Below are positions 1 to 64,000 of a stretch of DNA of 64,000 bases, one piece after another. Numbering within the stretch: position 1 is the first letter of the stretch; every line of letters starts with the position of its first letter. Location: sequence record LC620505.1. One strand, given 5' to 3'. This DNA comes from Escherichia phage NiC89. A model generated the notes under the pieces. The model was given only the letters and a program-made list of their open reading frames with translations, was not told the DNA's origin and did no database searches. The translations under genes were made by a program, and so were the position numbers.

Positions 1-528
1 TTCTGGAACTCCTGGAATGTCTTCTAGTGATACATTTTTACGATGTATAAGAATATATGCATACTTTTTATCGTAATCCCAGAGTTCCTTAAGAAGGACG
101 TATCTGCCACCTGAACGACTGCGGATGAGTCTATCAGCAATAAGTTGAATTTGTCGAGCTTGACCGGCGGTTTTAGACTTAAGAATACGAAGCATGCAGG
201 CATCAATTTTATATTGACGCATTGTTTGCATTGCAACAGTAAAAACTGAATTGATATAATTAATTGGGCTTGGACCAAGACCTTTTAATTTAGCAATTGA
301 ACCTTTAGCAGTTAATGTAAAAGGAACAATATGCATCATTTTATCGCCCATCTTTAAATCACGATTAGTATCACCTCCAGATGTATAGGTACATAAACGA
401 AAGCCTGGTTGTTCAATTGCATCATCAACATGAACTGAAAAAATTTGTGGTATTTTCTTCTTTGGATTTAAGTTTGTAATCGGAAGAGTAGTATCTTCGT
501 CAAATAATTCTGTAATAAGTTCCATCAT
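1..528 (-). CDS. alt: ADP-ribosyltransferase Alt, N-terminal part (gene runs off the window start)
   Basis: Minus-strand translation from ATG at 526-528 gives MMELITELFDEDTTLPITNLNPKK..., matching remembered T4 Alt; SD GAGAGG upstream; absent from ORF track because no stop in window. Confidence 0.75.
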   Translation of the reverse strand, partial: MMELITELFDEDTTLPITNLNPKKKIPQIFSVHVDDAIEQPGFRLCTYTSGGDTNRDLKMGDKMMHIVPFTLTAKGSIAKLKGLGPSPINYINSVFTVAMQTMRQYKIDACMLRILKSKTAGQARQIQLIADRLIRSRSGGRYVLLKELWDYDKKYAYILIHRKNVSLEDIPGVPE

Positions 529-548
529 AGCCTCTCTAGTGTTTATTC

Positions 549-556
549 TATTTATA
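549..556 (-). promoter_or_regulatory. late promoter TATAAATA upstream of alt
   Basis: Plus-strand tatttata is the reverse complement of the T4 late promoter box. Confidence 0.6.
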
Positions 557-561
557 AAATT

Positions 562-579
562 AAAGGCCCGAAGGCCTTT
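562..579 (-). promoter_or_regulatory. intercistronic UUCG-tetraloop hairpin
   Basis: AAAGGCC-UUCG-GGCCUUU on minus strand. Confidence 0.4.
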
Positions 580-766
580 AGTAATCTAGTGGTAAGAGAG
601 TACGATATATTTCAAACTTTGGTCCTTTTTCATAGGCATCAAATGTTTCTGTAAATTTATTATAAGCGTATGCATCTACAAATTCGAGAATGACTTGTGA
701 TACAGAAGTAGAAACATCTCCACCTTCTTTTTGAGCAATGACAATTGTTTCTAAGTAAGCTTTCAT
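578..766 (-). CDS. hypothetical small protein (62 aa) between gene 30 and alt
   Basis: ORF track; start overlaps gene 30 stop by 4 nt. Confidence 0.45.
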   Translation of the reverse strand: MKAYLETIVIAQKEGGDVSTSVSQVILEFVDAYAYNKFTETFDAYEKGPKFEIYRTLLPLDY

Positions 767-2226
767 AGACCAGTTACCTCATGAAAATCACCAAATACAT
801 CCTCGAATGTATTAGCTTTAGTTTTATCTTCACGTAAACGAATCGCAATCGGAAGAAATAATTTAACGTAATCAGTGCGGCCGTCAGATTTTAACCAACC
901 ATTGCATTCACATTCTAGAATTTTTCCAATATAATAATTTTGGTTTTCCATAATGCGAGTACGGTCAAGTTCATGTGATTTTACACCGGCTTTATCTTTT
1001 AAGCCTGAACCTGCATTTACTTTAATTTTTCCGCACTCTGATTCAAGAATAAATCCACCCGCTTTAGTAGGGTCTTTACGGTGCGGATAAATTCCTACAA
1101 TTTTTAAATCAACATCAATTACTTCTTTAAATTTATAGAGATTTTTTGAACGAGCATTTTCCCATAATCCATCGATATTTTTGAGAATAATACCTTCAAG
1201 ACCTTGGTCAATATACTTTTTGTAAATTACCTTAGCTTCATCTAGGTTATTTACTACCTGGTTTTCAATTAAAATTACTTTATCATAGCCTGATGTCATT
1301 TGTTCTAGTTTAGAAAAACGTACATCATACTTTAAACGAAATGCAGGAAGACCATATATTTCTACTAATGGAACATAGTCCCAGACCTGAAACTTCATGC
1401 ATTGTGCTTCTTTTTCTGAAATGGTTCCCTTTAAAGATTTATTAGCGATTCCATTAGAAGTAGTACGTGATTCAGCTACTTCGGCGAATTCTTTAGCTTT
1501 ACTAATTTCAGGATAAGCATCAAAAAGAAAATCTAGGCCTTCTGGTTCCTTTTCAACTTGCTCATGGTATACCAATTCGCCATCAATTAACACACCTTCT
1601 GGATGAATCTGGCGAGCTTCTGCAGTCATTTTGATTAACTCTTCCTTGAGAAAATCTAATCCTAGATATTCATTACCAGCTCGTGATAAAAGACGAACAT
1701 CATCTAATTCATCACCTCTGACTTCAGCAAAGCACCGAGCTCCATCAGCTTTTAATTGGGCAAAGGCTGGAAATTTGATATTCTTATTAATGCCTTTTTC
1801 ATCATAAGAACTTGCCAGCATTTGAGGTTGTTCAGGAATTAAACCTGGCCAAACTTTGTTTGCAATAGATACTGATGCACCGCATTCAAGGTCTCGCATC
1901 ATCACCCGACGCAAAACTTCAACATCATCTTTTTTACCGTCAGCAATATATCCAGTTAATTCCTCAATTGCCGCATTTCCGGTCAATTTCCGAGTAGCTA
2001 ACGTGAATTCAATGAAGTCAAGCATATCGGTAAGAGTCAACATTCCAAAACTCTGGGTAGCAATACCAGGTTTAGGCCATTTCTTGATATAATACTGTAA
2101 CCCACGGGAATAAGTCAGACGATATACTCGTTTAAGCAATTCATTATCTTTATTCTTTTCAAGAATTGCTTGCTTCTGCTTAGTTGAACCAATAGATGCT
2201 ATTTCGTTCAGAATTTTAAGAATCAT
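763..2226 (-). CDS. 30: ATP-dependent DNA ligase (gp30)
   Basis: 487 aa, MILKILNEIASIGSTKQKQAIL... matches T4 DNA ligase sequence and length. Confidence 0.95.
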   Translation of the reverse strand: MILKILNEIASIGSTKQKQAILEKNKDNELLKRVYRLTYSRGLQYYIKKWPKPGIATQSFGMLTLTDMLDFIEFTLATRKLTGNAAIEELTGYIADGKKDDVEVLRRVMMRDLECGASVSIANKVWPGLIPEQPQMLASSYDEKGINKNIKFPAFAQLKADGARCFAEVRGDELDDVRLLSRAGNEYLGLDFLKEELIKMTAEARQIHPEGVLIDGELVYHEQVEKEPEGLDFLFDAYPEISKAKEFAEVAESRTTSNGIANKSLKGTISEKEAQCMKFQVWDYVPLVEIYGLPAFRLKYDVRFSKLEQMTSGYDKVILIENQVVNNLDEAKVIYKKYIDQGLEGIILKNIDGLWENARSKNLYKFKEVIDVDLKIVGIYPHRKDPTKAGGFILESECGKIKVNAGSGLKDKAGVKSHELDRTRIMENQNYYIGKILECECNGWLKSDGRTDYVKLFLPIAIRLREDKTKANTFEDVFGDFHEVTGL

Positions 2227-2492
2227 TGTTCATCCTTTAGAGTTTGGTTTACAGCTCTATTATAAATCAATTCATCATTAAGCTCAGTCAAAGACCTGTG
2301 ATACGTGGTTCTAACTTTATTTCCTTGCATCCAGTGCTTGACGTAAATGAAACCTTGCTCTACACATTTTTTAAAAATTCGTTCGTCTTTTTGAGCTCGG
2401 AATTCTGGATTGCATCTAAAAAATTGATTTACGTGACCGTAATCACGTGTAGTATTACCTTCATTTTCATAAATAGTGTGAACGACAAACAT
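2223..2492 (-). CDS. hypothetical protein (89 aa)
   Basis: ORF track; stop/start overlap with neighbours. Confidence 0.55.
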   Translation of the reverse strand: MFVVHTIYENEGNTTRDYGHVNQFFRCNPEFRAQKDERIFKKCVEQGFIYVKHWMQGNKVRTTYHRSLTELNDELIYNRAVNQTLKDEQ

Positions 2493-3328
2493 TAGAATGC
2501 TCCTTGGAAAATATTATCACCACTAATAGGTCTATTATACAAATACTCTATGCCACCGGGTTTAATATAGTTCCATGTCTGAAACGGATGCGTCTGATAT
2601 GGATGATATAGATTATAAGGATTAAATCCAGGAGTTCTCCAGGTAGTGTTCCAAGGAAAAGAATCGTTTTTAATCATCTTTTCAATTACATCTTTTATAG
2701 CTTTTTCACTATCAAAACTTTCTTTATTTTCCTTCGATGGAAAAAGCTTATTCTCTACATCATTCCATGTATAAACTCGCTGAGCGGTTTTTGGAATACT
2801 GTCACGCTCCCCTCGAGCCATCCAATAAACAGGAACATTTAATATTTCACTCGCGTGATCGCAGTGGTGAGCGAGATCGTCAATATAACAAATTACGTTA
2901 TATTTCTCTTTTGCCTTTTTGAACAACTCTTCTTTTGAAGAATCATGACCACACATCAATACTTCTGAGAAGGCACCAGGAAAAAGAGCATTCAAATTAA
3001 ATTGACGATTCAGCAGAGCATCAATAGAATCACCCAATGCTGTAACAGCTACAAAATTATAATCTTCTTTTAATTTGTTAATTACACATAGAGCATCTTT
3101 ATATGGAGACAAATAACGAATAAAATCTGAACGATTATACTTTTCGATTAATTTAACACCAAGTTCTTCATCGCAATTAAAGAGCTTACCAGGAGAAATA
3201 AATTTTTCGTCCTGAATCATTTTTAAAATATGTTCCAACGGAAGATTATATTTTTGGGCAAAATAAGGAAGGCCCGATTGCCAGCTTAAACACACCCCGT
3301 CAATATCAGTCAAAATAGTAGGCTTCAT
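2492..3328 (-). CDS. HAD-superfamily-like hydrolase (278 aa)
   Basis: N-terminal ILTDIDGV motif (HAD motif I DxDG); compact operon context. Confidence 0.55.
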   Translation of the reverse strand: MKPTILTDIDGVCLSWQSGLPYFAQKYNLPLEHILKMIQDEKFISPGKLFNCDEELGVKLIEKYNRSDFIRYLSPYKDALCVINKLKEDYNFVAVTALGDSIDALLNRQFNLNALFPGAFSEVLMCGHDSSKEELFKKAKEKYNVICYIDDLAHHCDHASEILNVPVYWMARGERDSIPKTAQRVYTWNDVENKLFPSKENKESFDSEKAIKDVIEKMIKNDSFPWNTTWRTPGFNPYNLYHPYQTHPFQTWNYIKPGGIEYLYNRPISGDNIFQGAF

Positions 3329-3789
3329 AGAGAGTCTCTTAATAGGTTTAACACATCAATAAATTCAGCTTCGGTTAGTATTGTATCATCTTTTGTTAGA
3401 CTACTAGCCATGCTGTGCTTCAAAACTTTTCCTTTCGAGGCTAGTAATGCATCACGAAAGCCCTTGTTTTGAATCGCTGCCTCAAAATACGCATTTGTGT
3501 ATAATTCTTTCCACGCTGGGGAGTATCTTGAAAATGGAACTCCAAGCCAGAAGAGGGTTCCGCGGTCCTGAGCTCTTGCATAAGACCTTCCAGCTTGTTG
3601 GGCGGCAAGCCCGGATAACCCAAATATACGACGTTGTTGTTCAACATTTTTCACCTTGCATCCTTGGAGGAATCCTTCAAGACCTCCAAATTGAATACCA
3701 TCCATAACGAAAGGCCAATGGGCGAAATTACTTAACGCACATGATGGCCACCTAAAATTACTTCTAATCTCTAACTCAGACATTTTCAA
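3325..3789 (-). CDS. YbiA/DUF1768-like protein (154 aa)
   Basis: LSNFAHWPF-type motif; locally GC-richer than surroundings. Confidence 0.5.
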   Translation of the reverse strand: MKMSELEIRSNFRWPSCALSNFAHWPFVMDGIQFGGLEGFLQGCKVKNVEQQRRIFGLSGLAAQQAGRSYARAQDRGTLFWLGVPFSRYSPAWKELYTNAYFEAAIQNKGFRDALLASKGKVLKHSMASSLTKDDTILTEAEFIDVLNLLRDSL

Positions 3790-3982
3790 TGCTTATAATT
3801 TCAACATCAGCCCAATGACCATAGTTTGGTAGACGAAATTCAACTGGCCAGTCACTGCCTTTTTCTAATATAATAGACTCAACTTGCGGTTCTTCGTGTT
3901 CATCAGTATACGGATTTTTATCTGTTACTTTATATGTGACCTTAATGTACTGAATTCCAAAAATCTTATTAATTATATTCAT
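3776..3982 (-). CDS. hypothetical protein (68 aa)
   Basis: ORF track, overlapping stop/start. Confidence 0.45.
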   Translation of the reverse strand: MNIINKIFGIQYIKVTYKVTDKNPYTDEHEEPQVESIILEKGSDWPVEFRLPNYGHWADVEIISIENV

Positions 3983-4176
3983 ACTAATTCCTTTAATCCG
4001 TAAATAGGAGATAATTCATCACCCATACGAAGGTCTTCATTTCCATCTACCCAGGAAACAATATAAGCCTCTTTTATTTGAACACCACTCCATTTAAATG
4101 GAGGTAGAACCTTAGAAATTAATCCAGGTATACCAACTCCCTTTAATTCAACAGTTTGACCTAAAAAGAATTTCAT
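3979..4176 (-). CDS. hypothetical protein (65 aa)
   Basis: ORF track, overlapping stop/start. Confidence 0.45.
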   Translation of the reverse strand: MKFFLGQTVELKGVGIPGLISKVLPPFKWSGVQIKEAYIVSWVDGNEDLRMGDELSPIYGLKELV

Positions 4177-4463
4177 CAGAACCTCATCTGAAAGCCGTGT
4201 GATTTAACATTACCGCCATTAATATCAGAACTATTAATTTCACGTGCAATTGAGGGATCAATGTCAATTTCGCCATTAAGTTTAATGATAGACAAAGTAT
4301 CACGCCCATTTACTGTGCGGAACTCTAAAGGACAAACCACATCAACGTAGTTTTTAATCGATTCGCTAGTAGGTTGCAAATGTGCAGGAAGGTCTTTAGG
4401 CGCCTTTGAGAAAACTACTTCACAGAAATTTTTGCGGGTATCAAAATAAGTAGTCATAAACAT
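4176..4463 (-). CDS. hypothetical protein (about 95 aa)
   Basis: Track ORF trimmed to ATG at 4463 (MFMTTYFD) with SD GAGGAAAATACT; track N-terminal extension reads through an upstream hairpin. Confidence 0.5.
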   Translation of the reverse strand: MFMTTYFDTRKNFCEVVFSKAPKDLPAHLQPTSESIKNYVDVVCPLEFRTVNGRDTLSIIKLNGEIDIDPSIAREINSSDINGGNVKSHGFQMRF

Positions 4464-4480
4464 AGTATTTTCCTCAGTAA

Positions 4481-4494
4481 GGGGCCGAAGCCCC
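4481..4494 (-). promoter_or_regulatory. intercistronic UUCG-tetraloop hairpin
   Basis: GGGGC-UUCG-GCCCC on minus strand. Confidence 0.4.
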
Positions 4495-4503
4495 TGTTTT
4501 ATT

Positions 4504-4869
4504 TTAAATATCAAATTCGTTAAGAACTACATCAAAGATTGCTTCAAGATGGTCAGGTTTAGCTCTGTTACTCAGAATATGACGAATCCAAGTTTTAACC
4601 AAAAGCTTGCGATTAACGCCATTCCAGCAAGGATGAGTCCCTAAATCGCGTTGACGGAAATCATCATCCAGAGCGATTTTGAAGTTTGAACCTTCCATTG
4701 TGATTGAAACCGTGATGCCATTTTCAAATCGCATATAAACGTAGTTAGGAGTCATATACTGTTCAATTTCGCATACTGATCCATTTTGATGTTTCCAAAG
4801 GCAAATAGTATCAATAGAACCTACAATACCATTAGAAACATATTTACGTTCAAAGTTGATGTAGTTCAT
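4504..4869 (-). CDS. hypothetical protein (121 aa)
   Basis: ORF track; early-promoter-like element upstream. Confidence 0.5.
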   Translation of the reverse strand: MNYINFERKYVSNGIVGSIDTICLWKHQNGSVCEIEQYMTPNYVYMRFENGITVSITMEGSNFKIALDDDFRQRDLGTHPCWNGVNRKLLVKTWIRHILSNRAKPDHLEAIFDVVLNEFDI

Positions 4870-4904
4870 TTTTATTCTCCGAGATGTTTAATTGCGGTAC
4901 AGGT

Positions 4905-4935
4905 ATATAATATCATATCCTGTACCAAAGTAAAC
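4905..4935 (-). promoter_or_regulatory. early-promoter-like element (GTTTAC -35, TATTAT -10)
   Basis: Minus strand GTTTAC at 4930-4935, about 17 nt spacer, TATTATA. Confidence 0.5.
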
Positions 4936-4937
4936 AA

Positions 4938-5270
4938 TTATTTTACTACTTTCCAATGTTGCATGTCAAGTTTACCAACTTTTTTCATCTTCTCAATTAA
5001 GCGTTCTGCACGTTGGCGAGCTGTAACATAATGCCATTCACCTAATTCATTTTGTTCAATTTTTCCAACGATTACTGTATTCAATTCATAAATCCAACCA
5101 GTAAAGAAATTATGAACTTGAATTGTAAAGGTGAAATCTGTTCCCATACCTTCTGTTGTTTCTACTTCAATAATATCACCTTCAACTGCCATTAAGAACC
5201 ACATAGTTTCATCATATTTACCGTTGAAGCATTTAGTTTTAACTGCAGCGTTCAGATTAATTGTTTTCAT
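4938..5270 (-). CDS. hypothetical protein (110 aa)
   Basis: ORF track; SD AAGGAG; promoter-like element upstream. Confidence 0.5.
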   Translation of the reverse strand: MKTINLNAAVKTKCFNGKYDETMWFLMAVEGDIIEVETTEGMGTDFTFTIQVHNFFTGWIYELNTVIVGKIEQNELGEWHYVTARQRAERLIEKMKKVGKLDMQHWKVVK

Positions 5271-5295
5271 TTTATTCTCCTTTGTTTGTGTAAGA

Positions 5296-5327
5296 TAATA
5301 CTATCACAAAGGAACCATACTGTAAAC
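5296..5327 (-). promoter_or_regulatory. early-promoter-like element
   Basis: Minus strand GTTTAC at 5322-5327, TA-rich -10 about 18 nt downstream; follows a terminator. Confidence 0.45.
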
Positions 5328-5349
5328 AACTTTGTGCAATCTTTGGAAA

Positions 5350-5376
5350 ATAAAAAAGGACTCCCGAAGGAGTCCT
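5350..5376 (-). terminator. rho-independent terminator after the small basic-protein gene
   Basis: Minus strand GGACUCC-UUCG-GGAGUCC hairpin followed by U6. Confidence 0.65.
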
Positions 5377-5380
5377 CAAC

Positions 5381-5557
5381 TTATGCTTTCTGCTTACCAA
5401 AACGAGAAGCATCATCTCGAAGAACCGCACGTGCTCGGCGCATGATCTTCTCAACAGTTTGATTGATACGAGAGTTCGACCCACGCTTGTAGCCAGCGCG
5501 TTTAGAATCACCAACTTTCTTTTCAACTGCTTTCTTTGCTTTAGCTTGTTTTGCCAT
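5381..5557 (-). CDS. small highly basic protein (about 58 aa, MAKQAKAKK...)
   Basis: Lys/Arg-rich ORF followed by a hairpin+U-run terminator; start ambiguous (track start 5599). Confidence 0.45.
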   Translation of the reverse strand: MAKQAKAKKAVEKKVGDSKRAGYKRGSNSRINQTVEKIMRRARAVLRDDASRFGKQKA

Positions 5558-5800
5558 TATAAATTCTCTTTTAAATGAAAATGCAGGACTTATTGGCATT
5601 GCCTGCGCAAGCCCTCAAGGGGAACATAGGTTTTGGATATTTAACGACAGGATAACCATAAACCCGTCATCATTCACATTCAAGAGGTACACCATAAAAC
5701 TGCCGGGGTCTTAAAACTATAATGATTCGCAAATCATTAATCAGACAGTTCGATGGCTCCTCGATTTTAGCTCACACTAAGGCAGTGAATCTCCAATAAA

Positions 5801-6049
5801 TTACTTCAGTGTTACCACAAAGTGACGAACTGCTTTTCGTGCAGCAGAAGCCAGAGGCTTAGCATACTTAAGTTCATCTTTTTCCTGAAGCTCAGCAGCT
5901 AATGCAGTTTGAGCAGGATTCAGATGTTTGAAATAACGCAGGATTTCAAGAGCTTCGGCTTCAACATCAATAGATGCGCCATAGTTTTCGTGACCATTAT
6001 TCCATGCGTTTCGTTGCAGTTCAAGAGCGTGTTGTAATTGTTTAATCAT
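5801..6049 (-). CDS. rIII: rIII lysis-inhibition accessory protein
   Basis: 82 aa, MIKQLQHALELQRNAWNNGHENYG..., matches T4 rIII sequence and length. Confidence 0.9.
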   Translation of the reverse strand: MIKQLQHALELQRNAWNNGHENYGASIDVEAEALEILRYFKHLNPAQTALAAELQEKDELKYAKPLASAARKAVRHFVVTLK

Positions 6050-6188
6050 TTAAAAATTCTCGTTAGAGATTAAAACTCGGTAGTCACGTTCTTCTGAATT
6101 TCATCTTCTTTCGACAGATCTCTCAGTTGTAGACTACCACATAGAATTGTTCGGTTAACTTATTATTCCGACACCCAATTCATATTAT

Positions 6189-6196
6189 TATTTATA
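6189..6196 (-). promoter_or_regulatory. late promoter TATAAATA upstream of rIII
   Basis: Exact TATAAATA on minus strand; rIII has a late promoter in T4. Confidence 0.6.
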
Positions 6197-6532
6197 TCAC
6201 TTATAAAGACACGGAATAGCTTTATAGTGACAAGTAACGAATTTTTGTTTAATTTCTTTTGGCTGCTTAAGACCCAGAGCTACAAAAGGATGCGGAACAT
6301 TTCGAATTTGACCAACTGGAAGAGAAGTCAAATCACCAACTTCGCAGAAACCTTCAGGAACATCAGGACCGACAGAGTGAACTACACACAGTTCAGGAAC
6401 TTCACCTTGAACACGTTTACCGATAATGAGTCCTGATTCTGTAACTTCTTCATCACCAGCCTGTGCAGGTTCAGAAACTAAAATAACATATTCACCGACA
6501 GCACGAATTGGCAGCTGTTGTACTTCAGACAT
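6197..6532 (-). CDS. 31: gp31 co-chaperonin (GroES-like)
   Basis: 111 aa, [19 protein letters not shown]..., matches T4 gp31. Confidence 0.9.
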
Positions 6533-6588
6533 CGTTTTTCCTTTTTGTTAGCAGATGAATTAATAATAACAAATAATTCTTAAAGCAT

Positions 6589-6897
6589 TTATTTACCAAT
6601 AAATTGAAGCAAATGCTCAACTTTCATACCATTAACGGAAATCAATTTGTCAATAGAAAAACCTCGCCATGCACCAAGCTCAACATCAAATACTGGAATC
6701 ATATCAGTAGATTCTTTCCGAGTAGATTCAGTCAATTTACCGGTTTGCATGGTTGGCATAAAGTCTGCATCACGAGTACCTTTCATAGTACGAATAGTAC
6801 CATCAGACTTTTCAAAAACTACGTTTGAAACACCCATGGACAGTTTAGTTTTCAAAATTTCACGAATTGATACTTTCTGCTCAGTTGTCAGTTTCAT
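6589..6897 (-). CDS. hypothetical protein (102 aa)
   Basis: ORF track; position between 31 and cd. Confidence 0.5.
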   Translation of the reverse strand: MKLTTEQKVSIREILKTKLSMGVSNVVFEKSDGTIRTMKGTRDADFMPTMQTGKLTESTRKESTDMIPVFDVELGAWRGFSIDKLISVNGMKVEHLLQFIGK

Positions 6898-7134
6898 TTA
6901 TTTACCTATTACAGTTTTAATATGAGTTGTTCCACGTTCTTTAAGGGTGGAAAGTAATTTTTGGCATTTTTCTAAATCAGATTTCCAGCTATATGGTCTA
7001 TCAATACAAACCCAATTTGTCTTATAATACTGTTTCCATTTAGAGAAAAAATATTTCTTATACTCTACAGCAAATGAAATGTTCTCATTAGAATAAGAAC
7101 TAATTGCTGTGAGTTGTACCAAACGAAATTTCAT
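6898..7134 (-). CDS. hypothetical protein (78 aa)
   Basis: ORF track. Confidence 0.45.
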   Translation of the reverse strand: MKFRLVQLTAISSYSNENISFAVEYKKYFFSKWKQYYKTNWVCIDRPYSWKSDLEKCQKLLSTLKERGTTHIKTVIGK

Positions 7135-7715
7135 TATTCACCACAGAATTCGTTGATATTTTCCCAATTTAACTTATTCAAGTTTTTCTTAGGAACATTA
7201 AACACTTCAATACCTGCATTTCGCAGAATATCATCCCAGCCAGGTTTATTCTTATCGTATGTTTCACAATAAACTAGCTTTTTAATACCAGATTGAGCTA
7301 TCGCTTTTGCGCAATCCGGACAAGGAGAAAGTGTTACATACATAGTAGCACCTTCAATAGAAGAACCATTTCGTGCAGCAAACAAAATTGCATTTAGTTC
7401 AGCATGAATTTCATTTTTAGATGACCATTCCGAGTGAGCACTACGATGTTCTTTCGCCAAGATAAAACGATCAGTTGAACCAAATGATACGCATTCAGGC
7501 TTATGGCCTTGAATGATAGTATGTTTAGGCTTATTCAACAACCATCCTTGCTCAGCAGCATAATCACAACAGTTCACACCACCTGCCGGAGAACCATTAT
7601 ATCCGGTAGAAATAATACGTCCATTCTTTTCAATTACTGCTCCTACCTTCCAGGAGCAACATTTGGATTCTTGTGATACTAAATATGCAATTTGAAGTAC
7701 TGTACTCGCTTTCAT
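7134..7715 (-). CDS. cd: dCMP deaminase
   Basis: 193 aa; zinc-binding HAELNAI and SPCPDCAKAI motifs; matches T4 Cd. Confidence 0.9.
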   Translation of the reverse strand: MKASTVLQIAYLVSQESKCCSWKVGAVIEKNGRIISTGYNGSPAGGVNCCDYAAEQGWLLNKPKHTIIQGHKPECVSFGSTDRFILAKEHRSAHSEWSSKNEIHAELNAILFAARNGSSIEGATMYVTLSPCPDCAKAIAQSGIKKLVYCETYDKNKPGWDDILRNAGIEVFNVPKKNLNKLNWENINEFCGE

Positions 7716-8050
7716 TTCATAATCACCAGATAAGCAGATTTAGCAGTTTCAACACGATAAATTTCATGACGAAGTTTAGTTATACTTTTAATAACAGAAC
7801 TAATTATATTCTGCCCATCTTTAAAGCGGTTTTTCTTATCAATAAAAATTGCACCAACCATCTTTTTGTGAAGCTCAACTGGATACTTCGTCACAATAAT
7901 AGCATCATACACAGAAGGATGAATACTATTCACTAGAGTATCGTTCATTAAAGTTATTCTAATGAACTGTGCTGTTTCAGAATCAAGCGCTCTATGATCG
8001 CCAGTATCATTTTCAAGACAATTATCAATTATATCAGTTAAATTCATCAT
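7712..8050 (-). CDS. hypothetical protein (112 aa)
   Basis: ORF track. Confidence 0.5.
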   Translation of the reverse strand: MMNLTDIIDNCLENDTGDHRALDSETAQFIRITLMNDTLVNSIHPSVYDAIIVTKYPVELHKKMVGAIFIDKKNRFKDGQNIISSVIKSITKLRHEIYRVETAKSAYLVIMK

Positions 8051-8283
8051 AGTACGCCATACACCCTTTGTGCTTCAACTAATCCATCAAAATCCAATTT
8101 GAGATGTGTTATTTGGTCACCATCACATGGATTCACAATTACTAATACTGAACGAGGAGTTTCGGTAATAACACGAACCGATGTTTCAGGAAATCGTTCA
8201 GAAACCTTATTTACCAATTCCTGAGCAAATAGTTTAACTTTTTCTTGAAATTCTTTAACAGTAATTGGTTTTTCACTTAGCAT
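8047..8283 (-). CDS. hypothetical protein (78 aa)
   Basis: ORF track; promoter-like element upstream. Confidence 0.5.
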   Translation of the reverse strand: MLSEKPITVKEFQEKVKLFAQELVNKVSERFPETSVRVITETPRSVLVIVNPCDGDQITHLKLDFDGLVEAQRVYGVL

Positions 8284-8311
8284 TTCAATTTCCTCATTTA
8301 TTTTGGTAGAG

Positions 8312-8343
8312 CTATAATATCACAACTCTACCGTAAAGTAAAC
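8312..8343 (-). promoter_or_regulatory. early-promoter-like element
   Basis: GTTTAC 8338-8343, 17 nt, ATATTATAG. Confidence 0.5.
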
Positions 8344-8345
8344 TA

Positions 8346-8651
8346 TTAAATTGCTTTGAATTCTGATGTCTGCGATTCAAAACGAATATCGCCTTTGATG
8401 ACTAGCTCAGCATCAAGACCGAATACGACAATGATATGCGCGGAACCTGGATACAGCGTAATGGCGATAGAATCAACCTGGTCTGGAAGCAAAGTGTTCA
8501 ATACATGAGTCACTTGAGCATGAATTCGAAGCTCAGCTGCGTTATCAAGCTTTTCAAACATATTATTAGCTATAATTTGACTAAACACTACTTCTACGAT
8601 TTTAGAATAAGTTGGAAACATATTTACCTCACATAATTTTCTTCGAGCCAA
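8346..8651 (-). CDS. hypothetical protein (101 aa)
   Basis: ORF track. Confidence 0.45.
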   Translation of the reverse strand: MARRKLCEVNMFPTYSKIVEVVFSQIIANNMFEKLDNAAELRIHAQVTHVLNTLLPDQVDSIAITLYPGSAHIIVVFGLDAELVIKGDIRFESQTSEFKAI

Positions 8652-8685
8652 TTAATAATAGTCCAAGTTTCATGGTGACAAGCCA

Positions 8686-9911
<1,226 letters not shown>

Positions 9912-9914
9912 TTA

Positions 9915-10139
9915 TTATTTCTCAACCAATGATTGAATATAATCATGCAGGTCTTTAGATGCTTTACCCCACTTATTTTGATATTCATTTTTAAGATTAG
10001 CACGAGATTGAGCTAATAAAACATCATTAGTTGGAGGTAAAGATTCTAACCGCTGAATCTGGCGTCCGTAAATCATTGCAGCCATCTCGGATTCATAAAT
10101 CAATCCTTTGAGATGTTCAAATTGATGCCATGAAATCAT
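9915..10139 (-). CDS. hypothetical protein (74 aa)
   Basis: ORF track. Confidence 0.45.
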   Translation of the reverse strand: MISWHQFEHLKGLIYESEMAAMIYGRQIQRLESLPPTNDVLLAQSRANLKNEYQNKWGKASKDLHDYIQSLVEK

Positions 10140-10435
10140 TTACATTTATCCTCTTTTAGCTCTTGACGATAATAACATATCATAGTTTTCTGATCATGTA
10201 CATATCGTTTTACATCATTAAGCCAAATACGAAATTCCTGGGAATCTTCGAATGGCATACCGACCCAAGCTTTACCATCAATAACTTTAACTTGCCAAGA
10301 TAGTTTAGCTTCGTCATATGACTTTATTTGCACAGGCCAATTAGGATGAACTGTTTCTTTCTTTACTTCTAGAGGCTTTGTCGAACAACCAACTAGAAGA
10401 CCAATAGATAATATTACTGCAGATAATTTAATCAT
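10136..10435 (-). CDS. putative lipoprotein (99 aa)
   Basis: Signal peptide with lipobox LLVGCS. Confidence 0.5.
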   Translation of the reverse strand: MIKLSAVILSIGLLVGCSTKPLEVKKETVHPNWPVQIKSYDEAKLSWQVKVIDGKAWVGMPFEDSQEFRIWLNDVKRYVHDQKTMICYYRQELKEDKCK

Positions 10436-10785
10436 TTAGAAAGGTCCTGGATGTCTTCTGCGAACTTGTTGAAGGAGTTGTTGATTTGTTTTTCAACCAA
10501 TCCTGGCTTATGAGCCACCACATCCGCCTTCTTTGCGTCTTTGCGCAGTTTTTCATTTTCACGCTCAATAGCAGCAATTGCCTCACGATTTTTATTATTC
10601 ATCGCATCAATATAATTATACTGAATTCGCAAATTATTTAATGCTAAAGCGTTTTCATTGGCCGTTTTTGTAATTTCTACAACAGACGTTTCTAATCTTT
10701 CAATTTTATTTTTTAAAATTAAAGAAGTTCCGCCCAATGCAATTACAATTAATAGCAAACCTGCTGTCGTATTACTTAATTGCAT
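10432..10785 (-). CDS. membrane-anchored coiled-coil protein (117 aa)
   Basis: N-terminal hydrophobic helix LLLIVIALGGTSLIL followed by a charged helical region. Confidence 0.45.
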   Translation of the reverse strand: MQLSNTTAGLLLIVIALGGTSLILKNKIERLETSVVEITKTANENALALNNLRIQYNYIDAMNNKNREAIAAIERENEKLRKDAKKADVVAHKPGLVEKQINNSFNKFAEDIQDLSK

Positions 10786-11282
10786 AAAGTTTTAATAACC
10801 TCTATAATATCGTCTTGAGAAAGACCGTTAATTAAAATATGATGTTCCGCCGGAGATTTAGAAATTTTAAAGCATGCCGCAACATCTTCTGCCATATCCG
10901 ATGCACTACGATTTGGATTACTAATACCAAGGCGGTGTTTTCCCGTCAAAGGATTAACGATGATATAGCATTTACAGCTATTGATATGAACATTAGGTTG
11001 AGTCTGATTAATGAACACTTCACAATCATACTTAGCGAGTTGATTTTCTAAAAAGACTTTCATCTCTTCAACCGCATCAGGAAGCATATCACGGGCTTGC
11101 TCAAGACGACGATTTCGATATTCTTTAATGGTCGTTTTCCGCTTGACTTGCTTAGCTAAATCTTTCTTAAGATCGGTGATATATCCAACTCGACGATTTC
11201 CTTTGAATACAGAAATCCCATCTGTAGTATCACCGTATGCTTCAACGACCATTTCAGTAGTAATAAGCTGCAAATCCATCAT
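10776..11282 (-). CDS. alc: Alc-like transcription terminator of cytosine-containing DNA
   Basis: 168 aa; size and position (between pseT cluster and rnlA) match T4 alc; sequence recognised from memory only. Confidence 0.6.
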   Translation of the reverse strand: MMDLQLITTEMVVEAYGDTTDGISVFKGNRRVGYITDLKKDLAKQVKRKTTIKEYRNRRLEQARDMLPDAVEEMKVFLENQLAKYDCEVFINQTQPNVHINSCKCYIIVNPLTGKHRLGISNPNRSASDMAEDVAACFKISKSPAEHHILINGLSQDDIIEVIKTLCN

Positions 11283-11308
11283 AAAGTCCTCATGTTATGT
11301 CAGTAAGA

Positions 11309-11340
11309 CTACTATAACACAACACGAGGGACTTGTAAAC
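11309..11340 (-). promoter_or_regulatory. early-promoter-like element upstream of alc
   Basis: GTTTAC 11335-11340, 17 nt, TTATAGTAG. Confidence 0.45.
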
Positions 11341-11343
11341 AGC

Positions 11344-12931
<1,588 letters not shown>

Positions 12932-12939
12932 AATAAAAT

Positions 12940-12953
12940 GGGCCTTGCGGCCC
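12940..12953 (-). promoter_or_regulatory. hairpin between nrdB stop and denA start
   Basis: GGGCC-GCAA-GGCCC on minus strand, 9 nt before the denA ATG. Confidence 0.4.
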
Positions 12954-12958
12954 ACTCC

Positions 12959-14128
12959 TTAAAAATATTTTTTAAAACTCATCATAACTTTATCATCAAC
13001 ATCATTATCAATCTGTGCAACAAGGTAAGATGACAGTTCTACTTCTTGCGGCGCGGATTGAACATTATCAGAATTAAGATATTCACGAATCCAAGGATAT
13101 GGATGTTTAACCGGAGCATCGGTAATTGGGCATGGAAGACCGCACTGTTTCATACGAGATACAGTTAAGTAATCAATAAAGCTCCACATGCTATTTGTAT
13201 TTAATCCAGGAACATCACCATCTTTAAATAAATGAACTGCCCAGTCTTTTTCTTGACGGTTAACTTCCATGAAAATATCAACTGCTTCTTGTTCACACTC
13301 TTGAGCAATTTTAACCCATTCATCGCCATCAGTGCCAAGTTGAAGTTGACGAATAATATATTGAGTGCCTTTAAGGTGAAGCTGTTCATCACGCGCAATG
13401 AACTTCATAATCTTAGCATTACCTTCCATGATTTCCATGTTCTTATGGAAGTTAAAGGTACATGCGAAAGATACATAAAAACGAATAGCTTCCAGGGCGT
13501 TGATTACATGAAGGCAAAGATAAAGAGATTTCATTAGTGCTCGTTTAGTACATTCAACAACTTTGCCTAACTCTTCTTTATGAAATCCTTCTGATAAAAT
13601 TCCTTCATAATCTTCAACCGCATTCTGATATTCACGAGTCTTAACTAGAACATCATCATAATAGCGACCAATGGACTCGGCACGTTTCATAATAGCTTTA
13701 TCTAATACAATCTCATCAAATACCTTTGACGGATCAGTATAAAGATTTCGCATGATATGGGTATATGAACGGCTATGAATAGTTTCACTAAAAGTCCATG
13801 TAGCAACCCATGTATCAAGACTTGGGTCTGAAATTAATGACATAAGTACAGCAGACGGTGCACGACCCTGAATGCTATCTAGAAGTGATTGATACTTCAG
13901 GTTATTAGTAAAAATATCTTGCTGATATTGAGGAAGCTTGTTAAATTGTGCAGCATCCATCATCAAGTTTACTTCTTCAGGACGCCAGAAAAATGACAAT
14001 TGCTTTTCGGTTAAATCTTCAAAAACTTTATGGCGTTGAATATCATAACGCGCAATACCAAGACCTGAACCGAAGAACATAGGTTCTTTTAAAACATCAA
14101 CTGGATTTGTATTAAAAACTGTGCTCAT
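12959..14128 (-). CDS. nrdB: ribonucleotide reductase small subunit (intron-less)
   Basis: 389 aa continuous ORF, ferritin-like R2 features. Confidence 0.9.
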   Translation of the reverse strand: MSTVFNTNPVDVLKEPMFFGSGLGIARYDIQRHKVFEDLTEKQLSFFWRPEEVNLMMDAAQFNKLPQYQQDIFTNNLKYQSLLDSIQGRAPSAVLMSLISDPSLDTWVATWTFSETIHSRSYTHIMRNLYTDPSKVFDEIVLDKAIMKRAESIGRYYDDVLVKTREYQNAVEDYEGILSEGFHKEELGKVVECTKRALMKSLYLCLHVINALEAIRFYVSFACTFNFHKNMEIMEGNAKIMKFIARDEQLHLKGTQYIIRQLQLGTDGDEWVKIAQECEQEAVDIFMEVNRQEKDWAVHLFKDGDVPGLNTNSMWSFIDYLTVSRMKQCGLPCPITDAPVKHPYPWIREYLNSDNVQSAPQEVELSSYLVAQIDNDVDDKVMMSFKKYF

Positions 14129-14179
14129 AAATTTTCCGCTTAGTTAATAGATAGTGACTCGTCCGTGAGTCAAATTATA

Positions 14180-16444
14180 TCATAATTTACAGGATGAACA
14201 ATCTTCAGCTTTTGGAGTTTCTATTTCATAATCATCAGTACCAGAACCGTCACGGGTATTATGATAATAGAAATTTTTTCCGCCAAAATACCAAAAATAC
14301 AAAAGGTCATCAATCATTATTGACATTGGAACTTTTCCTTTTGGAAAAATCTGCGGGTCATAATATGTATTCGCTGAAGCTGATTGACATACCCATTTCA
14401 GCATAATAGCTACCTGCGTAAGATAAGGTTTATTACCTTTCTTAGCTAATTTCCATGTATAATCATATAGGTCTATGTTATGTTCAATATTGGGCACGAC
14501 TTGATTAAAGGAACCCTCTTTTGATTCTTTAACAGAGACTGGTCCACGTGGAGGCTCGATACCGTTTGTACTGTTAGAAACTTGGGAAGATGACTCACAT
14601 GGCATAAGTGCTGATAATGTGCTATTACGGATGCCAAAGAGCTTAAGGTCTTCCCGCAGCGACGACCAGTCACAAACGTATTTTGGAGCTGCGATTTGGT
14701 CAATCTTTTTATTGTACCAGTCAATAGGTAATTCGCCTCGAGACCAACGAGTGTCTGAATAATATTCACAAGGTCCTTTTTCTTTGGCGAGTTTAATGGA
14801 TGCTTTAATGAGTCCATACTGTAATCTCTCAAATAGTTCATGTGTTAAATCGTTAGCATCTTCATAAGAAGCAAAGTTACTTGCCAACCAAGCTGCATAG
14901 TTAGTAACACCTACACCGAGGTTACGACGCTTTTTAGCTTTTTCTGCTTCAGGAACTGGATATCCTTGGTAATCCAAAAGATTATCAAGAGCACGAACCT
15001 GGACTTCTGCCAATTCATTAATTTTATCTTGGTCTTGCCAGTCAAAATTATCCAGTACGAATGCAGAGAGAGTACACAATCCAATTTCAGCATCAGGACT
15101 ATTCACATCATTTGTTGGAATAGCAATTTCACAGCACAAGTTACTCTGACGAATAGGTGCCTTTTCACGAATAAACGGAGTATAGTTATTCGTATTATCA
15201 ATGAACTGTACATAAATCCTTGCTGTTCCTGAGCGTTCAGTCATGAGCAATTCAAATAGTTCACGGGCTTTAATACGCTTTTTACGAATATTAGGGTCTT
15301 TTTCTGCTGCTTCGTATAATTCACGGAAACGGTCTTGGTCTTTAAAATAAGAATAATAAAGCTCGCCACCCATTTCATGCGGACTGAACAAAGTAATGTA
15401 ATCGTTCTTTCCGAATCGTTCCATCATCAAATCATTCAGCTGAACACCATAATCCATATGACGAATGCGGTTTTCTTCTACGCCTTTGTTATTTTTCAAA
15501 ACAAGAAGATTTTCAACTTCCAAATGCCAAATAGGATAATAAGCAGTAGCAGCGCCGCCACGAATTCCACCCTGTGAGCATGATTTAACAGCAGTCTGAA
15601 AATGTTTCCAAAAAGGAATAACACCAGTATGGCGTACTTCACCCATGCCAATCTTAGAACCTTCAGCACGAATCATACCAACGTTAATACCAATTCCAGC
15701 GCGTTTAGAGATATATTCAACAATTGAAGCGGAAGCCTTATTGATAGACTTTAATGAATCACCTGCCTCAATAACAACGCATGAACTAAACTGCCGAGTT
15801 GGAGTACGGCAACCAGCCATAATAGGAGTTGGTAATGAAATCTGTCGAGTAGATACCGCTTCATAAAAACGGATAACATGTTTTAATCTATCAGCAGGTT
15901 CATCTTGATGCAATGCCATTCCAATAGTCATAAATGCAAACTGTGGAGTTTCATAAATTTGACCAGTGGTTTTATCTTTAACTAGATATTTTTCTTTTAA
16001 TTGCATCGCCCCGGAATAAGTAAATTCCATATCCCGCTCGTGCTTAATTTTTGATTCTAAAAATGTAATTTCTTCTGCTGAATATTTTGACAATAATTCA
16101 GGGTCATATTTACCTTCATTTACACAGTAAGAAATATGGTCAATAAATGAACGTGGTTCATACTGCCCATAAACATGCTTACGAAGAGCAAACATTAAAC
16201 AGCGTGCAGCTACATATTGATAATCAGGTTCTTCAACCGAAATAGAATTCGCAGCGGCCTTAATGACAATAGTCTGAATATCATCAGTTGTCATTCCATC
16301 ACGGAGATAAGATTTAATATTTTCATATAATTCATAAGGATCTACTGATGTTCCTTCAGCTGCCCAAGATAAAACTTTAATAATTTTTTGTGGGTCAAAG
16401 CTCTGAGAAACACCACTACTTTTGATAACATTAATTAATTGCAT
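14180..16444 (-). CDS. nrdA: ribonucleotide reductase large subunit
   Basis: 754 aa; ATP-cone N-terminus and C-terminal CxxC tail (DCSSCKL). Confidence 0.92.
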   Translation of the reverse strand: MQLINVIKSSGVSQSFDPQKIIKVLSWAAEGTSVDPYELYENIKSYLRDGMTTDDIQTIVIKAAANSISVEEPDYQYVAARCLMFALRKHVYGQYEPRSFIDHISYCVNEGKYDPELLSKYSAEEITFLESKIKHERDMEFTYSGAMQLKEKYLVKDKTTGQIYETPQFAFMTIGMALHQDEPADRLKHVIRFYEAVSTRQISLPTPIMAGCRTPTRQFSSCVVIEAGDSLKSINKASASIVEYISKRAGIGINVGMIRAEGSKIGMGEVRHTGVIPFWKHFQTAVKSCSQGGIRGGAATAYYPIWHLEVENLLVLKNNKGVEENRIRHMDYGVQLNDLMMERFGKNDYITLFSPHEMGGELYYSYFKDQDRFRELYEAAEKDPNIRKKRIKARELFELLMTERSGTARIYVQFIDNTNNYTPFIREKAPIRQSNLCCEIAIPTNDVNSPDAEIGLCTLSAFVLDNFDWQDQDKINELAEVQVRALDNLLDYQGYPVPEAEKAKKRRNLGVGVTNYAAWLASNFASYEDANDLTHELFERLQYGLIKASIKLAKEKGPCEYYSDTRWSRGELPIDWYNKKIDQIAAPKYVCDWSSLREDLKLFGIRNSTLSALMPCESSSQVSNSTNGIEPPRGPVSVKESKEGSFNQVVPNIEHNIDLYDYTWKLAKKGNKPYLTQVAIMLKWVCQSASANTYYDPQIFPKGKVPMSIMIDDLLYFWYFGGKNFYYHNTRDGSGTDDYEIETPKAEDCSSCKL

Positions 16445-16761
16445 AAGTCCTCAACTTGAAAATCGTCTTTAAACAATCGGTTAACTATATGAGCTATTAT
16501 ATCACCATGACACGGCTTTGGTTTACATGTGCATCCTAGCCTCATTCCACGTAAAGGCTCTAAATGTGCTTTAGTTATTTCTCCGGATTTAATTCGACGT
16601 ATAAAATCTTTTTTGAATAATTCAATGGCAGCCTCCCGGCTGCCAGCATCTTTACCGACGTAATTTCCCCAAAATGTACCACGGTGAATATTAACATCAA
16701 AGTCGGATTTATATTTATTCACTACTCGGCATATACGGCCTGCGCGGTTGTAAGTGTTCAT
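16435..16761 (-). CDS. DUF4326-like protein (108 aa)
   Basis: C-terminal [12 protein letters not shown] motif. Confidence 0.5.
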
Positions 16762-16990
16762 ATTGTTCTTCCGTTAAAACAGTAATATCGTAGTAACAGT
16801 CAGAAGAAGTTTTAACTGTGGAAATTTTATTATCAAAATACTCACGAGTCATTTTATGAGTATAATATTTTTTGCCATAAATGATAATAGGCTGATTTGG
16901 ACCTGGAACTTCTAACTCACTTGGATTAGGAAGTGTAAAAAGAACTACACCAGAAGTATCTTTAAATCGTAAAATCATATATCCTCGCAA
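16715..16990 (-). CDS. hypothetical protein (91 aa)
   Basis: ORF track; overlaps the downstream ORF by 47 nt. Confidence 0.45.
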
Positions 16991-16998
16991 TAATAAAA

Positions 16999-17859
16999 TT
17001 ACACCGCCATTTTTCCTTTAATTGGCGGATGAGATACATAGTTGTTAAGAACAAAATTATGAGGCTTTGCAAATTGACTCAACCAAAATACCTGCGATTC
17101 TGTGTCCCATTCATCAAATTCATCTGGAAATTTTAATTGTAATTCGCATAAATCCATAGGTTCACGACATAAAATTTCTTTACATTGTTCTACGTGATTC
17201 ATATAGATATGAGTATTACCACCAGAAAATATCAAATCTCCCGGAATAAGATTACACATCTTAGCTACAATATGAACTAACGTAGCATATGATGCAATAT
17301 TAAATGGAAGACCGAGGAAAACATCTACCGAACGTTGATACCACTGAAGGTCAAGGTATCCATTACGCACATTAAACTGATAGAACATATGACAAGGCGG
17401 TAATGCCATATATTTAAGTTCAGCTGGATTCCACGCAGAAACAATTTGACGCCTATCATTTGGCAGTTTTTTAATACGATCAATAACTTCTATAATTTGA
17501 TCTACACCGCCAAAATCACGCCACTGTTTTCCATAAATTGGACCAAGTTCACCGCTATGGTATCCTAAATCTTTTGCTTGATTTTCGTAATTTTCATCCC
17601 AGACTGTTTTGCCTTGAATTAATGAATCATGTTGAATTAATCGCAAATCATTGACATTTGTGCTTCCTGATAAAAACCATATTAGCTCAGCAATGCATGC
17701 ATTCCAGGCGAGCTTTTTAGTTGTTACTGCAGGAAAACCTTTGGTTAAATCCCAACGCAATTTAGTACCGAACAAAGCAATTGTTCCTGTGCCCGTTCGG
17801 TCATCGGTTTCATAGCCATTTTCAAAAATGTCTTTAATTAAATCTTGGTATTGTTTCAT
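16999..17859 (-). CDS. td: thymidylate synthase (intron-less)
   Basis: 286 aa continuous ORF; matches T4 TS exon-joined length. Confidence 0.92.
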
Positions 17860-17904
17860 TTAGTACCTTATATAAATTATAATACATTTTATGAAGCTAA
17901 ATAA

Positions 17905-18252
17905 TCAATACGGTTTAGCATCAAATTTTCTCTCAATTTCAGGCGTGAAATATAATTCTTTACCGCGTTTGGAAAAGCGACCAATAATATGATAATTATT
18001 CTCATCAAACGTGATATTACCAATATCCATAGCTTTCAACCAAATATCGATATTTCTATCCAGCTTTATGTTAAAATTCCAATACGGAGAACTATTACCG
18101 AAAATACTACAAGCGGATTCAGTGAAACAACTGCTATAAATCTTGTCTTTAGGAACTACTAATTGATAGACACCTTTAATAAACTGAGGACCCTGCCACT
18201 TTGGCTGTTTCTCATCTTTTTCTAATAGAATAGGGTAATAATTAAAATTCAT
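17905..18252 (-). CDS. hypothetical protein (115 aa) inserted between frd and td
   Basis: ORF track; no recognisable motif. Confidence 0.5.
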   Translation of the reverse strand: MNFNYYPILLEKDEKQPKWQGPQFIKGVYQLVVPKDKIYSSCFTESACSIFGNSSPYWNFNIKLDRNIDIWLKAMDIGNITFDENNYHIIGRFSKRGKELYFTPEIERKFDAKPY

Positions 18253-18271
18253 ATTTCCGCCGCGCGTTATT

Positions 18272-19191
<920 letters not shown>

Positions 19192-19283
19192 TATATTTTC
19201 CTCAAATTCATTTAAATCAAGACTATGCAATTTTTAAAGCATTGCATAATAGAATTCATCATTCATAAACTCAAATACAAAAA

Positions 19284-19643
19284 TTATATTATCTCCCATC
19301 GAAAAGGGTCAGGAGCATATCCGATAGAGTTAATCATTTTAACTAAAGTTACCATTCCTTTGTTAACTGCTTGTGCGATTTCATCAAAAACTTCATCGCT
19401 ATCATCATAAAGGTCATTAAAAAGTTCTAACACGTTCTTCTGAACTTTTAATTTATGACCAACAATCTCGCCTACAGTAAATTCGTTTCCGCCGATTCCG
19501 GTGTAAAACGTAATTACACCAGTTAACAGACTTTCGCGAGAATCTAGGTCATGTGATAAATTAATATAAGCCATCCCGGGTGCAGTTTTAAGTTGGCAAC
19601 GAATTCTTACTTGGGTAATTCCGGTTACATGAATGTCGGACAT
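19284..19643 (-). CDS. hypothetical protein (119 aa)
   Basis: ORF track. Confidence 0.5.
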   Translation of the reverse strand: MSDIHVTGITQVRIRCQLKTAPGMAYINLSHDLDSRESLLTGVITFYTGIGGNEFTVGEIVGHKLKVQKNVLELFNDLYDDSDEVFDEIAQAVNKGMVTLVKMINSIGYAPDPFRWEII

Positions 19644-19653
19644 ATTATTTTCC

Positions 19654-19896
19654 TCAAATAGACTTTTTCACAATTTTCCAATCAGCTTTAAACTGATCAA
19701 CGTCAGAATGGTAAATCCAGAATCCTGCGCTTTCTCCGTCTTCATAAAGAGGACATCCATCGCATTCATCTTCCCATCCCATATCACGTAAAAGATGTTC
19801 AGCTTTTTCAATGAGTTCAGAATCTTTACCGATGATATTAAAATACCATTTACCTCTAACTTCTGAATCTTTGATGCTCTGGCGTTGTAATCTCAT
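19654..19896 (-). CDS. hypothetical protein (80 aa)
   Basis: Trimmed to MRLQRQSIK with SD GAGGAG; track extension reads through a promoter-like element. Confidence 0.5.
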   Translation of the reverse strand: MRLQRQSIKDSEVRGKWYFNIIGKDSELIEKAEHLLRDMGWEDECDGCPLYEDGESAGFWIYHSDVDQFKADWKIVKKSI

Positions 19897-19921
19897 TTTA
19901 TTCTCCTCAAGTTGATAGGGT

Positions 19922-19952
19922 AATAGTATCACACTACTACCCTGTTGTAAAC
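19922..19952 (-). promoter_or_regulatory. early-promoter-like element
   Basis: GTTTAC 19947-19952, spacer, TGTGATACTAT. Confidence 0.45.
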
Positions 19953-19954
19953 AA

Positions 19955-20214
19955 TTATTTTTGAATTTTATCGAGCCACTTACCAAGCTTAATCATTTCT
20001 TTAGTAGCCTTTTCCATACTTCTGAACTTAACCAATAGAGGATAGGTATCGACACCCATAACTAAACTGGTTACAAGACTGTGTTCACCCACAAGCCATA
20101 ACGAATACGTTTGAATATCGAGTCCGTAATTTCTGTCTTTATGGACCCGTACACCCATCACTTCAAATTTCTCACTAGCTTTTTCTACCGCATCCAGGAA
20201 ATCATCTTTAGTCA
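19955..20214 (-). CDS. hypothetical protein (about 86 aa)
   Basis: Trimmed to MTKDDFLDAV; TAATATG junction with upstream ORF. Confidence 0.45.
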
Positions 20215-20216
20215 TA

Positions 20217-20603
20217 TTAGGCCTTAAAAGTTTTTCGCAAAAGTTCAATGATTTCATCTGCATTGTTTTCGTCAACAATGCAGTGAATTTTTGTTACGCC
20301 AGAAACTATACCTTCATTAGCGGATTGAGGCTTTTCTAAAGTTACCTCAGTAAAGTATTTGAATTCTTCAGAGTAAATCTCAAAATACGTCTCAAGTGGG
20401 CCACCCGCCATGTATTCAGTACCATCTTCCATAGTTACACGTACCACACATTCACCAGCACAATCATCACTTTCCATTTCATCTACAACAAAACTAGGTC
20501 CGTGCTTCTCTATTAAATTTAGCATCATTACATTGCAACGGCACTCGTTAGCAAAGTCATTTTTAAATAAAGGGTTAATGATATAAGTTTTTCCAACTTC
20601 CAC
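20217..20603 (-). CDS. hypothetical protein (128 aa, GTG start)
   Basis: ORF track; SD GAGGAAATCAAA before GTG. Confidence 0.45.
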   Translation of the reverse strand: MEVGKTYIINPLFKNDFANECRCNVMMLNLIEKHGPSFVVDEMESDDCAGECVVRVTMEDGTEYMAGGPLETYFEIYSEEFKYFTEVTLEKPQSANEGIVSGVTKIHCIVDENNADEIIELLRKTFKA

Positions 20604-20623
20604 TTTGATTTCCTCATTTTAAC

Positions 20624-20642
20624 GGGGCTATCAAATAGCCCC
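20624..20642 (-). promoter_or_regulatory. intercistronic hairpin
   Basis: GGGGCUA-UUUGA-UAGCCCC on minus strand. Confidence 0.35.
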
Positions 20643-20649
20643 TTGATAA

Positions 20650-20901
20650 TTATTGTTCAATCAGTCCCATGTAAAATTCTGCGTCTTCAGAATCCATGCC
20701 ATCGCAATATTCATTAGCCATAAAGCGGGTAAGGTCTTCAAGAGGACCTTCAATGACAATAGAAAAATTGCAATAATTGGGATCATCATGAATACTTGTG
20801 ATACTAAGTTCAGGATAACGATTACGAATAATCTCTTCAATATATTCAAAATCAACGATGTCAATATCAACTTTAGCCATATTATTTTCCTCTTTAATCA
20901 T
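20650..20901 (-). CDS. small strongly acidic protein (83 aa)
   Basis: Asp/Glu-rich composition; SD AGAGGAAAATAAT; promoter-like element upstream. Confidence 0.5.
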
Positions 20902-20921
20902 CAGCAGTATTGCCGATAGTT

Positions 20922-20952
20922 GTATAGTACCATAAAGCCTTATGTTGTAAAC
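20922..20952 (-). promoter_or_regulatory. early-promoter-like element (conserved long form)
   Basis: GTTTAC 20947-20952 with T/A-rich upstream tract and TGGTACTATAC -10 region; follows the gene 32 terminator. Confidence 0.5.
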
Positions 20953-20975
20953 CGTTTTGTGAAAAAATTTTTGAA

Positions 20976-21002
20976 ATAAAAAAGGGGACCTCTAGGGTCC
21001 CC
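20976..21002 (-). terminator. rho-independent terminator downstream of gene 32
   Basis: GGGGACC-CUAGA-GGUCCCC hairpin followed by U6. Confidence 0.7.
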
Positions 21003-21024
21003 AATCAATTAGTAATATAATCTA

Positions 21025-21930
21025 TTAAAGGTCATTCAAAAGGTCATCCAGGTCCGTGTCATCAGCACTAGATGAACTGCCAGAGCTTGAGCTCATAAAA
21101 TCATCTTCAGTTTTTGTATTGAAGTCATCAACATTGAATGCATCCAAATCATCAGCAACTTTATCAGCTTTCTTAGCAGCAGTTGCAGCGGCACCACCCA
21201 TCACAGCAGTTCCCATAACTTGACTGAACTTAGTGCTCAGTTCTTCAAACGATTTGAATTTATCTTTAGAAGTCATTTCAGAAAGGTCAACCATTTGTTC
21301 GAACAGTTCTTTCTGGAAAGATTCATCGTCAATGTTTGGAATCGCAGATTGATTCAGGAATTTAGATTCGTCGTAGTTACTAAAACCAGAAACTTGTTTA
21401 ACTTTCAGTACAAAGTTAGCACCTTCCCACGGACAAGTTACATCAACCGGAGTTTCACCCATTTCAACATCAACTGCAATCATTGCATTGATTTTATCCC
21501 AGATTTTCTTACCGAAACGGTATTTAAATACTTTACCTTCATTTTCTGGAGCAGCTGGGTCTTTTACTACAAGAATGTTAGCCCAGTAAGAAGTTTTACG
21601 TTTAACAAGACCGTACTCTTTATTGTCAGTGTTGTACAGATCATTTTTACTGATGTACTGACATACTGGACAAGAATCGTAATCACCATGGGTAGATGAA
21701 CATGTTTCAATATACCATTTACCATTTTTCTTGAAACCGTGATTTACAAGAATTGCGAATGGTGCTTGTTCATCATTTTTAGACGGAAGAAAACGAATTA
21801 CTGCTTGACCGTTACCCGCATTATCGAGTTTCAGTTTCCACTCGCCTTTATCTTCAGAAGAAAAACCTTTATTGCCATTCAGTTTAGCCATTTGTGCAGC
21901 AAGTTCAGCAGTAGATTTACGTTTAAACAT
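21025..21930 (-). CDS. 32: single-stranded DNA-binding protein gp32
   Basis: 301 aa, [36 protein letters not shown]... with acidic Ser-rich C-terminal tail; matches T4 gp32. Confidence 0.95.
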
Positions 21931-22005
21931 TTTATTTCCTTTTTAATTTAATTTAATTAACAGTTGGTGCTATGACACTTTACCTCATAGCTGACATAAT
22001 TCGCA
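21931..22005 (-). promoter_or_regulatory. gene 32 translational operator (unstructured UUAAA repeats plus upstream pseudoknot)
   Basis: Minus strand reads ...UGUCAGCUAUGAGGUAAAGUGUCAUAGCACC..AUUAAAUUAAAUUAAAAAGGAAAUAAA AUG, matching the T4 gene 32 autoregulatory leader. Confidence 0.7.
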
Positions 22006-22617
22006 ATACTCTGGGTCTTCGAGAGGTATCCAACCTGAGTTGAAATACTTTACCATCGATTTAGCAGTTGTATCAGTTATATTTATATTACCTTTAACTC
22101 TTCGCCATCCAGGAGTTTTACCGTACAGATTAGAGGATAATAATAACACATAATTCTCGTAAGCAATATGAGATAATTTCCAAGACTCTATATTAGCTCG
22201 TGATGTTTTCCAAGGTCTAAAATCGTCACGGTTCATATAATTAGCCAATCTCATATGCTCTCTAACTTCCGGATCTTTGGCTGGATGAGTTTCACCACTC
22301 ACACCAAATCCACCACCAGCATATACCAGATTAAAATAGTCTGGATTATCTCTGGCATTTACTTCAAGTTGATATTTTCGTTCTGCTTCAATAACATCCA
22401 AGTCATCATCAATTTGAATTATTTTAACGCTCGGTTTTTGAAGCATTAGCGCATTCAAAAATCTTTTTTGTTTACATGAGCTCCAGTATTCCTTTCCGGA
22501 AGAGTCATATATTATTCCGTTCTCAAATGAGCAATTTAATTTACTACCGATATAGTAGTATGGCGGAGTCTTATTTTTGACACGGTCTTCAAATGTAAAC
22601 CAATATACTATATTCAT
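21985..22617 (-). CDS. segG: GIY-YIG homing-endonuclease-like protein (SegG-like)
   Basis: IVYWFTF...YYYIGSK (GIY-x10-YIG) at N-terminus; sits between genes 32 and 59 as T4 segG does. Confidence 0.65.
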   Translation of the reverse strand: MNIVYWFTFEDRVKNKTPPYYYIGSKLNCSFENGIIYDSSGKEYWSSCKQKRFLNALMLQKPSVKIIQIDDDLDVIEAERKYQLEVNARDNPDYFNLVYAGGGFGVSGETHPAKDPEVREHMRLANYMNRDDFRPWKTSRANIESWKLSHIAYENYVLLLSSNLYGKTPGWRRVKGNINITDTTAKSMVKYFNSGWIPLEDPEYCELCQL

Positions 22618-22618
22618 A

Positions 22619-23272
22619 TCAATACTTACAAGATTTCACAGTTTCAATAAAAACTTTTTTAGCTTCCTGTGAATCGATATTTAAAATTTTTCTATAAGCT
22701 TTTAACTTTATAGAATAATTGTTCCAAACTAAATTATCAGTTTGTTCATCATGTTTATCGATTATATTTAAAAACGAATCAAGCAAGATAAACGTCTCAA
22801 ACGAAATTATATTCGATTGAAGTAGTTTAAAAATATAACTTGATTGAACTTTTGGATTATATTCAAAAATTTCTTTAAAAGCAGAAACTTCAACTTTTTT
22901 ACTAAAATAATAAATGTTGCGAATATCTTCTTCAAACTTAAATTTAATTTGCTTTAAGCGTCCGATATATTCACGATAAAACACAAGTGCATCAGCGTCA
23001 GAGATGTCACCAATCCAAGCATCTTGGTTAGCAACCAAATTACTTATAAAGATTAAAGCAAGTTCCTTTAATTTATATTTTTCTGATAACTTCTGAAAAA
23101 AATACTTATCCCTTCGCTTTTGATAAGCGGCATCAGACACCCGCATGCACCAATTATACTTAATAACATCATACTTTCCATTCATATGCTGTTTTATCAT
23201 TAAGTATAATTTATAAACTGATTTACCATCAATGTATCTTTCACCACCAGCAGGCATGCGGAGTTTAATCAT
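22619..23272 (-). CDS. 59: helicase loader gp59
   Basis: 217 aa, MIKLRMPAGGERYIDGKSVYKLY... matches T4 gp59. Confidence 0.92.
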   Translation of the reverse strand: MIKLRMPAGGERYIDGKSVYKLYLMIKQHMNGKYDVIKYNWCMRVSDAAYQKRRDKYFFQKLSEKYKLKELALIFISNLVANQDAWIGDISDADALVFYREYIGRLKQIKFKFEEDIRNIYYFSKKVEVSAFKEIFEYNPKVQSSYIFKLLQSNIISFETFILLDSFLNIIDKHDEQTDNLVWNNYSIKLKAYRKILNIDSQEAKKVFIETVKSCKY

Positions 23273-23607
23273 AGTAGAAAATCTAATGTATTAGTTTTTT
23301 CACAACGAACAACAGAAGGACGTAAAAGATTTTCGTCAATGGCTTCTGACTGAATTTTTTCAATTATACCCGAAGGAATAAATTTAGCAAATTGAGTTTC
23401 AGGAATAGAATTTTCTTCTAAGAATGCTGTTGTAGCTTCAAGATAACTCATTCCAAACTCTTCTACCATTTTTTCAATAATAAATCCATTTTCTTGGCGG
23501 TCAAGAAGCTTTGCAATTTCATCCTTTTCTTTCTTAATTGAAAGTTCTTTTTCTGAAAGCCCGGCCTCATCGACCGGGCGAATATCATTTAGAGAAAACT
23601 GTGTCAT
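23269..23607 (-). CDS. 33: late transcription co-activator gp33
   Basis: 112 aa from MTQFSLNDIRPVDEAG...; position between 59 and dsbA. Confidence 0.8.
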   Translation of the reverse strand: MTQFSLNDIRPVDEAGLSEKELSIKKEKDEIAKLLDRQENGFIIEKMVEEFGMSYLEATTAFLEENSIPETQFAKFIPSGIIEKIQSEAIDENLLRPSVVRCEKTNTLDFLL

Positions 23608-23854
23608 AAAGTTCAACTACCTCTTCAGTTTCAGCTTCAAACACATCACGATTATCTTTATGATACAAAGCTAATAGACGATTAAACATCTTGCCATCAA
23701 CACCAAGTTCATCTTTGGCACGAATTCGAATATCTTTAATCAATTCATTATAACCGGAAATTTTCAGTTTATGATCAGATGCTTCTTTAATAAATTTAGC
23801 CAAGTCTTCGCCGTGGATAGCTTCATCAAATTCAACCATTTCTTTTTTAGCCAT
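23585..23854 (-). CDS. dsbA: double-stranded DNA-binding protein DsbA
   Basis: 89 aa, MAKKEMVEFDEAIHGEDLAKFIKE... Confidence 0.85.
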   Translation of the reverse strand: MAKKEMVEFDEAIHGEDLAKFIKEASDHKLKISGYNELIKDIRIRAKDELGVDGKMFNRLLALYHKDNRDVFEAETEEVVELYDTVFSK

Positions 23855-23862
23855 TATTCACC

Positions 23863-24780
23863 TCAAAATTCATTAATGCTATTAGTTAATTTAGAAAGAC
23901 CCGCTTTTACAAAATATGAATAAATTTTGCCACGCGGTGGTAATTTATATGAATTATAGTAATTCACAATGTTTGAAGCAATATTATCAGGAATATAATC
24001 AAAATCAATTAGAACTAAATTTTCTTTATAACGATTATATTCAGATTCTGTGAGAAGCACCTTAGCTTGCTCACGGTCATTAGCAATAGCTTCAACGATT
24101 GAAGTTTTCATTGAAGGAGTTCGTTCACCTTCAACTTTGGTAAACCAAAAGTCAGATCGTACTTTAACTGAAGCAACGTTATCCTTTTTATCGCCTTTAA
24201 GGATTTTAGTCATACAGTCAATTTCAGCAGAACCGCTTTTAATTTTAACCCATTTCTTGTGCATCGGTGACCATTGCTTAACATTTGGATATTTGTGAAG
24301 TTGAGTAAAGTCACCATCAGATGAAATGATTAAAATCTTGTGTCCTTCTAAAGAGAACTTTTTAACAAGAACAGCAATGTGGTCATCTGCTTCATACTTA
24401 TCGATATCCATAACAATGTATGGCATATAAGCTTTCAATTCATCTATAACTTTATGACTGGATTCAAAATAACCTTCCCAGTCCCAAGTAGATTCTTCTC
24501 GTGCTTTTCCACGGTTTTTCTTATAATAATACGCGAAATCACGACGCCAATATCCAGATTTCGCATTATCAATACACAGTACAATTTTAGTGTATCCAAG
24601 AGTTTTTGCTTTTTTGACATTAAACTTAATTGAGTTCAATATCAAATGACGAACCATTGATAAATTAATTTTTTCTTTATCTGGAAAGTTTACCAAAGCA
24701 GTTGAAAGCGCAATTTGACTAAAGTCAATAAAGCAAATTCCTTCTTTGTAATCTTCATCCAGCATCATTTCTAAATCCAT
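23863..24780 (-). CDS. rnh: RNase H (5'-3' exonuclease, FEN family)
   Basis: MDLEMMLDEDYKEGIC... 305 aa from the ATG at 24780 (SD GAGG 5 nt upstream); near-identical to remembered T4 RNase H. Confidence 0.92.
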   Translation of the reverse strand: MDLEMMLDEDYKEGICFIDFSQIALSTALVNFPDKEKINLSMVRHLILNSIKFNVKKAKTLGYTKIVLCIDNAKSGYWRRDFAYYYKKNRGKAREESTWDWEGYFESSHKVIDELKAYMPYIVMDIDKYEADDHIAVLVKKFSLEGHKILIISSDGDFTQLHKYPNVKQWSPMHKKWVKIKSGSAEIDCMTKILKGDKKDNVASVKVRSDFWFTKVEGERTPSMKTSIVEAIANDREQAKVLLTESEYNRYKENLVLIDFDYIPDNIASNIVNYYNSYKLPPRGKIYSYFVKAGLSKLTNSINEF

Positions 24781-24807
24781 ATGAACCTCGTTCAATTAGT
24801 GAGATTT

Positions 24808-24839
24808 CTATTATATACCATCCAAATCTTAAAGTAAAC
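24808..24839 (-). promoter_or_regulatory. early-promoter-like element upstream of rnh, back-to-back with the gene 34 late promoter
   Basis: GTTTAC 24834-24839, spacer, TATATAAT. Confidence 0.5.
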
Positions 24840-24842
24840 AAG

Positions 24843-24850
24843 TATAAATA
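24843..24850 (+). promoter_or_regulatory. late promoter TATAAATA for gene 34
   Basis: Exact box 35 nt upstream of gene 34 ATG. Confidence 0.75.
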
Positions 24851-24884
24851 CTTATTATTGAAAACACAATAGGAGCCCGGGAGA

Positions 24885-27800
24885 ATGGCCGAGATTAAAA
24901 GAAAGTTCAGAGCAGAAGACGGTCTGGACGCAGGTGGTGATAAAATAATCAACGTAGCTTTAGCTGATCGTACCGTAGGAACTGACGGTGTAAACGTTGA
25001 TTACTTAATTCAAGAAAACACAGTTCAACAATATGATCCAACTCGTGGATATTTAAAAGATTTTGTAATCATTTATGATAACCGCTTTTGGGCTGCTATA
25101 AATGATATTCCAAAACCAGCAGGAGCTTTTAATAGCGTACGATGGAGAGCGTTACGCACTGATGCAAACTGGACAACTGTTTCGTCAGGACCCTATCAAT
25201 TAAAATCAGGCGAATCAATTTCAGTTAACACCGCAGCGGGTAATGACATTACATTTACTTTGCCATCTTCTCCAATTGATGGTGATACTATCGTTCTCCA
25301 AGATATTGGAGGAAAACCTGGAGTTAACCAGGTTTTAATTACAGCTCCGGTACAAAGCATTGTAAACTTTAGAGGTCAACAAGTACGCTCAGTACTAATG
25401 ACTCATCCAAAATCACAGATAGTTTTAATTTTTAGTAATCGTCTGTGGCAAATGTATGTTGCTGATTATAGCAGAGAAGCGGCAGTTGTAACACCGGCAA
25501 GTCTTTATCAAGCGCAATCAAACGATTTTATCGTGCGTAGATTTACTTCCGCTGCGCCGATTAATATTAAACTTCCAAGATTTGCTAATCATGGCGATAT
25601 TATTAATTTCGTTGATTTAGATAAATTAAATCCTCTTTATCACACAATTGTTACTACATATGATGAAACAACTTCAGTACAAGAAGTTGGAACTCATTCC
25701 ATTGAAGGTCGTACATCTATTGATGGTTTCTTGATGTTTGATGATAATGAGAAATTGTGGAGATTGTTTGACGGGGATAGTAAAGCACGTTTACGCATTA
25801 TAACAACTAATTCTAATATTCGTCCAAATGAAGAAGTTATGGTATTTGGTGCGAATAACGGAACAGCTCAGACAATTGAACTTCAGCTTCCGACTGATAT
25901 TTCTGTTGGTGATACTGTCAAAATTTCCATGAATTACATGAGAAAAGGACAAACAGTTAAAATCAAAGCTGCAGGTGAAGATAAAATTGCTTCTTCAGTT
26001 CAATTGTTGCAATTCCCAAAACGCTCAGAATATCCGCCTGAAGCTGAATGGGTAACAGTTCAAGAATTAGTTTTTAACGGTGAAACTAATTATGTTCCAG
26101 TTTTGGAGCTTGCTTATATAGAAGATTCTGATGGAAAATACTGGGTTGTACAACAAAACGTTCCAACTGTAGAAAGAGTAGATTCTTTAAATGATTCTAC
26201 TAGAGCAAGATTAGGCGTAATTGCTTTAGCTACACAAGCTCAAGCTAATGCTGATTTAGAAAATTCTCCGCAAAAAGAATTGGCAATTACTCCAGAAACG
26301 TTAGCTAATCGTACTGCTACAGAAACTCGTAGAGGTATCGCAAGAATAGCAACTACTGCTCAAGTTAACCAGGATACTACATTCTCTTTTGCAGATGACC
26401 TTATCATCACTCCTAAAAAGTTGAATGAAAGAACAGCTACTGAAACTCGCAGAGGTGTTGCTGAAATTGCTACGCAGCAAGAAACTAATGCAGGAACCGA
26501 TGATACTACAATCATTACTCCTAAAAAGCTTCAAGCTCGTCAAGGTTCTGAATCATTATCTGGTATTGTAACCTTTGTATCTACTGCAGGAGCTACTCCA
26601 GCTTCTAGCCGTGAATTAAATGGTACGAATGTTTATAATAAAAACACTAATAATTTAGTTGTTTCACCTAAAGCTTTGGATCAGTATAAAGCTACTCCAA
26701 CACAGCAAGGTGCAGTAATTTTAGCAGTTGAAAGTGAAGTAATTGCTGGTCAAAGTCAAGAAGGATGGGCAAATGCTGTTGTAACTCCAGAAACGTTACA
26801 CAAAAAGACATCAACTGATGGAAGAATTGGATTAATTGAAATTGCTACGCAAAGTGAAGTTAATACAGGAACTGATTATACTCGTGCAGTCACTCCTAAA
26901 ACTTTAAATGACCGTAGAGCAACTGAAAGTTTAAGTGGTATAGCTGAAATTGCTACACAAGTTGAATTCGACGCGGGCGTCGACGATACTCGTATCTCTA
27001 CACCATTAAAAATTAAAACCAGATTTAATAGTACTGATCGTACTTCTGTTGTTGCTCTATCTGGATTAGTTGAATCAGGAACTCTCTGGGACCATTATAC
27101 CCTTAATATTCTTGAAGCAAATGAGACACAACGTGGTACACTTCGTGTGGCTACACAAGTTGAAGCTGCTGCTGGAAAATTAGATAATGTTTTAATAACT
27201 CCTAAAAAGCTTTTAGGTACTAAATCTACTGAAGCACAAGAAGGTGTTATTAAAGTTGCAACACAAACCGAAACTGTTGCTGGTACATCATCTAATACTG
27301 CTGTATCTCCAAAGAATTTAAAATGGATCGCGCAGAGTGAACCTACTTGGGCAGCTACTACTACAGTAAGAGGCTTTGTTAAAACTTCATCTGGTTCAAT
27401 TACATTCGTTGGTAATGATACAGCCGGTTCTACTCAGGACTTAGAGCTATACGAGAAAAATAGCTATGCAGTATCACCATACGAATTAAACCGTGTATTA
27501 GCAAATTATTTGCCATTAAAAGCAAAAGCTGCAGATAGTAATTTATTGGATGGTCTAGATTCATCTCAGTTCATTCGTAGGGATATTGCGCAGACGGTTA
27601 ATGGTTCACTAACCTTAACACAACAAACGAATCTGAGTGCCCCTCTTGTATCATCTAGTACTGCTACGTTTGGTGGATCAGTTTCGGCAAATAGTACACT
27701 AACTATTTCTAATACTGATGGAACAGCAACTCGTCTGATTTTTGAGAAAGGACCTCAAACTGGAACGAACCCGGCTCAAACGATGACAGTCAGCGTGTGG

Positions 27801-28757
27801 GGGAATCAATTTAGTGGGGAATCAAACACAACACGTTCTACCGTATTTGAAGTTAGTGATGAAACATCTTATCACTTTTATTCTCAACGCGATAAAGATG
27901 GTAATATAGCATTTAGCATTAATGGTACTGTAATGCCAATAAATGTGAATGCTTTAGGAACATTGAATGCAAATGGTGTAGCAACATTTGGTAATTCAGT
28001 CACTGCAAGTGGTGAAATTATTTCTCGAAGCGCAAATGCTTTCCGTGCTATTAACGGAAATTATGGTTTTATTGTTCGCAATGACGGGTCAGTAACGAAT
28101 TTTATGCTTACTGCATCGGGCGATCAGACTGGTGGATTTAATGGATTACGTCCATTAACTATTAATAATGCATCTGGTCAAGTAACGATTGGTGAAAGCT
28201 TAATCATTGCCAAAGGTGCTACTATAAATTCAGGTGGTTTAACTGTTAACTCGAGAATTCGTTCTCAAGGTGTTAAAACATCTGATTTATATACCCGTGC
28301 GCCGACATCTGATACTGTAGGATTCTGGTCAATCGATATTAATGATTCAGCCACTTATAACCAGTTCCCGGGTTATTTTAAAATGGTTGAAAAAACTAAT
28401 GAAGTTACTGGACTTCCATACTTAGAACGTGGCGAAGAAGTTAAATCTCCTGGTACATTGACTCAGTTTGGTAACACACTCGATTCGCTTTACCAAGATT
28501 GGATTACTTATCCAACGACCCCAGAAGCACGTACCACTCGCTGGACGCGTACATGGCAGAAAACCAAAAACTCTTGGTCAAGTTTTGTTCAGGTATTTGA
28601 TGGAGGTAACCCTCCACAACCATCTGATATCGGTGCTTTACCATCTGATAATGCTATAATGGGGAATCTTACTATTCGTGATTTCTTACGAATTGGTAAT
28701 GTTCGCATTATTCCTGACCCAGTGAATAAAACGGTTAAATTTGAATGGGTTGAATAA
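24885..28757 (+). CDS. 34: long tail fibre proximal subunit gp34
   Basis: 1290 aa, MAEIKRKFRAEDGLDAGGDKIINVALADRTVGTDGVNVDYLIQ...; late promoter upstream. Confidence 0.95.
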   Translation: MAEIKRKFRAEDGLDAGGDKIINVALADRTVGTDGVNVDYLIQENTVQQYDPTRGYLKDFVIIYDNRFWAAINDIPKPAGAFNSVRWRALRTDANWTTVSSGPYQLKSGESISVNTAAGNDITFTLPSSPIDGDTIVLQDIGGKPGVNQVLITAPVQSIVNFRGQQVRSVLMTHPKSQIVLIFSNRLWQMYVADYSREAAVVTPASLYQAQSNDFIVRRFTSAAPINIKLPRFANHGDIINFVDLDKLNPLYHTIVTTYDETTSVQEVGTHSIEGRTSIDGFLMFDDNEKLWRLFDGDSKARLRIITTNSNIRPNEEVMVFGANNGTAQTIELQLPTDISVGDTVKISMNYMRKGQTVKIKAAGEDKIASSVQLLQFPKRSEYPPEAEWVTVQELVFNGETNYVPVLELAYIEDSDGKYWVVQQNVPTVERVDSLNDSTRARLGVIALATQAQANADLENSPQKELAITPETLANRTATETRRGIARIATTAQVNQDTTFSFADDLIITPKKLNERTATETRRGVAEIATQQETNAGTDDTTIITPKKLQARQGSESLSGIVTFVSTAGATPASSRELNGTNVYNKNTNNLVVSPKALDQYKATPTQQGAVILAVESEVIAGQSQEGWANAVVTPETLHKKTSTDGRIGLIEIATQSEVNTGTDYTRAVTPKTLNDRRATESLSGIAEIATQVEFDAGVDDTRISTPLKIKTRFNSTDRTSVVALSGLVESGTLWDHYTLNILEANETQRGTLRVATQVEAAAGKLDNVLITPKKLLGTKSTEAQEGVIKVATQTETVAGTSSNTAVSPKNLKWIAQSEPTWAATTTVRGFVKTSSGSITFVGNDTAGSTQDLELYEKNSYAVSPYELNRVLANYLPLKAKAADSNLLDGLDSSQFIRRDIAQTVNGSLTLTQQTNLSAPLVSSSTATFGGSVSANSTLTISNTDGTATRLIFEKGPQTGTNPAQTMTVSVWGNQFSGESNTTRSTVFEVSDETSYHFYSQRDKDGNIAFSINGTVMPINVNALGTLNANGVATFGNSVTASGEIISRSANAFRAINGNYGFIVRNDGSVTNFMLTASGDQTGGFNGLRPLTINNASGQVTIGESLIIAKGATINSGGLTVNSRIRSQGVKTSDLYTRAPTSDTVGFWSIDINDSATYNQFPGYFKMVEKTNEVTGLPYLERGEEVKSPGTLTQFGNTLDSLYQDWITYPTTPEARTTRWTRTWQKTKNSWSSFVQVFDGGNPPQPSDIGALPSDNAIMGNLTIRDFLRIGNVRIIPDPVNKTVKFEWVE

Positions 28758-28765
28758 GAGGTATT

Positions 28766-29881
28766 ATGGAAAAATTTATGGCAGAGTTTGGACAAGGATA
28801 TGTCCAAACGCCATTTTTATCGGAAAGCAATTCAGTAAGATATAAAATAAGTATAGCGGGTTCTTGCCCGCTTTCTACTGCAGGACCATACGTTAAATTT
28901 CAGGATAATCCTATAGGAAGTCAAACATTTAGCGCAGGCCTTCATTTAAGAGTTTTTGACCCTTCTACAGGAGCATTAGTTGATAGTAAGTCATATGCTT
29001 TTTCGGCTTCAAATGATACTACATCAGCTGCCTTTGTTAGTTTCATGAATTCTTTTTCAAGTAATAGACTTGTTGCTATATTAACTAGCGGAAAGGTTAA
29101 TTTTCCTCCTGAAGTAGTATCTTGGCTAAGAACCGCAGGAACGTCTGCTTTTCCATCTGATTCTATATTGTCAAGATTTGACGTATCATATGCTGCTTTT
29201 TATACTTCTTCTAAAAGAGCTATTGCATTAGAACATGTTAAACTAAGTAATAGAAAAAGCACAGATGACTATCAAACTATTTTAGATGTTGTATTTGACA
29301 GTTTAGAAGACGTTGGAGCTACGGGATTTCCTAAAAGAACATATGAAAGCGTTGAGCAATTTATGTCAGCGGTTGGTGGAACTAATAACGAAATTGCACG
29401 TTTACCAACTTCATCCGCGATAAGTAAATTATCTGATTATAATTTAATTCCTGGCGATGTTCTTTATCTTAAAGCGCAGCTATATGCTGATGCCGATTTA
29501 CTTGCGCTTGGAACTACAAATATATCTATCCGTTTTTATGATGAATCGAATGGATATATTTCTTCAACACCTGCTGAGTTTACTGGACAAGCTGAGTCAT
29601 GGGAATTAAAGGAAGACTATGTAGTTGTTCCTGAAAATGCAGTAGGATTTACGATATATGCACAAAGAACTGCACAAGCAGGTCAAGGTGGCATGAGGAA
29701 TTTAAGTTTTTCTGAAGTATCAAGAAATGGCGGAATTTCAAAACCTGCAGAATTTGGCGTCAATGGTATTCGAGTTAATTATGTCTGTGAATCTGCTTCA
29801 CCTCCAGATATAATGGTACTTCCTACACAAGCATCGTCTAAAACTGGTAAAGTGTTTGGACAAGAATTTAGAGAAGTTTAA
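28766..29881 (+). CDS. 35: long tail fibre hinge connector gp35
   Basis: 371 aa; position and size match T4 gp35. Confidence 0.85.
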   Translation: MEKFMAEFGQGYVQTPFLSESNSVRYKISIAGSCPLSTAGPYVKFQDNPIGSQTFSAGLHLRVFDPSTGALVDSKSYAFSASNDTTSAAFVSFMNSFSSNRLVAILTSGKVNFPPEVVSWLRTAGTSAFPSDSILSRFDVSYAAFYTSSKRAIALEHVKLSNRKSTDDYQTILDVVFDSLEDVGATGFPKRTYESVEQFMSAVGGTNNEIARLPTSSAISKLSDYNLIPGDVLYLKAQLYADADLLALGTTNISIRFYDESNGYISSTPAEFTGQAESWELKEDYVVVPENAVGFTIYAQRTAQAGQGGMRNLSFSEVSRNGGISKPAEFGVNGIRVNYVCESASPPDIMVLPTQASSKTGKVFGQEFREV

Positions 29882-29886
29882 ATTGA

Positions 29887-29909
29887 GGGAGCCTTCGGGT
29901 TCCCTTTTT
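29887..29909 (+). terminator. rho-independent terminator after gene 35
   Basis: GGGAGCC-UUCG-GGUUCCC hairpin followed by U5, immediately before the gene 36 late promoter. Confidence 0.65.
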
Positions 29910-29912
29910 CTT

Positions 29913-29920
29913 TATAAATA
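29913..29920 (+). promoter_or_regulatory. late promoter TATAAATA for gene 36
   Basis: Exact box 24 nt upstream of gene 36 ATG. Confidence 0.7.
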
Positions 29921-29943
29921 CTATTAAAATAAAGGGGCATACA

Positions 29944-30600
29944 ATGGCTGATTTAAAAGTAGGTTCAACAACCGGAGGCTCTGTCATTTGGCATCAAGGA
30001 AATTTTCCATTGAATCCAGCCGGTGACGATGTACTCTATAAATCATTTAAAATATATTCAGAATATAACAAACCGCAGGCTGCTGATAACGATTTTGTTT
30101 CTAAAGCTAATGGTGGTACTTATTTAAATAAAGTAATTTTTAATAAAGGAATGACTGTTCCTGGCGCAGGGTCAGGCGATAATGGTATTTTTGCTGGTCC
30201 TGGTGATAGTGCCACGTATGATACTACAAATATGGATATTGTTTCGTGGTATGGTATTGGTTTTAAATCATCACAAGGAACAGCAGGTAGAACTGTAGTA
30301 ATTAACACACGAAATGGAGATATTAGCTCAAAGGGCGTAATTGAAGCATCACAAATCCGTGTAACTTCGTTATCACCAGTAAATAATTATGACCTTACGA
30401 GAAAAGATTATGTTGATGGGGCAATAAATATTGTTACAACAAATGCAAACTCTAGAGTATTACGCTCTGGAGACACTATGACAGGAAATTTAACTGCGCC
30501 AAACCTTTTTTCACAGAATCCTGCATCTCAACCCTCGCATGTTCCACGATTTGATCAAATTGTTATTAAGGATTCTGTTCAAGATTTCGGCTATTATTAA
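29944..30600 (+). CDS. 36: long tail fibre distal connector gp36
   Basis: 218 aa; late promoter and terminator upstream. Confidence 0.85.
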   Translation: MADLKVGSTTGGSVIWHQGNFPLNPAGDDVLYKSFKIYSEYNKPQAADNDFVSKANGGTYLNKVIFNKGMTVPGAGSGDNGIFAGPGDSATYDTTNMDIVSWYGIGFKSSQGTAGRTVVINTRNGDISSKGVIEASQIRVTSLSPVNNYDLTRKDYVDGAINIVTTNANSRVLRSGDTMTGNLTAPNLFSQNPASQPSHVPRFDQIVIKDSVQDFGYY

Positions 30601-30608
30601 GAGGACTT

Positions 30609-33600
30609 ATGGCTACTTTAAAACAAATACAATTTAAAAGAAGCAAAACTGCAGGAGCACGTCCTGCCGCTTCAGTATTAGCCGAAGGTGAATTGGCTAT
30701 AAACTTAAAAGACCGTGTACTTTTTACTAAAGATGACCAAGGAAATATTATTGATCTGGGTTTTGCTAAAGGCGGTAGTATTGACGGGAATGTTATTCAT
30801 ACAGGCAATTATAACCAAACTGGTGATTATACTTTAAATGGCGTCTTCACCCAGACTGGTAATTTTAATTTAACTGGTATTGCTCGAGTAACTCGTGATA
30901 TTATTGCAGCTGGGCAGATTATGACTGAAGGCGGAGAACTTATTACAAAAAGTTCAGGTACATCACATGTTCGTTTTCATGATTCGGCTGATCGTGAACG
31001 TGGCATTATTTATGCACCGGCTAATGATGGATTAACTACGCAAGTAGTTAATATCCGCGTTAAAGACTACGCCGCCGGTGATGAAAGCACCTATGCATTT
31101 TCGGGCAGTGGACTATTTACTTCACCTGAAGTGTCAGCATGGAAATCTATGTCAACTCCTCAGATTTTGACAAATAGAGTTATTACTAATAATAAATCTA
31201 CGAGCGATTATGACATTTATTCTATGGCAGACAACGTTCCATTGTCTGAAAGCACTACTGCTATTAATCATCTCCGTGTTATGCGCAATGCTGTAGGCGC
31301 TGGTGTATTCCATGAAGTTAAAGATAATGATGGAATAACTTGGTATACTGGAGATGGCTTAGACACTTATCTTTGGTCGTTTACCTGGTCCGGTGGATTG
31401 AAAGCAGGCCATTCTATTTCTGTTGGTACTCCTGGTGGCAATAAAGGATACTCTGAATTAGGGACTGCTTCAATTTCTCTTGGCGATAATGATACCGGGC
31501 TAAAATGGCATCAGGACGGATATTTCTATACAGTAAACAACGGAACAAGAACTTTCATCTATGGTCCAGGAGAAACGCAAAGCCTTAGAAAAATGGTTAT
31601 GGCTTATTCTCCAGATGGGCTTCTTATGACAACGCCACCGACAGAAAACTATGCTTTGGCCACTGTTGTTACTTACCATGATAATAACGCATACGGCGAC
31701 GGTCAAACTCTTTTAGGATATTATCAAGGTGGTAATTATCATCATTATTTCCGCGGCAAGGGTACCACAAACATTAATACTCATGGCGGTTTGTTAGTTA
31801 CTCCAGGTAATATTGATGTTATTGGCGGTTCTGTTAATATAGATGGTAGAAATAATTCTTCTACACTGATGTTTAGAGGTAACACAACTGGTAGTAGTTC
31901 AGTTGATAATATGACAATTTCCGTTTGGGGCAATACGTTTACTAATCCTAGTGTAGGTAATCGTAAAAACGTCATGGAAATTTCTGATGCAACTAGCTGG
32001 ATGAGTTATATTCAAAGACTTACAACAGGTGAAGTAGAAATGAACGTTAACGGTTCATTTGAATCATCTGGTGTTACTGCTGGAAATAGAGGAGTTCACA
32101 CAACGGGCGAAATTTCATCTGGGGCTGTGAATGCGCTTCGTATTTGGAATGCAGATTATGGAGCTATTTTTAGACGTTCAGAAGGTAGTCTTCATATTAT
32201 TCCAACTGCTTACGGTGAAGGTAAACACGGCGATATAGGTCCACTTCGCCCGTTTAGTATGGCTTTAGATACCGGTAAAGTTACTATTCCAGATTTACAA
32301 TCAAGTTACAATACGTTTGCTGCTAACGGTTATATTAAATTTGTTGGTCATGGAGCGGGTGCTGGCGGTTATGACATTCAATATGCTCAAGCGGCTCCTA
32401 TTTTCCAGGAAATTGATGATGATGCTGTAAGCAAATATTATCCTATTGTTAAACAGAAGTTTCTAAACGGTAAATCCGTTTGGTCTTTAGGTACTGAAAT
32501 TAATTCAGGTACATTCGTTATTCATCATCTGAAAGAAGATGGTTCACAAGGCCATACGTCTCGTTTTAATCAAGACGGTACTGTTAACTTCCCAGATAAC
32601 GTTCAGGTCGGCGGCGGTGAAGCTACTATTGCTCGCAATGGTAATATCTGGTCTGATATCTGGAAAACGTTTACTTCTGCCGGTGATACTACAAATATTC
32701 GCGATGCTATTGCGACTCGTGTTTCGAAAGAAGGCGACACGATGACCGGCAAGTTGATTATTAGAAGAGATTCTGACGCTATTAACTTAGCTGCGCCTTC
32801 AGCAACTGATGCAAGTTACCTTCTTTCTACTGGCGGTGGAGAAAATCAATGGTATATTGGTAAAGGCGGCGCTGATAATACCGTATCATTCTACAACTAT
32901 AAAACCAATGGGGCTGTGCAAATTAACTCTATTGGTGAAATCGCGCTGATTCCACAAGGTGCTGCAACATTTAACTTTAACCGCGATCGCCTTCATATAA
33001 ACGGTACACAATGGACCGCACACCAGGCCGGCGATTGGGGAAATCAATGGCGCCAGGAAGCTCCTATATTTGTGGATTTTGGTAGTGTCGGCAATGACTG
33101 CTATTATCCTATTATTAAAGGAAAATCTGTTATTACGAATGAAGGATACACATCTGGTGTTGATTTTGGTATGCGACGCATTACTAATAACTGGGCGCAA
33201 GGTATTATTCGTGTAGGTAACCAGGAAAATGGTTCTGATCCGCAAGCTGTCTTCGAATTCCACCATAATGGAAACATGTACGTTCCTGACATGGTTAATG
33301 CTGGAGTAAGATTATCGGCTGGCGGTGGTGACCCGGTGTGGACAGGCGCATGTGTTGTTATTGGTGATAATGATACTGGATTAGTTCATGGTGGTGATGG
33401 GCGAATTAACATGGTTGCAAATGGAGTGCATATTGCTTCATGGTCGTCCGCTTACTATCTCCATGAAGGTCTTTGGGATACCACCGGTGCTTTGTGGACT
33501 GAACAAGGAAGAGCTATTATTTCTTTTGGTCATTTAGTCCAACAAAGCGATGCCTATTCCACATTTGTCCGCGATGTTTATGTCCGTTCTGATATTCGTG

Positions 33601-33923
33601 TTAAAAAAGACCTTGTTAAATTTGAAAATGCTTCTGAGAAGCTTTCTAAAATTAACGGTTACACTTATATGCAGAAGCGAGGCCTAGATGAAGAAGGTAA
33701 TCAGAAATGGGAACCTAACGCCGGTTTGATAGCTCAAGAAGTTCAAGCTATTTTGCCTGAATTAGTTGAAGGTGACCCTGATGGCGAAGCTTTACTTCGT
33801 TTGAACTATAACGGTGTAATTGGTTTAAATACAGCTGCAATCAATGAGCATACTGCAGAAATTGCGGAACTTAAATCAGAAATTGAAGAACTTAAAGCAT
33901 TAGTTAAATCATTGTTAAAATAA
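30609..33923 (+). CDS. 37: long tail fibre distal subunit gp37 with C-terminal intramolecular chaperone domain
   Basis: 1104 aa; C-terminus carries SDIRVKKD...[15 protein letters not shown], an S74-type auto-cleaving chaperone signature. Confidence 0.9.
33588..33920 (+). other. gp37 C-terminal intramolecular chaperone (S74-like) domain, predicted cleavage before Ser of SDIRVKK
   Basis: Motif SD.R.K followed by a coiled-coil tail, as in T5 pb1 and endosialidase tail-spike chaperone domains. Confidence 0.6.
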
Positions 33924-33928
33924 TAAGA

Positions 33929-33942
33929 GGGGCTTCGGCCCC
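33929..33942 (+). promoter_or_regulatory. UUCG-tetraloop hairpin between genes 37 and 38
   Basis: GGGGC-UUCG-GCCCC directly before the gene 38 SD. Confidence 0.45.
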
Positions 33943-33954
33943 TTGGAGGTTTAT

Positions 33955-34731
33955 ATGGCAGTAACAGGACCGTGGGTAGGATCATCTGCAGTAGTTAATA
34001 CAGGACAAAATTGGATGGTTGGCGCGGCCCAACGATTAAGAATGGGTGCTCCATTTTGGATGAGTAATATGATAGGTCGATCTGTTGAAGTAATTCATAC
34101 ACTTGGAGCAGATCATAACTTCAATGGTCAATGGTTCCGAGATAGATGTTTTGAGGCAGGTAGTGCACCTATAGTGTTTAATATCACTGGAGATTTAGTA
34201 TCATATTCTAAAGATGTTCCTTTATTCTTCATGTATGGAGATACACCGAATGAATATGTTCAGTTGAATATACACGGCGTAACGATGTATGGACGTGGCG
34301 GTAATGGTGGTAGCAATAGTCCTGGTTCAGCTGGGGGCCATTGTATTCAAAATGATATTGGTGGGAGACTAAGAATTAATAATGGTGGAGCTATTGCTGG
34401 AGGTGGCGGCGGTGGCGGCGGCGGATATTATTCTCCTTTTTCACAAATGAGATTGACTTTTGGAGGTGGCGGCGGGCGTCCGTTTGGCGCACCGGGCGGA
34501 TCTATTGATATGCAATCAGGAGCAACTGCTGGTACTATTTCTGCGCCAGGCGCAGGGTCTGTGAACGGTATCTATAGCGGCGGTGGCGGCGGCGAAGTTG
34601 GCTCCGCAGGAGGTAGATGTAATATTCGTGGTCAAGGATCTGAATACGATGGCGGAGCTGCTGGTTATGCCGTCATAGGGTCTACACCGACATGGCAAAA
34701 CGTTGGAGCAATATATGGTCCAAGAGTATAA
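33955..34731 (+). CDS. 38: T2-type receptor-binding adhesin gp38 (glycine-rich motifs)
   Basis: Poly-Gly blocks ([39 protein letters not shown]) separating variable segments; SD GGAGG before ATG 33955 (track start 33943 is TTG). Confidence 0.85.
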
Positions 34732-34761
34732 TTTGAATAAATATCCTTAAAAGGAGGGTCT

Positions 34762-35418
34762 ATGGCAGCACCTAGAATATCATTTTCGCCCTCTGATATT
34801 CTATTTGGTGTTCTAGATCGCTTGTTCAAAGATAACGCTACCGGGAAAGTTCTTGCTTCCCGGGTAGCTGTCGTAATTCTTTTGTTTATGATGGCGATTG
34901 TTTGGTATAGGGGAGATAGTTTCTTTGAGTACTATAAGCAATCAAAGTATGAAACATACAGTGAAATTATTGAAAAGGAAAGAAATGCACGCTTTGAATC
35001 TGTCGCCCTGGAACAACTCCAGATAGTTCACATATCATCTGAGGCAGACTTTAGTGCGGTGTATTCTTTCCGCCCTAAAAACTTAAACTATTTTGTCGAT
35101 ATTATAGCATATGAAGGAAAATTACCTTCAACAATAAGTGAAAAATCACTTGGAGGATATCCTGTTGATAAAACTATGGATGAATATGCAGTTCATTTAA
35201 ATGGACGTCATTATTATTCTGATTCAAAATTTGCTTTTTTACCAACTAAAAAGCCTACTCCCGAAATAAATTACATGTACAGTTGTCCATATTTTAATTT
35301 GGATAATATCTATGCTGGAACAATAACCATGTACTGGTATAGAAATGATCATATAAGTAATGACCGCCTTGAATCAATATGTGCTCAGGCGGCCAGAATA
35401 TTAGGAAGGGCTAAATAA
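34762..35418 (+). CDS. t: holin T
   Basis: 218 aa, MAAPRISFSPSDILFGVLDRLFKD... with one TM helix; matches T4 holin. Confidence 0.92.
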   Translation: MAAPRISFSPSDILFGVLDRLFKDNATGKVLASRVAVVILLFMMAIVWYRGDSFFEYYKQSKYETYSEIIEKERNARFESVALEQLQIVHISSEADFSAVYSFRPKNLNYFVDIIAYEGKLPSTISEKSLGGYPVDKTMDEYAVHLNGRHYYSDSKFAFLPTKKPTPEINYMYSCPYFNLDNIYAGTITMYWYRNDHISNDRLESICAQAARILGRAK

Positions 35419-35691
35419 TTATTTGTTTGTATACATTTCTAAATATCTATATACACCCTCAAAACCCTCGTTGAATTCGTCGATGAGGGTTTTCTTATCT
35501 TCTTGAGTTAATTCAGAAACAATTTTACGGAATGAATTCTGATTTAATTTTCTACCTTCATGCATTACTCCAATCTCATTCAGAAATGCAATAAAATTAG
35601 CACGATTCTCAACAATATCTTCTCTGGAAAATTTAATCAAAATAGACGCAACAGTAATAATTTCACGAACTGTATCAATATTTTTATTCAT
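35419..35691 (-). CDS. asiA: anti-sigma-70 factor AsiA
   Basis: 90 aa, MNKNIDTVREIITVASILIKFSREDIVENRANFIAFLNEIG... Confidence 0.92.
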   Translation of the reverse strand: MNKNIDTVREIITVASILIKFSREDIVENRANFIAFLNEIGVMHEGRKLNQNSFRKIVSELTQEDKKTLIDEFNEGFEGVYRYLEMYTNK

Positions 35692-35703
35692 TAACTATAC
35701 CAC

Positions 35704-35856
35704 TCAATTAGTTGACTTTGTTATAATATCATCAGACACTTGATTTGTAAACTGGTCTGTGTTATTTTCTTCAAAAATTTTTTCTACGAATTCCTTGAAC
35801 GACTTACGTTCCTGAGCTACATTATGCTCGATTACTTTTTCAAGATTATGACTCAT
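35704..35856 (-). CDS. hypothetical small protein (50 aa)
   Basis: Not in ORF track (under 60 aa); own translation MSHNLEKVIEHNVAQERKS...; ATGA overlap with arn stop. Confidence 0.4.
   Translation of the reverse strand: MSHNLEKVIEHNVAQERKSFKEFVEKIFEENNTDQFTNQVSDDIITKSTN
35721..35752 (-). promoter_or_regulatory. early-promoter-like element upstream of asiA
   Basis: GTTTAC 35747-35752, 18 nt, TATTAT; lies inside the upstream small ORF. Confidence 0.45.
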
Positions 35857-36131
35857 TCGAAATAATCTTCAATTTCATAATCATGGACATAAATCATTAT
35901 AGTTTTTAATACATCATCAATACTTTTTCCTGGAGCTGGAATTACGTAAAAATATCCTGCTTTTGAGAGGTCTTTATAAGTTCCAATCAAGAAATCATTA
36001 TTCTCAAGATGTAGTTCTTCAACTAATTCATTAACAATTGAGTGGTATAAATTTGGTAGAAACTTATATAGCTTTTCTAGAATATCAATTTTGATTGTGT
36101 ATTGAACCACAGACTGAGAATCAATAATCAT
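35853..36131 (-). CDS. arn: Arn anti-restriction protein (McrBC inhibitor)
   Basis: 92 aa, MIIDSQSVVQYTIKIDILEKLYKFLPNLYH... Confidence 0.85.
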   Translation of the reverse strand: MIIDSQSVVQYTIKIDILEKLYKFLPNLYHSIVNELVEELHLENNDFLIGTYKDLSKAGYFYVIPAPGKSIDDVLKTIMIYVHDYEIEDYFE

Positions 36132-36214
36132 AGACCTTCCCCTTATGTTTCTGTTTGCGATTAGATTCTTTAAACGCTTTCTTCTTATCCTTATGAACAG
36201 AAGCTTTATTAAAA

Positions 36215-36433
36215 TTATGTTTTGCGACTAAATTGTTCATAGTGCTGAATTACCTCTCTTAAACATTTGCATGTGAATGAAAACTTTTTAGCTACACCGC
36301 ATTCAAATATATGTTCTCTTAAATCACGTGTATCAGTATATCCCATCTCAACAATAAAATGCCTTATTAGATTTTTATCTTTATCATTGAGAGAATTAAA
36401 ATAATCAGATTTTGAATTAATTTCCCTGGCCAA
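36215..36433 (-). CDS. hypothetical protein (72 aa)
   Basis: ORF track. Confidence 0.45.
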   Translation of the reverse strand: MAREINSKSDYFNSLNDKDKNLIRHFIVEMGYTDTRDLREHIFECGVAKKFSFTCKCLREVIQHYEQFSRKT

Positions 36434-36713
36434 ATTGAATCACCTTCAGTTGACGTTTTAATTCTTTTATCATTTCTTCGTTCATCGCAATATAAAGATC
36501 GCGTAAAGCAGGTTTTAGCATTCCATTTACCGGAGAACTAAATGGGCATACATAATCTTTTCCTACAAGCTTTTTGGTAAATTCCATATCACAAAATTTA
36601 AATGCTGGCTCATTCGCATAAATTCCCCAATTAGTTGACATCATTTTATTGGCATATTCCAGTGCCTGAATTTGATTCATAATTCCATCGATTTGAAACT
36701 TTTTAATATTCAT
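36417..36713 (-). CDS. hypothetical protein (98 aa)
   Basis: ORF track. Confidence 0.5.
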   Translation of the reverse strand: MNIKKFQIDGIMNQIQALEYANKMMSTNWGIYANEPAFKFCDMEFTKKLVGKDYVCPFSSPVNGMLKPALRDLYIAMNEEMIKELKRQLKVIQFGQGN

Positions 36714-37174
36714 TAGTAAAGGTCCTCAGAGTAAAGTTCTTTTTCACTGCCACCACGTTCAATACGTACTTGTCCAGCGTAAGTTGCAATAATCATTGCT
36801 TCTTCACGTGTCCAATAATTACTGTATTGGTCAATAAACCCTTGGTCATCATCACAAACTTGTTGAGTAACTAATTGAGGTTTAACTACATCTAAAACTT
36901 CTGCCATATCTTTAGAATAATGACGAGCACCAGGAATAACAAGAGTTCGTCCATCTTTTAATTTAAAACGGTTGGCTGCACAGACAATTCGTCGTTGATA
37001 CTTTTGGTTTTCATCCCAATACGCAGTCTGCCAACATATTTCAGGAACTTCATCTAAAACATTTTGTTCTGTATATTCACCGCCGTAAGAAGCTAATTTA
37101 GCAGCCAGACTTTCCGGAGTCTCACGCAACAAAGCTTTATCTAACAGAGCTAAACGTTCTTTAAAAGTTTTCAT
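36713..37174 (-). CDS. hypothetical protein (153 aa)
   Basis: ORF track; ATGA-type junctions. Confidence 0.5.
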
Positions 37175-37500
37175 TTAAACCATCCTTTAATACGTTGCCA
37201 CAAAGTTTTCTGTTGAGCTTTGTTAACACCAATTGAGCGAATAACTGGTTGAGATTCCTGGAATTCTTTATAATCGGCAAGGTAAATTTCGTAAGCTGCA
37301 TCTGTAAAGGAACTTATCGCTGCCATGAAATTATTGCGAATACCTATTGGAGCATCTTTACTTTCACGAATAATCATGTATTTACCAGTCTTAATCTTTA
37401 CAATAGTTCCAAGATAAGCTCCATGGTACCAAATATCCCAACCCTCTTGAGTAGGTTCTGCACAACGACGAAGTTCATTGACAATTTCTAACTTGTTCAT
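37171..37500 (-). CDS. hypothetical protein (109 aa)
   Basis: ORF track. Confidence 0.5.
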
Positions 37501-37510
37501 TATTTATTCC

Positions 37511-38146
37511 TCACAGTTCAGATGCTACAGTGATTACAGCTTCAATGTTTTCTGCCGAGCGTTTAATGTCAAGATACACATTACCGTTTTTAGCGATTTT
37601 ACATGACATTCCGATATCAGTAAATTTCTGAATATGATGTTCCATCATTTTGTATCCAAAAATTCGCATATTTCCATTGTTGTTAATTTCAAAATTACGA
37701 ATTCCGTGAGTACGTTTTTCTAAAATAGCGAGATAGTTACTACGATAAGTTTCAACCTTTTTAAGAACAAATCCATTTTCATCTAAAAGTTTTAACATGA
37801 AGTCTTTATCTTCTTCCATATCAGAAGTAATCTCACGAGCTTTACGAGTTGCTCGTTTTTTCAGTAGTTCCGGAGCATTTTCCTGTGCGTATAAAGTTGC
37901 TGCGTTTGAAATAATATCCTGAGCTTCACCAGTAATGATTAATCCATCACCAGATTTCTCCACCAGGCCTTTTTTAATCAATACCCCAATATTACTATTA
38001 ACTACTGCGTTACCTAAATCTGGATGCACCTCACGAACTTCTGCAGCTGTAATGAAATCTTTCTTAGCAATAGTAATTAAAATCGCAGCAGTTTTTTCAT
38101 TCAGAACATCGTTAGAAGCTTTGATGATGTAAGTTACTTTAGACAT
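37511..38146 (-). CDS. motA: middle-transcription activator MotA
   Basis: 211 aa, MSKVTYIIKASNDVLNEKTAAILITIAKKDFITAAEVREV... Confidence 0.92.
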   Translation of the reverse strand: MSKVTYIIKASNDVLNEKTAAILITIAKKDFITAAEVREVHPDLGNAVVNSNIGVLIKKGLVEKSGDGLIITGEAQDIISNAATLYAQENAPELLKKRATRKAREITSDMEEDKDFMLKLLDENGFVLKKVETYRSNYLAILEKRTHGIRNFEINNNGNMRIFGYKMMEHHIQKFTDIGMSCKIAKNGNVYLDIKRSAENIEAVITVASEL

Positions 38147-38186
38147 TTTCTAATCTCCGTAATTCTGTATCAGTAGTTGATAGTTG

Positions 38187-38217
38187 TATAGTACCACAGT
38201 ATGCTTTGGTTGTAAAC
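38187..38217 (-). promoter_or_regulatory. early-promoter-like element upstream of motA (conserved long form)
   Basis: T-tract/A-tract UP-like region, GTTTAC 38212-38217, TGGTACTATAC; follows a terminator. Confidence 0.55.
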
Positions 38218-38244
38218 CGTTTTGTGAAAAAAAAAAAATTAAAA

Positions 38245-38272
38245 TAAAAAAGGGAGAGCCGAGGCTCTCCCT
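38245..38272 (-). terminator. rho-independent terminator between the gene 52 region and the motA promoter
   Basis: AGGGAGAGCC-UC-GGCUCUCCCU hairpin followed by U-run. Confidence 0.65.
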
Positions 38273-38276
38273 AAAA

Positions 38277-38426
38277 TTACTGCATGACTGTGATAACTGT
38301 CATGATAACACGTTGAATTCCGAACGCAAGAAGACCTCCTGCTACGGCTGGAACAACACCTAAACCCGTCAGTAAAATGCTACCGGATACTAATGCAGCG
38401 CTTGTAATACCTATGAATGGACTCAT
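38277..38426 (-). CDS. small hydrophobic membrane protein (49 aa)
   Basis: Own translation MSPFIGITSAALVSGSILLTGLGVVPAVAGGLLAFGIQRVIMTVITVMQ; ATGA overlap with gene 52 stop; terminator downstream. Confidence 0.5.
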   Translation of the reverse strand: MSPFIGITSAALVSGSILLTGLGVVPAVAGGLLAFGIQRVIMTVITVMQ

Positions 38427-39751
38427 TTGATTTCCTCTAAATCTTTGGTGTATTCTGTAACTACATTAGTAGTTTTCCAATATTCGTTTTCTTCTTTTTT
38501 AGCTTTAGCTTCTTCAGCAAGTTTCTTTGCTTCGTCGGAAGTCATATGAAAAATATTCATTCCAACTAATTTATCAACATAAGAAGAATACATCTCAATT
38601 TTAGAAAGTTCTTCGGTCAGTTCTTTGCGAGTTTTACCCTGTACAACGATTTCACCTGAAATTACTTTCTTAATGAAATGTGCCTTGGCAAAGGCTAAAC
38701 GAAATGCTGATTCAGTTTCTTTGATTTTGTTATCAATTCGTTTTTGGACATAAGTTTTACGAACTTCAACAAAGTCTTTAATTAAATCAACTACGTTATC
38801 GTAAACTTGCAGCTTTCCTTTCTCATTAATGACTGTAATATTTTGGGAACGACGCTCAATCAACCCGAAGTCTTTCATGATTTTTGCATGGCGTTCTTCT
38901 TCGTTATCACTCAAAGCGTATTCTTTGCGGAATTTAACTTTAAAGCCAAAGCCATGCTCACCACAAGCATCATCCCACGTAATGAAGCCTTTATCTTCAA
39001 GTGGGTCTAAGATTTTACTCACATAAGTTTCACGATCATACTTATACGGAATCTCAGTGATATGCATTTGAGTTCGTGAAGTAAACTTATATGTTCCACG
39101 AATTTCATATTGTCCATCAATTTCAACGACTTCACCGCGAAATTCTGGGAATTCTACCTTCGGTTTAGTTACTTTCTTTCCTTGAAGAACTTGTAATACA
39201 GCTTTCTTGACAGAAGAAACACTATGAGGAAGAATGTAAGTTGCATAACCAGTTGCAATACCGGAAACACCATTAAGAAGAACAGTAGGAATAATAGGCA
39301 AATAGAAAGTAGGCGGAATGTGTTCTTTATCTTGATGTACCGGAGCATATTCAGTATCTTTATATACGTTATAGAAATTTTTACTTACACGAGCAAAAAT
39401 ATAACGACTTGCTGCTGCTTTTTGGACGGTACGAGAACCAAAGTTTCCTTGACCATCTAACAGAGGAAAGTTATTATTCCAAGTGTTAGCCATCAAAGCA
39501 CCTGCGTCTTGTGCAGAGTTTTCGCCATGGTGATATCCAAGGTCCGCTACACCACCTGCAATAGAAGCGAGTTTGTGAAACTTATCTTTATTTCCTCGTG
39601 CCAAATCAAGAGCTCGAGCAATAACAAATCGTTGAACTGGCTTAAATCCATCAATCATATTTGGAATAGCACGATTTTCAACCGTGTACATAGCATAAGC
39701 CAATGCTTCATTATCAATGATACTTTTTAAATCGCGATTATTCAGTTGCAT
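38423..39751 (-). CDS. 52: DNA topoisomerase II medium subunit gp52
   Basis: 442 aa, MQLNNRDLKSIIDNEALAYAMYTVENRAIPNMIDGFKPVQRF... (GyrA-like). Confidence 0.95.
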   Translation of the reverse strand: MQLNNRDLKSIIDNEALAYAMYTVENRAIPNMIDGFKPVQRFVIARALDLARGNKDKFHKLASIAGGVADLGYHHGENSAQDAGALMANTWNNNFPLLDGQGNFGSRTVQKAAASRYIFARVSKNFYNVYKDTEYAPVHQDKEHIPPTFYLPIIPTVLLNGVSGIATGYATYILPHSVSSVKKAVLQVLQGKKVTKPKVEFPEFRGEVVEIDGQYEIRGTYKFTSRTQMHITEIPYKYDRETYVSKILDPLEDKGFITWDDACGEHGFGFKVKFRKEYALSDNEEERHAKIMKDFGLIERRSQNITVINEKGKLQVYDNVVDLIKDFVEVRKTYVQKRIDNKIKETESAFRLAFAKAHFIKKVISGEIVVQGKTRKELTEELSKIEMYSSYVDKLVGMNIFHMTSDEAKKLAEEAKAKKEENEYWKTTNVVTEYTKDLEEIK

Positions 39752-39755
39752 AAAT

Positions 39756-39896
39756 TTACCATACTAGTGAATGTAGTGCCATAATAACATCAGAAATGAA
39801 AAGCACGACTTGAATTAATCCGAACATTACTCCATAATATAGTGCTACTAATAAAGCAGCAAGGGCTAATGAATAGCCCAAGATTTTCTTAATCAT
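39756..39896 (-). CDS. small hydrophobic membrane protein (46 aa)
   Basis: Own translation MIKKILGYSLALAALLVALYYGVMFGLIQVVLF... Confidence 0.4.
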   Translation of the reverse strand: MIKKILGYSLALAALLVALYYGVMFGLIQVVLFISDVIMALHSLVW

Positions 39897-40041
39897 TTTT
39901 ATTTAATAGCCAAAACAATAATAAAATTGCTAATACGCCTTGAGCTGTTGCTTGTAAAAATACTGAAGTTTCTCCAGTTATTACTGTTCCGGCGAATAAA
40001 AAGGACCAGCAGAAAAAGGCTATACCATAAACAAATTTCAT
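39889..40041 (-). CDS. ac: small membrane protein (50 aa), possibly Ac
   Basis: Own translation MKFVYGIAFFCWSFLFAGTVITGETSVFLQATAQGVLAILLLFWLLNKND; size and position next to stp fit T4 ac. Confidence 0.4.
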   Translation of the reverse strand: MKFVYGIAFFCWSFLFAGTVITGETSVFLQATAQGVLAILLLFWLLNKND

Positions 40042-40051
40042 ATTTTCCTCA

Positions 40052-40129
40052 TTAGCGTCCGAAGACGCCTTTAGTTTTAAAATTATTACGATAGAACTGC
40101 ATCACATGTTCGTTATGGAAATTACTCAT
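40052..40129 (-). CDS. stp: Stp peptide (25 aa)
   Basis: Own translation [25 protein letters not shown] matches remembered T4 Stp; TAATG overlap with ndd stop. Confidence 0.75.
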
Positions 40130-40572
40130 TAATATGCCTGCAAAACGAATTTAAAGTTATCAGCCAACATACGGTTCATTTCTTCAAGTGTTTGATACTC
40201 AGAATGATGATTACGAGTAAACGCTAAAGCTAACTGACCTTTACCAAATCCCGTCGTCAGAGGTTTCATCTTAGAAGCAGGCAGATAAAATACTGTGTAT
40301 GCCATATTGTTATTTGCAATAGTACGCGCAAGCTGAGACCGGCGTTGACGAATATGACTTAGAACTGCGCTGAATCCTTGCTTAGAACGCTGATTACCAA
40401 CATAAAATCGTGCAGACACACATGAACCATCGAATTCACTTACTAAAAAGTAAAATCCAGGTTTAGACAAAATGTCTTTATGCGGAGTTCCCAAAAACCA
40501 CTCACCGCCCTTGATTGTACCAATAACAGTAGCGCCTGCATTATTCAGATCAGTAACAGTCATATATTTCAT
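40129..40572 (-). CDS. ndd: nucleoid disruption protein Ndd
   Basis: Trimmed to [18 protein letters not shown]... (147 aa) with SD AGAGGAAATTAAT. Confidence 0.75.
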
Positions 40573-40632
40573 ATTAATTTCCTCTAAATTATTTTCTACT
40601 CCAAGGCCGCATGAATACACACGGCCATTAAA

Positions 40633-40848
40633 TTACTCGTCGCAGTCGACGCTCAATTCCCAGAATTCTTCTACGGTATAAGTTTCAGTATCATTTTCAA
40701 TACAGAAACGTTCATTACTATTATTTGCTAAAGTAGCATTAACTGTCGGTTTCTCGCTAGTGCTCTTAAGAGGTGAAATACGAATTAACTGATCACCGTT
40801 ATCTAAACAAAAAATTTCACCAACTTTTACATCTTTAAAACTTTTCAT
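40633..40848 (-). CDS. hypothetical protein (71 aa)
   Basis: ORF track; SD GAGGTGAATT. Confidence 0.5.
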   Translation of the reverse strand: MKSFKDVKVGEIFCLDNGDQLIRISPLKSTSEKPTVNATLANNSNERFCIENDTETYTVEEFWELSVDCDE

Positions 40849-40963
40849 AATTCACCTCAAGGAGTATAAAATCCGAATGCAGTTGTTGACCATCCCATCC
40901 AATATGGAAAATTTGCACCAATGTAAAACATAAGAATATAAAACCAAATGTTTAGTAAATTCA

Positions 40964-41182
40964 TTATTTTACACCATTCCAAATTGTTTCAACTACAGAT
41001 TTTAAACCGTTTTGATGAATATCCATTCCGACTACCGCCATCAAATAGATTCCAACTACAACTGAACCTAAGGCAAAAATCAGCATAAAAATGAATAAAG
41101 CCGGAAAAATATTATCGAAAAACCATTCAATAAATGTAAAAGCACTGCGTTTACGCTTCATATTTTCCTCACATAAATCCAA
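40964..41182 (-). CDS. hypothetical membrane protein (72 aa)
   Basis: Two hydrophobic segments. Confidence 0.45.
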   Translation of the reverse strand: MDLCEENMKRKRSAFTFIEWFFDNIFPALFIFMLIFALGSVVVGIYLMAVVGMDIHQNGLKSVVETIWNGVK

Positions 41183-41282
41183 AGTAAACGTTTAATACAT
41201 CAATCATTAAAACGATTGGGAATATACTCAAAACTACTAGTATTATAACTACATTCCATATAGCTTTAACAATCTTTTTCAT
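41169..41282 (-). CDS. small hydrophobic protein (37 aa)
   Basis: Trimmed from track ORF 41169..41417 to MKKIVKAIWNVVIILVVLSIFPIVL... with SD GGAGG; the track N-terminus lies over promoter sequence. Confidence 0.35.
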   Translation of the reverse strand: MKKIVKAIWNVVIILVVLSIFPIVLMIDVLNVYFGFM

Positions 41283-41310
41283 TTTCTGTTCCTCCGTAGT
41301 TGATAGGGTA

Positions 41311-41341
41311 ATAGTACCACGGAAGAACAGTCTTGTAAACA
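41311..41341 (-). promoter_or_regulatory. early-promoter-like element
   Basis: GTTTAC 41336-41341, TGGTACTATTAC. Confidence 0.45.
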
Positions 41342-41525
41342 ACTTTTTTAAAAATATTCGTAATAAATGTGAATACCAACTACTACCGCTGAAACCTGCG
41401 CAACCCACCACGCGCAAGCAATAAGTACAGAATTCAAAATTTTCATAATAACCTCATTACAAAAGTAAATGTTAAACAAATTAATGGAATACTAATTAAC
41501 CAAACGAAACACCACCATAATGAAC

Positions 41526-41801
41526 TCATAGCTCAATCTCAGCGATTTTCATTTCATTACTATTAATAGCCGCTTTAAGACTATCTGAAAGAATTACATT
41601 CCAGTGGTCATTCATATGACCATTAACTAAGCGTGTAATTTCTTCAGGAGTTGAAAAATAAGGCTGATCAGACTCCCAATGCGATAATCCTAAGCGAGTA
41701 TAAATCATGCCTTCATCATCACTAGAATATTCAACTGACACAAACTCATCAGTTATTTTATGCTTAGCATAATAAAATTTAAATTTCATTTTACTCTCCA
41801 A
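41526..41801 (-). CDS. hypothetical protein (91 aa)
   Basis: ORF track; promoter-like element upstream. Confidence 0.5.
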   Translation of the reverse strand: MESKMKFKFYYAKHKITDEFVSVEYSSDDEGMIYTRLGLSHWESDQPYFSTPEEITRLVNGHMNDHWNVILSDSLKAAINSNEMKIAEIEL

Positions 41802-41831
41802 ATCCGTATCAGTTGATAGTTGTATAGTACC

Positions 41832-41862
41832 ACGGTCCTTGTGGTATGTAAACCGTTTTGTG
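41832..41862 (-). promoter_or_regulatory. early-promoter-like element (conserved long form)
   Basis: GTTTAC 41857-41862, TGGTACTATAC. Confidence 0.5.
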
Positions 41863-41870
41863 AAAAATTT

Positions 41871-42428
41871 TTAAATGGAAAGATACCATCCGTTGTAGTT
41901 GCTTTTTCTTACAACCTTACGAAGGTCTTCTCTGCCACCGATGAACTTCGGAGTGTACTGGATGACACCTGGATGAATTTCTTTAGTGTTGAATATAATT
42001 ATACAGTCAGCGACTTGATGATTTAGAATGGGCCCTAAATTTATTCCAGAACCATATGGATACTCTCCGCTGCATCCCGTTGTTACCGAAATCCAACGCG
42101 AGTCAGTTTGATGTGTTTTGACTTCTACACGAAGCCCGCAATATTTTGGATGCGCTAAAACATCCCATGCATACGTGTACGGATCATCGACATTTTCTTG
42201 GCCTTTATTGACATATCCGCTTAGCCAATCTGCCACAAAAAACTCTGCGTACACAGCGATACGGCATCTTTCGATAACTTCTGCTTTATCCTGGTTCGGG
42301 TTTTGTTTTAAAGAGTATCTTGCTGTATCAGCAATTTTGACCTTCATTTCACTAGTCAAGTCACTGTTCGATAGGGTAAATGTCGGAATCTGAAATAGTC
42401 TCTGTAAACCCGGATTCGTTTTCTGCAT
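41871..42428 (-). CDS. denB: endonuclease IV (DenB-like)
   Basis: 185 aa; size and position upstream of ndd region and downstream of rIIB match T4 denB. Confidence 0.6.
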   Translation of the reverse strand: MQKTNPGLQRLFQIPTFTLSNSDLTSEMKVKIADTARYSLKQNPNQDKAEVIERCRIAVYAEFFVADWLSGYVNKGQENVDDPYTYAWDVLAHPKYCGLRVEVKTHQTDSRWISVTTGCSGEYPYGSGINLGPILNHQVADCIIIFNTKEIHPGVIQYTPKFIGGREDLRKVVRKSNYNGWYLSI

Positions 42429-42461
42429 TAAACTTTCCTTTTACGTCGGAATCATAATTTC

Positions 42462-42488
42462 TCTTAAAACAAAAGGGCCGAAGCCCTT
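42462..42488 (-). terminator. terminator-like hairpin upstream of denB
   Basis: GGGC-UUCG-GCCC hairpin followed by UUUUGUUUU. Confidence 0.45.
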
Positions 42489-42491
42489 ATT

Positions 42492-42686
42492 TTATTTGAA
42501 TTGTGCGATTCTTTTCTCTAGACACTCAGCATAAGATTTCATTGAGATGAACTGTGAAAGCAGCAGTTCTTGCTCAACTGCACTAACCGTTAGAAACTTT
42601 GTGCTTTCTAAAAATTTGCTCAGTGCATTAATTTTGAGCATTAATTGATCGTATTCTTCTTTTACTCGTGCTTGATAACCTAACAT
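42492..42686 (-). CDS. hypothetical protein (64 aa)
   Basis: ORF track; flanked by UUCG hairpins. Confidence 0.45.
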   Translation of the reverse strand: MLGYQARVKEEYDQLMLKINALSKFLESTKFLTVSAVEQELLLSQFISMKSYAECLEKRIAQFK

Positions 42687-42701
42687 AAATTTCCTTTAGT
42701 C

Positions 42702-42717
42702 AAGGGCCGAAGCCCTT
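42702..42717 (-). promoter_or_regulatory. UUCG-tetraloop hairpin overlapping the rIIB stop codon
   Basis: AAGGGC-UUCG-GCCCUU on minus strand. Confidence 0.4.
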
Positions 42718-43654
42718 ATTTAAATTGTTCAGTAACGTCTTCAACTACTTCGTATTGGCAGGTACGCATTTTAGCATCGTTGTAATCAATCGGAATTGAT
42801 ACTACATCACGTGGATGTACTTTAACTTTTACAACTCGGCTGGTTGAACTGCCAAAGTGACGAATATAAGATTTAGAACACACATGCAGACCACGAGAAC
42901 AAGTTTGTGTATCATCGTCATTCACACGAGTACGTGGCATTTTAACTACTTTACCAGGACTGTTATCAAAGGTGTTTGAGTGACAGTCAAAGTAGTTGTC
43001 ACGAACTACTTTCCAAGCATAGAAGTAACCATCTTCTGTAATTTCAATATCGTTTGCTACCAAGAAATCAAAGAGTCGAGATACCGCTTTCTGGCTTGGG
43101 TTTTCCAGCAGATTTTCCAAGAACGGAAAATAAAATTCAAAGTTTTCACCTTTTTCCATTGAATCGAGAATACGATCAACTAAACCAGACCGTAATTCGA
43201 TATTTTGATAGAACAAGCTTCCGCCTTCAATTCGAACATCGCCGGAAATATATTTTTCAACAGCGCGACGAACATTAATTTTTTGTGCCGCTTCTTCCAA
43301 CTTATCTGCTACAAGCAGATTAAGAATTTCCTGGAAGTTTGAATGAGTATTAGGAGTTGCGTTATAAGTTACACCGTCAACAGTAATTGAAATGAATTTT
43401 TTAGATGCATTCCAAATAATGTCAGATTTAGCAACTGGAGCAATAACTGCATCGCTATTAACTTTAATTGTAATATCACCGCTAATAGTAACTTTAGAGC
43501 GTTTAGCTTCTTCAGCATTTTTCAAAACACGACGAATTGTGTCAACCGATACACCTTGCCAATCAGCCAATTCCTGTTGGGTGTAATTACCGCTTGAATA
43601 CAATTTAACAATTTCAGCTTGTTCGTTTTTGGTCAGGCATTTAATATTGTACAT
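42716..43654 (-). CDS. rIIB: rIIB protein
   Basis: 312 aa, MYNIKCLTKNEQAEIVKLYSSGNYTQQELADWQGVSVDTIRR... Confidence 0.92.
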   Translation of the reverse strand: MYNIKCLTKNEQAEIVKLYSSGNYTQQELADWQGVSVDTIRRVLKNAEEAKRSKVTISGDITIKVNSDAVIAPVAKSDIIWNASKKFISITVDGVTYNATPNTHSNFQEILNLLVADKLEEAAQKINVRRAVEKYISGDVRIEGGSLFYQNIELRSGLVDRILDSMEKGENFEFYFPFLENLLENPSQKAVSRLFDFLVANDIEITEDGYFYAWKVVRDNYFDCHSNTFDNSPGKVVKMPRTRVNDDDTQTCSRGLHVCSKSYIRHFGSSTSRVVKVKVHPRDVVSIPIDYNDAKMRTCQYEVVEDVTEQFK

Positions 43655-43665
43655 AATTTTCCTTA

Positions 43666-45843
43666 TTAGGCCGCAAGGGCCTTCATAGTTTTAGCGATTT
43701 GGGAAACTTCATCATCACTCAAAGAGTTACGATAACCGATGAAGTCGGAAACAATACGGAATTTCTTGGTAAACTCGGCAACCATTTTATCACTATTTTT
43801 TGAAGCATTACGTGATAATTCATCAAAGAGATTAGTTACTGTCCAGATATCATGACCGATGGTATCTTTTCCACCATTGAAATACACACCGCGTAATGAA
43901 CTAACCATATTACCAAGTCGTGTATATTCTTCAGAAACTTCATCTGTACTGAAGTACTTCATCATAAAATCTAGTTCAGGATACTTGATAATTTTATCAA
44001 TATATCGTTGAGCTGAACTTGAATAACCTACATACTTATCATAATCTACATCATCAAAAGCATCTACATATAAATCACGCAAAGCTTCAAAAATACATTG
44101 GCACTGACCGAGTTCTTTTACCTTTTTCTGTAAAAGCGGACGAATAACATAAAATTCATTAATGCCAATAAGATTAGCCATACGAATCAAAATATTCATA
44201 GATGGATGACAAAGTGATGTAGTACCATCCATAGAGAAAATATCAGAACGATGCATATACGCTACATAACCAGTAATTTCATCTGCTTCTGACGTAAGTG
44301 TAAATAGTTCCTCTTTTTCCCATCGTCCATCTTTAATTTCAAATTTAAATGCTGTAGCAGCTTTAGGACGAGGAGCTTTACTTTTAACTACCTTTGGAAT
44401 ATAGCTTTTAACTAAAGCTTCAATTTCTGACAAATAATGAATGTTAACTTCATCACTTTCAAACATTGCCATAATATCAGGTAGTAAATCAATCTGCGAT
44501 TCTACTTCCGGATTAATAAACAGAAGACGCTCATTGTGATGAATATTTAAAGTGTTATTAAATTCACTATCATCTAACGCATGCGCTAATCCACGGACAA
44601 TATTAACACGATTTTTAATATTATCAATAACGATATTAATTTTTGTTGTATTAATACCAAACAGACGATAACTTGATGCAACGGCTGAAGTTTCATGGCT
44701 TTGCTTAATGCGTTTCAGTCGAGGGTCAAGATTTACTTCATACACAACTCCTGCATTGCATAACTTACTGTCAGGTTCAAACATGCTCTGCATCTTCTTA
44801 TATGACAGATTTTTAGTCGTGAATTTGACTGAATTACTAATCATATAATCTCGAGCAGAATACCCCATCTTCATCAATTCACGATATGTATGACGAGGAG
44901 ATGTAGATTCTTTAAATCGTTTTACATCTTCATTAAATGCTTTCTCACTGAGTTCTTTAACTCGTTCAATAATATTTTTACGAGTGCGATCATCTAATGA
45001 AAGAGCTTCGCGTGATGGAGCAATATCAAGTGAACCCATTGGAAACTTAATGTAATTCACTTCATTGCGAATGCTTAGCCAGTTACGCTCTCTAATAACG
45101 CCATCGATAGGATAAACAATACCGCCATAGATAGCATATAATCCACCACGATCAGGCCAGTATCTTTCTGGATTTACACCGTAATAGTCATCAAAATCCG
45201 GAAAATAATCAATTTCACGGTCAAGACCATTAATAATAGCTAAATCTTTGAACGGTCGCATGATATAAGAAACTTCATAAGCAAAGTTGCTAAAATCTTT
45301 TTCTTCAACTGGAACTACAATTTCAATACCAGTTTTATCATCTGGACCCATTTCTTTCACGAATGTAGGTTTAATTTGTGGACCATCGCCATCCATGTAA
45401 GCTACATAACCACGAATTTCACCTTTATGATACGAAGTAATACTAAATGTATCAGTATAACTAAACGGAGATTTAGAACCTAAACCAAATCCGCCAATGA
45501 AATCGTTAGATTCAGCCTTAGATGAACTGAAGTATGAATTATACAAACCAGGAGAATTATCATCACCCTGAATATCAAAATCACTCATACCCGGACCAAA
45601 ATCTCGGCAAACAAATCGTGGATCTAAACGTCCAGGAACTTGAATGATAAATTTTTCAGGATTTCCATTGAGAGCATGGGCATCAATCATGTTGGTAATC
45701 AATTCACGAACAACTGCGCGAATTTTGTTTGTATACAAATCAGATGACAGAATTTTAAATACTTTAGGAGATGCTGTGATGCTAAATGCTTTTGATTTAG
45801 AACCATTACCAAGAATTGTTTCTTTTTCAGTGGTGATAATCAT
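43666..45843 (-). CDS. rIIA: rIIA protein
   Basis: 725 aa, [32 protein letters not shown]... Confidence 0.92.
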
Positions 45844-45853
45844 AATTTCCTCA

Positions 45854-46056
45854 TTAATTCATATTACGCTTAATAACTTCAGCAACTTCTAGTAGTTCAT
45901 CTTTAGTTGCAGTGTCGGATTGAATTTTATCTCTAATATCCTTAAAGCGGTTTTAAACTCTTCGGCTTCTCCCATATCGAAAAAGCGTTGGATGATTCTA
46001 TATTCTCGATGAACTGCTTTATCAAAAAGTTCTAAATTTACTTTATATGATTTCAT
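45854..46056 (-). CDS. small ORF between rIIA and 39, apparently split across two frames
   Basis: ATG 46056 with SD GAGGA opens a 55-codon frame ending 45889; a second frame without a start codon (..[16 protein letters not shown]) ends at 45854 just before the rIIA SD; the frames would join if the A4 run at 45951-45954 were A5. Confidence 0.35.
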
Positions 46057-46080
46057 TTCAATATCCTCATTTGCCCAATT

Positions 46081-46111
46081 AATTATACCACATCCTTGTG
46101 GTAAAGTAAAC
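46081..46111 (-). promoter_or_regulatory. early-promoter-like element downstream of gene 39
   Basis: GTTTAC 46106-46111, 18 nt, TATAAT. Confidence 0.5.
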
Positions 46112-47928
46112 TACTGGCTCATCCATTCTTTACGAAGGTCAGCGTTATCTCCCATGAGCATTTCAAAAAGCTCTTTCCAGTTCTCAGGAAGTTTAACAAC
46201 ATCATATACTGGGTTTTGAATCATCTCACGATATTCAGATTTTTCCAAAGAGCCAAGTCCCTTAATATAACGGATGCTATGTTTAGGTAGAGCATCTTTG
46301 GCACTCTCATATTCAGCGACTGTATAAAACCATTCTTGTTTTTTACCGACCTGAGCGATGATTACAGGAGTTTTGACGAAACGAATTCTTCCTTGTTCAA
46401 ACAGTTCTGGCCAATTACTAAAAAATCCGAGCAGAGAAGGATAAATGCTTCCTAAACCATCATGGTCAGCATCGGTCATAATAGCAATATTATGATAATT
46501 CAAGTTTTCAGCTTTTTCACCAAGAACTAATCCAGTGATTGCGCAAATATCAAATAGTTCTTTGTTTTTAAGCATATCTGCATATGACATACCCCAACTG
46601 TTGAGAACTTTACCACGCAATGGATAACCACCGTGAAGTTCTTTATCACGAACATCAATAAGATATCCGATAGCCGAATCACCCTCAGTCAAGAAAAGAG
46701 TAGTGTCAGCATCTTTACCGCAAAGATTCGCTTTGATATGTTTATGAACCTTAGCTTTAGAAGCCTTTTTAGCTGCTTTAGTTTCTGCTGCTTTTTCTGC
46801 TGCTAATTTACGTGCTAAAGCAGCTTCAATAATCGGCATTAAAATTGCTTCATTATTTAGAATAGCGCGTGAAATCTTTTTAGCATCAAGTTGAATATGA
46901 CTACGAATTTCACCAAAAGGAGAAGTAAGTCGTTCTTTAGTTTGAGAATCAAATCGCATGTTTTTCATATCACGGACAAACATAACGATAGTCAAACATT
47001 CTTTGACACGCGCTTTAGTTACATCAATTTTGAACTTACGTTTGATTTGTGGAATAAGGTCTTCACAAATATCATCCATAACACAGTCAATGTGATGGCC
47101 ACCATTCTTAGTGTGAATGTTATTCACATAAGTTAATTGACGAAAACCATCAGGTGAACGACCAACCGCAATAGAACAATTTTCTTGTTCTTGAACAATA
47201 GCATGTTCATCATACTGCCGTGCATATTTCTTAAAATTGCCCTGAACCTTTTTACCATTAAAAGTAAATTGAATATCAGGATAAACAACAGCAAGTGTCT
47301 GAAGACGATCTAGTGTAATGTCAAGATAAACTTGGGACAGCTCATTAGTTTCAAATGACATAAAATCAGGAATGAAAGTAACACGAGTTCCTTTCCATTT
47401 TCCTGGAATAGTTTCCCATGATTTATTTTCCATGCCATTTGAACAACGAACTACAATATTATTTTGACCATCGCCAGTTTCACCGACAAACATCACAGAA
47501 AAAATGTTAGTTAAACTAGAACCAACACCATTCATACCACCGGTGACACGTTCTTTATCATCACCAAAGTTACCACCTGCTTTTGGAATAGTCCACGCAG
47601 CAACAGGACCAGGAATTTCTTCACCAGTAGGTGTTTTAACCATCGCTTGTGGAATACCGCGACCGTTATCTTCAACTGTCACCTGATTATTTTTAATGGT
47701 AACATTAATTTTATTTGCGAACTTAAATTTAGTACGAATACCTTCATCGACTGAGTTATCGATAATTTCATCAATAAGCTTAACAAGACCAGGTACATAC
47801 TGAACACTTTCCCATTTACCAAACAGAAAGCGCTCATGCATTTCATTAGCAGAAGAGCCAATGTACATGCCACTACGCTTTTTGATATGTTCAATATCGC
47901 TCAGAATTTTAATTTCATTCTTAATCAT
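46111..47928 (-). CDS. 39: DNA topoisomerase II large subunit gp39 (unsplit)
   Basis: 605 aa from ATG 47928 (track start 47931 is GTG); GyrB-like ATPase N-terminus; no gene 60 split. Confidence 0.92.
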   Translation of the reverse strand: MIKNEIKILSDIEHIKKRSGMYIGSSANEMHERFLFGKWESVQYVPGLVKLIDEIIDNSVDEGIRTKFKFANKINVTIKNNQVTVEDNGRGIPQAMVKTPTGEEIPGPVAAWTIPKAGGNFGDDKERVTGGMNGVGSSLTNIFSVMFVGETGDGQNNIVVRCSNGMENKSWETIPGKWKGTRVTFIPDFMSFETNELSQVYLDITLDRLQTLAVVYPDIQFTFNGKKVQGNFKKYARQYDEHAIVQEQENCSIAVGRSPDGFRQLTYVNNIHTKNGGHHIDCVMDDICEDLIPQIKRKFKIDVTKARVKECLTIVMFVRDMKNMRFDSQTKERLTSPFGEIRSHIQLDAKKISRAILNNEAILMPIIEAALARKLAAEKAAETKAAKKASKAKVHKHIKANLCGKDADTTLFLTEGDSAIGYLIDVRDKELHGGYPLRGKVLNSWGMSYADMLKNKELFDICAITGLVLGEKAENLNYHNIAIMTDADHDGLGSIYPSLLGFFSNWPELFEQGRIRFVKTPVIIAQVGKKQEWFYTVAEYESAKDALPKHSIRYIKGLGSLEKSEYREMIQNPVYDVVKLPENWKELFEMLMGDNADLRKEWMSQ

Positions 47929-47980
47929 CACTTATCCTCGTTTGGTTTCGGGAATATTATACTCCGGTAATCATAAAGCT

Positions 47981-47998
47981 AAAGGCCCGAAGGCCTTT
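47981..47998 (-). promoter_or_regulatory. intercistronic UUCG-tetraloop hairpin
   Basis: AAAGGCC-UUCG-GGCCUUU on minus strand after the lipoprotein gene stop. Confidence 0.4.
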
Positions 47999-48267
47999 TA
48001 TTTAAAACGAATAGTTGAATCCTTAAAGAACAGCCCAGAACATACTGTTCCTTCTACTTTCTGCCCGGTAGGTCCAATAGCACGAAATCCAGTATGTTGG
48101 AAATCATTTTCAGAGCAACCGAACCAGTTATATCCAGTGATTTCAATATTCGTAAAACCACTTGATGATAAAATTTTAGTTGCATTATCAGCATCAGTAC
48201 ATCCTACTAAAGATACTGCTAATACTAATGCTGCGATAGAACGATTAACATATTTCATAATTTTCAC
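47998..48267 (-). CDS. putative lipoprotein (89 aa)
   Basis: Signal peptide with lipobox SLVGCT. Confidence 0.55.
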   Translation of the reverse strand: MKIMKYVNRSIAALVLAVSLVGCTDADNATKILSSSGFTNIEITGYNWFGCSENDFQHTGFRAIGPTGQKVEGTVCSGLFFKDSTIRFK

Positions 48268-48635
48268 TTAAATTTAATGGCTTGAAGGAGACTAATAATT
48301 CTCAAACGGCTTCTTTCATCTTTAACTGTAAAAGAAAGAGGGTCACCAGATTTCATAGTAATAGTGCATTCAAAATCAAAATCTTCTGTGACTTCTTCGA
48401 AGAAGTCAAATTCTTCATCATAAATTAGAACACTACTTTGCATACTATGAAGAGTTTTTCCATCATTTCCAGTTGCTGTACCAATCATCGTAACATTACG
48501 ACCTTTCATATCTTCAACGATAAATTCGCTTGTCGATATTACAACATTAATAGAACTATTTCTATGAATAGCAGAAAATAGAAATTTCTTTTCTTCGCCT
48601 TCGCGAATACGATACTTCTTACCAATTTTAAACAT
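48264..48635 (-). CDS. hypothetical protein (123 aa)
   Basis: ORF track. Confidence 0.5.
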   Translation of the reverse strand: MFKIGKKYRIREGEEKKFLFSAIHRNSSINVVISTSEFIVEDMKGRNVTMIGTATGNDGKTLHSMQSSVLIYDEEFDFFEEVTEDFDFECTITMKSGDPLSFTVKDERSRLRIISLLQAIKFK

Positions 48636-48637
48636 AA

Positions 48638-48814
48638 TTACCCTTTAAGTAAGTCGTAAAATCCACCATTCACATGCTTAGGAGCAGAAGGCCGACGAGT
48701 AGACAAACGATGACATTTAGGACAAACATCATTTTCTCGTTCAGAAATCTTTTTAATTTTTTCATATTCATGCCCGCAATCTTCGGATTGGCATTTATAA
48801 TCATACATTGGCAT
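48638..48814 (-). CDS. FmdB-like zinc-ribbon small protein (58 aa)
   Basis: Own translation MPMYDYKCQSEDCGHEYEKIKKISERENDVCPKCHRL...; CxxC x17 CxxC; SD AAGGA. Confidence 0.5.
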   Translation of the reverse strand: MPMYDYKCQSEDCGHEYEKIKKISERENDVCPKCHRLSTRRPSAPKHVNGGFYDLLKG

Positions 48815-48816
48815 AA

Positions 48817-49242
48817 TTATTCCTTAAAATGTGCTTTCAGCATCTGATACAAAGACCATGCCTGTTCATTATTTTCAATAGTAACTTTCATGACCGGGAA
48901 TTCTGTGAAATCTTCTATTTGTTCTTGCTCTTTCTCTTCCTGCTCTTGCTCTTCGGCTGCCTGGTATGGATTTTCCACTTCATCAAAGAACGCAGCTTCG
49001 CTCGTTGAAAGCCAGATAAAATCTTCATCCAAAATATCTTTACCAGAAGATAACGCCAATTTTCCACTAGATGTCACAATTTTAGTAGGACGACCAAGAT
49101 AGTCAATATCTGTAACTCTAAAAGGTTCCATACCAAGACGACGTGCATAAATTCCATTTTCAGTATGGTCCTTGATAAAATTTTCTTGAGCTTGTTTATT
49201 TTTAAATTGATACCATTTATTAACTTCAAATTTAGTAGCCAT
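48817..49242 (-). CDS. goF: GoF-like protein
   Basis: 141 aa; size and position between 39 and cef match T4 goF. Confidence 0.5.
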
Positions 49243-49457
49243 TAATAAGTTTCCTTCCAGTAAGTTGTGCCATCTTCAGTAATTTCACGGAATACACCAT
49301 AAATCGGTTGTTTATCACCGACTTTCTCATACACATAAACCGAAGTCAAGTGAGTAAACTTAACGGTATGTTCCTTTTGAACCACTACCAAATCTGGATC
49401 AAATAATACATCTTCAAATTCGTCATTAGTGCAATTCTGAACAATTTTACGTTTCAT
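49242..49457 (-). CDS. cef: Cef-like protein
   Basis: 71 aa; size and position match T4 cef. Confidence 0.5.
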
Positions 49458-49470
49458 TACAATTTCCTCA

Positions 49471-49752
49471 TTAATTGAACAGTGGAGCGATGCGTTTCAG
49501 AAGAATAGCAGCACCTTTAGCGAATTTTACATCATGAAAAACAGTTTCTTCTTCCGTTACAACACGAGCTTTAATGTTTTCACAATCCCAATTTTTGCGA
49601 ACAATCTTCAAAAGCTGCAGTAAATCTTTACATTCAGCAATATCGATAACACATCCACGAGAATCTTCCATTATCGCACGATAACCGTAAGCCATACCAT
49701 AATCGTTGAAAGATTGCTCGATGATAATTAAGTTTTCCATTTTATTCTCCAA
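49471..49752 (-). CDS. hypothetical protein (93 aa)
   Basis: ORF track. Confidence 0.5.
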   Translation of the reverse strand: MENKMENLIIIEQSFNDYGMAYGYRAIMEDSRGCVIDIAECKDLLQLLKIVRKNWDCENIKARVVTEEETVFHDVKFAKGAAILLKRIAPLFN

Positions 49753-49837
49753 GTTATTTTCTGTATCAGTAGTTGATATTGATATAGTACCATAATCAAC
49801 TACTGATGTATATAGTTTTATGAAAAAATTTTAAACT

Positions 49838-50335
49838 TTATGCATAGCGAGCTTTGCTATAGTGTTTAATCCAACTTTCAGGAATGACTTTGTATGTTCC
49901 TAAAAATACCGCGTTGTACAGCTTAACACCGTCTTCTACCCACTGATCGGTAATGTATGCGCACATAGCACGAGTACGGTGTTTTTGAACAACCCCTTCC
50001 TCATCTTCAGTAAATTCGAATTCATAAGGAGCAACGAACTTAATAGCTTGACCGAGTTTCCACTTAAAGTCTACGCCTACATGCGAAGTATCAATCGTTT
50101 CAATTCCTTTAGCAGGAACAGCTTTCAAAAACGCAGATTCAAGAAATTTCGCACGAACATAGCCAAACTGAGGTTTAGACTTTCCATCTTTAGGAATGAT
50201 ACGCACTTTTACTTCAGAATCTTCATCTTTAACACCGTGTTTAAGCTGAATGCTTACAATTTCAACCAATTTTCCTGCTGCTTTAGAACGGGATTTATCA
50301 GATACACGAGCAATTTCACCAATATTAATAATCAT
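49838..50335 (-). CDS. motB: MotB-like DNA-binding protein
   Basis: 165 aa; size and position match T4 motB. Confidence 0.55.
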   Translation of the reverse strand: MIINIGEIARVSDKSRSKAAGKLVEIVSIQLKHGVKDEDSEVKVRIIPKDGKSKPQFGYVRAKFLESAFLKAVPAKGIETIDTSHVGVDFKWKLGQAIKFVAPYEFEFTEDEEGVVQKHRTRAMCAYITDQWVEDGVKLYNAVFLGTYKVIPESWIKHYSKARYA

Positions 50336-50411
50336 AGTTATCTCTCACTTGTTAAAAAGATTTTATACTCCACGGGACCAGAGTATAACGGTCCCAAGAG
50401 TTTGTAAACTA

Positions 50412-50954
50412 TTAATTTAAAATAGCTACCACCGCACTACGAGGTACTACACTAAAATCACCTGCATGAACAACGTTCAGAAGTTCAACACCATCTTCAA
50501 TCCACTGGTCTGTTACCCAACCACAAACCGAAATAAATGGGGTCTTGATAGCTACCGCACGAGTTAAAAGGTCAGTAGGATCGCATTCTTGAAAAAGGAT
50601 GAGCTCTGCTTCAAAAACTATAGTTTTAATTACTTCATCATTATCTAAACGTTGTACTCGAATCACGTAAGCTTTATTCTTATCATACCAGTTACTTTTT
50701 GAAAAGCTTTTAACCACAAACTCGCCTTCACCAAAAACATCAGTCAATGCTTTATAACCCAAATTTAGTTCAGTAGTTTTAATTTCAGTTTCAACTAGTT
50801 TGTAGATTTTGCCAATTTCGATGGTCCGAGCAGTCATAAATGTTTCCTTAATTTCTAATGGTTTAACGAGGGTGCCGTACATGCTTGCTATATCCATATC
50901 GAACGGTTTATCTACAGGATTCGGTGTGTATTCAGGATTATAATTAAATTTCAT
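50412..50954 (-). CDS. MotB paralogue (180 aa)
   Basis: Shares N-terminal (IEIGKIYKL vs INIGEIARV) and C-terminal (TDQWIEDGVELLNVV vs TDQWVEDGVKLYNAV) blocks with the adjacent motB-like ORF. Confidence 0.55.
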   Translation of the reverse strand: MKFNYNPEYTPNPVDKPFDMDIASMYGTLVKPLEIKETFMTARTIEIGKIYKLVETEIKTTELNLGYKALTDVFGEGEFVVKSFSKSNWYDKNKAYVIRVQRLDNDEVIKTIVFEAELILFQECDPTDLLTRAVAIKTPFISVCGWVTDQWIEDGVELLNVVHAGDFSVVPRSAVVAILN

Positions 50955-50956
50955 AA

Positions 50957-51469
50957 TTATCTCATTTCAATAAAATCTACAAGTTCAGCATGGGATTTAC
51001 GGAACATTACTTGGTGCCCGCCAATGATAACTTCATCTTCAGGAACTTCATAAATCGCAATGTACATTCCACGATCTTTTAAGTCTTCACGCTCTTCTCG
51101 GGTGAACCATCTCATCATATCATATTCACTAGCGAAAGCAAAATGATATAATGCAATAAGCCACAATGGAATATAATTTTCAAATTGTGAATAATCTTTA
51201 TTCCATTTAGTTTTAATAGCATCATTAGCATTTTCAACTAATAACTTATCATCATGTGGAATAGGAATACTTTCATGGCTTTCATAATTATCGCTATGAT
51301 GGTGAAATGACGATGAATTAATACCGCAAAATTTTAGCCAAGTTCGAGTTTTCATAGAATCAAATCCACGATAAGGAGTTGATTGAACGCATAACTCTTG
51401 CCTAATTTTCACTATACCACTATCATCATTTAATGCGCTAAACGATGATTCAACACGATAAATTTTCAT
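50957..51469 (-). CDS. hypothetical protein (170 aa)
   Basis: ORF track; promoter-like element and SD GAGGATAATAAA upstream. Confidence 0.5.
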   Translation of the reverse strand: MKIYRVESSFSALNDDSGIVKIRQELCVQSTPYRGFDSMKTRTWLKFCGINSSSFHHHSDNYESHESIPIPHDDKLLVENANDAIKTKWNKDYSQFENYIPLWLIALYHFAFASEYDMMRWFTREEREDLKDRGMYIAIYEVPEDEVIIGGHQVMFRKSHAELVDFIEMR

Positions 51470-51494
51470 TTTATTATCCTCAGTAGCTATGGTG

Positions 51495-51526
51495 TTATAA
51501 TACCATAACTAACCGAGGAAGTAAAC
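51495..51526 (-). promoter_or_regulatory. early-promoter-like element
   Basis: GTTTAC 51521-51526, 18 nt, TATTAT. Confidence 0.45.
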
Positions 51527-51532
51527 AACTTT

Positions 51533-52216
51533 TTATCGTTTTGTTGGAAGAGATAGAGGATCACACTCTTCCTCTGACGGAGCATCTTCAAGACCCATAG
51601 CATATCGCAAAGCATACTTCATCATCAGGATGTCTTTCGCACAGTCATGAATAGAATCATGTGCAACGAATCCATCTAAAGTTCCCTTTGGAAGAGGACA
51701 AGTGGTCATATCACGAACGAGCAGAAGTGCTTCAATTCTGGTACGAATATCACGCTGATTCCAGAATTTACATGGTTCTAACTTAAATGTGTCAAGTTCA
51801 TTCTCGGAAACGCCGTTAAGACGCTGAATATCGCGAATGAGATCGACTAAAATTGGAAAATCAAACGACATTCCACGGCACCAGCCTTGAGATTTCCAAG
51901 GATCGATATTATGTGCATTGATGTAATCATTGAATTTTGCAATACCATCAATGGTGCTTACATCTTCATCGGATGGTGCAATATTTTTTCTAGCTTCAGG
52001 CGATTGATTTTTCCACCATTCAATAGTGCTTTTAGTAAAAAGACGGTGTCCTTTTTGGCTTTTTAAGTCAAATTTAATTTTAATGCCACGTGAAACTAGT
52101 TCATCGAATGTTTCAACAACTTCTGGGTTAGGGTCAAAAGCAATTACAGCCAAATCAATAACAGCTGCTTTTTCACCACTTCCCATCGTTTCAAAATCTA
52201 TAATAAAATCAAACAT
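51533..52216 (-). CDS. dexA: exonuclease A (DEDD-type 3'-5' exonuclease)
   Basis: 227 aa, MFDFIIDFETMGSGEKAAVIDLAVIAF... Confidence 0.85.
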   Translation of the reverse strand: MFDFIIDFETMGSGEKAAVIDLAVIAFDPNPEVVETFDELVSRGIKIKFDLKSQKGHRLFTKSTIEWWKNQSPEARKNIAPSDEDVSTIDGIAKFNDYINAHNIDPWKSQGWCRGMSFDFPILVDLIRDIQRLNGVSENELDTFKLEPCKFWNQRDIRTRIEALLLVRDMTTCPLPKGTLDGFVAHDSIHDCAKDILMMKYALRYAMGLEDAPSEEECDPLSLPTKR

Positions 52217-52491
52217 TAAACTTTCCTCGCTAAATCGCGAATTTGACCTACAGTATAATCTTGGATATAAACTTTATTAATAGGCTCATCAATAAATTTT
52301 GCCATAGATTCAATATCTTTTTGTATCTCTTCAAGACTGTATACTATCTTTAAAGCTTTTTCGCGAATAGTAATATTTTCAGGACTAGAATTTTTCTCAA
52401 TGACAGCTTTAACATTTGTCATAAGAGATTTAAACTGATGCAAACTTAATTCAATCATTAATAACCGCCTTATAAAGATGGCTAATTTCAC
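52216..52491 (-). CDS. hypothetical protein (91 aa), member of a tandem paralogue set
   Basis: LEEIQKDI...IQDYTVGQIRDL resembles the neighbouring ORF. Confidence 0.45.
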   Translation of the reverse strand: MKLAIFIRRLLMIELSLHQFKSLMTNVKAVIEKNSSPENITIREKALKIVYSLEEIQKDIESMAKFIDEPINKVYIQDYTVGQIRDLARKV

Positions 52492-52711
52492 CTAAAACAT
52501 AATCACTGATTGTGACAGTTTTCACTTCACCACAAAAGAATTCTAACGCAATCAAATCTCGTTCAATTTCTTCCAATTGAAGCATTAACTTGCCTGATTC
52601 AATTTTCACGTTTTTGCGATTTTTACTATAAGCTATTTCATAAATTTCGCTTACTTTATCTTGAAGCAGATAAAACTGGTCTTTAGTTATTTCCACGAAT
52701 AGCTTCCTCAA
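52451..52711 (-). CDS. hypothetical protein (86 aa), member of a tandem paralogue set
   Basis: LEEIERDL...ISDYVLGEISHL. Confidence 0.45.
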   Translation of the reverse strand: MRKLFVEITKDQFYLLQDKVSEIYEIAYSKNRKNVKIESGKLMLQLEEIERDLIALEFFCGEVKTVTISDYVLGEISHLYKAVIND

Positions 52712-52943
52712 ATTTAATTAGTAATTTACAGACACTTTCATCTAGTGTAATTACCGTATCTGTATTACTATGATATGATTGTTTTTCAATTCGTTTAATT
52801 GCTAATATAGTATCACTTATAAGATAAAGCTTATGAAGGAGCTCAGCTCCTGTTACCATAACATCGAGATTATCTTGCTTATTAGTATGCTTCCTTATAC
52901 CATCTATTAGACGATTTAAATATTTTGAATTGATGTTAATCAT
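52683..52943 (-). CDS. hypothetical protein (86 aa)
   Basis: ORF track. Confidence 0.45.
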   Translation of the reverse strand: MININSKYLNRLIDGIRKHTNKQDNLDVMVTGAELLHKLYLISDTILAIKRIEKQSYHSNTDTVITLDESVCKLLIKFEEAIRGNN

Positions 52944-52949
52944 ATAGCC

Positions 52950-54269
52950 TCACACATAAAACACATCATAACGACCACGTGTTACACCAACATAAAGAAG
53001 TTGTTGAGCTAATTCAGCATCTGCATAATGAATACAAGGCGTATAAATGAAAGCACGGTCTACAGACATACCCTGAGCTTTATGGAATGTTGATGCAGGA
53101 AGTGCTTTCACTTTACTGAACTGTGATTTAGCATCCCAAAAATCACTCCACGGAGCTTTTCCGCCTTTGTTCCAATTTTTATAAGTTTCTGCCGTTTTAC
53201 CTAAAAATAGGTTAAACTTATATAGCTCTTCATCAGATGAAATTATTTTAATCTTTTCACGATAATATTCATCATCGCCGTAAGTTTCTACTGTTAAATC
53301 CCAATGACGAATTAGATATTCTCCAGGAACACCACGAGCTTTAACAAATGTTGATGTATACTCTGCTTCTATAATACGAACTAATTGTCCGTTATTAAAA
53401 ATAATTTCTGACACAGGCTTTCCATCAATTTTATATGTTTTAATTAATGGTTCCTGCATTACAATAATTTCACCGACAATAAAATCTTTATCAGTTTCAA
53501 AAATCTTTTTACGAATAATATTGTTTAACTTATCAACAGATTTATTCGTAAATGCCATTACGCGATTTTCAAACAAATCATCTAGCGATTTGACGATTGA
53601 AAAATAATTTACCATAAAATCGCGTAAAGCGGTATCACCAGTAAATCCACGTACTCCATGCCCGTCAACAACTTTATCATAAATCCACTTACCGTTACGA
53701 ACATCAGTAGCTACATCAATAATAGGAGCATTACTGCGTTTAACTTCAGTAAGTTCACACTGATAAAAATCTTTGTGTGTAAAGAATGGACTGATATAAG
53801 CAGTATTTTCTCCTGGGTCAACAGGTCTAATTTGCTTATTATCGCCTATTCCAATTATAGTACACCAAGGTGGAATAGTTGAAAGCAGAATTTTAAATAG
53901 CTTTCTATCATACATTGACACTTCGTCGCAGATTAATACCCTGCATTTAGCTAAATCTGGTACTTCCTTCTGTTCAAAAAGAACGTTTTCTTCATACGTA
54001 ACTGGGTTAATTTTAAGAATACTGTGAATAGTACTCGCTTCTTTCCCCGACAGTTTTGAAAGAATCTTTTTAGCTGCATGTGTAGGAGCTGCCAAAATGA
54101 TACCAGTTTCGCCCGTAGATATTAAAGCTTCAATGATGAACTTAGTAAGAGTAGTCTTACCAGTACCAGCAGGTCCATTAATAGTTACATGATGTTTCTT
54201 TTCTTTAATAGCCCTCATAACGATGTTAAAGGCATTTTTCTGGCCTTCTGTCAAATCATCAAATGTCAT
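52950..54269 (-). CDS. dda: Dda DNA helicase (SF1B)
   Basis: 439 aa; Walker A GPAGTGKTT; matches T4 Dda. Confidence 0.92.
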   Translation of the reverse strand: MTFDDLTEGQKNAFNIVMRAIKEKKHHVTINGPAGTGKTTLTKFIIEALISTGETGIILAAPTHAAKKILSKLSGKEASTIHSILKINPVTYEENVLFEQKEVPDLAKCRVLICDEVSMYDRKLFKILLSTIPPWCTIIGIGDNKQIRPVDPGENTAYISPFFTHKDFYQCELTEVKRSNAPIIDVATDVRNGKWIYDKVVDGHGVRGFTGDTALRDFMVNYFSIVKSLDDLFENRVMAFTNKSVDKLNNIIRKKIFETDKDFIVGEIIVMQEPLIKTYKIDGKPVSEIIFNNGQLVRIIEAEYTSTFVKARGVPGEYLIRHWDLTVETYGDDEYYREKIKIISSDEELYKFNLFLGKTAETYKNWNKGGKAPWSDFWDAKSQFSKVKALPASTFHKAQGMSVDRAFIYTPCIHYADAELAQQLLYVGVTRGRYDVFYV

Positions 54270-54577
54270 CGTAAATTCCCTGCAATTGGTATACTAACAA
54301 TACGCCCAGTATCTAAAATTCGCCGATATAATCTTTGTGTGTCTACATCAGGCTTAACGTGTTTAACTTCTATTTTATTAAACCAAAACTTGCGTGGAGT
54401 TTCAACTAATCTTGGAATTCCCATACCTAAAGCTAGTCGATACTGCTCTTTAAGAGTGGTAAATACTTTGTCAGCAATATTCCATTCAAAAAATACAGCA
54501 GGACGATGTTCATCAAGCGGAACTGGCGCCGTAAATCCGTCTTTGTCTCGGTAAACTATCGCATATACATAAACCAT
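54266..54577 (-). CDS. hypothetical protein (103 aa)
   Basis: ORF track. Confidence 0.5.
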   Translation of the reverse strand: MVYVYAIVYRDKDGFTAPVPLDEHRPAVFFEWNIADKVFTTLKEQYRLALGMGIPRLVETPRKFWFNKIEVKHVKPDVDTQRLYRRILDTGRIVSIPIAGNLR

Positions 54578-54578
54578 A

Positions 54579-55334
54579 TTATCCTCGGATAAGTTTAAAA
54601 ATTGAACAATTTAGCGGGTATCCTCTTTTCAGTTTAAGTTTATCAATAAAAGACAAGTTTTGATACCGCTCTACACCTTGAATAATTTTATCACACATAT
54701 CATATTGCATTTCTGCTTCTGATAACTTTTTCACAATTTTCCAATCCGAACCTTTAAGAAGAACGTTCAGTTTAACAACTTCAGCGCCTTCTGCTATGCG
54801 AGAACCATCAATACGAGCTTTAAGTGCTATAATCGTTAGCTTAATGTCAGAGGTCTGTTTTGATTTAGAAAGCTGAGAAATGTGTTCAATTCGATTTTCA
54901 CGTTTTTTCTGTATAGCTTTAATTTGATTATAAGTCTTTTTGATTTTAGCCCATTTCTTTTCATCTAAATTTAGTTTATGAACTTTTTTCGCAGATGAAC
55001 GGCCAATTCGCAAAGCAAATAAATCACGCTTTTCAATCAACTCTTCTAAAGTATAATCAGAACGAAATGTATTATACTTTTTCTTTACTGCAATAACGTT
55101 CCCTTTAATGTATCCAATGTTATTATCAAAACGTTCTAATGATAATTTCTCTCCTTCAATACGATTATCAAAAGGTTCTCCTGAATAGGCACAAACTTTT
55201 TGATCTAAAATGTTCTTAATGTAATTGAAGTCTAAGTTAAAATCTTTAGAACGTCTTTTTGCAGATGCCTGAGTGTGCTCTAAACGACGTTTAATTTTAC
55301 GAATTTGATTATTAGACATATTATGCAGTTTCAT
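54579..55334 (-). CDS. srd: Srd-like protein (251 aa)
   Basis: Size and position upstream of dda match T4 srd. Confidence 0.5.
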   Translation of the reverse strand: MKLHNMSNNQIRKIKRRLEHTQASAKRRSKDFNLDFNYIKNILDQKVCAYSGEPFDNRIEGEKLSLERFDNNIGYIKGNVIAVKKKYNTFRSDYTLEELIEKRDLFALRIGRSSAKKVHKLNLDEKKWAKIKKTYNQIKAIQKKRENRIEHISQLSKSKQTSDIKLTIIALKARIDGSRIAEGAEVVKLNVLLKGSDWKIVKKLSEAEMQYDMCDKIIQGVERYQNLSFIDKLKLKRGYPLNCSIFKLIRG

Positions 55335-55367
55335 ATTTTTCTCACATCTTACGGACGGTTGACTACT

Positions 55368-55399
55368 ATACTATAACATTTTTACCTTAGCTTGTAAAC
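55368..55399 (-). promoter_or_regulatory. early-promoter-like element upstream of srd
   Basis: GTTTAC 55394-55399, 18 nt, TATAGT. Confidence 0.45.
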
Positions 55400-55456
55400 A
55401 ACTTTATGTAAAAATGCTTTAAAACTTTCGTGGTATAATGAATCTAAGTCCTTCCA

Positions 55457-56059
55457 TTATAGATTAAATCCTTCAAAATCAAGAGTATAGATAGTGTATG
55501 TTGAATACTTTTTATACTCATATCTATCTGCAATTCTAAATACACTTCCAGCTGGTATCATTACTTCTTGTTCATCTGAAACTAATTCCATATTACGATA
55601 ACGATGACTATCCGGAAACTTAAAGTTTGGATTGTATTCTTTACAGCGTAGAGCTTTTATGGCATACTCCTGGAAATTGAATACCATAGGAGCTTTGAAT
55701 TCAAAAATAACCTGTGTGTTATACTCTAAACCGGAAGCAAAATGTAGAGCTATATTTTTATCATATGAAGCTGATACTACTTTATCAAATGTAATAATAT
55801 CAATTCCTTGATTTAACACCTGCTTAGTCTCAACTGGAACACCTCTCCAAAGAGGTTTATCGTTTGGAACCAAACGAGATTTGATTATTTCATTTAACCA
55901 AGTATGGTCATCTGGCTTATTAGTAATACAATGAATTAAAAGTTCAATTTCAGATAAATTAAACCCTTCAGAAAGTAATTCTTCACGAATAGAAGCACGC
56001 ACCGATGCATCCATTGATTTTATTTTAAAATCTTTTAGTTGCATTACTGAGTATTTCAT
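55457..56059 (-). CDS. modB: ADP-ribosyltransferase (ModB-like)
   Basis: R (LWRGV), S-x-S (SAS) and E-x-E (EQEVMIP) motifs; modA/modB assignment by order only. Confidence 0.6.
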   Translation of the reverse strand: MKYSVMQLKDFKIKSMDASVRASIREELLSEGFNLSEIELLIHCITNKPDDHTWLNEIIKSRLVPNDKPLWRGVPVETKQVLNQGIDIITFDKVVSASYDKNIALHFASGLEYNTQVIFEFKAPMVFNFQEYAIKALRCKEYNPNFKFPDSHRYRNMELVSDEQEVMIPAGSVFRIADRYEYKKYSTYTIYTLDFEGFNL

Positions 56060-56682
56060 TCAACTACCTCAATATCATAAACTTTAAATGTTCCAAATGA
56101 ATCGTGTAATTTTTCTTTTGAAATAGAAGTTATTTTGTACTTTCCAATTGGAATCATCCATTCTTGTTCATGCACAATCATCATTAAGTTATCAGTACGC
56201 TCTGAATCTAATCCATCAGTATCTTCATATGTATACTTAAACTCAGTATTAGGAGAAGAAAGTATAATATCGCTGATATGGTCAGAGTAATTAAAAGCTT
56301 TATCAGTTTTTAAACGAAGTATTGTTTCAGTGAAATATTCAGCATAAGAAAAAGAACACGCTGTATGCAAACTAGTAGTAAATGAATCTACCCTGTTCGT
56401 TGAAAACACTTCTCCAACTTGTAAATCTTTAATGAGTTCTTTTGTTGATTTTGATATACCACGATATAATTGATAAGGCGATTTAGTTAAATGCTTTTTA
56501 ATGATTTTATTCAACTGTCTGTGAAGAGCTTCATTCTTTTTAGCTTCCATACATTGCCAAAGAACAGACTGCTCAAAGTCAGTAAATTTTTCACAAACTT
56601 TTTTTTATACATATCATATTGAAAATCAACGCTTTCAGCTTTTATAGATAACTGTTCAACATCTGCAAGATTAATAATCATG
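56056..56682 (-). CDS. modA: ADP-ribosyltransferase (ModA-like), interrupted by an apparent frameshift in an A8 run
   Basis: Catalytic part 56056..56550 (LYRGI, FTTS, EQEWMIP); upstream out-of-frame segment from ATG 56682 with SD GGAGG; the frames join if the homopolymer at 56599-56606 were A9 or A6. Confidence 0.55.
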
Positions 56683-56707
56683 ATAGCCTCCGTATACTTC
56701 AGAAGCT

Positions 56708-56738
56708 ATCATATCATCGTTAGAAAGGAAAGTAAACA
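56708..56738 (-). promoter_or_regulatory. early-promoter-like element upstream of modA
   Basis: GTTTAC 56733-56738, 18 nt, TATGAT. Confidence 0.45.
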
Positions 56739-56748
56739 ACTTTTTGAA

Positions 56749-56931
56749 TTATTTTGCCCAGGGAGCCCAAGGCGGAGGGTCAAGATGGTATGAAGCTAGT
56801 TCTTCTAGAAGAGCATCTGGGGCTTCAATTCCATAATTCTGTAATACTATACGGTACTCTTTCTTATAATCACTAGAATCATTCTGGATATTCGTAGAAT
56901 GATTATCTTCTAACATCTCAAATAAATCCAT
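56749..56931 (-). CDS. hypothetical protein (60 aa)
   Basis: ORF track. Confidence 0.4.
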   Translation of the reverse strand: MDLFEMLEDNHSTNIQNDSSDYKKEYRIVLQNYGIEAPDALLEELASYHLDPPPWAPWAK

Positions 56932-56932
56932 A

Positions 56933-57409
56933 CTAATTCCTAGCGATAAAAACCAAATTGACGATTAGCTTCAATAATCTTTCTTTCTTCTTCGGACATT
57001 CTCCAACGTAGTCCAACATCAAAAGAGCCCAGACCATCTTAACAAATGCATTTATATCTTTAATATCTTCAATAATGAATGTTTTACTTTTAGAAGATTG
57101 ACTCGCTAATTTAACTTTATCGTCTTCAAACATGTCAAAAAGACCATATTCATGAGCTCTTTTATAGCCTTTAATAGTTAAAGCTTCGGAAGAAGAAAAC
57201 GGTGAATCAGTATTCTGCAAAATATCTTCAGTATGCTTTATAATTAGAATAACATTTTCTGGATATTTTCTTTCTTTTATATCTTTAATTAAAAAATCCG
57301 GATTTTCTGCTAAAGGAATAATTAATGAGCATTTTTTATCAAGTGTATTTACTGATTTACCTTCTTTAGACATAAATTCTATTGAATAATGTTTTGCTAC
57401 TTCAATCAT
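56933..57409 (-). CDS. hypothetical protein (158 aa)
   Basis: ORF track; an alternative short frame overlaps its C-terminus. Confidence 0.45.
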
Positions 57410-57562
57410 GTGATTTCCTCTTGCCTACTAATGGACCGTCAGGAATTTTGTTTTCCTGGATATACTTCTCATTTTCTTCCATCATTTTACTGCCAATTTT
57501 AAGAAGCAAATCCAAGGCTTCATTTGCTTTAGCCTTTGCCTCTTCTAACGTCATATCTTTGG

Positions 57563-57766
57563 TCATGATTTATCACCATAGATGTCTCTCATCAATTTAA
57601 GCGCTGAACGTTCTAATTTCTTTTCTTTCTCAGCACTAATCATTGATTTCATCCATTCTTCTGATTCGTTCTGCATTTCTTTATTTGCCTGTTCAATCCA
57701 ACCATCGTCAATATACATTGAGTTTGGTCTATTGAACCATTCAAGAATCTTCTTGAGAGCTTTCAT
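57563..57766 (-). CDS. hypothetical protein (67 aa)
   Basis: ORF track. Confidence 0.45.
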
Positions 57767-58238
57767 TTATTTTACCTAAAACGATAGTATGGACACCGTC
57801 AAATTCATGAATTTTTAGCAAATTAGGATTTAAATTATTCCATAAAGAGGTAATAAAATATGATAGCGCACTTTCGTCCGTAATTATAAATTTATTTCCC
57901 TTATCAATTTTCCAGTCATATATTGAATCATATGAATAGAAGGATAACGGTTTATTATTATAGTATGCTTCAGCAACATCAATATAGTTAGATTTAGTAA
58001 ATGCTTGAATTGCCATAAATGGAGAATTTTGTACAGTTTCAATAATTCCGATCTTTTTAAGTTTTATTTCAACATCTTCTGGAACTGGCATTGAAATAAA
58101 ATCTTCTACTAGATACATGTCATTGTCATATCTTTTATCAATCATTACTGCTACGGTAATTGGAACATCCTTGACAAACGCCATACTAATACTATTGATA
58201 GACATTTCAAACAAAATTGCTTCCATAATTTTCCTCAA
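57741..58238 (-). CDS. hypothetical protein (165 aa)
   Basis: ORF track. Confidence 0.5.
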
Positions 58239-58576
58239 TCACAAGATGTAGATGAACAACTAGAATCACAAGAACTTCCACATGAATCACCTGCCCATAC
58301 GTGAACAGGAACATTTGTATCATATGAATCAGAACTAGACTGTGTATTCTGTGTGTTAGATGATGCAGTAGGTGTTGACCAGCGCCAAGGATTTTTATAA
58401 TATTCTTGGGCTTCTTCATAAGTCATAGTAACTGCTTCTACTGTTCCATCTCCCATATAAACATATTCAACTACAGTTAAAGGAAGATAGTCATTTGAAA
58501 TAGGAACTACACCTTCTCCCGGAGTTGTAGAGAAAAAATCTGTAAAGAAATTTTTAAACCAATTAAAGATAAACAT
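58235..58576 (-). CDS. hypothetical protein with Cys/Ser-rich C-terminal tail (113 aa)
   Basis: C-terminus [18 protein letters not shown]. Confidence 0.5.
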
Positions 58577-58782
58577 TACAAAAAGCCTCTTTTGAATTCG
58601 ACCTGCTTCTCACCATAATCATATCGAATCTCTGCATTAAACTCAACAGAACCATCTGCGTACATCATAAATGAATGCACAACAACTTCTGTAGACCATG
58701 GTTGTAGTTCATATTTCTTCATTACATGCCGTGAAATGATAATATCTAAATCTTCATTTGGTTTAATCCAACGATTTAACAT
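58576..58782 (-). CDS. hypothetical protein (68 aa)
   Basis: ORF track; promoter-like element upstream. Confidence 0.5.
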   Translation of the reverse strand: MLNRWIKPNEDLDIIISRHVMKKYELQPWSTEVVVHSFMMYADGSVEFNAEIRYDYGEKQVEFKRGFL

Positions 58783-58808
58783 AGTGCTCTCCTCTATAAG
58801 ATAATTTT

Positions 58809-58838
58809 ATTATACCATACTCATTTTGGAAAGTAAAC
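58809..58838 (-). promoter_or_regulatory. early-promoter-like element downstream of the soc terminator
   Basis: GTTTAC 58833-58838, 18 nt, TATAAT. Confidence 0.5.
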
Positions 58839-58847
58839 TGTAAAAAC

Positions 58848-58873
58848 GAAAAAAGGAATCCCGAAGGATTCCT
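58848..58873 (-). terminator. rho-independent terminator after soc
   Basis: GGAAUCC-UUCG-GGAUUCC hairpin followed by U6. Confidence 0.65.
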
Positions 58874-58879
58874 TAAATT

Positions 58880-59137
58880 TTAACCACCAATACCTGGAGT
58901 TGGCGTAACAGTCCAAAGACCTTCATTTGCAGTAATCCAATCAGCACGCTGATTTTCTTCATATACTGTTGAATATGCTGCTTTTTCTGAAGGAAATGTC
59001 TGATAATGAGCCCCAGAAATTTTGTGAACATCAGAATAAAGAGGGAAAGCTACAGAAATTTCTTTACCCTGAATTGTACCACCGTCAACTGCTTGGTCAA
59101 ATGTTTTAATATTAACATAACCGCGAGTACTAGCCAT
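58880..59137 (-). CDS. soc: small outer capsid protein Soc
   Basis: 85 aa, MASTRGYVNIKTF...KEISVAFPLYSDVHKISGAHYQTFPSEKAAYSTVYEENQR...; late promoter upstream and terminator downstream. Confidence 0.85.
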   Translation of the reverse strand: MASTRGYVNIKTFDQAVDGGTIQGKEISVAFPLYSDVHKISGAHYQTFPSEKAAYSTVYEENQRADWITANEGLWTVTPTPGIGG

Positions 59138-59153
59138 GTAATTCTCCTTTTAT

Positions 59154-59363
59154 TTAAATTACATGATTATTTATAATAAATTCTCGCGGAACGTTAAAAT
59201 ATCCGATTTTAGTTAATATAACAACATCACCGTTAATAATTACCGGAGAATAATCTTCTGGAGCATTAAATTTCCAATGGGCTCTAATATTATATCCATC
59301 AGAACCAAATGCTCGAGTAGCCGGTCTCCCGGCTTTTTGCCACGCATAGAAATCAAATTTCAT
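59154..59363 (-). CDS. hypothetical protein (69 aa)
   Basis: ORF track. Confidence 0.45.
   Translation of the reverse strand: MKFDFYAWQKAGRPATRAFGSDGYNIRAHWKFNAPEDYSPVIINGDVVILTKIGYFNVPREFIINNHVI
59168..59175 (-). promoter_or_regulatory. late promoter TATAAATA upstream of soc
   Basis: Exact box on minus strand about 30 nt upstream of soc ATG. Confidence 0.65.
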
Positions 59364-59554
59364 TTTGAATGCTCTATAATTAATTTTAAAGCTTCTTCAC
59401 TGACAAAAATTTCGTCAGGACCTTCTATAACTTCAACCATACGAAGTTGATTAGTTAAGAGCTCACATACGAGCTCCTTGTTATAATCTTTAAATAGCTG
59501 GTCAATACGTTTCTTATGGGCTTTCTTAAGCTGACGCTTATTTAAACGAGCCAT
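59360..59554 (-). CDS. hypothetical protein (64 aa)
   Basis: ORF track. Confidence 0.45.
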   Translation of the reverse strand: MARLNKRQLKKAHKKRIDQLFKDYNKELVCELLTNQLRMVEVIEGPDEIFVSEEALKLIIEHSK

Positions 59555-60072
59555 TAATAACCTCGGTCTTGACGAGCGAAGTTTTCAGCATTTTTCAGGT
59601 AATAAAGTTTAAAGATTTCTTCAGCTGACATTCCAAGAGCAATAAATTTATTCATGAAAAAATGAAATTGGTCAATAAGTTCAAATTTAATTTCAAGCTG
59701 ATCTTCGGGAGATAAATCTTGAATTTTCTTGGATTGCATTTCAGAATAACGTTTCTTCCAAGGTTTCCATACAGCAGAAGCTTCTTTTTCGCCATTACTC
59801 ATACCACCAAGAGAAGTATATAACTCGCGGGTTTCATCTGCGATATAATCGTCTTGGTTTCGCAACCAAGCAAGAACTTCTCCTGCAGTTTCAAGTGAAT
59901 CAGGATGACGATTTGTTTCTGGTTTATCATTAGCCAAACGAATCTGTAAATGCCGCTGCATATTAAGCATAACCTGCAGTGGGTCAATATTGTGCATAAT
60001 ATTCTCAGCATATGCACGATTTGCTTTATCAACACCTTCGATCAAATGAGCACATTCATTAAAGTAAGCCAT
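59554..60072 (-). CDS. 56: dCTP pyrophosphatase gp56
   Basis: Trimmed to MAYFNECAHLIEGVDKANRAYAEN... with SD GAAAGGAAAAATA. Confidence 0.85.
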   Translation of the reverse strand: MAYFNECAHLIEGVDKANRAYAENIMHNIDPLQVMLNMQRHLQIRLANDKPETNRHPDSLETAGEVLAWLRNQDDYIADETRELYTSLGGMSNGEKEASAVWKPWKKRYSEMQSKKIQDLSPEDQLEIKFELIDQFHFFMNKFIALGMSAEEIFKLYYLKNAENFARQDRGY

Positions 60073-60106
60073 TATTTTTCCTTTCAATTCATGGGTTAGT
60101 AGATTA

Positions 60107-60131
60107 ATTATACAATAAATATATAAAGCAA
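60107..60131 (-). promoter_or_regulatory. middle (MotA-dependent) promoter candidate upstream of gene 56
   Basis: Minus strand reads TTGCTTTA (MotA box), 11 nt, then TATAAT. Confidence 0.5.
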
Positions 60132-60143
60132 TAAGGAGGACAT

Positions 60144-60344
60144 ATGGTACAAAAATTAATGGCACTTGTTAATGCCATAAAAGGTAATAAAAAACGTATA
60201 GCTTTTACTATTTCTGCTATGGTAGGAATTTTACTCTGGAACTTTATTCTATCACCTATTGCAATTGCACATGGTATTAATATTCCAGTAGTTACTCTTG
60301 ATACATTTGTAGATTTAGCATTTGCTTTAGTTGGGTTAATTTAA
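60144..60344 (+). CDS. small hydrophobic membrane protein (66 aa) on the opposite strand
   Basis: ATG preceded by GGAGG; two hydrophobic segments; no minus-strand ORF across 60144-60340. Confidence 0.4.
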   Translation: MVQKLMALVNAIKGNKKRIAFTISAMVGILLWNFILSPIAIAHGINIPVVTLDTFVDLAFALVGLI

Positions 60345-61369
60345 ATCTTAGCATATTTAGATAACCGCATTTTAGCCATCAACCCCTGGGCAATATTATT
60401 TTTCATATATTCCATAATTTGTTCAGGGGTTGCACCTTCCTTTCTAATCATATCATTAACATCTTTTGATTTCCAGGGAGATTTATCCCAAAACATAACC
60501 CTTTCTCCTGCATCAACTAATTTAGTCATTCGCTTGATAGTGTCAGGGTGACGAGGTTCATTATCTAAGACCCACACTCGTCTATCTTTAAATGGAACAA
60601 CTTCTAGGTCTAATTGACCACCCGTAATAGCTATACCATTTTCAATAAAAAGTGAATCTATAGGTCCTTCTAGAACATATACATCGCCATCTTTAACTCG
60701 TTCAACACCGTAAATTTTTGTTGCCTCAGGATAAGCTTTAATGGTGATATATTTTTGAGGAGCATCTTTCTTTAATGCACGTCCTTGAAAAGACTCAGCC
60801 TTTCCGTTAGCATTATAAATTGGAATAACAAGACGAGGCTCAGGTATTTCCTTTTTATATGTTCCCGGTACTATGCTATTAACCAATTTAGGCCATTCGG
60901 TTGTAAACCAAAGATATTTCCATTTATCCTTTGGAATACAACGAGCTTTTACATATTTTATAATTGGATGGTCTTCCGCCAGTTTATCTAATCTAACACA
61001 TGACGGAAGAGATTTAATTATTTTCTTCTCAGGTTGTTTAGGAAGTTCTTTAGGTTTTTCTACTGGACGACTTTTACCTTTTTCTTTTCTTATTTCAAAG
61101 ATATACTCACGATATAAATCAGGTTCAAACTCCTTTAAATATATTCCTATTGGTGCATGATAGTTACAGTTATAACAGTGAATATTTCCTTCATTATTAT
61201 CACCATAATACCATCCACGAGCTTTATTCTGGTCGGTTTTTGAATCTCCACAAACAGGGCATCTAAACCGCAATTTAAAAGTTGAACTATTATTTACTTG
61301 TGTGAATTTAGGTAAATGAGCTAATGCACGGTATGCAAACTCATTATCAATCCAAGGTATTGATGACAT
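60341..61369 (-). CDS. 61: DNA primase gp61
   Basis: 342 aa; zinc-binding CPVCGDSK...CYNCNYH motif. Confidence 0.92.
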   Translation of the reverse strand: MSSIPWIDNEFAYRALAHLPKFTQVNNSSTFKLRFRCPVCGDSKTDQNKARGWYYGDNNEGNIHCYNCNYHAPIGIYLKEFEPDLYREYIFEIRKEKGKSRPVEKPKELPKQPEKKIIKSLPSCVRLDKLAEDHPIIKYVKARCIPKDKWKYLWFTTEWPKLVNSIVPGTYKKEIPEPRLVIPIYNANGKAESFQGRALKKDAPQKYITIKAYPEATKIYGVERVKDGDVYVLEGPIDSLFIENGIAITGGQLDLEVVPFKDRRVWVLDNEPRHPDTIKRMTKLVDAGERVMFWDKSPWKSKDVNDMIRKEGATPEQIMEYMKNNIAQGLMAKMRLSKYAKI

Positions 61370-61371
61370 TT

Positions 61372-61536
61372 TTACTCTTCTTTTTCTTTAGATTCCTCTT
61401 TTTTCTTTTTAGGAATCTGTTCAGGACCTTTATTTACTACAGCGCCTGATGTTGTTCCAGTAGAGATATTTTCAGGACTACCACCTGAATCTCCAGCAAC
61501 CATATCTTCTTTGATAAATTCTTTATATGTTTTCAT
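61372..61536 (-). CDS. hypothetical small protein (54 aa)
   Basis: Own translation MKTYKEFIKEDMVAGDSGGSPENISTGTTSGAVVNKGPEQIPKKKKEESKEKEE; not in ORF track. Confidence 0.4.
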   Translation of the reverse strand: MKTYKEFIKEDMVAGDSGGSPENISTGTTSGAVVNKGPEQIPKKKKEESKEKEE

Positions 61537-61582
61537 ATTAACCTCTATTCATAAAAGCATTAAAAATTTGGTCATCAATCGA
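61534..61582. repeat. direct repeat copy 1 (about 49 bp), 3' boundary of the 118-aa gene
   Basis: catattaacctctattcataaaagcattaaaaatttggtcatcaatcga. Confidence 0.8.
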
Positions 61583-61894
61583 TGGAATAGCAACTTTTTC
61601 TGCATCATTTAGCAAATCATTAATTTCATCAGATAGCATAACACATGTATCTTTATTTCCTGTAATTGTTACTGCGCAATTACGAACATTTTCTTTATTA
61701 AATTTTAGGTTAATATTTTCGTAATGAAAATCCTTTAATGCTGAATATATTTTTAAAATAAAATTGTCTTTTACTACAATAAACCCAACCTCACTATTAA
61801 AACGTGGCTCATGGAAACTGTAATAAACCTTTTCATCTATAAAATCGTATGAAATTTTTTCCATTTTTAAATATGAAAATTCAGAACTATACAT
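61538..61894 (-). CDS. hypothetical protein (118 aa), single-domain paralogue of the adjacent 213-aa ORF
   Basis: GFIVVKDNFILKIYSAL block and C-terminal SIDDQIFNAFMNRG shared with neighbour. Confidence 0.5.
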   Translation of the reverse strand: MYSSEFSYLKMEKISYDFIDEKVYYSFHEPRFNSEVGFIVVKDNFILKIYSALKDFHYENINLKFNKENVRNCAVTITGNKDTCVMLSDEINDLLNDAEKVAIPSIDDQIFNAFMNRG

Positions 61895-61940
61895 ATTAAC
61901 CTTTATTCATAAAAGCATTAAAAATTTGATCGTCAATAGA
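61892..61940. repeat. direct repeat copy 2 (about 49 bp, ~45/49 identical), 5' boundary of the 118-aa gene
   Basis: catattaacctttattcataaaagcattaaaaatttgatcgtcaataga. Confidence 0.8.
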
Positions 61941-62537
61941 AACTTTTACTTTAGGCTGTTCTTCAAACGGTAATTCATATCCACATATTACAATTTTGTG
62001 ATCGATACCAAAATACACAGAAGCAATATGATTAATATTATTTTCAGTGAAATCTAAATCAACATCAATATCTTTTTGACCACAGCCCAAAGGATAAATA
62101 ATGCGAGTAATTCGATTATCTTTAACAAATATTCCACCGACATACTCTGTGCTGCGTTTAAAGTCTACACGCCGACGAAATGAAAAATATTCAGGCTCTC
62201 TATGAGCTCGGCTCATAGGACACAACGAGTAACTAGAATAAGAGATGTCAAATCCTACGCCTTCAATATGAGCCAACGTGTCATGATTAAACCAATTATA
62301 ATCGTACGCCAAGTCCATTAGATTATAATATGTAAAAGGCACCGGATTAACATCATATGTTGTACCTTTAAAATCTGCCCAGGCAACGATTTCATTATCT
62401 TTAACAATTACAAAAATTGTGCCAATAAGATATCCACGGTTATTTTCATCAGGCGTTATATTATAACATTGTGCATCAGGAAATTTACCGTATTTAAACG
62501 GTGGATTTTTGTGCATATAATAAATCATATTATTCAC
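61896..62537 (-). CDS. hypothetical protein (213 aa) with internally repeated domain
   Basis: Two copies of a VKDN-containing block (TIFVIVKDNEIVAW, GGIFVKDNRITRII); C-terminus SIDDQIFNAFMNKG. Confidence 0.5.
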   Translation of the reverse strand: MNNMIYYMHKNPPFKYGKFPDAQCYNITPDENNRGYLIGTIFVIVKDNEIVAWADFKGTTYDVNPVPFTYYNLMDLAYDYNWFNHDTLAHIEGVGFDISYSSYSLCPMSRAHREPEYFSFRRRVDFKRSTEYVGGIFVKDNRITRIIYPLGCGQKDIDVDLDFTENNINHIASVYFGIDHKIVICGYELPFEEQPKVKVSIDDQIFNAFMNKG

Positions 62538-62823
62538 CTGTGATTTCGGTTACGATATTTTTGTTATTAAAGTTTTTATCGCAATACAGAACATAATTAT
62601 ACTGCATTACACCACCAGACTTAAGCTGTTTTTGTACTTCAGCTTTCATTTCAGGACGATCGCGCTCAACGATATTCATAATATCCGCTTCAATTTGAGT
62701 TTCAACTTCAGTCTGATCCGCAGTCATAGACCATTCACACAAATCTTTATCATAACCTGCCATAGCAGGCTGAGCAGCACAAGAAGCTAAAGCAAAAATT
62801 GTAGCAAAAATAAATTTTTTCAT
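62530..62823 (-). CDS. sp: Spackle periplasmic superinfection-exclusion protein
   Basis: 97 aa with signal peptide MKKFIFATIFALASCAAQPAMA; size and position match T4 sp. Confidence 0.65.
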   Translation of the reverse strand: MKKFIFATIFALASCAAQPAMAGYDKDLCEWSMTADQTEVETQIEADIMNIVERDRPEMKAEVQKQLKSGGVMQYNYVLYCDKNFNNKNIVTEITGE

Positions 62824-62883
62824 GATAATCTCCTCAGTAGTTTATGTTTATATAGTATCTCAATTTCCAACAAAAGTAAATAG

Positions 62884-63141
62884 TTATTTTAAAACTTCTG
62901 CATAATCACATGTTACAAACTGTTTCTCTAACTTAACGATCTTACGAAAATATCTTTTGCATTGACGAATCTGCCTCTTCGTAGGACGTACAGCAAACTT
63001 AATAAATTCCACTCGACCAAATGGAGGACTTTCTTCTGCTGGAATATCTAGCACCAATTCCCATGTATCTGCAATAAGTGCTTTGAATTGCGTATTTTTC
63101 CTGACGTTATATGGAGTAGGTTTAAATAAAACAATATGCAT
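62884..63141 (-). CDS. hypothetical protein (85 aa) adjacent to dmd
   Basis: ORF track; position corresponds to the T4 ORF next to dmd. Confidence 0.5.
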   Translation of the reverse strand: MHIVLFKPTPYNVRKNTQFKALIADTWELVLDIPAEESPPFGRVEFIKFAVRPTKRQIRQCKRYFRKIVKLEKQFVTCDYAEVLK

Positions 63142-63142
63142 A

Positions 63143-63325
63143 TTATCCTCGGCAATCTACTTCACATACTTTCTTGTCATCAATGAAAGCTTTAACTAAT
63201 GCTTTATTAACTTCAGCATATTGAGTAGTAGCCCATTGAACGTCATCTTTCATCATTGTGGTTTCTTTAGTAAACATGCTTTCATTCTTAAACCACCCCA
63301 TAAAAACTACCTTTACCAATTCCAT
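63143..63325 (-). CDS. dmd: Dmd antitoxin (inhibitor of host RnlA/LsoA)
   Basis: 60 aa, MELVKVVFMGWFKNESMFTKE... matches T4 Dmd. Confidence 0.88.
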   Translation of the reverse strand: MELVKVVFMGWFKNESMFTKETTMMKDDVQWATTQYAEVNKALVKAFIDDKKVCEVDCRG

Positions 63326-63352
63326 AACAATCTCCTCATTTAACCAACAAGA

Positions 63353-63384
63353 CTACTATACCATAGTCTTGTCAGCTTGTAAAC
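63353..63384 (-). promoter_or_regulatory. early-promoter-like element upstream of dmd
   Basis: GTTTAC 63379-63384 overlapping the gene 41 stop, 18 nt, TATAGT. Confidence 0.45.
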
Positions 63385-64000
63385 TAAAATTTTAATTCAT
63401 TTGCCAAAGCATCTAACTGAGCTCGAGCTGATTCGTTTCTTTGATAGCGATTCTGTTCAGCCTGAATCTGTTGTGAACCTGCTACTTCACTCACTTCGGT
63501 TGGAGTAGAATCTTGTTCAATTTCTACCCATTTTTGATTTCCTTTTTGAACACCCATCAAAAACTTATTCCACTTATTCTTATCACCATATCGTGATTTG
63601 ATTTGCTTAATGAGTTGTTGTTCAGCAGCTGCTAGCTCCTCGGTTTCAATGACCGCAAGCATAAAATCAGCTGTTGCTGGAAGACCGGCAGATTCTGCAA
63701 TATCGCTCATGTTAACATCGGAAGAGTCCCAAGCTTGTTTACCGACCTGTGCTGCAGTCCAAAGAACAGTTTCGGTTTCAACAGCAAGAGCACGTAATTC
63801 CTCTGCAATAGCTTTAACAGTTGTGTAACTATTTTCTGAATAAACTCTGATGCGGCAAGATTTACAAATACCTAGATAGTCGACAATAATGATTGTTGGA
63901 ACAAAATTCTTTTTGAGCTTCAATTCATTCAAGAGAGACCTGAATGTATTAGCGTCTGCTCCACCAGTAGGGTACTGTTTAACGATTAAACGACCGAGAG
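63384..64000 (-). CDS. 41: replicative DNA helicase gp41, C-terminal part (gene runs off the window end)
   Basis: DnaB-like C-terminal sequence; ORF open to the window end. Confidence 0.85.
   Translation of the reverse strand, partial: LGRLIVKQYPTGGADANTFRSLLNELKLKKNFVPTIIIVDYLGICKSCRIRVYSENSYTTVKAIAEELRALAVETETVLWTAAQVGKQAWDSSDVNMSDIAESAGLPATADFMLAVIETEELAAAEQQLIKQIKSRYGDKNKWNKFLMGVQKGNQKWVEIEQDSTPTEVSEVAGSQQIQAEQNRYQRNESARAQLDALANELKF

Follow-up and report, generated by a model that had tools for sequence, protein, structure and literature searches.

The frd and td genes of Escherichia phage NiC89, a member of the genus Tequatrovirus, are separated by a 115-aa ORF that we identify, at a probability of about 95%, as a genuine gene, namely td.1 of T6, also named RB32ORF229c and belonging to the family PHROG 1928. 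The match to PHROG 1928, a low dN/dS and a structural model with a pLDDT of 90 argue together against a chance reading frame. Both the gene and the repeat that flanks it were already present in GenBank, and td.1 is an ordinary, previously annotated gene of unknown function. The details added here are its strict residency in one slot, a tandem paralogy, a vestigial copy of the td start and what may be a relic of another gene, together with an incongruent similarity to an uncultured lineage and a confident model without a structural neighbor.

Identity of td.1 and its residency between frd and td

The window, by which we mean the whole 64,000-nt stretch of DNA that was analyzed (LC620505.1), carries the ORF where the original prediction, made from the letters alone, had placed it, and the interval 17860-18271 coincides exactly with the sequence between frd and td, composed of a leader, the ORF and a spacer (Table 1). 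The frd product matches Pfam DHFR_1 (3e-19), and the td product matches Thymidylat_synt (1.5e-93) over profile positions 1-266 of 266. Because this profile is matched whole and in a single piece, td has no intron here, as had been predicted. An Rfam scan of 16900-19300 found no intron and no other RNA family; the remnant of a group I intron, or an RNA element of another kind, was rejected as a candidate, the only match at E up to 1 being a spurious one to an lncRNA (20 bits). The ORF had been credited with its own TA-rich upstream sequence, which turns out to be misplaced: the TA-rich 45 nt (15.6% GC) lie downstream, before td, and the 19-nt leader has a GC content of 52.6%.

Table 1. Coordinates of genes, spacers and junction features around td.1 in the window
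Feature	Position	Strand	Basis or remark
nrdA	14180-16444	minus	
nrdA.1 (DUF4326)	16435-16761	minus	
nrdA.2 (DUF5496)	16715-16990	minus	
td, thymidylate synthase, 286 aa, without group I intron	16999-17859	minus	ORF listing, Pfam and Rfam
Junction repeat, right copy, TAAATGAAACAA; functional td start codon (17857-17859) inside	17851-17862	minus	Repeat search and alignment
Possible remnant of a lost paralogue B (its 3' end); stop overlaps td ATG	17856-17876	minus	17/21 nt identical, in frame
AT-rich spacer, td.1 stop to td start, 45 nt; td RBS AAGG at 17866-17869	17860-17904	minus	
Candidate MotA-type middle promoter for td, GCTTCA-N12-TAATTT	17874-17897	minus	Consensus match only
td.1 ORF, 115 aa, ATG start	17905-18252	minus	td.1 (T6), RB32ORF229c (RB32/RB51); PHROG 1928
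GC-rich leader AATAACGCGCGGCGGAAAT, frd stop to td.1 start, 19 nt, SD-like GGCGG	18253-18271	minus	
Junction repeat, left copy, TAAATGAAATAA; frd stop TGA (18272-18274) inside	18267-18278	minus	Repeat search; alignments with T4, T2, T6, RB69 and Shf125875
frd, dihydrofolate reductase, 193 aa, C-terminus ...ESVYK*	18272-18853	minus	ORF listing and Pfam

Two further observations concern the neighboring genes. The overlap of nrdA.1 and nrdA.2 amounts to 47 nt if nrdA.1 starts at 16761; this start is uncertain because the RB51 record has a shorter nrdA.1 (288 nt). The slot upstream of frd is also variable, being occupied in the window and RB51 by a 113-126-aa ORF (18850-19230, PHROG 8592) and a 119-aa ORF (19284-19643), in T2, T6 and HY03 by an 81-aa ORF abutting frd, and in T4 by nothing between frd.1 and frd.

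Over the 2.1-kb region, the window shows 99.6% identity to wV7 and to O157 typing phage 7, and 99.5% to RB51, RB68 and Ac3. In the RB51 record (FJ839693) the ORF is listed as "RB32ORF229c hypothetical protein" with the note "flanked by 9 bp repeat," and the T6 record (AY262134.2) gives it the name td.1; two BASEL records, AugustSocin and TadeuszReichstein, annotate it as "putative homing endonuclease." The T6 and RB32/RB51 versions represent the same gene, with 98% protein identity; they lie likewise between frd and td, with the same junction repeats, and differ from the window ORF in nothing of substance. A literature search on RB32ORF229c, td.1 and frd-td found nothing relevant; the name td.1 probably originates with Sandegren et al. 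in 2005.

The original prediction had described frd and td of T4 as adjacent or overlapping, with a group I intron in td, and had viewed the ORF as inserted relative to that junction. The T4 record (NC_000866) agrees, with a 4-nt frd/td overlap, no ORF in between and a td intron with I-TevI, and the window ORF indeed lies within a clean 416-bp indel at the overlap. Of the two phages in which the same ORF would have spoken against an insertion, T2 carries it, as does T6 (98% protein identity in both), and T4 lacks it. By tblastn, the ORF was found in 581 of 50,697 phage records, 362 of them at ≥90% and 219 at <60% identity, and an 80-nt probe spanning the T4-type frd/td junction was found in 35 records only, many of them T4 strains. 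Because of these counts (362 records vs. 35), the ORF-bearing arrangement is the rule among T-even phages and T4 the exception, td.1 being carried by about nine-tenths of the sequenced Tequatrovirus records.

Residues 4-111 of the window protein match positions 2-125 of 126 of PHROG 1928 (E = 4.4e-36), and all 22 aligned family members, namely the window ORF and 21 relatives, match this profile. PHROG 1928 carries no annotation of its own, to which the present analysis adds a constant frd-td slot, frequent tandem duplication and a confident fold without a PDB neighbor. HMMER, run exhaustively against 1.84 billion representative proteins, recovered only 19 clusters (five were reached by a word-indexed search), one of them spurious and the rest of 95-126 aa; the partial match of P0016, an 838-aa TPR protein, was discarded as a low-complexity artefact. 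Every named member of the family is a hypothetical protein of an approximately 170-kb T4-like phage of Enterobacterales, and the family is confined to T4-like phages.

The order Frd, A, (B), Td, in which A denotes the td.1 homologue, was found without exception in 22 of 22 divergent loci, which comprise Kanagawavirus Q7622, a Jiaodavirus-like Klebsiella phage, Klebsiella phage phi1_146055, Muldoonvirus WSPA, three metagenomic contigs and 15 IMG/VR loci. The same slot, just after frd and before td, is occupied in RB51, T2, T6, ECO4, AugustSocin and Shf125875. In the divergent loci the A start usually overlaps the frd stop, and most of them contain a second gene, B (113-119 aa), after A and before td, the stop of which often overlaps the td ATG. 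B is a paralogue of A, as judged by matches to PHROG 1928 at 8e-33 and 8e-36 and an hhalign probability of 96.5% against the A alignment (tandem B genes at L006 2826-3185, L011 5332-5673, L017 3344-3688, L018 540-887, L008 2796-3143 and in L030-L040). Tequatrovirus has the A copy only.

Junction scars and the history of the cassette

In alignments with T4, the window and T2 both show the indel as a single gap bounded by TAAATGAAA(T/C)AA. Its ends form a direct repeat (Table 1) with 9 nt exact and 11 of 12 matching, and a 9-nt junction match has a chance of about 8e-6 at this base composition. In the left repeat the frd stop is followed by AAATAA, and ATGAAATAA is a vestigial, dead copy of the td start ATGAAACAA; the live start lies in the right repeat. 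The overlapping ATGA junction of T4, reportedly described by Purohit and Mathews in 1984, is thus retained in both its halves, with the surroundings of the frd stop preserved at the left end and the td start at the right end. In contrast to T4, however, the halves stand 416 bp apart, the junction sequence is duplicated, and td has a new RBS and a promoter-like motif where the T4 gene is translationally coupled to frd.

RB69 (Mosigvirus), the Frd of which is only 59% identical to that of the window, has an overlapped junction as in T4 (GTGTATAAATGAAACAATACCAA). The Frd C-terminus VYK* is common to T4, RB69, T2, T6 and the window, that is, to ORF-bearing and ORF-less phages alike; in genera where a homologue of the ORF overlaps the frd stop, Frd ends in VY plus 3-6 residues (TPKDI, ERKL, GEFRG, GFKK and GEKR). 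In addition, the window ORF and the A genes of contigs L011 and L017 share 63-66% identity, and the respective Frd proteins only 48-49%; the resulting ORF/Frd identity ratio is 1.31-1.34, against 0.47-0.98 in all 19 other pairs, in a comparison that comprises two flanking genes and two metagenomic contigs. The homology to these contigs runs from ATG to stop codon and no further. Because of the vestigial td start, the VYK* end in common with RB69 and the incongruent ORF/Frd similarity, the Tequatrovirus arrangement appears to have been rebuilt, probably by re-insertion of an A cassette into an overlapped junction of the T4/RB69 kind, and not inherited by unbroken descent.

The main rival to re-insertion is purely vertical descent, in which the ORF has stood between frd and td since the common ancestor and the T4-type and RB69-type phages each lost it via short repeats. 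Such a history would suit the presence of a homologue in the same slot in every genus sampled, the large ORF-bearing majority in Tequatrovirus (362 records vs. 35) and the nesting of ORF-less frd among ORF-bearing frd, and it would fit the habits of T4, in which deletion between short repeats is a well-known process. We nevertheless regard it as unlikely, as a 9-12-nt copy of the td start would have had to be present behind the frd stop by coincidence, at a probability of about 8e-6 for 9 nt, and neither the truncated VYK* shared by the ORF-bearing phages and RB69, as opposed to the VY tails of 3-6 residues, nor the closer similarity of the ORF than of Frd to L011 and L017, the opposite of all other pairs, would be explained.

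Within Tequatrovirus, the ORF-less state looks secondary. The Shigella phage Shf125875 (L016 1894-2862), which is filed as Mosigvirus, contains a Tequatrovirus-type cassette with the same junction repeats despite its divergent frd (only 85% identical) and an ORF at a dS of 0.6-0.9 to other copies, and frd of the ORF-less T4, HY03, ECO07P1 and FL18 is interspersed with ORF-bearing frd at 93-97% identity; it is because of these two patterns that we take the ORF-less state for a derived one. In Shf125875, owing to a 2-nt insertion, the frd frame extends to 205 aa and overlaps with the ORF.

We propose that re-insertion proceeded from an ancestral order frd-A-B-td, the family having been resident in this slot in enterobacterial T4-like phages. 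In the stem of Tequatrovirus and Mosigvirus the slot would have been emptied, giving a Frd that ends in VYK* and a stop codon overlapping the td ATG. Judging from the scars, an A-type copy would then have been put back as a 416-bp cassette with a 9-12-bp junction duplication; in this cassette the ORF would stand between a short GC-rich leader and a 45-nt tail, and the tail would have given td a new RBS and a MotA-type promoter motif. Occasional precise loss via the flanking repeats may have followed, and would be the likeliest origin of the T4-type junction in Tequatrovirus.

Both spacers may preserve traces of these events. The 21 nt just before td (TTT ATA TAA GGT ACT AAA TGA) and the end of Kanagawavirus B (TTT ATA TTA GGT GCA GAA TGA, encoding FILGAE*), the stop of which overlaps td, are identical in frame at 17 of 21 nt, from which it would seem that the end of a paralogue B, since lost, may survive here; the resemblance is suggestive only, because 21 nt are few and several positions are constrained by the td RBS and ATG. 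Similarly, the 19-nt leader may derive from the frd 3' end of a donor, in view of a weak resemblance to the frd 3' end of L011 (GGTGAAAAGCG). A perfect 9-nt inverted pair, TATATAAAT and ATTTATATA, was also observed near both ends of the indel (17869-17877 and 18274-18282); it is probably due to chance, because it is AT-only and partly inside frd.

Mobile elements and the td intron

The original prediction had further suggested that the ORF could be a remnant of mobile-element traffic at a homing hotspot. Recombination scars (the 9-12-bp duplication, the vestigial td start and possibly the B relic) are indeed present, but nothing ties the ORF to a mobile-element protein, and its strong purifying selection (dN/dS 0.02-0.06) contradicts the idea of a remnant.

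Free-standing homing endonuclease genes of T-even phages, such as the seg and mob genes, are intergenic and variably present, and some bring promoters for downstream genes (PMC2988022). Like these, td.1 is an intergenic cassette between conserved genes that is present or absent among close relatives, and it could on this ground be taken for a free-standing homing endonuclease, or a decayed remnant of one, at a hotspot beside the I-TevI target. The label in the AugustSocin and TadeuszReichstein records points the same way, as does the td intron in 9 of the 10 ORF-less lineages checked. However, neither the ORF nor any of the 22 family members matches a nuclease family: searches of Pfam, NCBIfam and PADLOC gave no match to GIY-YIG, HNH, LAGLIDADG or PD-(D/E)xK, and the catalytic motif of the EDxHD class is likewise missing. 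Invariant acidic, His and Cys residues are absent, the predicted fold is unlike any solved nuclease, and 115 aa are too few for a nuclease plus DNA-binding domains, td.1 being at most half the size of the seg and mob genes. A decaying relic is excluded by the dN/dS of 0.02-0.06, and the strict synteny across genera (22/22 loci) differs from the sporadic distribution of selfish elements; the flanking junction duplication, moreover, is not a product of homing. In addition, an inventory of homing endonuclease genes in the T4 family assigns a single one to T2, itself a carrier of td.1 (PMC2993671), and all four combinations of presence and absence of ORF and intron exist. A homing endonuclease is therefore not supported, every testable defining feature of those families having failed, and we consider it highly improbable.

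A transposable element or insertion sequence would share with the td.1 cassette the target-site-like duplication, that is, the direct repeat at both ends of the indel. Unlike such an element, the cassette has no transposase similarity in its sole ORF and no convincing terminal inverted repeats, and its spacers are not repeated elsewhere in the window.

With regard to the td intron, it was found in 193 phage records. It accompanies the ORF-less junction in T4, HY03, SG1, ECO07P1, e11/2, F1, FL18 and CJY920, and, by annotation only, in G2133. About 150 other intron-bearing records must have the ORF as well, because the ORF-less junction occurs in 35 records only. A strict link between ORF-less junction and intron was ruled out by FL12, which has neither ORF nor intron, and by T6 and ECO4, which have both. 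It is established that flanking DNA is co-converted during I-TevI homing (PMC2988022), and such co-conversion could have carried the ORF-less junction, about 550-970 bp away from the I-TevI site, along with the intron, a loose link that is drawn from the counts alone.

FL18 (L013 1961-3844) is filed as Mosigvirus and has Tequatrovirus-like frd and td (93-96% nt identity), and most of the I-TevI frame is gone from its td intron; similar intron deletions were seen in e11/2, F1 and CJY920. In an IMG/VR genome of 159.9 kb (L040 3153-5022), td is split near the T4 site, with matches at 3153-3701 and 4714-5022, which suggests that this site also harbors an intron outside Tequatrovirus.

Selection, expression and possible role of td.1

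Among seven T-even copies of td.1, every informative pair gave a dN/dS of 0.02-0.06, with at most 34 synonymous and 11 non-synonymous differences and a dS reaching 0.29 in T2 and the values given above in Shf125875, as expected of a working gene under strong purifying selection. The gene is dispensable, because T4 and RB69 do without it.

As to expression, the 19-nt leader contains no promoter-like motif. With no such motif to itself, and with its start 19 nt behind the frd stop, td.1 is most likely co-transcribed with frd in an early/middle frd-td-nrdA unit. In the whole window, 25 matches to GCTTYA-N11-13-TANNNT were counted, against 6.6 ± 2.4 expected from shuffled sequences, and 16 of the 25 are on the minus strand. 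One of them, in the td spacer (Table 1), has the GCTTYA core 11-13 nt upstream of TAnnnT that defines MotA middle promoters and is a candidate for a promoter of this type. The motif is not indispensable, because the td.1-td spacer of Shf125875 has a 32-nt deletion by which the promoter-like part is gone. Scanning for sigma-70 promoters and terminators revealed no enrichment of the former and none of the latter, and the RNA folds of both spacers were no better than those of shuffled sequences (z = +0.42 and -0.90). A repeated regulatory cassette (PeSL-like) was rejected as a candidate, given that neither spacer recurs in the window.

The Td.1 protein is predicted to be a soluble, mildly basic and mostly beta-stranded protein of about 13 kDa. 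AlphaFold2, run with the 22-sequence alignment, yielded a model with a mean pLDDT of 90.1 and a pTM of 0.83, in which three strands are followed by a helix and a long hairpin; this model has no significant neighbor in the PDB, and a sequence-profile search of the PDB returned chance matches only (dynein, E = 0.02). Only Q16, W19, G27, G91, K95 and G97 are invariant across the family, with L9, Y29, N79, R92, F93 and F102 near-invariant. The family alignment shows no conserved D, E, H or C, and the pI is 8.5-9. Pfam, NCBIfam and PADLOC gave no match for the family; the PADLOC search for defense and anti-defense genes found nothing, and every named homologue is a "hypothetical protein."

The lack of conserved acidic, His and Cys residues, together with the basic pI, argues against a metal-dependent nuclease and most other enzymes and would suit a small binding module. 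The likeliest reading, to which we give an even chance, is that Td.1 is a non-catalytic binding protein with a nucleic acid or another infection protein as its partner; any specific ligand that might be named for it would be doubtful. Td.1 could, for instance, be an OB-fold-like binder of single-stranded nucleic acids, for example one that regulates transactions of mRNA or DNA in the gene 32-frd-td-nrd region. An OB domain is a five-stranded barrel with a helix between strands 3 and 4, and a hint of nucleic-acid binding comes from the predicted order of three strands, helix and hairpin and from the prevalence of OB-fold ssDNA-binding proteins among the structural matches, all of which were below threshold and none significant; we consider this improbable. 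A still more speculative proposal is that Td.1 and its tandem paralogue have a new fold and that Td.1 is a dedicated, non-enzymatic partner of the phage thymidylate-synthesis module. It might then bind Frd, Td or their mRNA and so tune the supply of dTMP, or it might protect the module from a host defense, which, if true, would explain why the gene has held on to the frd-td slot in many genera and came back in Tequatrovirus after its loss.

Current understanding is unchanged by these results. The junction scars offer a tidy example of how overlapping genes can gain and lose a cassette undamaged. As T4 is the reference of the group, genes that are missing from it, td.1 included, are mostly unstudied. 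Knowing what td.1 does would close a small gap in the picture of the nucleotide-precursor gene cluster.

Follow-up and report, generated by a model that had tools for sequence, protein, structure and literature searches.

Introduction

A described counterpart of the arrangement examined here is the PeSL cassette (Arbiol et al., 2010; Comeau et al., 2014), which has previously been described as a driver of gene shuffling in hyperplastic regions, and whose consensus combines TTTACW-N17-TAYWAT with a stem-loop, a Shine-Dalgarno (SD) sequence and an ATG (PMC4122927). For the T4 genes located between gene 32 and frd, CRISPRi-ART identified Frd.2 as the sole "Fit" T4 gene of unknown function (PMC11879866), while knock-down of frd.3 and frd.1 scored "Not Fit," with no fitness cost in the laboratory host (PMC11879866, supplementary file 15). 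The N-terminal domain of T4 Frd.2 is predicted to be LSm/SH3-like (PMC12152347). According to one study, the T4 frd.3 mRNA is one of the most abundant T4 RNAs that carry an NAD cap (bioRxiv 10.1101/2024.04.04.588121). A literature search for functional work on frd.3, frd.1, DUF5417, DUF7247 and PF05798 found none.

Here, we analyze the gene 32-frd interval of a 64,000-nucleotide stretch of DNA from Escherichia phage NiC89 (LC620505.1), hereafter referred to as the window. We focus on a strongly acidic small protein encoded directly behind the gene 32 terminator.

Results and Discussion

Gene Content Between Gene 32 and frd

The window belongs to a Tequatrovirus of the RB51/RB68/wV7/G157lw clade. 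In the frd-to-32 region (RB51ORF236-241), these phages share the identical set and order of six CDSs at 98-99% nucleotide identity, with no notable difference. Six minus-strand ORFs, here called A to F (Table 1), occupy this interval of the window from gene 32 to frd, compared to three in T4 (frd.3, frd.2, and frd.1). The first-pass annotation had also counted six, but placed them all within 19284..20901; this span holds five, and ORF F (19191..18850) falls outside it. The genes are closely packed, with stop/SD or ATGA overlaps. Kanagawavirus Entb_45, a representative of a distant genus, has the same layout, running from gene 32 through a Frd.3-like ORF to frd, with eight ORFs.

Table 1. Features of the gene 32-frd interval, and the Arn gene located elsewhere in the window.
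Feature	Position	Strand	Description
Gene 32	21930..21025	-	Core gene, one flank of interval
Gene 32 Rho-independent terminator	21002..20984	-	7-bp GC stem, then T-run; -14.3 kcal/mol
Putative T4-type early promoter upstream of frd.3	20952..20924	-	GTTTACA-N16-TACTAT, TG-extended, upstream A/T-rich stretch
ORF A, frd.3 orthologue	20880..20650	-	76 aa, Pfam Phage_FRD3
40-nt mosaic patch in frd.3	20755..20794	-	Encodes beta2-beta3 hairpin, about residues 29-42
GC-rich stem-loop between frd.3 and frd.2	20642..20624	-	8 bp, 3-nt loop; -13.6 kcal/mol, z -2.68
ORF B, frd.2 orthologue	20603..20217	-	128 aa, GTG start, Pfam FRD2
ORF C	20215..19955	-	86 aa, phrog_4423; RB51ncORF239c
Second putative T4-type early promoter, upstream of frd.1	19952..19923	-	GTTTACA-N17-TACTAT
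Stem-loop overlapping frd.1 promoter	19943..19917	-	12 bp; -15.2 kcal/mol, z -2.3
ORF D, frd.1 orthologue	19896..19654	-	80 aa, DUF5417
ORF E	19643..19284	-	119 aa, DUF7247; RB51ncORF237c
ORF F	19191..18850	-	113 aa, phrog_8592; RB51ncORF236c
frd	18853..18272	-	Core gene, other flank of interval
Arn	35853..36131		Pfam PF22134 DM_Arn, DNA mimic

All six ORFs were assigned to PHROG families (each E ≤ 1e-36), all of them families of unknown function, and the Pfam families matched across the interval were Phage_FRD3, FRD2, DUF5417, and DUF7247. Scanning the seven small ORFs with PADLOC and NCBIfam gave no meaningful match, PDB sequence searches with ORFs A, C, D, E, and F gave none below E 0.02, and Rfam at E ≤ 1 over positions 17800..22200 returned only two chance-level eukaryotic matches. 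The ORFs are short (76-128 aa) and without known function, and ORF C has a weak SD, as might be seen if some of the six were chance ORFs in AT-rich DNA rather than genes. The PHROG assignments argue against this reading, as do full-length, frame-preserving homologues in 79 to 887 phage records per ORF (30-100% identity) and a canonical GAGG SD cassette upstream of four of the six; we consider it extremely improbable.

The true extras relative to T4 are ORFs C, E, and F, all known already and annotated in RB51, RB68, wV7, and AR1. ORF C (pI 7.95) is missing from T4 as a clean indel located between the frd.2 stop and the frd.1 promoter. Its homologues were found in 348 phage records, Drexlerviridae and Phapecoctavirus among them, and its AF2 model reached a pLDDT of only 70, with no fold assignable. 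ORF E matches Pfam DUF7247 (E 5e-32) and is represented in 426 phage records; what remains of it in T4, by the blastn blocks and junction sequences, is no more than the SD, the ATG, and 16 codons from its start. Given this relic, T4 looks like the deleted state for ORF E, and ORF F was probably lost along with it. ORF F, whose stop overlaps the frd start (ATGA), was found in no more than 79 phage records; apart from this Tequatrovirus clade, most are listed as JS98-like (Dhakavirus-type) phages of ~170 kb. We make no claim for a MotA-box-like TGCTTTA in the E-F spacer, since no -10-like hexamer lies at the distance from it that the T4 middle-promoter rule calls for.

The two remaining ORFs besides the acidic one correspond to frd.2 and frd.1. 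ORF D is 96% identical to T4 Frd.1. The Frd.2 orthologue, ORF B, has a pI of 4.38 and a net charge of -14, and is an equally acidic, allele-hypervariable neighbor of Frd.3. The SH3-like topology predicted for Frd.2 is also found in CarS, a DNA-mimicking antirepressor. ORF B matches Pfam PF03197 FRD2 at 115.9 bits (cutoff 29, E 1.4e-33) as well as phrog_622, and is 44.5% identical to T4 Frd.2 overall. Judging by the alignment, its N-terminal domain, at only about 40% identity, is a divergent allele, while the C-terminal ~30 aa are near-identical to T4 (one change plus the last residue). By its FRD2 and phrog_622 matches and its conserved C-terminus, ORF B fits the GoF/MotB.1/Frd.2 LSm-like family (Kim et al., 2025, PMC12152347); the LSm fold is a prediction for T4 Frd.2, and membership is assigned here by sequence.

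Promoters and PeSL-Type Cassettes

The regulatory elements of the interval are largely those of T4. The gene 32 terminator is identical in T4, and the wV7 record annotates it as a terminator. The frd.3 promoter is near-identical in T4, with one substitution and one 1-nt gap in the spacer, and so is the frd.1 promoter region, which in T4 directly follows the frd.2 stop. Across the window, GTTTAC-N16-19-TANNNT has 22 occurrences where 3.9 would be expected, 20 of them on the minus strand. The stem-loop between frd.3 and frd.2 carries no U-tract and is probably a weak terminator or RNA-stability element; its T4 counterpart is a 6-bp version with a different loop. We thus recovered the two internal early-promoter-like elements and the hairpin of the first-pass annotation, along with its placement of the acidic ORF directly behind its own early promoter after the gene 32 terminator.

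The first cassette (21002..20880) contains every PeSL element: a terminator stem-loop, an A/T-rich stretch, GTTTACA-N16-TACTAT, AGAGGA, and ATG. Its stem-loop part is the gene 32 terminator itself. In the frd.1 cassette, the promoter, the SD (GAGGAG), and the ATG fit, but the stem-loop lies inside the promoter (spacer and -10) and not upstream, and the published PeSL layout is matched only loosely. The likeness to PeSL cassettes extends to the hyperplastic setting and to an adjoining indel relative to T4 (ORF C), while the stem-loop after frd.3, having no promoter, is at best a "half" element. Four of the six ORFs have the cassette GAGGAAAATAATATG, or a sequence close to it, in front of them.

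T4-like phages carry, from core gene 32 to core gene frd, a hyperplastic block whose small early genes are non-essential, and the interval described here is an ordinary example of it. Host RNA polymerase would read it on the minus strand from the two T4-type early promoters (GTTTACA/TACTAT), each embedded in a composite cassette with a stem-loop, an A/T-rich stretch, an SD, and an ATG. The positions of the indel junctions suggest that gene content may shift through recombination between short homologous stretches in the repeated promoter and SD-ATG cassettes. Mosaic allele exchange may also alter content, with the frd.2 N-terminal domain and a 40-nt hairpin patch in frd.3 as candidate cases.

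The Acidic Protein Is an Orthologue of T4 Frd.3

The acidic ORF had initially been regarded as one of the extra genes. Its product matches Pfam PF05798 Phage_FRD3 at 129.6 bits (cutoff 28.1, E 6.3e-38), with residues 1-76 aligned to profile positions 1-75, and is 86.8% identical to T4 Frd.3 (NP_049853, listed as [quoted passage not shown]). The gene is part of a 2.1-kb block with 96.8% nucleotide identity to T4, where frd.3 occupies the same place, straight after the gene 32 terminator and an early promoter, and is equal in length bar one codon. The order of gene 32 terminator, frd.3, and frd.2 is found in the window and again in Kanagawavirus Entb_45, and Frd.3 homologues occur in 732 phage records. 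By sequence, the acidic ORF is the T4 frd.3 orthologue and not an extra gene, and non-orthology is essentially excluded. With the Pfam match, the 87% protein identity, and the shared block, the earlier reading had to be abandoned: this ORF belongs to the content shared with T4, a circumstance which the first-pass annotation had itself named as contrary to its view. An 88-aa ORF with a TTG start on the plus strand (20653..20919), antisense to frd.3, was taken as a shadow ORF.

The protein had been delimited as 83 aa, encoded at 20650..20901. The ORF and its acidity stand, but the start is probably the ATG at 20880, which gives 76 aa, because T4 has ATA where the window has the upstream in-frame ATG; the longer reading would be seven codons too long. 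AGAGGA precedes the ATG at 20880, and Frd.3 is annotated at 75-76 aa in RB51, wV7, and T4.

Divergence from T4 within the gene is sharply localized. In the DNA alignment with T4 frd.3, the 40-nt patch accounts for 19 of 21 nucleotide differences; there, T4 encodes the hairpin segment SVQDS-KFWSIQ and the window carries another allele, while the flanking DNA is about 97% identical. Column entropy is 1.29 in the patch, compared to 0.37 and 0.56 in its flanks.

Charge, Fold, and Distribution of Frd.3

The description of the protein as strongly acidic and Asp/Glu-rich was borne out by calculation, with a pI of 4.05, a net charge of -15 over 76 aa (-16 over 83 aa), and an Asp+Glu content of 25%. 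It ranks as the most acidic among ~100 ORFs of at least 60 aa in the window. Acidity is a family-wide feature, with all Frd.3 family members examined carrying net charges of -6 to -15, and is kept down to about 25-30% identity. The AF2 model (pLDDT 92.3) has a beta-alpha-beta-beta-alpha-alpha order, and the predicted fold is a generic ferredoxin-like alpha/beta domain. Structural homologues in BFVD came only from other Straboviridae and one Erwinia jumbo phage, all of them uncharacterized; no PDB relatives were found below E 0.02 by single sequence or profile. A search of 1.84 billion proteins with the Frd.3 profile gave only seven matches. A match of the profile to the 2044-aa Cys-rich repeat protein P0040, spread over 11 stretches (E 4.5e-10), was judged a repeat-inflated artifact. 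Frd.3 is a Straboviridae-wide 75-aa protein of predicted ferredoxin-like alpha/beta fold, in which negative charge is conserved.

Potential Roles of Frd.3

T4 Arn, T7 Ocr, and ArdA are, like Frd.3, small, early, and strongly acidic, and the first-pass annotation had pointed to Ocr/ArdA-type mimics. Frd.3 would then be a DNA mimic of this kind, filling the DNA site of a restriction, other defense, or nucleoid protein right after infection. It does have the very low pI and high carboxylate density of such mimics, and its charge density is double that of Arn (-9 over 92 aa), a validated mimic encoded in the same window. The conserved acidity of the family, the early, promoter-proximal position of the gene, its dispensability in the laboratory host, and the hypervariable hairpin are also in line with mimicry. 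However, a sequence relation is undetectable: the comparison with the Ocr, ArdA, and Arn families by Pfam scan at E ≤ 1 yielded no relation, but just Phage_FRD3 and a sub-threshold RelB-like match, and when the Frd.3 alignment was compared by hhalign with the Arn of the window, the probability was 0.5%. The AF2 fold is ferredoxin-like rather than the elongated, DNA-shaped dimer of Ocr/ArdA, and there were no known mimics among the fold matches listed. Since the folds of known mimics are unrelated to one another, absent fold similarity is not decisive against mimicry. We consider a mimic of the Ocr/ArdA/Arn kind possible but unsupported, with charge as its only basis, and quite unlikely overall. 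A broader version, to which we also give a rather low probability, is that Frd.3 represents a new, fold-unrelated acidic mimic or decoy that blocks the basic nucleic-acid-binding surface of a host defense or nucleoid protein, with the 40-nt hairpin cassette exchanged among phages to set the target; Frd.2 could be a second inhibitor.

The predicted fold also resembles PII- and ACT-like domains and could serve small-ligand or metal binding instead, with Frd.3 as a PII/CutA/ACT-like sponge or sensor, possibly oligomeric; we regard such a function as improbable. Similarly unlikely, in our view, is that Frd.3, possibly jointly with Frd.2, works in RNA metabolism or gene expression, where it might for instance assist or regulate an RNA-binding protein. 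The idea stems from the proposed LSm-like family of Frd.2, GoF, and MotB.1, but in the same study wild-type GoF and MotB.1 were without effect in a reporter assay (PMC12152347). The pI values of Frd.3 (4.05) and Frd.2 (4.38) argue against direct RNA binding, and our literature search found no published link of Frd.3 to an RNA role.

We favor a role for Frd.3 as a non-essential protein-binding accessory, which we infer only from its charge, size, timing, and dispensability. By these features, Frd.3 would act stoichiometrically early in infection on some host or phage protein, to whose positively charged surface it would bind. It may be a host-takeover or counter-defense accessory that is relevant on certain hosts only, and the swappable beta-hairpin would then be its likely specificity surface. 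Taken as a whole, the explanation that combines a variable block and PeSL-type expression with presumed cassette recombination and a conjectured protein-binding role of Frd.3 appears very probable to us.

Conclusion

The cluster described here is an already known, variable block of small early genes, re-identified in a much-sequenced phage clade, and the finding is ordinary because the acidic protein is T4's own Frd.3. Frd.3 and Frd.2 are the two most acidic proteins of the 64-kb window and show localized allele swapping. They are conserved across T4-like phages and are produced in the first minutes of infection. Identifying their targets would close a gap in the picture of the T4 early programme, and could bring to light an anti-defense or host-takeover mechanism.

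Gene Content of the Gene 32-frd Interval

The region between gene 32 and frd in NiC89 is an ordinary hyperplastic block of a T4-like phage. Every gene in it lies on the minus strand, and positions 18800..21100 share 98-99% nucleotide identity with the Escherichia phages vB_EcoM-G157lw, JLBYU31, RB68, RB51 and wV7. In total, 788 phage records match this stretch, whose relatives are Tequatroviruses (Straboviridae). Six small ORFs, lettered A to F, occupy the interval (see table), with starts picked by Shine-Dalgarno (SD) context and by RB51/wV7 annotation; T4 has only frd.3, frd.2 and frd.1 there. The first-pass annotation correctly counted six ORFs against three, but its coordinates ended at 19284 and missed ORF F, the stop codon of which overlaps the frd ATG as ATGA. 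It had also read the acidic ORF A as an 83-aa protein from the ATG at 20901. A 76-aa product from 20880 is more likely, because AAAGAGGAAAATAAT precedes that ATG, T4 has ATA at the position of the upstream ATG, and annotation gives the counterparts in T4, RB51 and wV7 a length of 75-76 aa.

Features of the segG-td region of NiC89, with the number of phage records matched by tblastn among 50,697
Feature	Coordinates	Strand	Description	Records
segG-like ORF	22617..21985	-	First in gene order of the region	
Gene 32	21930..21025	-	After segG-like ORF	
Gene 32 terminator	21002..20984	-	Terminator scan	
Promoter-like site 1	20952..20924	-	GTTTACA-N16-TACTAT; TG before -10	
ORF A	20880..20650	-	76 aa; Frd.3; Pfam Phage_FRD3, E 6.3e-38	732 (129 with the window's allele at at least 99%)
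Stem-loop between A and B	20642..20624	-	-13.6 kcal/mol	
ORF B	20603..20217	-	128 aa, GTG start; Frd.2; Pfam FRD2, 1.4e-33	887 (~83 at at least 90% to the window allele; 668 below 60%)
ORF C	20215..19955	-	86 aa; no Pfam family; phrog_4423	348
Promoter-like site 2	19952..19923	-	GTTTACA-N17-TACTAT; TG before -10	
Stem-loop inside second promoter	19943..19917	-	-15.2 kcal/mol	
ORF D	19896..19654	-	80 aa; Frd.1; DUF5417, 1.4e-33	
ORF E	19643..19284	-	119 aa; DUF7247, 5.2e-32	426
ORF F	19191..18850	-	113 aa; no Pfam family; phrog_8592	79
frd	18853..18272	-	After the six small ORFs	
Extra small ORF	18252..17905	-	115 aa; between frd and td; RB32ORF229c, phrog_1928	
td	17859..16999	-	After the 115-aa ORF	

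None of the six PHROG families carries a functional annotation, PADLOC and NCBIfam scans of the small ORFs added nothing, and a PDB sequence search returned no relatives of ORFs E and F. Our literature search found no paper on the function of Frd.3, Frd.1, DUF5417 or DUF7247. At the edges of the region, the homing endonuclease ORF of segG type matches T4 SegG at 100% identity, and the 115-aa ORF separates frd from td, which overlap directly in T4. The window's td is an unbroken 286-aa gene, lacking the T4 group I intron and I-TevI.

Comparison With T4

Alignment by blastn matched window 22675..20588 to T4 at 96.8%, a block that takes in segG, gene 32 with its terminator, the promoter, frd.3 and the opening codons of frd.2. 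The acidic ORF, previously presented as an extra, therefore belongs to the three genes that the window has in common with T4. It is frd.3, which by sequence is a conserved lineage gene rather than a clade-specific addition. Downstream, the body of frd.2 was too diverged for alignment, while its final 83 nt aligned at 97.6%, the frd.1 promoter and frd.1 at 91-92%, and frd at 94.6%. Identities to the T4 proteins are 86.8% (Frd.3), 44.5% (Frd.2) and 96.2% (Frd.1). ORFs C, E and F found no T4 counterpart in this comparison, apart from a start relic of E, and are the true extras; all three already have annotations in RB51 (RB51ncORF239c, 237c and 236c) and wV7.

The 71-bp 'intergenic' frd.1-frd stretch of T4 contains an SD and an ATG together with 16 codons homologous to the first ones of ORF E (NC_000866 145704..145761 against window 19586..19643; MYVIEIIQVSIRFQLK followed by a stop, against MSDIHVTGITQVRIRCQLK...), which argues that T4 is the deleted state for this ORF. 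T4 is probably the deleted state for ORF F also. ORF C is a clean indel: 261 nt lie between the frd.2 stop and the GTTTACA of the frd.1 promoter in the window, whereas the two directly adjoin in T4. In Entb_45, of the distant Tevenvirinae genus Kanagawavirus, eight ORFs lie between 32 and frd, with a Frd.3-like ORF first, as in the window, and a DUF5417 ORF mid-block. The three genes of T4 sit at the low end of the range, and six are unremarkable.

ORF C also occurs in unrelated groups, namely Drexlerviridae (Webervirus and Guelphvirus siphoviruses) and Phapecoctavirus myoviruses. These homologues outside Straboviridae show 42-63% identity, and at the three such loci inspected its neighbors were small hypothetical genes, several in a row. 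ORF C appears to be a small gene passed from one phage family to another. ORF F was found, among the matches listed, mostly in ~170-kb JS98-like (Dhakavirus-type) phages and in the window's clade.

Promoters and Cassettes

The two internal early-promoter-like elements and the hairpin described in the first-pass annotation were all recovered. Matches to GTTTAC-N16-19-TANNNT number 22 in the window, 20 of them on the minus strand; shuffles gave 3.9 +/- 2.2. Both sites belong to the phage's standard early promoters and are not chance matches. Each transcription unit is headed by a composite element made up of a stem-loop, an A/T-rich stretch, an early promoter, an SD and an ATG. This arrangement corresponds to the promoter-early stem-loop (PeSL) cassette of T4-like phages (Arbiol et al., 2010; Comeau et al., 2014; PMC4122927), which those authors proposed as a mediator of gene shuffling in hyperplastic regions, with a PST/T4 consensus of TTTACW-N17-TAYWAT (PMC4122927). 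The first cassette (21002..20880) is a good fit. The promoter of the second also fits, but here the stem-loop is contained within that promoter, and the stem-loop after frd.3 has no promoter; T4 keeps the stem of the latter with a different loop.

In front of ORFs A, D, E and F stands the SD-ATG cassette GAGGAAAATAATATG, exact or slightly varied (minus strand ...TTTGAGGAAAATAATATG; 19189..19207, 19641..19659, 19894..19912 and 20878..20892), and a near-identical copy heads the ORF E relic in T4. Such initiation cassettes could serve as micro-homologies for recombination at gene boundaries, and the junction positions make short-homology recombination a plausible route for the indels. The 92-nt E-F spacer (19192..19283) holds an inverted repeat, TATGCAAT...ATTGCATA (~19222..19250). 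A MotA-box-like TGCTTTA in this spacer was rejected as a promoter, as its spacing to the -10 does not fit.

Frd.3 and the DNA-Mimic Reading

Charge calculation bore out the strong acidity of ORF A (pI 4.05, net charge -15, 25% Asp+Glu), which ranks first, with ORF B second, among ~100 non-overlapping ORFs of at least 60 aa in the window. All Frd.3 family members examined are acidic (net -6 to -15), even at ~25-30% identity. Small and very acidic ORFs are also present at 58235..58576 (113 aa, pI 4.05, DUF7206), 56749..56931 (60 aa, net -8) and 40633..40848 (71 aa, net -8).

The acidic ORF had been proposed as a DNA mimic or anti-restriction protein. Its charge and the conservation of that charge favor mimicry, and nothing else supports it. 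The window does encode Arn, a validated T4 DNA mimic (35853..36131, Pfam DM_Arn 4.4e-54), with -9 over 92 aa, half the charge density of Frd.3. Hhalign of Frd.3 against this Arn gave 0.5% probability, a Pfam scan at E<=1 matched none of the Ocr, ArdA or Arn families, and single-sequence and profile searches of the PDB found no relative. A word-indexed search returned 37 clusters, all of at least 64% identity, and a profile search run exhaustively over 1.84 billion representatives gave seven matches, one of them rejected as a repeat artefact. The AF2 model (pLDDT 92.3, pTM 0.81, 23-sequence alignment), ordered beta(2-8), alpha(11-21), beta(26-33), beta(38-45), alpha(47-58), alpha(64-71), predicts a generic ferredoxin-like fold. 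The 60 fold-search matches listed include no known mimic. A BFVD fold search recovered homologues at TM 0.82-0.93 and 22-50% identity from Erwinia phage Cronus, from the Serratia phages X20 and Muldoon, and from a Klebsiella phage; the sole designation of each is 'uncharacterized 8.8 kDa protein in frd-Gp32 intergenic region'. The original observation was real but in part mis-assigned, and its interpretation is supported only in part.

CRISPRi-ART knock-down in T4 scored frd.3 and frd.1 'Not Fit' (PMC11879866, supplementary file 15), and frd.3 is dispensable there (PMC11879866). Its mRNA is listed with the most abundant T4 RNAs that carry an NAD cap (bioRxiv 10.1101/2024.04.04.588121), consistent with a transcript that starts at its own promoter.

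Localized Variation in frd.3 and frd.2

Nearly all differences between the two frd.3 genes (19 of 21 nt) fall inside a patch of 40 nt (20794..20755) that has a one-codon indel as well and codes for the beta2-beta3 hairpin; outside it, the protein is unchanged from T4. Across 23 alleles, column entropy is 1.29 bits at residues 28-41 against 0.37 and 0.56 in the flanks, and the hairpin is the least confident section of the model (pLDDT 75). Otherwise near-identical phages circulate several distinct hairpin alleles. The patch looks like mosaic exchange, because its DDPNYCN motif recurs in alleles with more diverged backbones, e.g., P0017.

Frd.2 (net charge -14) repeats this pattern at larger scale. 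Its N-terminal domain is replaced and hypervariable while the flanks are ~97% identical, and its last ~30 residues are nearly constant relative to T4 (one substitution plus the final residue). For T4 Frd.2, published work (PMC12152347) predicts that the N-terminal domain is LSm/SH3-like and describes frd.2 amber mutants as viable. By CRISPRi-ART, frd.2 was weakly 'Fit' in T4 (0.83, p = 0.027; PMC11879866, supplementary file 15), the sole T4 gene of unknown function so scored (PMC11879866). A 10-bp perfect inverted repeat (20258..20283) lies inside the frd.2 3' end, in the sole part of the gene ~98% identical to T4. Its fold is very stable on either strand (-15.7 and -17.1 kcal/mol; z -4.4 and -5.0; 0/200 shuffles equally stable), and on the plus strand, where a U-rich tail follows, it was flagged terminator-like. 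It may act as a terminator for transcription in the antisense or late direction, or mark a recombination boundary.

Implications

The present analysis established identity, synteny, promoter class, conserved acidity, fold class and the mosaic patch, while the dispensability of frd.3 in T4 comes from the literature. The block comprises three genes of T4 plus three accessory genes already on record, read early in infection from two promoter cassettes of standard type; its indels may have arisen through recombination at the cassettes. Tentatively, Frd.3 would be non-enzymatic and bind a positively charged protein surface, in host-conditional takeover or counter-defence, with the beta2-beta3 hairpin as its likely specificity surface. 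The features of the region, including its two conserved, acidic early proteins, Frd.3 and Frd.2, are already known and annotated.

Follow-up and report, generated by a model that had tools for sequence, protein, structure and literature searches.

A poly-A tract length change interrupts modB in the deposited genome of the T4-like phage NiC89

Introduction

ModB is an ADP-ribosyltransferase that modifies the ribosomal protein S1, EF-Tu, and trigger factor, and it also RNAylates S1 and L2 (PMC10468400; PMC3014915). The arginine at position 73 is its catalytic residue, and was mutated to inactivate the enzyme; T4 carrying the inactive ModB(R73A,G74A) is viable, with a burst that is 4-fold lower and lysis that occurs approximately 20 min later (PMC10468400). 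When over-expressed, ModB kills E. coli (reviewed in PMC3014915).

Homopolymers of at least six bases are hypermutable in the phages T2, T4, and T6 (Gomez, Barrick & Waters, bioRxiv 10.1101/2025.10.21.683753). The T6 table of that study lists the exact modB tract considered here (NC_054907, 12697-12702, which corresponds to coding positions 76-81 of 624 nt); 1 of 1461 reads was variant for one population, and 0 of 1899 for a second (10.1101/2025.10.21.683753).

Repetitive A tracts may also be read in more than one frame. Heptamers of the type V_VVA_AAG that lack stimulators support a shift of approximately 0.3% in E. coli, which may rise to no more than about 3.7% in a favourable 3' context (PMC4066793). 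In many bacteria, selection against slippery A/T runs begins at a length of approximately nine bases (PMC1088944), and the RNA polymerase of E. coli is poor at slippage, with a preference for poly(T) over poly(A) (PMC6260861).

The DNA analysed here, referred to as the window, is a stretch of 64,000 nt (64 kb) of the phage NiC89, which has a genome of 166,727 bases. The window is that of a T4-like phage (Tequatrovirus), and the closest deposited genome is that of vB_EcoM_G4507 (G4507), with 97.2% identity over 19 kb. A search of the literature found no paper on NiC89.

Identity and neighbourhood of the interrupted gene

The initial annotation had described an interrupted, modA-like gene encoding an enzyme that modifies the host RNA polymerase. 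By orthology and synteny, the interrupted gene of NiC89 is instead the orthologue of modB, and modA is intact directly downstream. The attributed target also belongs to the neighbouring gene, given that the modification of the alpha subunit of the RNA polymerase is the role of ModA, whereas ModB targets S1, EF-Tu, trigger factor, and L2 (PMC10468400, PMC3014915). The downstream gene is as follows:

55457..56059, minus strand: modA, intact, 200 aa, the start codon of which shares bases with the stop codon of modB (ATGA; TGAATGA); it has its own GAGG Shine-Dalgarno (SD) sequence

The gene order, modA.3 - modA.2 - modB - modA - srd - dda.1 - dda, is identical in T4, Sf24, RB18, G4507, and KIT03, and modB has a length of 624 nt (207 aa) in the relatives. 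The two pieces of the NiC89 gene were deposited as consecutive entries, both named "hypothetical protein", that is, BCT70123.1 (56 aa) and BCT70122.1 (164 aa).

The placement in the ModB family was based on PHROGs and on cluster membership. Residues 11-206 of the repaired ModB align with phrog_832, "RNA polymerase ADP-ribosylase" (E = 7e-42), and the 164-aa piece falls within a ModB cluster of 712 members. The family PF26816 (Mod_ADP_RT) has been precomputed for the corresponding ORF of a relative, although neither Pfam-A nor NCBIfam returned a match for the two ORFs, modA, or the repaired ModB, so that PF26816 was evidently either absent or missed. A sequence search for a solved structure of any relative of ModB or ModA found none, and the role of ModB residues 1-43 was judged from the profile and the alignment with the paralogue. 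Overall, the NiC89 gene has the homology, the genomic position, and the R-S-E signature of a T4-type ModB, and does not have the uninterrupted frame. As sequenced, then, NiC89 modB is a pseudogene or a frameshift allele.

A number of other differences from the relatives were observed in the window. The srd gene (54579-55334, minus strand) has an in-frame insertion of 9 nt close to its 5' end, at 55317-55325, which adds three codons (H-N-M) in comparison with T4, G4507, and KIT03; the srd of RB18 is likewise 756 nt long. Between genes 32 and 59, an ORF of 210 aa (21985-22617, minus strand) has an amino acid sequence 100% identical to that of the T4 homing endonuclease SegG, and is absent from this position in G4507 and KIT03. 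This complete identity, in comparison with approximately 91-97% to the relatives in the rest of the region, fits a recent homing event. Judging from the alignment coordinates alone, the td gene appears to be uninterrupted at ~17310/17311, where G4507 is approximately 1 kb longer (20252-21267), with an I-TevI-like homing endonuclease inside its td gene.

Structure of the broken reading frame

The components of the broken gene, which is encoded on the minus strand, are listed below:

56687..56691, minus strand: SD sequence of modB, GGAGG
56681-56679, minus strand: ATG of modB
56511..56681, minus strand: 5' ORF of 56 aa, beginning MIINLADVEQLSIKAESVDFQYDMYKKKFVKNLL; BCT70123.1, in which codons 1-27 are the authentic N-terminus of ModB
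56599..56606, minus strand: A8 homopolymer (T8 on the plus strand), an expansion by two bases of the A6/AAAAAG tract at modB nt 76-81
56598..56604, minus strand: A_AAA_AAG heptamer, in register with the zero frame in which the 5' ORF is read; a -1 shift at this site leads into the ModB frame (...YKKK-VCEKF...)
56056..56604, minus strand: the rest of the ModB frame (residues 26-207 and the stop), recovered by tblastn as an HSP at 56604..56059, frame -2
56056..56550, minus strand: 164-aa ORF, opened by an internal ATG (56550; Met44 of ModB); BCT70122.1, with TTCTTTGGCAATGT in front and no SD sequence
56458..56466, minus strand: codons of Y72-R73-G74, of which R73 is catalytic
56158..56169, minus strand: codons of E171-Q-E173-W, the E-x-E motif of the R-S-E class of ADP-ribosyltransferases, aligned with the ModA motif EQEVMIP

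Most of what the initial annotation had reported on the architecture of this gene was borne out by the sequence. The T8/A8 run lies exactly at 56599-56606, and the portion downstream from the internal ATG at 56550 encodes the catalytic residues R73, S99-F-T-T-S103, and E171-Q-E173. A GGAGG sequence and an ATG do open a different frame upstream, with a correction of one base in the position of the ATG, which begins at 56681 rather than 56682. The two frames were said to join only if the run were A6 or A9, and this holds true, since the removal of two A's (A6) produces a single, uninterrupted ORF of 624 nt (207 aa), and A9 is likewise in frame.

In the 56-aa ORF, codon 27 is followed by 29 out-of-frame codons, and then by a TGA at 56511-56513. 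The remainder of the ModB frame (56056..56604) encodes amino acids that are 100% identical to those of G4507 ModB, and the serine/threonine-rich strand S99-F-T-T-S103 is encoded within the 164-aa ORF.

Long homopolymers are scarce in the window as a whole, with only four A/T runs of at least seven bases, and two of at least eight, of which the modB A8 is inside a gene. The A8 is thus not something that an A-rich genome would provide by chance. An A12 at 38227-38238 exceeds all other homopolymers of the window in length; it appears, from its surroundings, to be intergenic, and G4507, T4, and KIT03 have three bases fewer at this point.

Predicted control of the translation start

Two further elements were predicted around the start of modB:

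56679..56713, minus strand: RNA hairpin with a 14-bp core, which buries the SD sequence and the ATG of modB
56708..56736, minus strand: early-promoter-like site, TTTACT-17-TATGAT, with an extended TG; a consensus match only

The 51-nt fold of 56670-56720 adds approximately five pairs to this core, and has a dG of -20.8 kcal/mol (z = -6.8), with none of 200 shuffles being as stable. The alignment covers the hairpin from 56701 downstream, and over this portion T4, Sf24, and RB18 show no variation. The -10 element of the predicted promoter (TG-TATGAT) is also the 5' arm of the hairpin. Given this arrangement, transcripts initiated at the predicted early promoter would have an open ribosome-binding site, while in the read-through transcripts this site would be closed.

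The tract in related phages

In T4, the tract reads AAAAAG, and in Sf24 and RB18 it reads AAAAAA, while that of NiC89 reads AAAAAAAA. This increase of two bases is the sole length difference in the region between NiC89 and these three phages. A comparison with close relatives had been proposed in the initial annotation, and its outcome is a six-base, in-frame tract in the relatives and a tract two bases longer in NiC89.

The repaired ORF has 0 non-synonymous and 6 synonymous differences from that of G4507, 1 and 7, respectively, from that of Sf24, and 4 and 10 from that of T4. The absence of non-synonymous differences among the six that separate NiC89 from G4507 indicates that modB was under purifying selection up to very recently. 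Either the lesion arose very recently, or it is not real.

None of the 501 phage records recovered with a 161-nt query reached an identity of at least 99% over its length. Among the 100 phage matches listed (the 40 best and 60 spread evenly over the 501), 98 have the allele length that corresponds to six bases, the two exceptions being a15 and CJY920, and the tract also has six bases in all three IMG/VR contigs and all nine metagenome contigs that have these flanks. A change in the length of the A-run was found in one of the 60 evenly sampled records. The A8 was not found in any other genome examined. When the assembly index was searched for exact copies of the 56-aa and 164-aa products, no match was returned.

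The same run is altered in phage a15 (OQ067373.1, 710-1332), in which modB is also split, with the CDSs WBF82409.1 and WBF82408.1. In this phage, the shift leads into the wrong frame that is also read in NiC89 and ends at the corresponding TGA, and the ORF from the internal ATG has been annotated here as well. The allele of a15 differs from that of NiC89 in being an A5 (-1) rather than an A8 (+2), in its genomic background, and in the lack of the full heptamer, of which only an A_AAG tetramer is found.

Other lesions of modB lie outside the run. The record of CJY920, which is labelled "UNVERIFIED", has a +1 insertion in modB approximately 40 nt downstream of the run. When the out-of-frame 56-aa product was used as the query, three further, independently broken modB alleles were recovered from assemblies; the Logan contig SRR33881069 (175-800; P0003) has a +2 change in modB approximately 40 nt downstream of the run, and in the 96-aa products P0004 and P0005, modB is shifted near codons 80 and 73. 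Broken modB alleles are thus recurrent but rare, with the A-run being affected at least twice.

Origin of the length change

The interruption of modB is an ordinary slippage mutation or a sequencing miscall at a known hypermutable tract, rather than designed recoding. Runs of A are classic slippage hot spots in T-even replication, and there is an even chance that NiC89 modB carries a genuine poly-A length change at codons 26-27, which would make it a null or strongly hypomorphic allele. In this process, slippage of the DNA polymerase would expand the tract from A6 to A8, probably one base at a time, by way of A7. The frame would be shifted after Lys27, and translation would end 29 codons further on, leaving the downstream modA, which retains its own ribosome-binding site, unharmed. 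This reading is supported by the A5 of a15 at the same tract, by the entry for the tract in the T6 table (10.1101/2025.10.21.683753), and by the viability of T4 with an inactive ModB (PMC10468400). We infer that the A8 is phage DNA, rather than a base-calling error, and the same applies to the stepwise origin of the tract and to the leakage described below.

A sequencing or assembly miscall is a serious alternative, with a probability that falls somewhat short of even. In this case, the true tract would be in frame (A6 or A9), modB would be intact, and the A8 would be an error of homopolymer length. When the ORFs of G4507 were compared with the window in a protein-level scan, three annotated genes were found to be frame-broken, that is, modB and the following two:

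45857-46056, minus strand: rIIA.1 (67 aa in the relatives), with a lesion at ~45955, where A5 becomes A4 (TTTAAAAACCGC to TTTAAAACCGC)
56933-57409, minus strand: modA.3, with a lesion at 57025-57029 (~57026), where a single A of GCTCATTTTG (CATTTT) has been lost, which is not a homopolymer change

The rIIA.1 lesion is private, and the best among 497 phage matches differs from the window in the one-base gap alone. The modA.3 lesion, which replaces the last 29 residues and lengthens the ORF to 158 aa, is also private, with 23 phage records that are identical except for the gap. The presence of three private, frame-breaking indels of 1-2 nt within 64 kb, in contexts that are otherwise identical to those of the relatives, is the pattern of an indel-prone assembly. 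Two of these lesions are located at homopolymers (modB and rIIA.1), and the third (modA.3) is beside a run of four T's. In the same scan, KIT03 had one truly broken gene (pseT), and T4 had none besides the intron-split nrdB and the alt.-1/alt.-2 remnants, so that these other deposited genomes have zero to one such lesion over the same region.

The state of the gene itself may be read in the same way, as a modB that has no other lesion fits an artefact equally well, and ModB matters for burst size (PMC10468400). As the loss of ModB costs T4 a 4-fold reduction in burst and a delay in lysis of approximately 20 min, a null modB allele should be selected against (PMC10468400).

With a true tract of A9, each of the three lesions would amount to the deletion of one base, which is the typical error of long-read or flow-chemistry sequencing. 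This version requires a real expansion of three bases, however, and none of the relatives examined shows one, the 15 listed members of the 712-member ModB cluster among them. An overcall of two bases from A6, by contrast, would be an atypical sequencing error, unusual on any platform, which argues against a miscall.

All three NiC89 frameshifts affect small, dispensable early genes, and the essential genes, which make up approximately 30% of the window, are free of lesions. This counts against a miscall, but the avoidance of essential genes by three lesions has P ~0.3 when ~30% of the window is essential, and does not discriminate. The pseT gene of KIT03 (NC_054923.1, 13674-14583), which encodes a polynucleotide kinase, has been divided by a frameshift, with annotated products of 30 aa and 253 aa. 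As this case illustrates, it is not uncommon for a deposited Tequatrovirus genome to have a single broken early gene.

Internal initiation

A further possibility is that the 164-aa product is made from Met44 and is active as a truncated ADP-ribosyltransferase, which would render the frameshift functionally silent. The 164-aa ORF does retain R73, the serine/threonine-rich strand, and E171-x-E173, and it has been annotated in NiC89, a15, and the Logan contig by the depositors or gene callers. There is no SD sequence upstream of 56550, however, and the domain begins before residue 44, given that the match to phrog_832 starts at residue 11, and that to the paralogue ModA at residue 28. Reinitiation at the internal ATG following termination was also considered, and was rejected, because the 56-aa ORF stops 37 nt past the ATG at 56550, which makes for poor coupling. 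An active, truncated enzyme is thus very improbable, and the internal-start product is unlikely to matter.

Recoding and residual expression

The least tenable of the alternatives, to which hardly any credence can be given, is that the A8 evolved as a programmed recoding site, through which the toxic ModB would be made only at a low dose, by -1 frameshifting or transcriptional slippage. The codons of the zero frame over the run are TAT AAA AAA AAG TTT, which places the heptamer exactly in the A_AAA_AAG register, with a -1 shift reaching the ModB frame, as expected of a programmed site. The lethality of over-expressed ModB in E. coli (PMC3014915) and the tight structural control already exerted on the modB ribosome-binding site by the predicted hairpin would also be compatible with a need for low dosage.

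The stimulatory elements and the conservation that accompany programmed -1 frameshifting are lacking, however. The predicted structure downstream of the heptamer is no better than that of shuffled sequences (z = +0.6 for 59 nt and z = -0.8 for 99 nt), and no GGAGG- or AGGGAG-like SD element was found 10-14 nt upstream. The A8 is private to NiC89, and the two-frame arrangement is absent from the relatives, which have a single, in-frame ORF with the six-base tract. Unstimulated heptamers yield approximately 0.3%, with a maximum of approximately 3.7% (PMC4066793). As for transcriptional slippage, the run has eight bases, in comparison with the nine or more that are typical of slippage-prone runs (PMC1088944), and the E. 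coli RNA polymerase slips poorly, favouring poly(T) over poly(A) (PMC6260861). The suggestion of the initial annotation that expression may depend on slippage is not supported as a designed feature of the gene; its other two readings, an assembly error and a natural inactivation, correspond to the two alternatives weighed above.

If the A8 is a genuine slippage mutation, a residual expression of ModB may nevertheless be expected. A few ribosomes would slip by -1 at A_AAA_AAG, producing a full-length ModB with one extra lysine, and, on the basis of the published heptamer yields, a leakage of approximately 0.3-4% into the ModB frame is plausible. An occasional slip of the RNA polymerase (A8 to A9 in the mRNA) could likewise restore ModB. 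This low-level rescue would be adventitious, rather than evolved.

Significance

The immediate value of these findings is for annotation, in that BCT70123.1 and BCT70122.1 are the two halves of modB. The phage NiC89 should be regarded either as a T4-like phage that may be naturally deficient in modB, or low in it, or as one whose genome is in need of indel correction. If the A8 is real, NiC89, together with a15, would provide natural controls for ModB-dependent ADP-ribosylation and RNAylation, and would contribute one data point on the recently claimed role of phage homopolymer tracts as contingency loci. The knowledge of ModB itself, or of recoding, is unchanged by the NiC89 case.

Comparison with known systems

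The closest counterpart of the NiC89 gene is the modB of T4 (NP_049636.1). In both phages, the gene is flanked by modA.2 and modA, and its end overlaps the start of modA (ATGA); the NiC89 gene also has 207 aa after repair. They share the R73/G74 residues and the E-x-E motif, an identical SD sequence, and a hairpin that is identical where aligned (56701 downstream). They differ in that the NiC89 frame is broken past codon 27 by the addition of two bases, whereas the T4 tract, AAAAAG, is interrupted, and is thus less slippery.

The -1 sites of dnaX, IS911, and the IS3 family have the same heptamer, the same register, and the same host tRNA-Lys, and in these systems, as in NiC89, the -1 frame leads to a functional product. 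These sites have an upstream SD-like element and a downstream hairpin or pseudoknot, however, and reach tens of per cent, whereas the NiC89 site lacks these elements, and is not conserved.

In the known cases of rescue by transcriptional slippage, such as the tssM gene of Citrobacter rodentium (PMC4256274) and the A8 of apoB (cited in PMC1088944), an added A partly corrects a frameshift in an A-run, as may occur in NiC89. The NiC89 run, with eight bases, is nevertheless below the nine-base threshold inferred for many bacteria, and the E. coli polymerase prefers poly(T).

The final comparison is with the phage contingency loci, such as T2 agt and the A6 of T4 rIIA (10.1101/2025.10.21.683753). 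It is improbable, although somewhat less so than the truncated enzyme or programmed recoding, that the tract at modB codons 26-27 is a working contingency locus of the Tequatrovirus, with ON states of A6 and A9 and OFF states of A5, A7, and A8 in some of the progeny. Such a locus would represent a hedge between the benefit of ModB for burst size and its potential harm, whether where host defences respond to ADP-ribosylation or RNAylation or in those hosts to which it is toxic, and the A8 state, with its A_AAA_AAG heptamer, would provide a third, "low" level of expression through -1 frameshifting. The length variants on which this would be based (A5, A8, and 1 of 1461 T6 reads) may each be a sequencing error, and their frequency is low. 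The NiC89 A8 also differs from the described loci in being two deletion steps from the ON state, and one step from A9. As in those loci, the modB tract is a homopolymer of at least six bases within a non-essential ORF (A6 in most relatives, A8 in NiC89), in which slippage would produce frameshifted OFF alleles. The lengths deposited for the tract are A5 in a15, A6 in the majority, and A8 in NiC89.

Follow-up and report, generated by a model that had tools for sequence, protein, structure and literature searches.

A conserved small gene with a T4-type late promoter element and a predicted inner-membrane product in the 56-61 interval of a dam-less T-even phage

The DNA analyzed here (the window) is a stretch of 64,000 nucleotides from Escherichia phage NiC89 (LC620505.1), which comprises the early-gene arm of a T-even phage of the genus Tequatrovirus. 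The best database matches to the window were ~98% identical over 2.5 kb, and phage MLF4 showed ~96.6% identity over 25 kb. MLF4, the closest complete genome, which shares the interval between genes 56 and 61 with the window, was used for genome-wide checks. GenBank phage records served as the survey set, and a scan of IMG/VR yielded nine loci. The features of the 56-61 interval and its surroundings are listed in Table 1.

Table 1. Features of the 56-61 interval and neighboring genes; positions refer to the window.
Feature	Position	Strand	Remarks
Gene order on the minus strand, read leftward	from 63384 (41)	minus	41, dmd, 61.4, sp, two 61.2-like, 61.1, 61, 56, two small ORFs, soc
soc	58880-59137	minus	
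Gene 56 (dCTPase/dUTPase), T2-type allele	59554-60073	minus	ORF list and sequence
Predicted MotA-dependent middle promoter of gene 56	60107-60132	minus	predicted from sequence; homologous to P(M)16.53, which is the oriA primer promoter of T4
Junction	60113-60132		20 bp where T4 has 899 bp (dam and flanks; T4 locus L001, 2327-3225); blastn and side-by-side reading
T4-type late promoter element AATAAATA	60114-60121	plus	consensus TATAAATA, positions -13 to -6
Shine-Dalgarno sequence AGGAGG	60134-60139	plus	4 nt before ATG
66-aa ORF, phrog_2024 member	60144-60344	plus	predicted bitopic inner-membrane protein
Intrinsic-terminator-like hairpin	60149-60178	minus	hairpin 60178 to 60159, 8 bp, loop of 4, then T-run
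Gene 61 (DNA primase)	60341-61369	minus	97% nucleotide identity to T4 gene 61

Genes 56 and 61 are separated by 267 bp (60074-60340), in agreement with the about 270 bp given in an earlier note on this DNA. The true ATG of gene 56 is the complement of 60071-60073; the longer version proposed by the ORF lister begins with a GTG at 60165. Gene 56 showed ~75% nucleotide identity to its T4 counterpart, compared to 92-97% in the flanks (blastn), and its counterparts in close relatives are annotated as dCTPase. Based on the T4 map, gene 69 had been expected between 56 and 61. This expectation placed the gene in the wrong interval: gene 69 is now segF, located between 56 and soc, and the gene 69 of the 1984 record spans present-day 56 and segF (X01416). 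At 59154-60073 segF is absent and small ORFs (59154-59363 and 59360-59554) are found in its place, as in T2, which is the layout expected of a SegF-free, T2-type allele. A SegF homologue was not detected in the window by tblastn.

Upstream of gene 56, the minus strand harbors the MotA box ATTGCTTTA (60132 to 60124), followed by an 11-nt spacer and the -10 element TATAAT (60112 to 60107). In MotA-dependent promoters a sigma-70 -10 element follows ~12 bp after the box (a/t)(a/t)TGCTT(t/c)A, and there is no -35 element. In its box, spacing and -10 element, as well as in its homology to the annotated P(M)16.53, the window sequence agrees with this promoter class. The combined pattern of MotA box and -10 element occurred 13 times in the window, compared to 2.6 times in shuffled sequences (~5-fold). 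At the equivalent position of RB69 the middle promoter Pm:16038 was predicted (Nolan 2006, PMC1524935), and the fPS-2 record carries a 'predicted middle promoter' at the same place. According to the rep_origin note of the T4 record, P(M)16.53 is the gene 56/oriA promoter. The window sequence aligns with P(M)16.53 (Macdonald and Mosig 1984, X01416) and shares with it the ATTGCTT box, TATAAT and the distance to the gene 56 start, so that both the assignment of a middle promoter to gene 56 and the placement of the interval in the oriA neighborhood, as proposed in the earlier note, were upheld. The window spacer is one base shorter than that of P(M)16.53. The MotA box of T4 borders directly on the stop codon of dam, that of the window on the promoter and Shine-Dalgarno sequence of the putative late gene described below.

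A second minus-strand element is the terminator-like hairpin (folding energy -8.4 to -8.9 kcal/mol), which would end the gene 61 transcript. It overlaps codons 6-12 of the plus-strand ORF, meaning that the same bases are terminator-like and coding, and it has also been annotated by other groups in SA21RB (TransTermHP) and fPS-2. The hairpin was present only in Tequatrovirus and absent from the other genera compared. It therefore cannot account for the wider conservation of the ORF, and a minus-strand terminator was rejected as the reason for this conservation.

On the plus strand, the interval encodes the 66-aa ORF with the strong Shine-Dalgarno sequence that the earlier note had described. 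Its convergence on the gene 61 stop was likewise confirmed, as its TAA (60342-60344) overlaps the complement of 60341-60343, resulting in an overlap of 4 nt between the two genes at their stops. The same gene has been named dam.1 in T4T (ADJ39749.1), RB69ORF029w, VR7ORF033w and bas37_0144. Its product matched the phrog_2024 profile with an E-value of 1.4e-31 (residues 2-66 versus profile positions 1-65 of 65); the gene is already catalogued but uncharacterized. In tblastn searches, 694 phage records were found with the ORF and 920 with a divergent, IME523-type form, and an opposite-strand ORF at this place, considered unusual before, is thus ordinary for this group. Position and strand were kept in at least eight genera (Tequatrovirus, Mosigvirus, Gaprivervirus, Dhakavirus, Jiaodavirus, Mosugukvirus, Kanagawavirus and Moonvirus), and the same arrangement was found in T4T, T2, Bas41, Bas37, VR7, PhAPEC2, RB69, JS98, KPV15, PM2, IME523, PEi26 and NM4.3. 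Within Tequatrovirus, 63-66 of the 66 residues of the dam.1/phrog_2024 proteins were identical to the window protein, and bas41_0145 of FriedrichZschokke was 100% identical. The orthologues share with the window ORF the strand, the 4-nt overlap with gene 61, the Shine-Dalgarno sequence and an upstream ATAAATA. They differ from it in their upstream neighbor, which is dam in dam-carrying phages and the gene 56 promoter in the window, and otherwise in nothing of substance.

The reading frame was open at 57-69 codons in every genus compared. Pairwise dN/dS values were 0.06-0.30 in Tequatrovirus, 0.09-0.44 within other genera and ~0.4 between genera, and variable sites at the first, second and third codon position numbered 9/2/12, 8/2/8 and 6/0/12. 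The family shares the motif W-N-x4-P-x-A-x3-G-x2-(L/I)-P-x4-(D/E), represented in the window protein by W32, N33, P38, A40, G44, I47, P48 and D53. W32, N33 and P38 were invariant across 30 members with 25-50% identity, and A40, G44, P48 and the acidic residue 53 were nearly invariant at this level of divergence. A Shine-Dalgarno sequence (AGGAGG, AGGAG or GGAGG) was kept in 14 of 14 lineages. By these comparative measures, the ORF is a real gene under purifying selection with a conserved position. It is nevertheless absent from the T4 reference annotation, where it falls into the gap between dam and 61 (NC_000866, 17626-17934), and it is also uncalled in JS98 (L017, 1201-1401), IME523 (L006, 1968-2177) and PEi26 (L020, 1180-1365). 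In VR7 (L004, 2201-2470), VR7ORF033w is directly followed by a second copy, an unannotated paralogue that belongs to the JS98/IME523 subtype (MGTLFYQIWKL...) and whose C-terminal part departs from the family and enters gene 61; this copy may be a decaying tandem duplicate or reflect a sequencing frameshift.

That dam is missing from the interval was confirmed, since a tblastn search of the 64-kb window with T4 Dam gave a best E-value of 2.2. When the interval was aligned with T4, the 899-bp dam-bearing stretch of T4 stood against the 20-bp junction, and the homology between T4 and the window restarted 13 nt ahead of the small ORF. The earlier note had proposed that the ORF is present instead of dam. 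However, T4, T4T, T2 and Bas37 possess this same ORF alongside dam, and the ORF accompanies dam in T6 as well. Besides dam and the small ORF, the interval holds an ORF of 181 aa in T2 and one of 61 aa in Bas37. As T4, T2 and Bas37 hold both genes, the small ORF is the constant element and dam the variable insert, and the ORF is no replacement for dam. The sequence features described in the earlier note are real, its observation as a whole was confirmed in part, and its reading is mostly wrong.

T4-type Dam (at least 90% identity) was detected in 182 phage records, compared to ~502 Tequatrovirus records containing the small ORF (at least 89% identity). About two thirds of the Tequatrovirus records are thus without dam; the dam-less layout is the majority state and the absence of dam is ordinary. 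In six other genera, gene 56 lies immediately or closely next to the ORF, with no dam. In Mosigvirus, Gaprivervirus, Dhakavirus, Jiaodavirus and Mosugukvirus the two genes are directly adjacent and divergent, which points to an insertion of dam within a part of Tequatrovirus; the dam-less 56-61 layout is probably ancestral. A relocation of dam to another place in the genome, which the earlier note had considered for relatives sharing the interval, was rejected for MLF4, the closest complete relative with this interval: a search of the complete MLF4 genome returned no Dam homologue at E ≤ 1, indicating that dam is truly missing rather than moved. No SegF homologue was found in MLF4 either.

The cargo that separates the middle promoter of gene 56 from the small, putatively late gene varies across relatives (L007, L040, L006, L020, L021 and L023). 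It consists of dam alone in T4 and of a MazG-like 94-aa ORF in Kanagawavirus and Moonvirus, and in fPS-2 a homing endonuclease gene is located on the gene 56 side of the middle promoter. The site between this promoter and the small gene looks like an insertion hotspot, and a recurrent point of cargo insertion would account for the pattern of dam presence and absence.

A T4-type late promoter element, AATAAATA, is located 22 nt ahead of the ATG of the ORF and inside the spacer of the divergent gene 56 middle promoter; transcription would start near 60127. Since the gene 56 promoter and not dam lies upstream, the late and the middle promoter interdigitate instead of being ~0.9 kb apart. On both strands of the window, 14 ATAAATA sites were counted compared to ~49 expected from composition. 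Six of these 14 are followed by a Shine-Dalgarno sequence and an ATG within 40 nt, namely those of alt, 34, 36, t, soc and this ORF, and the upstream element of the window holin gene t is also AATAAATA. In the MLF4 genome, 55 ATAAATA sites were found versus ~123 expected, and 25 of them were linked to a Shine-Dalgarno sequence and a start codon. Nearly all of the latter precede known late genes (36, 34, alt, 24, 22, 20, 19, 18, 15, 9, 53, e, 49, soc, t and others), and they include the site of this ORF. The variant AATAAATA also occurs in MLF4 ahead of t, 15, 49 and inh. As a side observation, ATAAATA is 2-3.5 fold under-represented in the window and in MLF4 (L026-L029), and its combination with a Shine-Dalgarno sequence and a start codon provides a simple and specific late-promoter finder in these genomes.

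The element was retained among orthologues. In 13 of 14 representative phages, NATAAATA was found at a distance of 12-22 nt upstream of the ATG, despite flanks that could not be aligned; IME523 has an exact TATAAATA upstream of the ORF, and NM4.3 has ATTAAATA in place of ATAAATA. The T at position -13 is poorly conserved in T4-like phages (Nolan 2006, PMC1524935). In the same study an HMM scan of RB69 listed no late promoter at RB69ORF029w, which counts against the assignment. Our scans detected neither a sigma-70-like plus-strand promoter near the ORF nor a plus-strand terminator downstream of it. Based on a TATAAATA-type element that would give a short leader and is kept in orthologous positions, we infer that the ORF is a late gene. 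It resembles T4 late genes, and especially the holin gene t, in having the same AATAAATA element 18-22 nt before the ATG, an AGGAGG Shine-Dalgarno sequence and the late-gene orientation. For t late transcription is documented, whereas that of the window ORF is predicted from its promoter sequence. Literature searches on dam.1, on T4 ribosome profiling and small proteins and on late-promoter RNA-seq returned nothing on the ORF, and no transcript or protein data in any phage.

The product had been described as a two-helix membrane protein. One clear transmembrane helix (~19-42, the hydropathy peak being at 19-42) is indeed predicted, but the second helix, with 12 residues of which two are Asp, is not long enough to cross a membrane. 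AlphaFold2, run with a 30-sequence alignment, gave a model with a pLDDT of 77 and helices at 2-12, 16-42 and 52-63. For RB69ORF029w one transmembrane segment was predicted at 21-41 (PMC1524935, supplement). Residues 1-18 contain five basic and no acidic residues (+5) and residues 43-66 two Asp and no basic residues (-2), which is why a single span with N-in/C-out topology is predicted. D53 and D57 lie on one face of the C-terminal helix, and in the model the span would be followed by a short, acidic, amphipathic helix in the periplasm. The amphipathic, basic N-terminus would accordingly reside in the cytoplasm, and the transmembrane helix would carry the invariant Trp-Asn and Pro, followed by the conserved G-x-x-(L/I)-P turn. 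Searches of Pfam, NCBIfam and PDB sequences with single sequences and the family alignment yielded only noise, and Foldseek against viral models returned only members of phrog_2024. A profile search of 1.84 billion representative proteins recovered only 21 clusters, of 33-99 aa except for one spurious long protein, and no domain fusions.

These lines of evidence are best accounted for by two back-to-back, interdigitated promoters in a common dam-less layout. On the minus strand, a MotA-dependent middle promoter homologous to the T4 oriA promoter would serve gene 56. On the plus strand, a gp55-type late promoter within the middle-promoter spacer would drive the 66-codon gene by means of a 17-nt leader and a strong Shine-Dalgarno sequence, and this gene would encode a small bitopic inner-membrane protein. 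We assign a probability of about 0.7 to this account. Dam-less phages would then have a late promoter within the oriA middle-promoter spacer, which would make them a compact natural example of DNA shared by two classes of promoters.

The role of the protein was approached by way of a transposon screen and of distant family members. In the HIDEN-SEQ transposon screen (bioRxiv 10.1101/2025.11.20.689424), bas37_0144 is classified as non-essential, with 20 of 24 TA sites hit, and the three host comparisons considered here gave log2 fold changes of +0.33, +0.20 and -0.28, none of them significant. Since bas37_0144 is identical to the window protein at 63 of 66 residues (95%), these data show for a close orthologue that the gene is dispensable in the laboratory. 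The tolerance of the Bas37 orthologue to transposon insertions argues indirectly that the protein is not the sole holin.

Family members found only by profile are located in siphophage-like contigs. The gene order there is a tail-tip protein, a TM/coiled-coil protein, endonuclease VII, the family member, a 180-aa protein belonging to phrog_1924 ('minor tail protein'-like) and a ~105-aa protein. In L034, L035 and phage DCP80 (L038) a T4-type lysozyme gene lies downstream on the same strand, with two genes between, whereas L033 has a tail chaperone and a tail protein there and no lysozyme. In L030, L033, the window and the T-even genomes, the family gene is unlinked to an endolysin. Two distant members weakly matched the holin families phrog_3427 and phrog_11161 (E = 5e-4 and 0.012). 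By its gene contexts, the family travels with late modules, in some cases shortly ahead of an endolysin, which fits late expression and lends weak support to a role in lysis. A tblastn search with the distant member P0131 found no match among cultured phages, and its 180-aa neighbor matched only DCP80. DCP80 (PQ671644, 18620-29129) is classified as Gaprivervirus with a genome of 141 kb and contains a lambda-J-like tail-tip gene, endonuclease VII and an endolysin; its family member is an unannotated 57-aa ORF (4792-4965). This arrangement was otherwise found only in uncultured siphophage-like contigs, and the DCP80 assembly may be chimeric.

A late accessory function in lysis control, holin-like or as a modulator of the holin but not as the main holin, is the leading guess but speculative, and we hold it to be possible rather than likely. 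With an Asn in the middle of the membrane, the protein would be able to pair in late infection with a further copy of itself or with a different membrane protein. Like small holins and antiholins with a single transmembrane domain, the window protein is small, has a basic N-terminus that would be cytoplasmic, one transmembrane domain and a putative late expression. The broader version, in which phrog_2024 is an unrecognized class of small late inner-membrane lysis accessories that could be either canonical-type holins of ancestral origin or proteins that partner with or modulate holin T, is unlikely. In such a case the T-even phages would share phrog_2024 with an uncultured siphophage-like lineage, in which the gene would head an operon ending in a T4-type lysozyme. 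If the protein were shown to act in lysis control, one of the most intensively studied lysis systems would gain a component.

Several findings argue against a role in lysis. The family has no relative in Pfam, NCBIfam or PDB, the T-even members show no significant match to curated holin families, and the name 'Holin' on one orthologue is an unexplained automatic label. The T-even ORF is not adjacent to e, t, rI or spanin genes, and the distant relative in L033 is followed by tail genes and no lysozyme. Holins usually have a charged C-terminal tail, whereas the C-terminus of the window protein is hydrophobic and acidic and lacks such a tail. Holin T, with 218 aa compared to 66 aa, has a large domain in the periplasm and cannot be lost without abolishing plaques, in contrast to the dispensable close orthologue of the window protein. 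Moreover, loss of the gene in Bas37 caused no measurable defect in the screen and the three host comparisons (HIDEN-SEQ, bioRxiv 10.1101/2025.11.20.689424).

The tail genes around the distant relatives (tail tip, phrog_1924, tail assembly chaperone and tail protein) could instead point to a late membrane protein with a function apart from lysis, either in virion assembly at the inner membrane or in protection of the envelope by superinfection exclusion or anti-defense. T4 head assembly begins at the inner membrane, one T6 record labels the ORF 'putative head morphogenesis protein', and the Bas37 data describe the gene as dispensable on the tested hosts, as accessory and anti-defense genes often are. 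We nonetheless consider this improbable. None of the three Bas37 host comparisons considered showed the gene to be conditionally essential, the T6 label is given without a stated basis, and homology to any assembly factor was not found. Furthermore, the T4 exclusion proteins Imm and Sp are encoded by early genes and not by late ones.

Due to the overlapping stops and the lack of a plus-strand terminator-like site behind the ORF, any transcript of the ORF would read antisense into gene 61, and this convergent arrangement is kept in all genera. The plus-strand transcript might therefore chiefly be an antisense RNA that starts at ~60127, extends into the 3' end of gene 61 and pairs with the primase mRNA, thereby helping to shut off or process early and middle messages late in infection, with the peptide being secondary. 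We regard this as very improbable, because conservation acts at the amino-acid level (dN/dS < 0.45, third-position changes dominating), W, N, P and G are invariant at 25-50% identity, the strong Shine-Dalgarno sequence is conserved, and distant relatives occur in unrelated surroundings that have no primase gene on the opposite strand. A functional protein and an additional antisense effect would not be mutually exclusive. Finally, the idea that the ORF is not a gene, its sequence being conserved as the 3' UTR and terminator of the gene 61 transcript near oriA with an incidental frame, could draw on the minus-strand hairpin within the ORF, on the missing gene calls in the T4 reference, JS98, IME523 and PEi26, and on the spurious 60-95 aa ORFs that occur in this AT-rich DNA, but it is hardly credible and already contradicted by the comparative data, as the hairpin is restricted to Tequatrovirus yet the frame is open (57-69 codons) in every genus, the substitutions are patterned as in a coding frame and the family profile picks up members in non-T4 phages.

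A gene common to at least eight T-even genera is missing from the T4 reference annotation, and this has a bearing on functional screens. The T4 guides of CRISPRi-ART were designed from NC_000866, and the T4 gene table used for HIDEN-SEQ (bioRxiv 10.1101/2025.11.20.689424) contains nothing between dam and 61. Because it is missing from both, neither screen scored the gene as a unit in T4. The transposon screen in Bas37 is the only functional datum that was found for a phrog_2024 gene.

Further upstream on the minus strand, two adjacent 61.2-like ORFs were noticed at 61538-61894 (118 aa) and 61896-62537 (213 aa). They are paralogues with 37% identity over 106 residues (E = 5e-11), and the C-termini of both read SIDDQIFNAFMN(R/K)G. 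In T4, 61.2 is single, and the additional 118-aa copy is also found in T2 and Bas41.

Follow-up and report, generated by a model that had tools for sequence, protein, structure and literature searches.

The interval from 61372 to 63325 of the Escherichia phage NiC89 sequence analysed here (LC620505.1; 64,000 nucleotides, hereafter the window) is a T-even anti-toxin-antitoxin island of an RB51/RB32-like Tequatrovirus. Within it, the gene for anti-DarT factor A (AdfA) is followed by an ancient single-domain paralogue, and both genes end in a common 49-bp module which also marks the limits of the DNA by which closely related genomes differ. We give a probability of about 0.7 to the joint reading that best explains these observations, namely AdfA and an old paralogue of it, a repeated 3' module, an insertion or deletion mediated by that repeat, and a 118-aa product that would act as a toxin-binding inhibitor.

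Organisation of the island

The genes of the island lie on the minus strand in the order dmd, tifA (61.4), sp, adfA (61.2), the 118-aa ORF and 61.1. The dmd gene (63143..63325), encoding the antitoxin against RnlA and LsoA, was recognised by the Pfam Dmd family (E 1.8e-45) and sp (spackle; 62530..62823) by T4_Spackle (E 3.5e-45). The 85-aa ORF at 62884..63141, which an earlier note on this DNA had tentatively equated with the ToxIN-inhibitor gene, is indeed tifA: 84 of its 85 residues are those of T4 gp61.4, it lies between dmd and sp as in T4, and its match to DUF7279 scored 72.7 bits against a Pfam cut-off of 24.5. The product of this gene has been renamed TifA and inhibits ToxN (PMC9391042). 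The paralogous pair does lie among counter-defence genes, as the same note had proposed, with dmd, tifA and sp adjoining. A PADLOC search returned no defence-system match.

The left neighbour of the variable slot, sp, is conserved. At the other end, gene 61.1 (54 aa; 61372..61536) has its start codon inside the downstream copy of the repeat. A consensus scan found a sigma-70-like promoter match on the minus strand, 5' of dmd (TTTACA-17-TATAGT with TG; 63355..63383), and its place coincides with that of the early promoter described upstream of dmd in T4 (PMC9391042).

AdfA and its single-domain relative

The large ORF had been left as part of a family to which no function could be assigned; this no longer stands, as the ORF matches the Pfam AdfA family PF23813 with an E-value of 7e-139 (460.5 bits, cut-off 27), and the function of AdfA has been described (PMC11825919). 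The alignment places residues 4-213 of the 213-aa reading on family positions 1-211, i.e. the full length. The 213-aa reading begins at a GTG within sp, while relatives annotate the ATG at 62528, which gives adfA at 61896..62528 (minus strand; 210 aa and stop). RB51 carries gp61.2 at the equivalent place and the annotation of phage Ec_O157kw reads 'anti-DarT factor A'. According to PMC11825919, AdfA of T4 and RB69 goes back to LeRoux et al. 2022 and is reported to be a small protein that binds DarT1, a DNA ADP-ribosyltransferase toxin, and thereby blocks it.

The allele with histidine at position 164 is reportedly the one that binds DarT1 and neutralises it (PMC11825919), and the window AdfA has histidine at the equivalent of RB69 R164 (…NNINHIAS…). 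The RB69-like P0018 reads …NNINRIAS…, its arginine being residue 168 if counted from MIYYM and 164 if counted from MHKN, where the primers of PMC11825919 place the start. The window AdfA is thus predicted to be of the DarT1-neutralising type.

The 118-aa ORF (61538..61894, minus strand; RB32ORF033c, PHROG 4122) corresponds to the C-terminal half of AdfA, with 37% identity and an E-value of 4e-11 in BLASTP. On the Pfam AdfA profile it covers positions 113-211 only (34.9 bits, cut-off 27), and HHalign aligned it to AdfA 112-210 with a probability of 97.8% (E 8.7e-13); neither BLASTP nor Pfam found anything in it that corresponds to the first 100 or so residues of AdfA. It ends in the same 14-residue tail as AdfA. 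Because it lacks the N-terminal domain, the 118-aa ORF is best classed as a single-domain relative of AdfA and not as an AdfA orthologue. The C-terminal domain of AdfA to which it corresponds carries the specificity residue 164; there, Asn72 of the 118-aa protein takes the place of the histidine, and neither His nor Arg is present.

The protein had earlier been likened to each of two internal repeats of the large ORF. The likeness to the C-terminal one is borne out by the HHalign result above, and that to the N-terminal 'VKDN' repeat is weakly supported (BLASTP E 0.11; HHalign P 0.001-0.005, probability 7-19%). An internal duplication was not significant when HHalign compared the N-terminal half of AdfA with its C-terminal half. 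In the AlphaFold2 models, AdfA 1-77 and the 118-aa protein alike show five strands followed by a helix, and in each of them VKDN sits on the hairpin that joins strands 3 and 4, so that these models give a structural hint, and only that, of a duplication within AdfA. AdfA appears to be modular: its N-domain is variable and falls into two deep alleles, and this is followed by a C-domain and the invariant tail.

The 49-bp repeat as a common 3' module

Repeat searches confirmed one pair of 49-nt direct repeats flanking the 118-aa ORF, at 61534-61582 and 61892-61940, 358 bp apart and identical at 45 of 49 positions (92%). In the 64-kb window, a degenerate 43-nt consensus of the repeat has exactly two matches, and 100 shuffled sequences gave none. 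That each copy holds the last 14 codons of one gene, its stop and the start of the next had already been noticed and is exact for both: on the minus strand each reads S-I-D-D-Q-I-F-N-A-F-M-N-[K/R]-G, then TAA, T and ATG. The upstream copy (61892..61940) comprises the tail codons of AdfA (…SIDDQIFNAFMNKG) and the ATG of the 118-aa ORF, and the downstream copy (61534..61582) the tail codons of the 118-aa ORF (…SIDDQIFNAFMNRG) and the ATG of 61.1.

Selection on the tail acts at the level of the peptide, because the DDQIFNAFM core is invariant in 15 tails while the codons for D, Q, I, A and F differ, and because the tail is common to a 145-aa protein family as well, the body of which could not be aligned to AdfA by HHalign. 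The tail bears some resemblance to the C-termini of the T4 and RB69 polymerases, which raised the thought of a sliding-clamp-binding motif, and we make no claim to that effect.

Both copies also carry a MotA-box-like sequence, TAATGCTTTT (9/10 matches), a 12-nt spacer and the -10-like TAATAT. The criterion for a T4 middle promoter was a MotA box (a/t)(a/t)(a/t)TGCTTtA that is followed, after 12 ± 1 bp, by a -10 element TAtaaT (PMC2988021). Here the -10 element consists of the stop codon TAA, the T and the AT of the following ATG. In the downstream copy, the MotA box lies at 61562-61553 and the -10 element at 61540-61535, with a predicted start near 61528; in the upstream copy, the -10-like TAATAT is at 61898-61893 and the start is predicted, by analogy with T4, near 61886. 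In T4, the middle promoter P61 was mapped experimentally, and a MotA/AsiA-dependent transcript is reported to start from it at 19122 in infected cells (PMC2988021 Table 1). Given the T4 coordinates of the 61.2 stop (19132-19134) and of the 61.1 ATG (19128-19130), the -10 of P61 falls on TAATAT, with TAATGCTTTT 12 nt upstream.

The downstream copy is therefore the positional orthologue of P61, and it equals the T4 sequence except for the first tail codon (TCG in the window, TCT in T4); its activity in NiC89 is expected from that in T4. By the same analogy the upstream copy is a second putative middle promoter, so that NiC89 has two copies where T4 has one. The two copies differ at four positions, one of them within the promoter stretch, in the spacer. 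The annotation of phage Lutter places promoters at both corresponding positions. A loose MotA-box/-10 pattern has 29 matches across the window where 14.7 would be expected, hence about half of such matches are due to chance.

The 49-bp repeat is thus a common 3' module of both genes in which four roles overlap: it supplies 14 C-terminal codons, a Shine-Dalgarno sequence and the next start codon, and it would supply a middle promoter. The overlap of peptide, promoter match and translation start within 49 bp constrains the evolution of this stretch.

Repeat-bounded gain and loss of the 118-aa ORF

In relatives that do not have the 118-aa ORF, exactly one repeat period is missing compared with the window. 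This unit of 358 bp, one repeat and the body of the ORF (61583..61940, minus strand), is lacking in T4, in MZ234013, in phage 132 and in two relatives from metagenomes. All five gave two blastn segments, one ending at 61892 and the other resuming at 61582, with a query overlap of exactly 49 nt. The base-by-base comparison covered few genomes, and a repeat-bounded indel is necessary and not sufficient for repeat-mediated deletion. Since the copies are direct and 358 bp apart, homologous recombination could excise or insert the 118-aa cassette cleanly, and in the product of either event the end of the gene, the promoter and the start codon would all be preserved. The 49-bp stretch may accordingly be regarded as a joint at which a gene can be gained or lost cleanly.

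A 91-mer was designed to represent what a crossover in the middle of the repeat would yield, with the variants of the adfA copy on its 5' side, the variant of the 118-aa copy on its 3' side and then 61.1. It was matched at 100% by phage MZ234013, which has sp, AdfA and 61.1 with a single tail. In all sequences read, the K/R variant of the tail follows the downstream gene and not the gene body. The chimeric junction of MZ234013 could alternatively be ancestral, or be due to ordinary exchange within the genes on either side.

Foremost among the competing explanations, though unlikely in our judgement, is that the repeat is a passive by-product of an invariant peptide, AT-biased codons and a shared junction, with presence and absence of the ORF resulting from exchange in the flanks. 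For the two tails of the window, 9 of 12 same-residue codons are synonymous-identical where 6.4 are expected (P 0.105, not significant), as this explanation would have it; gene conversion between these tails was considered and set aside, their identity being within codon bias, and it follows that gene conversion is not required for the upkeep of the DNA repeat. Moreover, each of the two AdfA N-domain alleles occurs both with and without the cassette, so that all four combinations are found, which shows frequent general recombination in the region. Against it, the indel in each of the five relatives compared ends at the repeats with single-base precision, the predicted chimeric repeat is found in nature in MZ234013, and in two other genomes the synonymous identity between the two tails is in excess (11/12, P 0.003-0.005).

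It is somewhat less likely again that the repeat is kept mainly as DNA, as a duplicated MotA-dependent promoter for 61.1 and primase, and that the peptide is a side effect. P61 of T4 does map onto the repeat, and within Tequatrovirus its last 30 nt are invariant but for one spacer base. However, the MotA box is degraded to TGCCTTC in Gaprivervirus and Dhakavirus and reads TGCATTT in RB69-like phages with the peptide unchanged, and the DDQI part, upstream of the promoter elements, is equally invariant. Both constraints therefore act, and that on the peptide is the wider.

Age and distribution of the paralogues

The gene content of the slot varies among T-even genomes; the absence of copy-number variation, which the earlier note had named as a refutation of its reading, is therefore not what is seen. 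Among approximately 610 T-even records, about half carry AdfA alone, both genes are present in about a quarter, and about a fifth have just the 118-aa gene, these being summary counts from INPHARED searches and not base-by-base typing. Sequences with at least 80% identity to the 118-aa ORF occur in about 294 phage records. Approximately 126 genomes keep the 118-aa gene without AdfA, including T2 (94% identity), which is described in the literature as lacking adfA.

Outside the tail, the paralogues share 26 of 78 residues (33%) and 106 of 234 bases (45%). Orthologues of the 118-aa type, 44-49% identical and in the same slot, are found in Gaprivervirus and Dhakavirus, and more divergent members of 120 and 125 aa immediately follow sp in further T4-like contigs. 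The paralogy is ancient, and the 118-aa gene is not a recent duplication, as this low identity and the orthologues in other genera show. Present-day variation is in the presence or absence of each gene and not in amplification.

These figures leave very little room for the recent adaptive tandem duplication which the earlier note had proposed, or for a segmental amplification like that of dmd-tifA in T4. The genes are adjacent, paralogous and in the same orientation, and the locus amplifies readily in the laboratory via short homologies (PMC9391042). For the window, such an origin is contradicted by the divergence outside the tail, which is so great that synonymous sites are saturated, by the missing N-terminal domain of the 118-aa gene, by orthologues of both types in other genera, and by the 907 tail sites counted in 709 records, with no more than two in any record sampled. 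The class of recent segmental duplications, for which near-identical tandem copies are required, was rejected on the same identities.

The 118-aa ORF is a real, selectively maintained gene, as indicated by dN/dS values of 0.03-0.39 among its orthologues, a compact AlphaFold2 model (mean pLDDT 79.6, core near 90) and its retention in the AdfA-less genomes. That it represents only the C-terminal half of AdfA might suggest a decaying pseudogene of a full-length second adfA, an idea that is hardly credible in view of this purifying selection, confident fold prediction and retention, and of a length constant at 116-122 aa across genera and a ribosome-binding site and ATG of its own at the coupled junction.

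Wider searches for homologues showed the family to be tiny. No solved structure was found by sequence search. Word-indexed searches gave 5 and 16 homologue clusters, and 10 were found at 50% identity among 1.84 billion representatives; these included no cellular relatives that might have pointed to a mechanism. IMG/VR held only 15 and 7 loci.

Possible function of the 118-aa protein

We infer that the 118-aa protein is a putative toxin-binding inhibitor with a specificity other than that of AdfA. It would be made from dmd/sp transcripts through coupled translation. T2 lacking adfN forms no plaques on DarTG1 cells (PMC11825919) and carries the 118-aa gene, so the protein at native levels does not neutralise that DarT1. 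T4's own AdfA likewise fails to neutralise that DarT1 at native levels.

A half-size relative of AdfA in about 40% of Tequatrovirus records bears on how DarTG experiments are to be interpreted, T2 being a case in point as a phage referred to in recent work as 'naturally lacking adfA' which nevertheless carries this gene. The gene is also relevant to the search for an anti-DarTG2 factor.

A broader and doubtful proposal is that the slot after sp is a cassette system for counter-defence specificity in which the invariant tail serves as a portable functional module. Two-domain AdfA, the single domains of 118-125 aa and the 145-aa family may then be swappable toxin-binding bodies, unrelated or highly diverged, that all end in this tail, and the tail peptide may be, for instance, a helix by which they dock onto a single shared partner. 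If this were true, the tail DNA, promoter and start codon would form the joint at which bodies are swapped, stacked or dropped, and such swaps would leave expression of the downstream primase operon undisturbed.

Comparison with known systems

The closest counterparts of the 118-aa ORF are RB32ORF033c and RB51ORF035, which are the same gene (95-98% identical, same place) and stand in GenBank as hypothetical proteins 'similar to gp61.2' with no function given. A full-text literature search for the name found no paper. Both the gene and its similarity to gp61.2 are thus known from earlier annotation, and the present account is a modest refinement of a counter-defence locus that was known before. 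Compared with AdfA of T4 and RB69, the 210-aa ORF of the window is orthologous, with a full-length Pfam match and the same place after sp; the 118-aa protein has the C-terminal domain and invariant tail in common with them, but differs in being without the N-terminal domain of about 100 residues and in having Asn at the specificity position.

PeSL elements, each an intergenic early promoter with a stem-loop terminator (PMC2839356), resemble the NiC89 repeat in that short repeated regulatory sequences beside non-essential genes provide homology for the insertion, deletion or replacement of single genes. Unlike PeSL, the NiC89 repeat lies inside coding sequence, as a protein tail, and carries a middle-promoter match; no terminator-like site or stem-loop was found in 61200-63500. 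When T4 is under toxIN selection, dmd-tifA undergoes segmental amplification (Srikant et al. 2022, PMC9391042); this takes place in the same island and is alike in that short direct homologies alter gene dosage or content. It differs in being recent and in yielding identical copies through microhomologies of 6-10 bp (PMC9391042), whereas in NiC89 the paralogues are ancient and the direct homology extends over 49 bp.

Gene identities in the dmd-61 interval

All genes in 60341-64000 are encoded on the minus strand, in the order partial helicase gene 41, dmd (63143-63325; Pfam Dmd), an 85-aa ORF (62884-63141; Pfam DUF7279), sp (62530-62823; Pfam Spackle), a large ORF (61896-62537 in its 213-aa reading), the 118-aa ORF (61538-61894), 61.1 (61372-61536) and the primase gene 61 (60341-61369). 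The 2.1-kb interval matched 664 phage records, nearly all of Escherichia/Shigella T-even phages; the top matches, RB51 and RB68 among them, were 96-98% identical over the full length. The 85-aa ORF is identical to T4 gp61.4 at 84 of 85 residues and is thus the ToxN inhibitor renamed TifA by Srikant et al. (PMC9391042), as the earlier note had suggested in proposing it as the ToxIN-inhibitor gene beside dmd.

The large ORF belongs to Pfam AdfA, "anti-DarT factor A" (E 7e-139). AdfA was discovered as gene 61.2, and the substitution R164H allows RB69 AdfA to bind DarT1 (PMC11825919); the window's AdfA has His at the equivalent residue. The family, to which the earlier note could give no function, therefore has an assigned one. 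In RB51 and other relatives the start of AdfA is annotated at the ATG at 62528, one base past the sp stop, resulting in a protein of 210 aa. Junctions of this stop-one-base-ATG type (TAATATG) were observed at sp/adfA, adfA/118 and 118/61.1, and suggest translational coupling along the cluster from dmd to 61 (61369-63325).

Several further differences were seen in the vicinity. A hydrophobic 66-aa ORF (60144-60344, plus strand; RB32ORF030w in RB51) lies between genes 56 and 61, at the place corresponding to that of dam in T4, which means that this interval of the window lacks dam. The spacer between tifA and sp is just 60 nt long in the window (62824-62883), whereas in some close relatives it houses an additional 84-aa ORF (loci L007, 2385-2639, and L034 and L035, 1394-1648), which makes it a second site of gene presence or absence in the island. 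In Gaprivervirus and Dhakavirus, two tail-bearing genes are immediately followed by a further DUF7279 (TifA-family) gene, of 73 aa (L005 3311-3532; L006 3350-3571), and a 98- to 113-aa gene occupies the tifA position after dmd, scoring as DUF7279 only in a related metagenomic contig (L030). The 113-aa gene after dmd in one Gaprivervirus locus (L004 1867-2208) matches Dmd weakly (E 0.0017), short of the Pfam cut-off, and may be a diverged dmd paralogue.

The 118-aa gene and its relationship to AdfA

The 118-aa ORF (PHROG 4122) is annotated in RB32 and RB51 as RB32ORF033c, "similar to gp61.2". Its homology is limited to the C-terminal half of AdfA, with 37% identity by BLASTP (E 4e-11), 34.9 bits on Pfam AdfA positions 113-211 (cut-off 27) and an HHalign probability of 97.8% to AdfA 112-210 (E 8.7e-13). 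Pairwise dN/dS among five orthologues (0.03-0.39) and a compact AlphaFold2 model (mean pLDDT 79.6, core ~90) establish it as a real gene. In the model, five strands are followed by a helix, a sixth strand, a second helix and, at low confidence, a C-terminal helix that corresponds to the tail, the 14 C-terminal codons common to both genes; the His/Arg switch of AdfA aligns with Asn72, on the helix after strand 5. Searches with AdfA and the 118-aa protein gave no match to a solved structure or known fold, and among 1.84 billion representatives the family formed 10 clusters at 50% identity, all of them in T-even-like phages.

The earlier note had the 118-aa protein resembling both internal repeats of AdfA. 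This holds for the C-terminal half; the signal for the N-terminal repeat is weak in sequence (BLASTP E 0.11; HHalign P 0.001-0.005, probability 7-19%), but in the models AdfA 1-77 and the 118-aa protein agree in the succession of five strands and one helix, and both place VKDN on the hairpin of strands 3 and 4. On these models a three-copy domain family is plausible. The N-terminal domain (62343-62528, residues 1-62) itself occurs in two deep allelic classes, with 25-26 of 62 residues identical between them (L003, L028, L034, L036, L037) and the remainder of AdfA 91-97% identical. Both classes are found with and without the 118-aa cassette (one repeat plus the ORF body), and AdfA is therefore a mosaic.

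The duplication that gave rise to the AdfA C-terminal half and the 118-aa gene is old. Outside the tail, 26 of 78 residues and 106 of 234 bases are identical between the two; within it, 38 of 42 bases are. Gaprivervirus and Dhakavirus have 118-type genes in the same position, 44-49% identical to that of the window and preceded by a 145-aa gene with the same tail, and still more diverged members of 120 and 125 aa directly follow sp in other T4-like contigs. The 145-aa family is linked to AdfA by the tail only (HHalign E 1e-8 over 15 residues); its predicted structure matched the 118-aa model with E 2e-4 and TM 0.59 (Foldseek).

Composition of the 49-bp repeat

A repeat search returned one strong direct pair, 61534-61582 and 61892-61940, of 49 nt, 92% identical and 358 bp apart; a degenerate 43-mer of the repeat occurred twice in the window and in none of 100 shuffles. 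Read on the coding strand, each copy encodes S-I-D-D-Q-I-F-N-A-F-M-N-(K/R)-G followed by TAA, T and ATG, exactly the last 14 codons, stop and next start described previously, and the Shine-Dalgarno sequence of the next gene is also inside the repeat. The DDQIFNAFM core was unchanged in all 15 tails compared, with varying codons for D, Q, I, A and F, and by this pattern the tail is a peptide under selection.

The repeat of the window also coincides with a mapped T4 promoter. The T4 middle promoter P61 starts at 19122 (PMC2988021, Table 1), and in T4 coordinates the stop of 61.2 is at 19132-19134 and the ATG of 61.1 at 19128-19130, placing the -12 to -7 hexamer, TAATAT, on the stop codon, the T that follows it and the first two bases of the 61.1 start codon. 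The sequence TAATGCTTTT, formed by the N-A-F codons, is located 12 bases further upstream; at 9 of 10 positions it agrees with the consensus for MotA boxes, (a/t)(a/t)(a/t)TGCTTtA, and its distance fits the stated spacing of 12 ± 1. Both elements are retained in the two window copies, each of which is a candidate promoter, and the annotation of phage Lutter marks a promoter at both tails. Since a loose MotA-box/-10 pattern occurs 29 times in the window, only about twice the 14.7 expected, the case for the promoter rests on orthology with P61 and not on the motif alone. The MotA box has degenerated in Gaprivervirus, Dhakavirus and the RB69-like phages, where the peptide remains unchanged, indicating that the peptide constraint is broader than the promoter constraint.

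DNA identity between the window tails beyond that due to peptide and codon bias was not significant (9 of 12 same-residue codons identical, 6.4 expected from the window's codon usage, P 0.105). The same codon test on the two tails of two other genomes gave 11 of 12 (P 0.003-0.005, uncorrected), which hints at occasional homogenisation between copies.

Gene content among relatives

Three arrangements were found: sp-AdfA-61.1 in T4, sp-118-61.1 in T2 and RB14, and both genes together in RB51, RB32 and the window. T2 has been described as naturally lacking an adfA homologue (PMC11825919); yet the 118-aa AdfA-family gene is present in it, with 94% identity to that of the window (L029 2064-2420, PV958097). 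A full-length AdfA match was present in 486 records and the 118-aa gene only in ~126, with ~294 records having the 118-aa gene at ≥80% identity; from these summary counts, an estimated ~52% of records have AdfA alone, ~27% both genes and ~21% the 118-aa gene alone. The tail occurred at 907 places in 709 records. The copy-number variation anticipated for this locus is seen as variable gene content, and never as more than two tails per record in the 60 rows sampled.

In sp-118 genomes without AdfA, a 12-nt spacer, TTAGAGGTTAGT, precedes the 118-aa ATG (L007 2989-3000; ~2052-2063 in T2) and is similar to the final part of the tail repeat, AGAGGTTAAT. This spacer may be what is left of an upstream tail-bearing gene since deleted, or just the ribosome-binding site.

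Proposed recombination between the repeats

Five relatives without the 118-aa gene aligned to the window as two blocks, one ending at 61892 and the other resuming at 61582, with an overlap of exactly 49 nt in the sequence of the relative; the indel hence corresponds to a single period of the repeat and has the repeats as its boundaries. Whichever gene body comes first, the tail preceding 61.1 was GAT GAC…AGA (Arg) in all sequences read, and the AdfA tail ahead of the 118-aa gene ends in AAA (Lys). A 91-mer was designed for a crossover in the identical repeat centre, with the AdfA-copy GAC GAT on its 5' side and AGA plus 61.1 on its 3' side, and was matched at 100% in vB_EcoM-101112UKE3-1 (MZ234013), an sp-AdfA-61.1 phage that has one tail only and shares 95-97% identity with the window in the flanks. 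From its sequence, this chimeric repeat is the product expected of homologous recombination between the copies; the junction could also represent the ancestral single-copy state, or have arisen by exchange in flanking sequence. Each AdfA N-domain allele is found both with and without the cassette, giving all four possible combinations, and the region thus undergoes free recombination. A crossover between the two copies of the 49-bp repeat would remove or add the 118-aa cassette, and either product would retain an intact gene end, the primase-operon promoter and a coupled start codon.

Function and expression of the 118-aa protein

Like AdfA, the 118-aa protein probably binds a toxin, with a different specificity. 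T2 without adfN does not grow on DarTG1 cells (PMC11825919, section 8), so at its native level the 118-aa gene fails to neutralise that DarT1, and the same is true of T4's own AdfA. Transcription from the upstream promoter copy would begin within the 118-aa ORF itself, so the protein has to come from transcripts initiated further upstream; candidates for their origin are the early promoter ahead of dmd and a promoter ahead of sp. The published T4 ΔadfA allele, 61.2Δ65-196, leaves residues 1-64 and the C-terminal tail in place, and with the tail the P61 promoter region (strain table, PMC11257639), and a tail-dependent function would survive in it.

Comparison with known systems

The gene identities, the paralogy and its age, the composite repeat and the exact repeat-bounded indel are established by these comparisons. 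The finding is real and largely explained by known biology, and the island genes were already known or annotated. What is new is the recognition of the 118-aa gene as a widespread half-size AdfA relative, present in T2, the overlap of a protein tail with promoter P61, and the evidence for a repeat-bounded cassette. In the working of gene turnover the locus resembles the PeSL-mediated modular shuffling of T4-type phages (PMC2839356), but it has no early promoter with a stem-loop and its repeat is not intergenic, so that it falls outside the definition of a PeSL. It differs also from the laboratory dmd-tifA amplifications (PMC9391042), in which recent, identical copies arose via 6-10 bp microhomology, whereas the copies in the window differ from each other.
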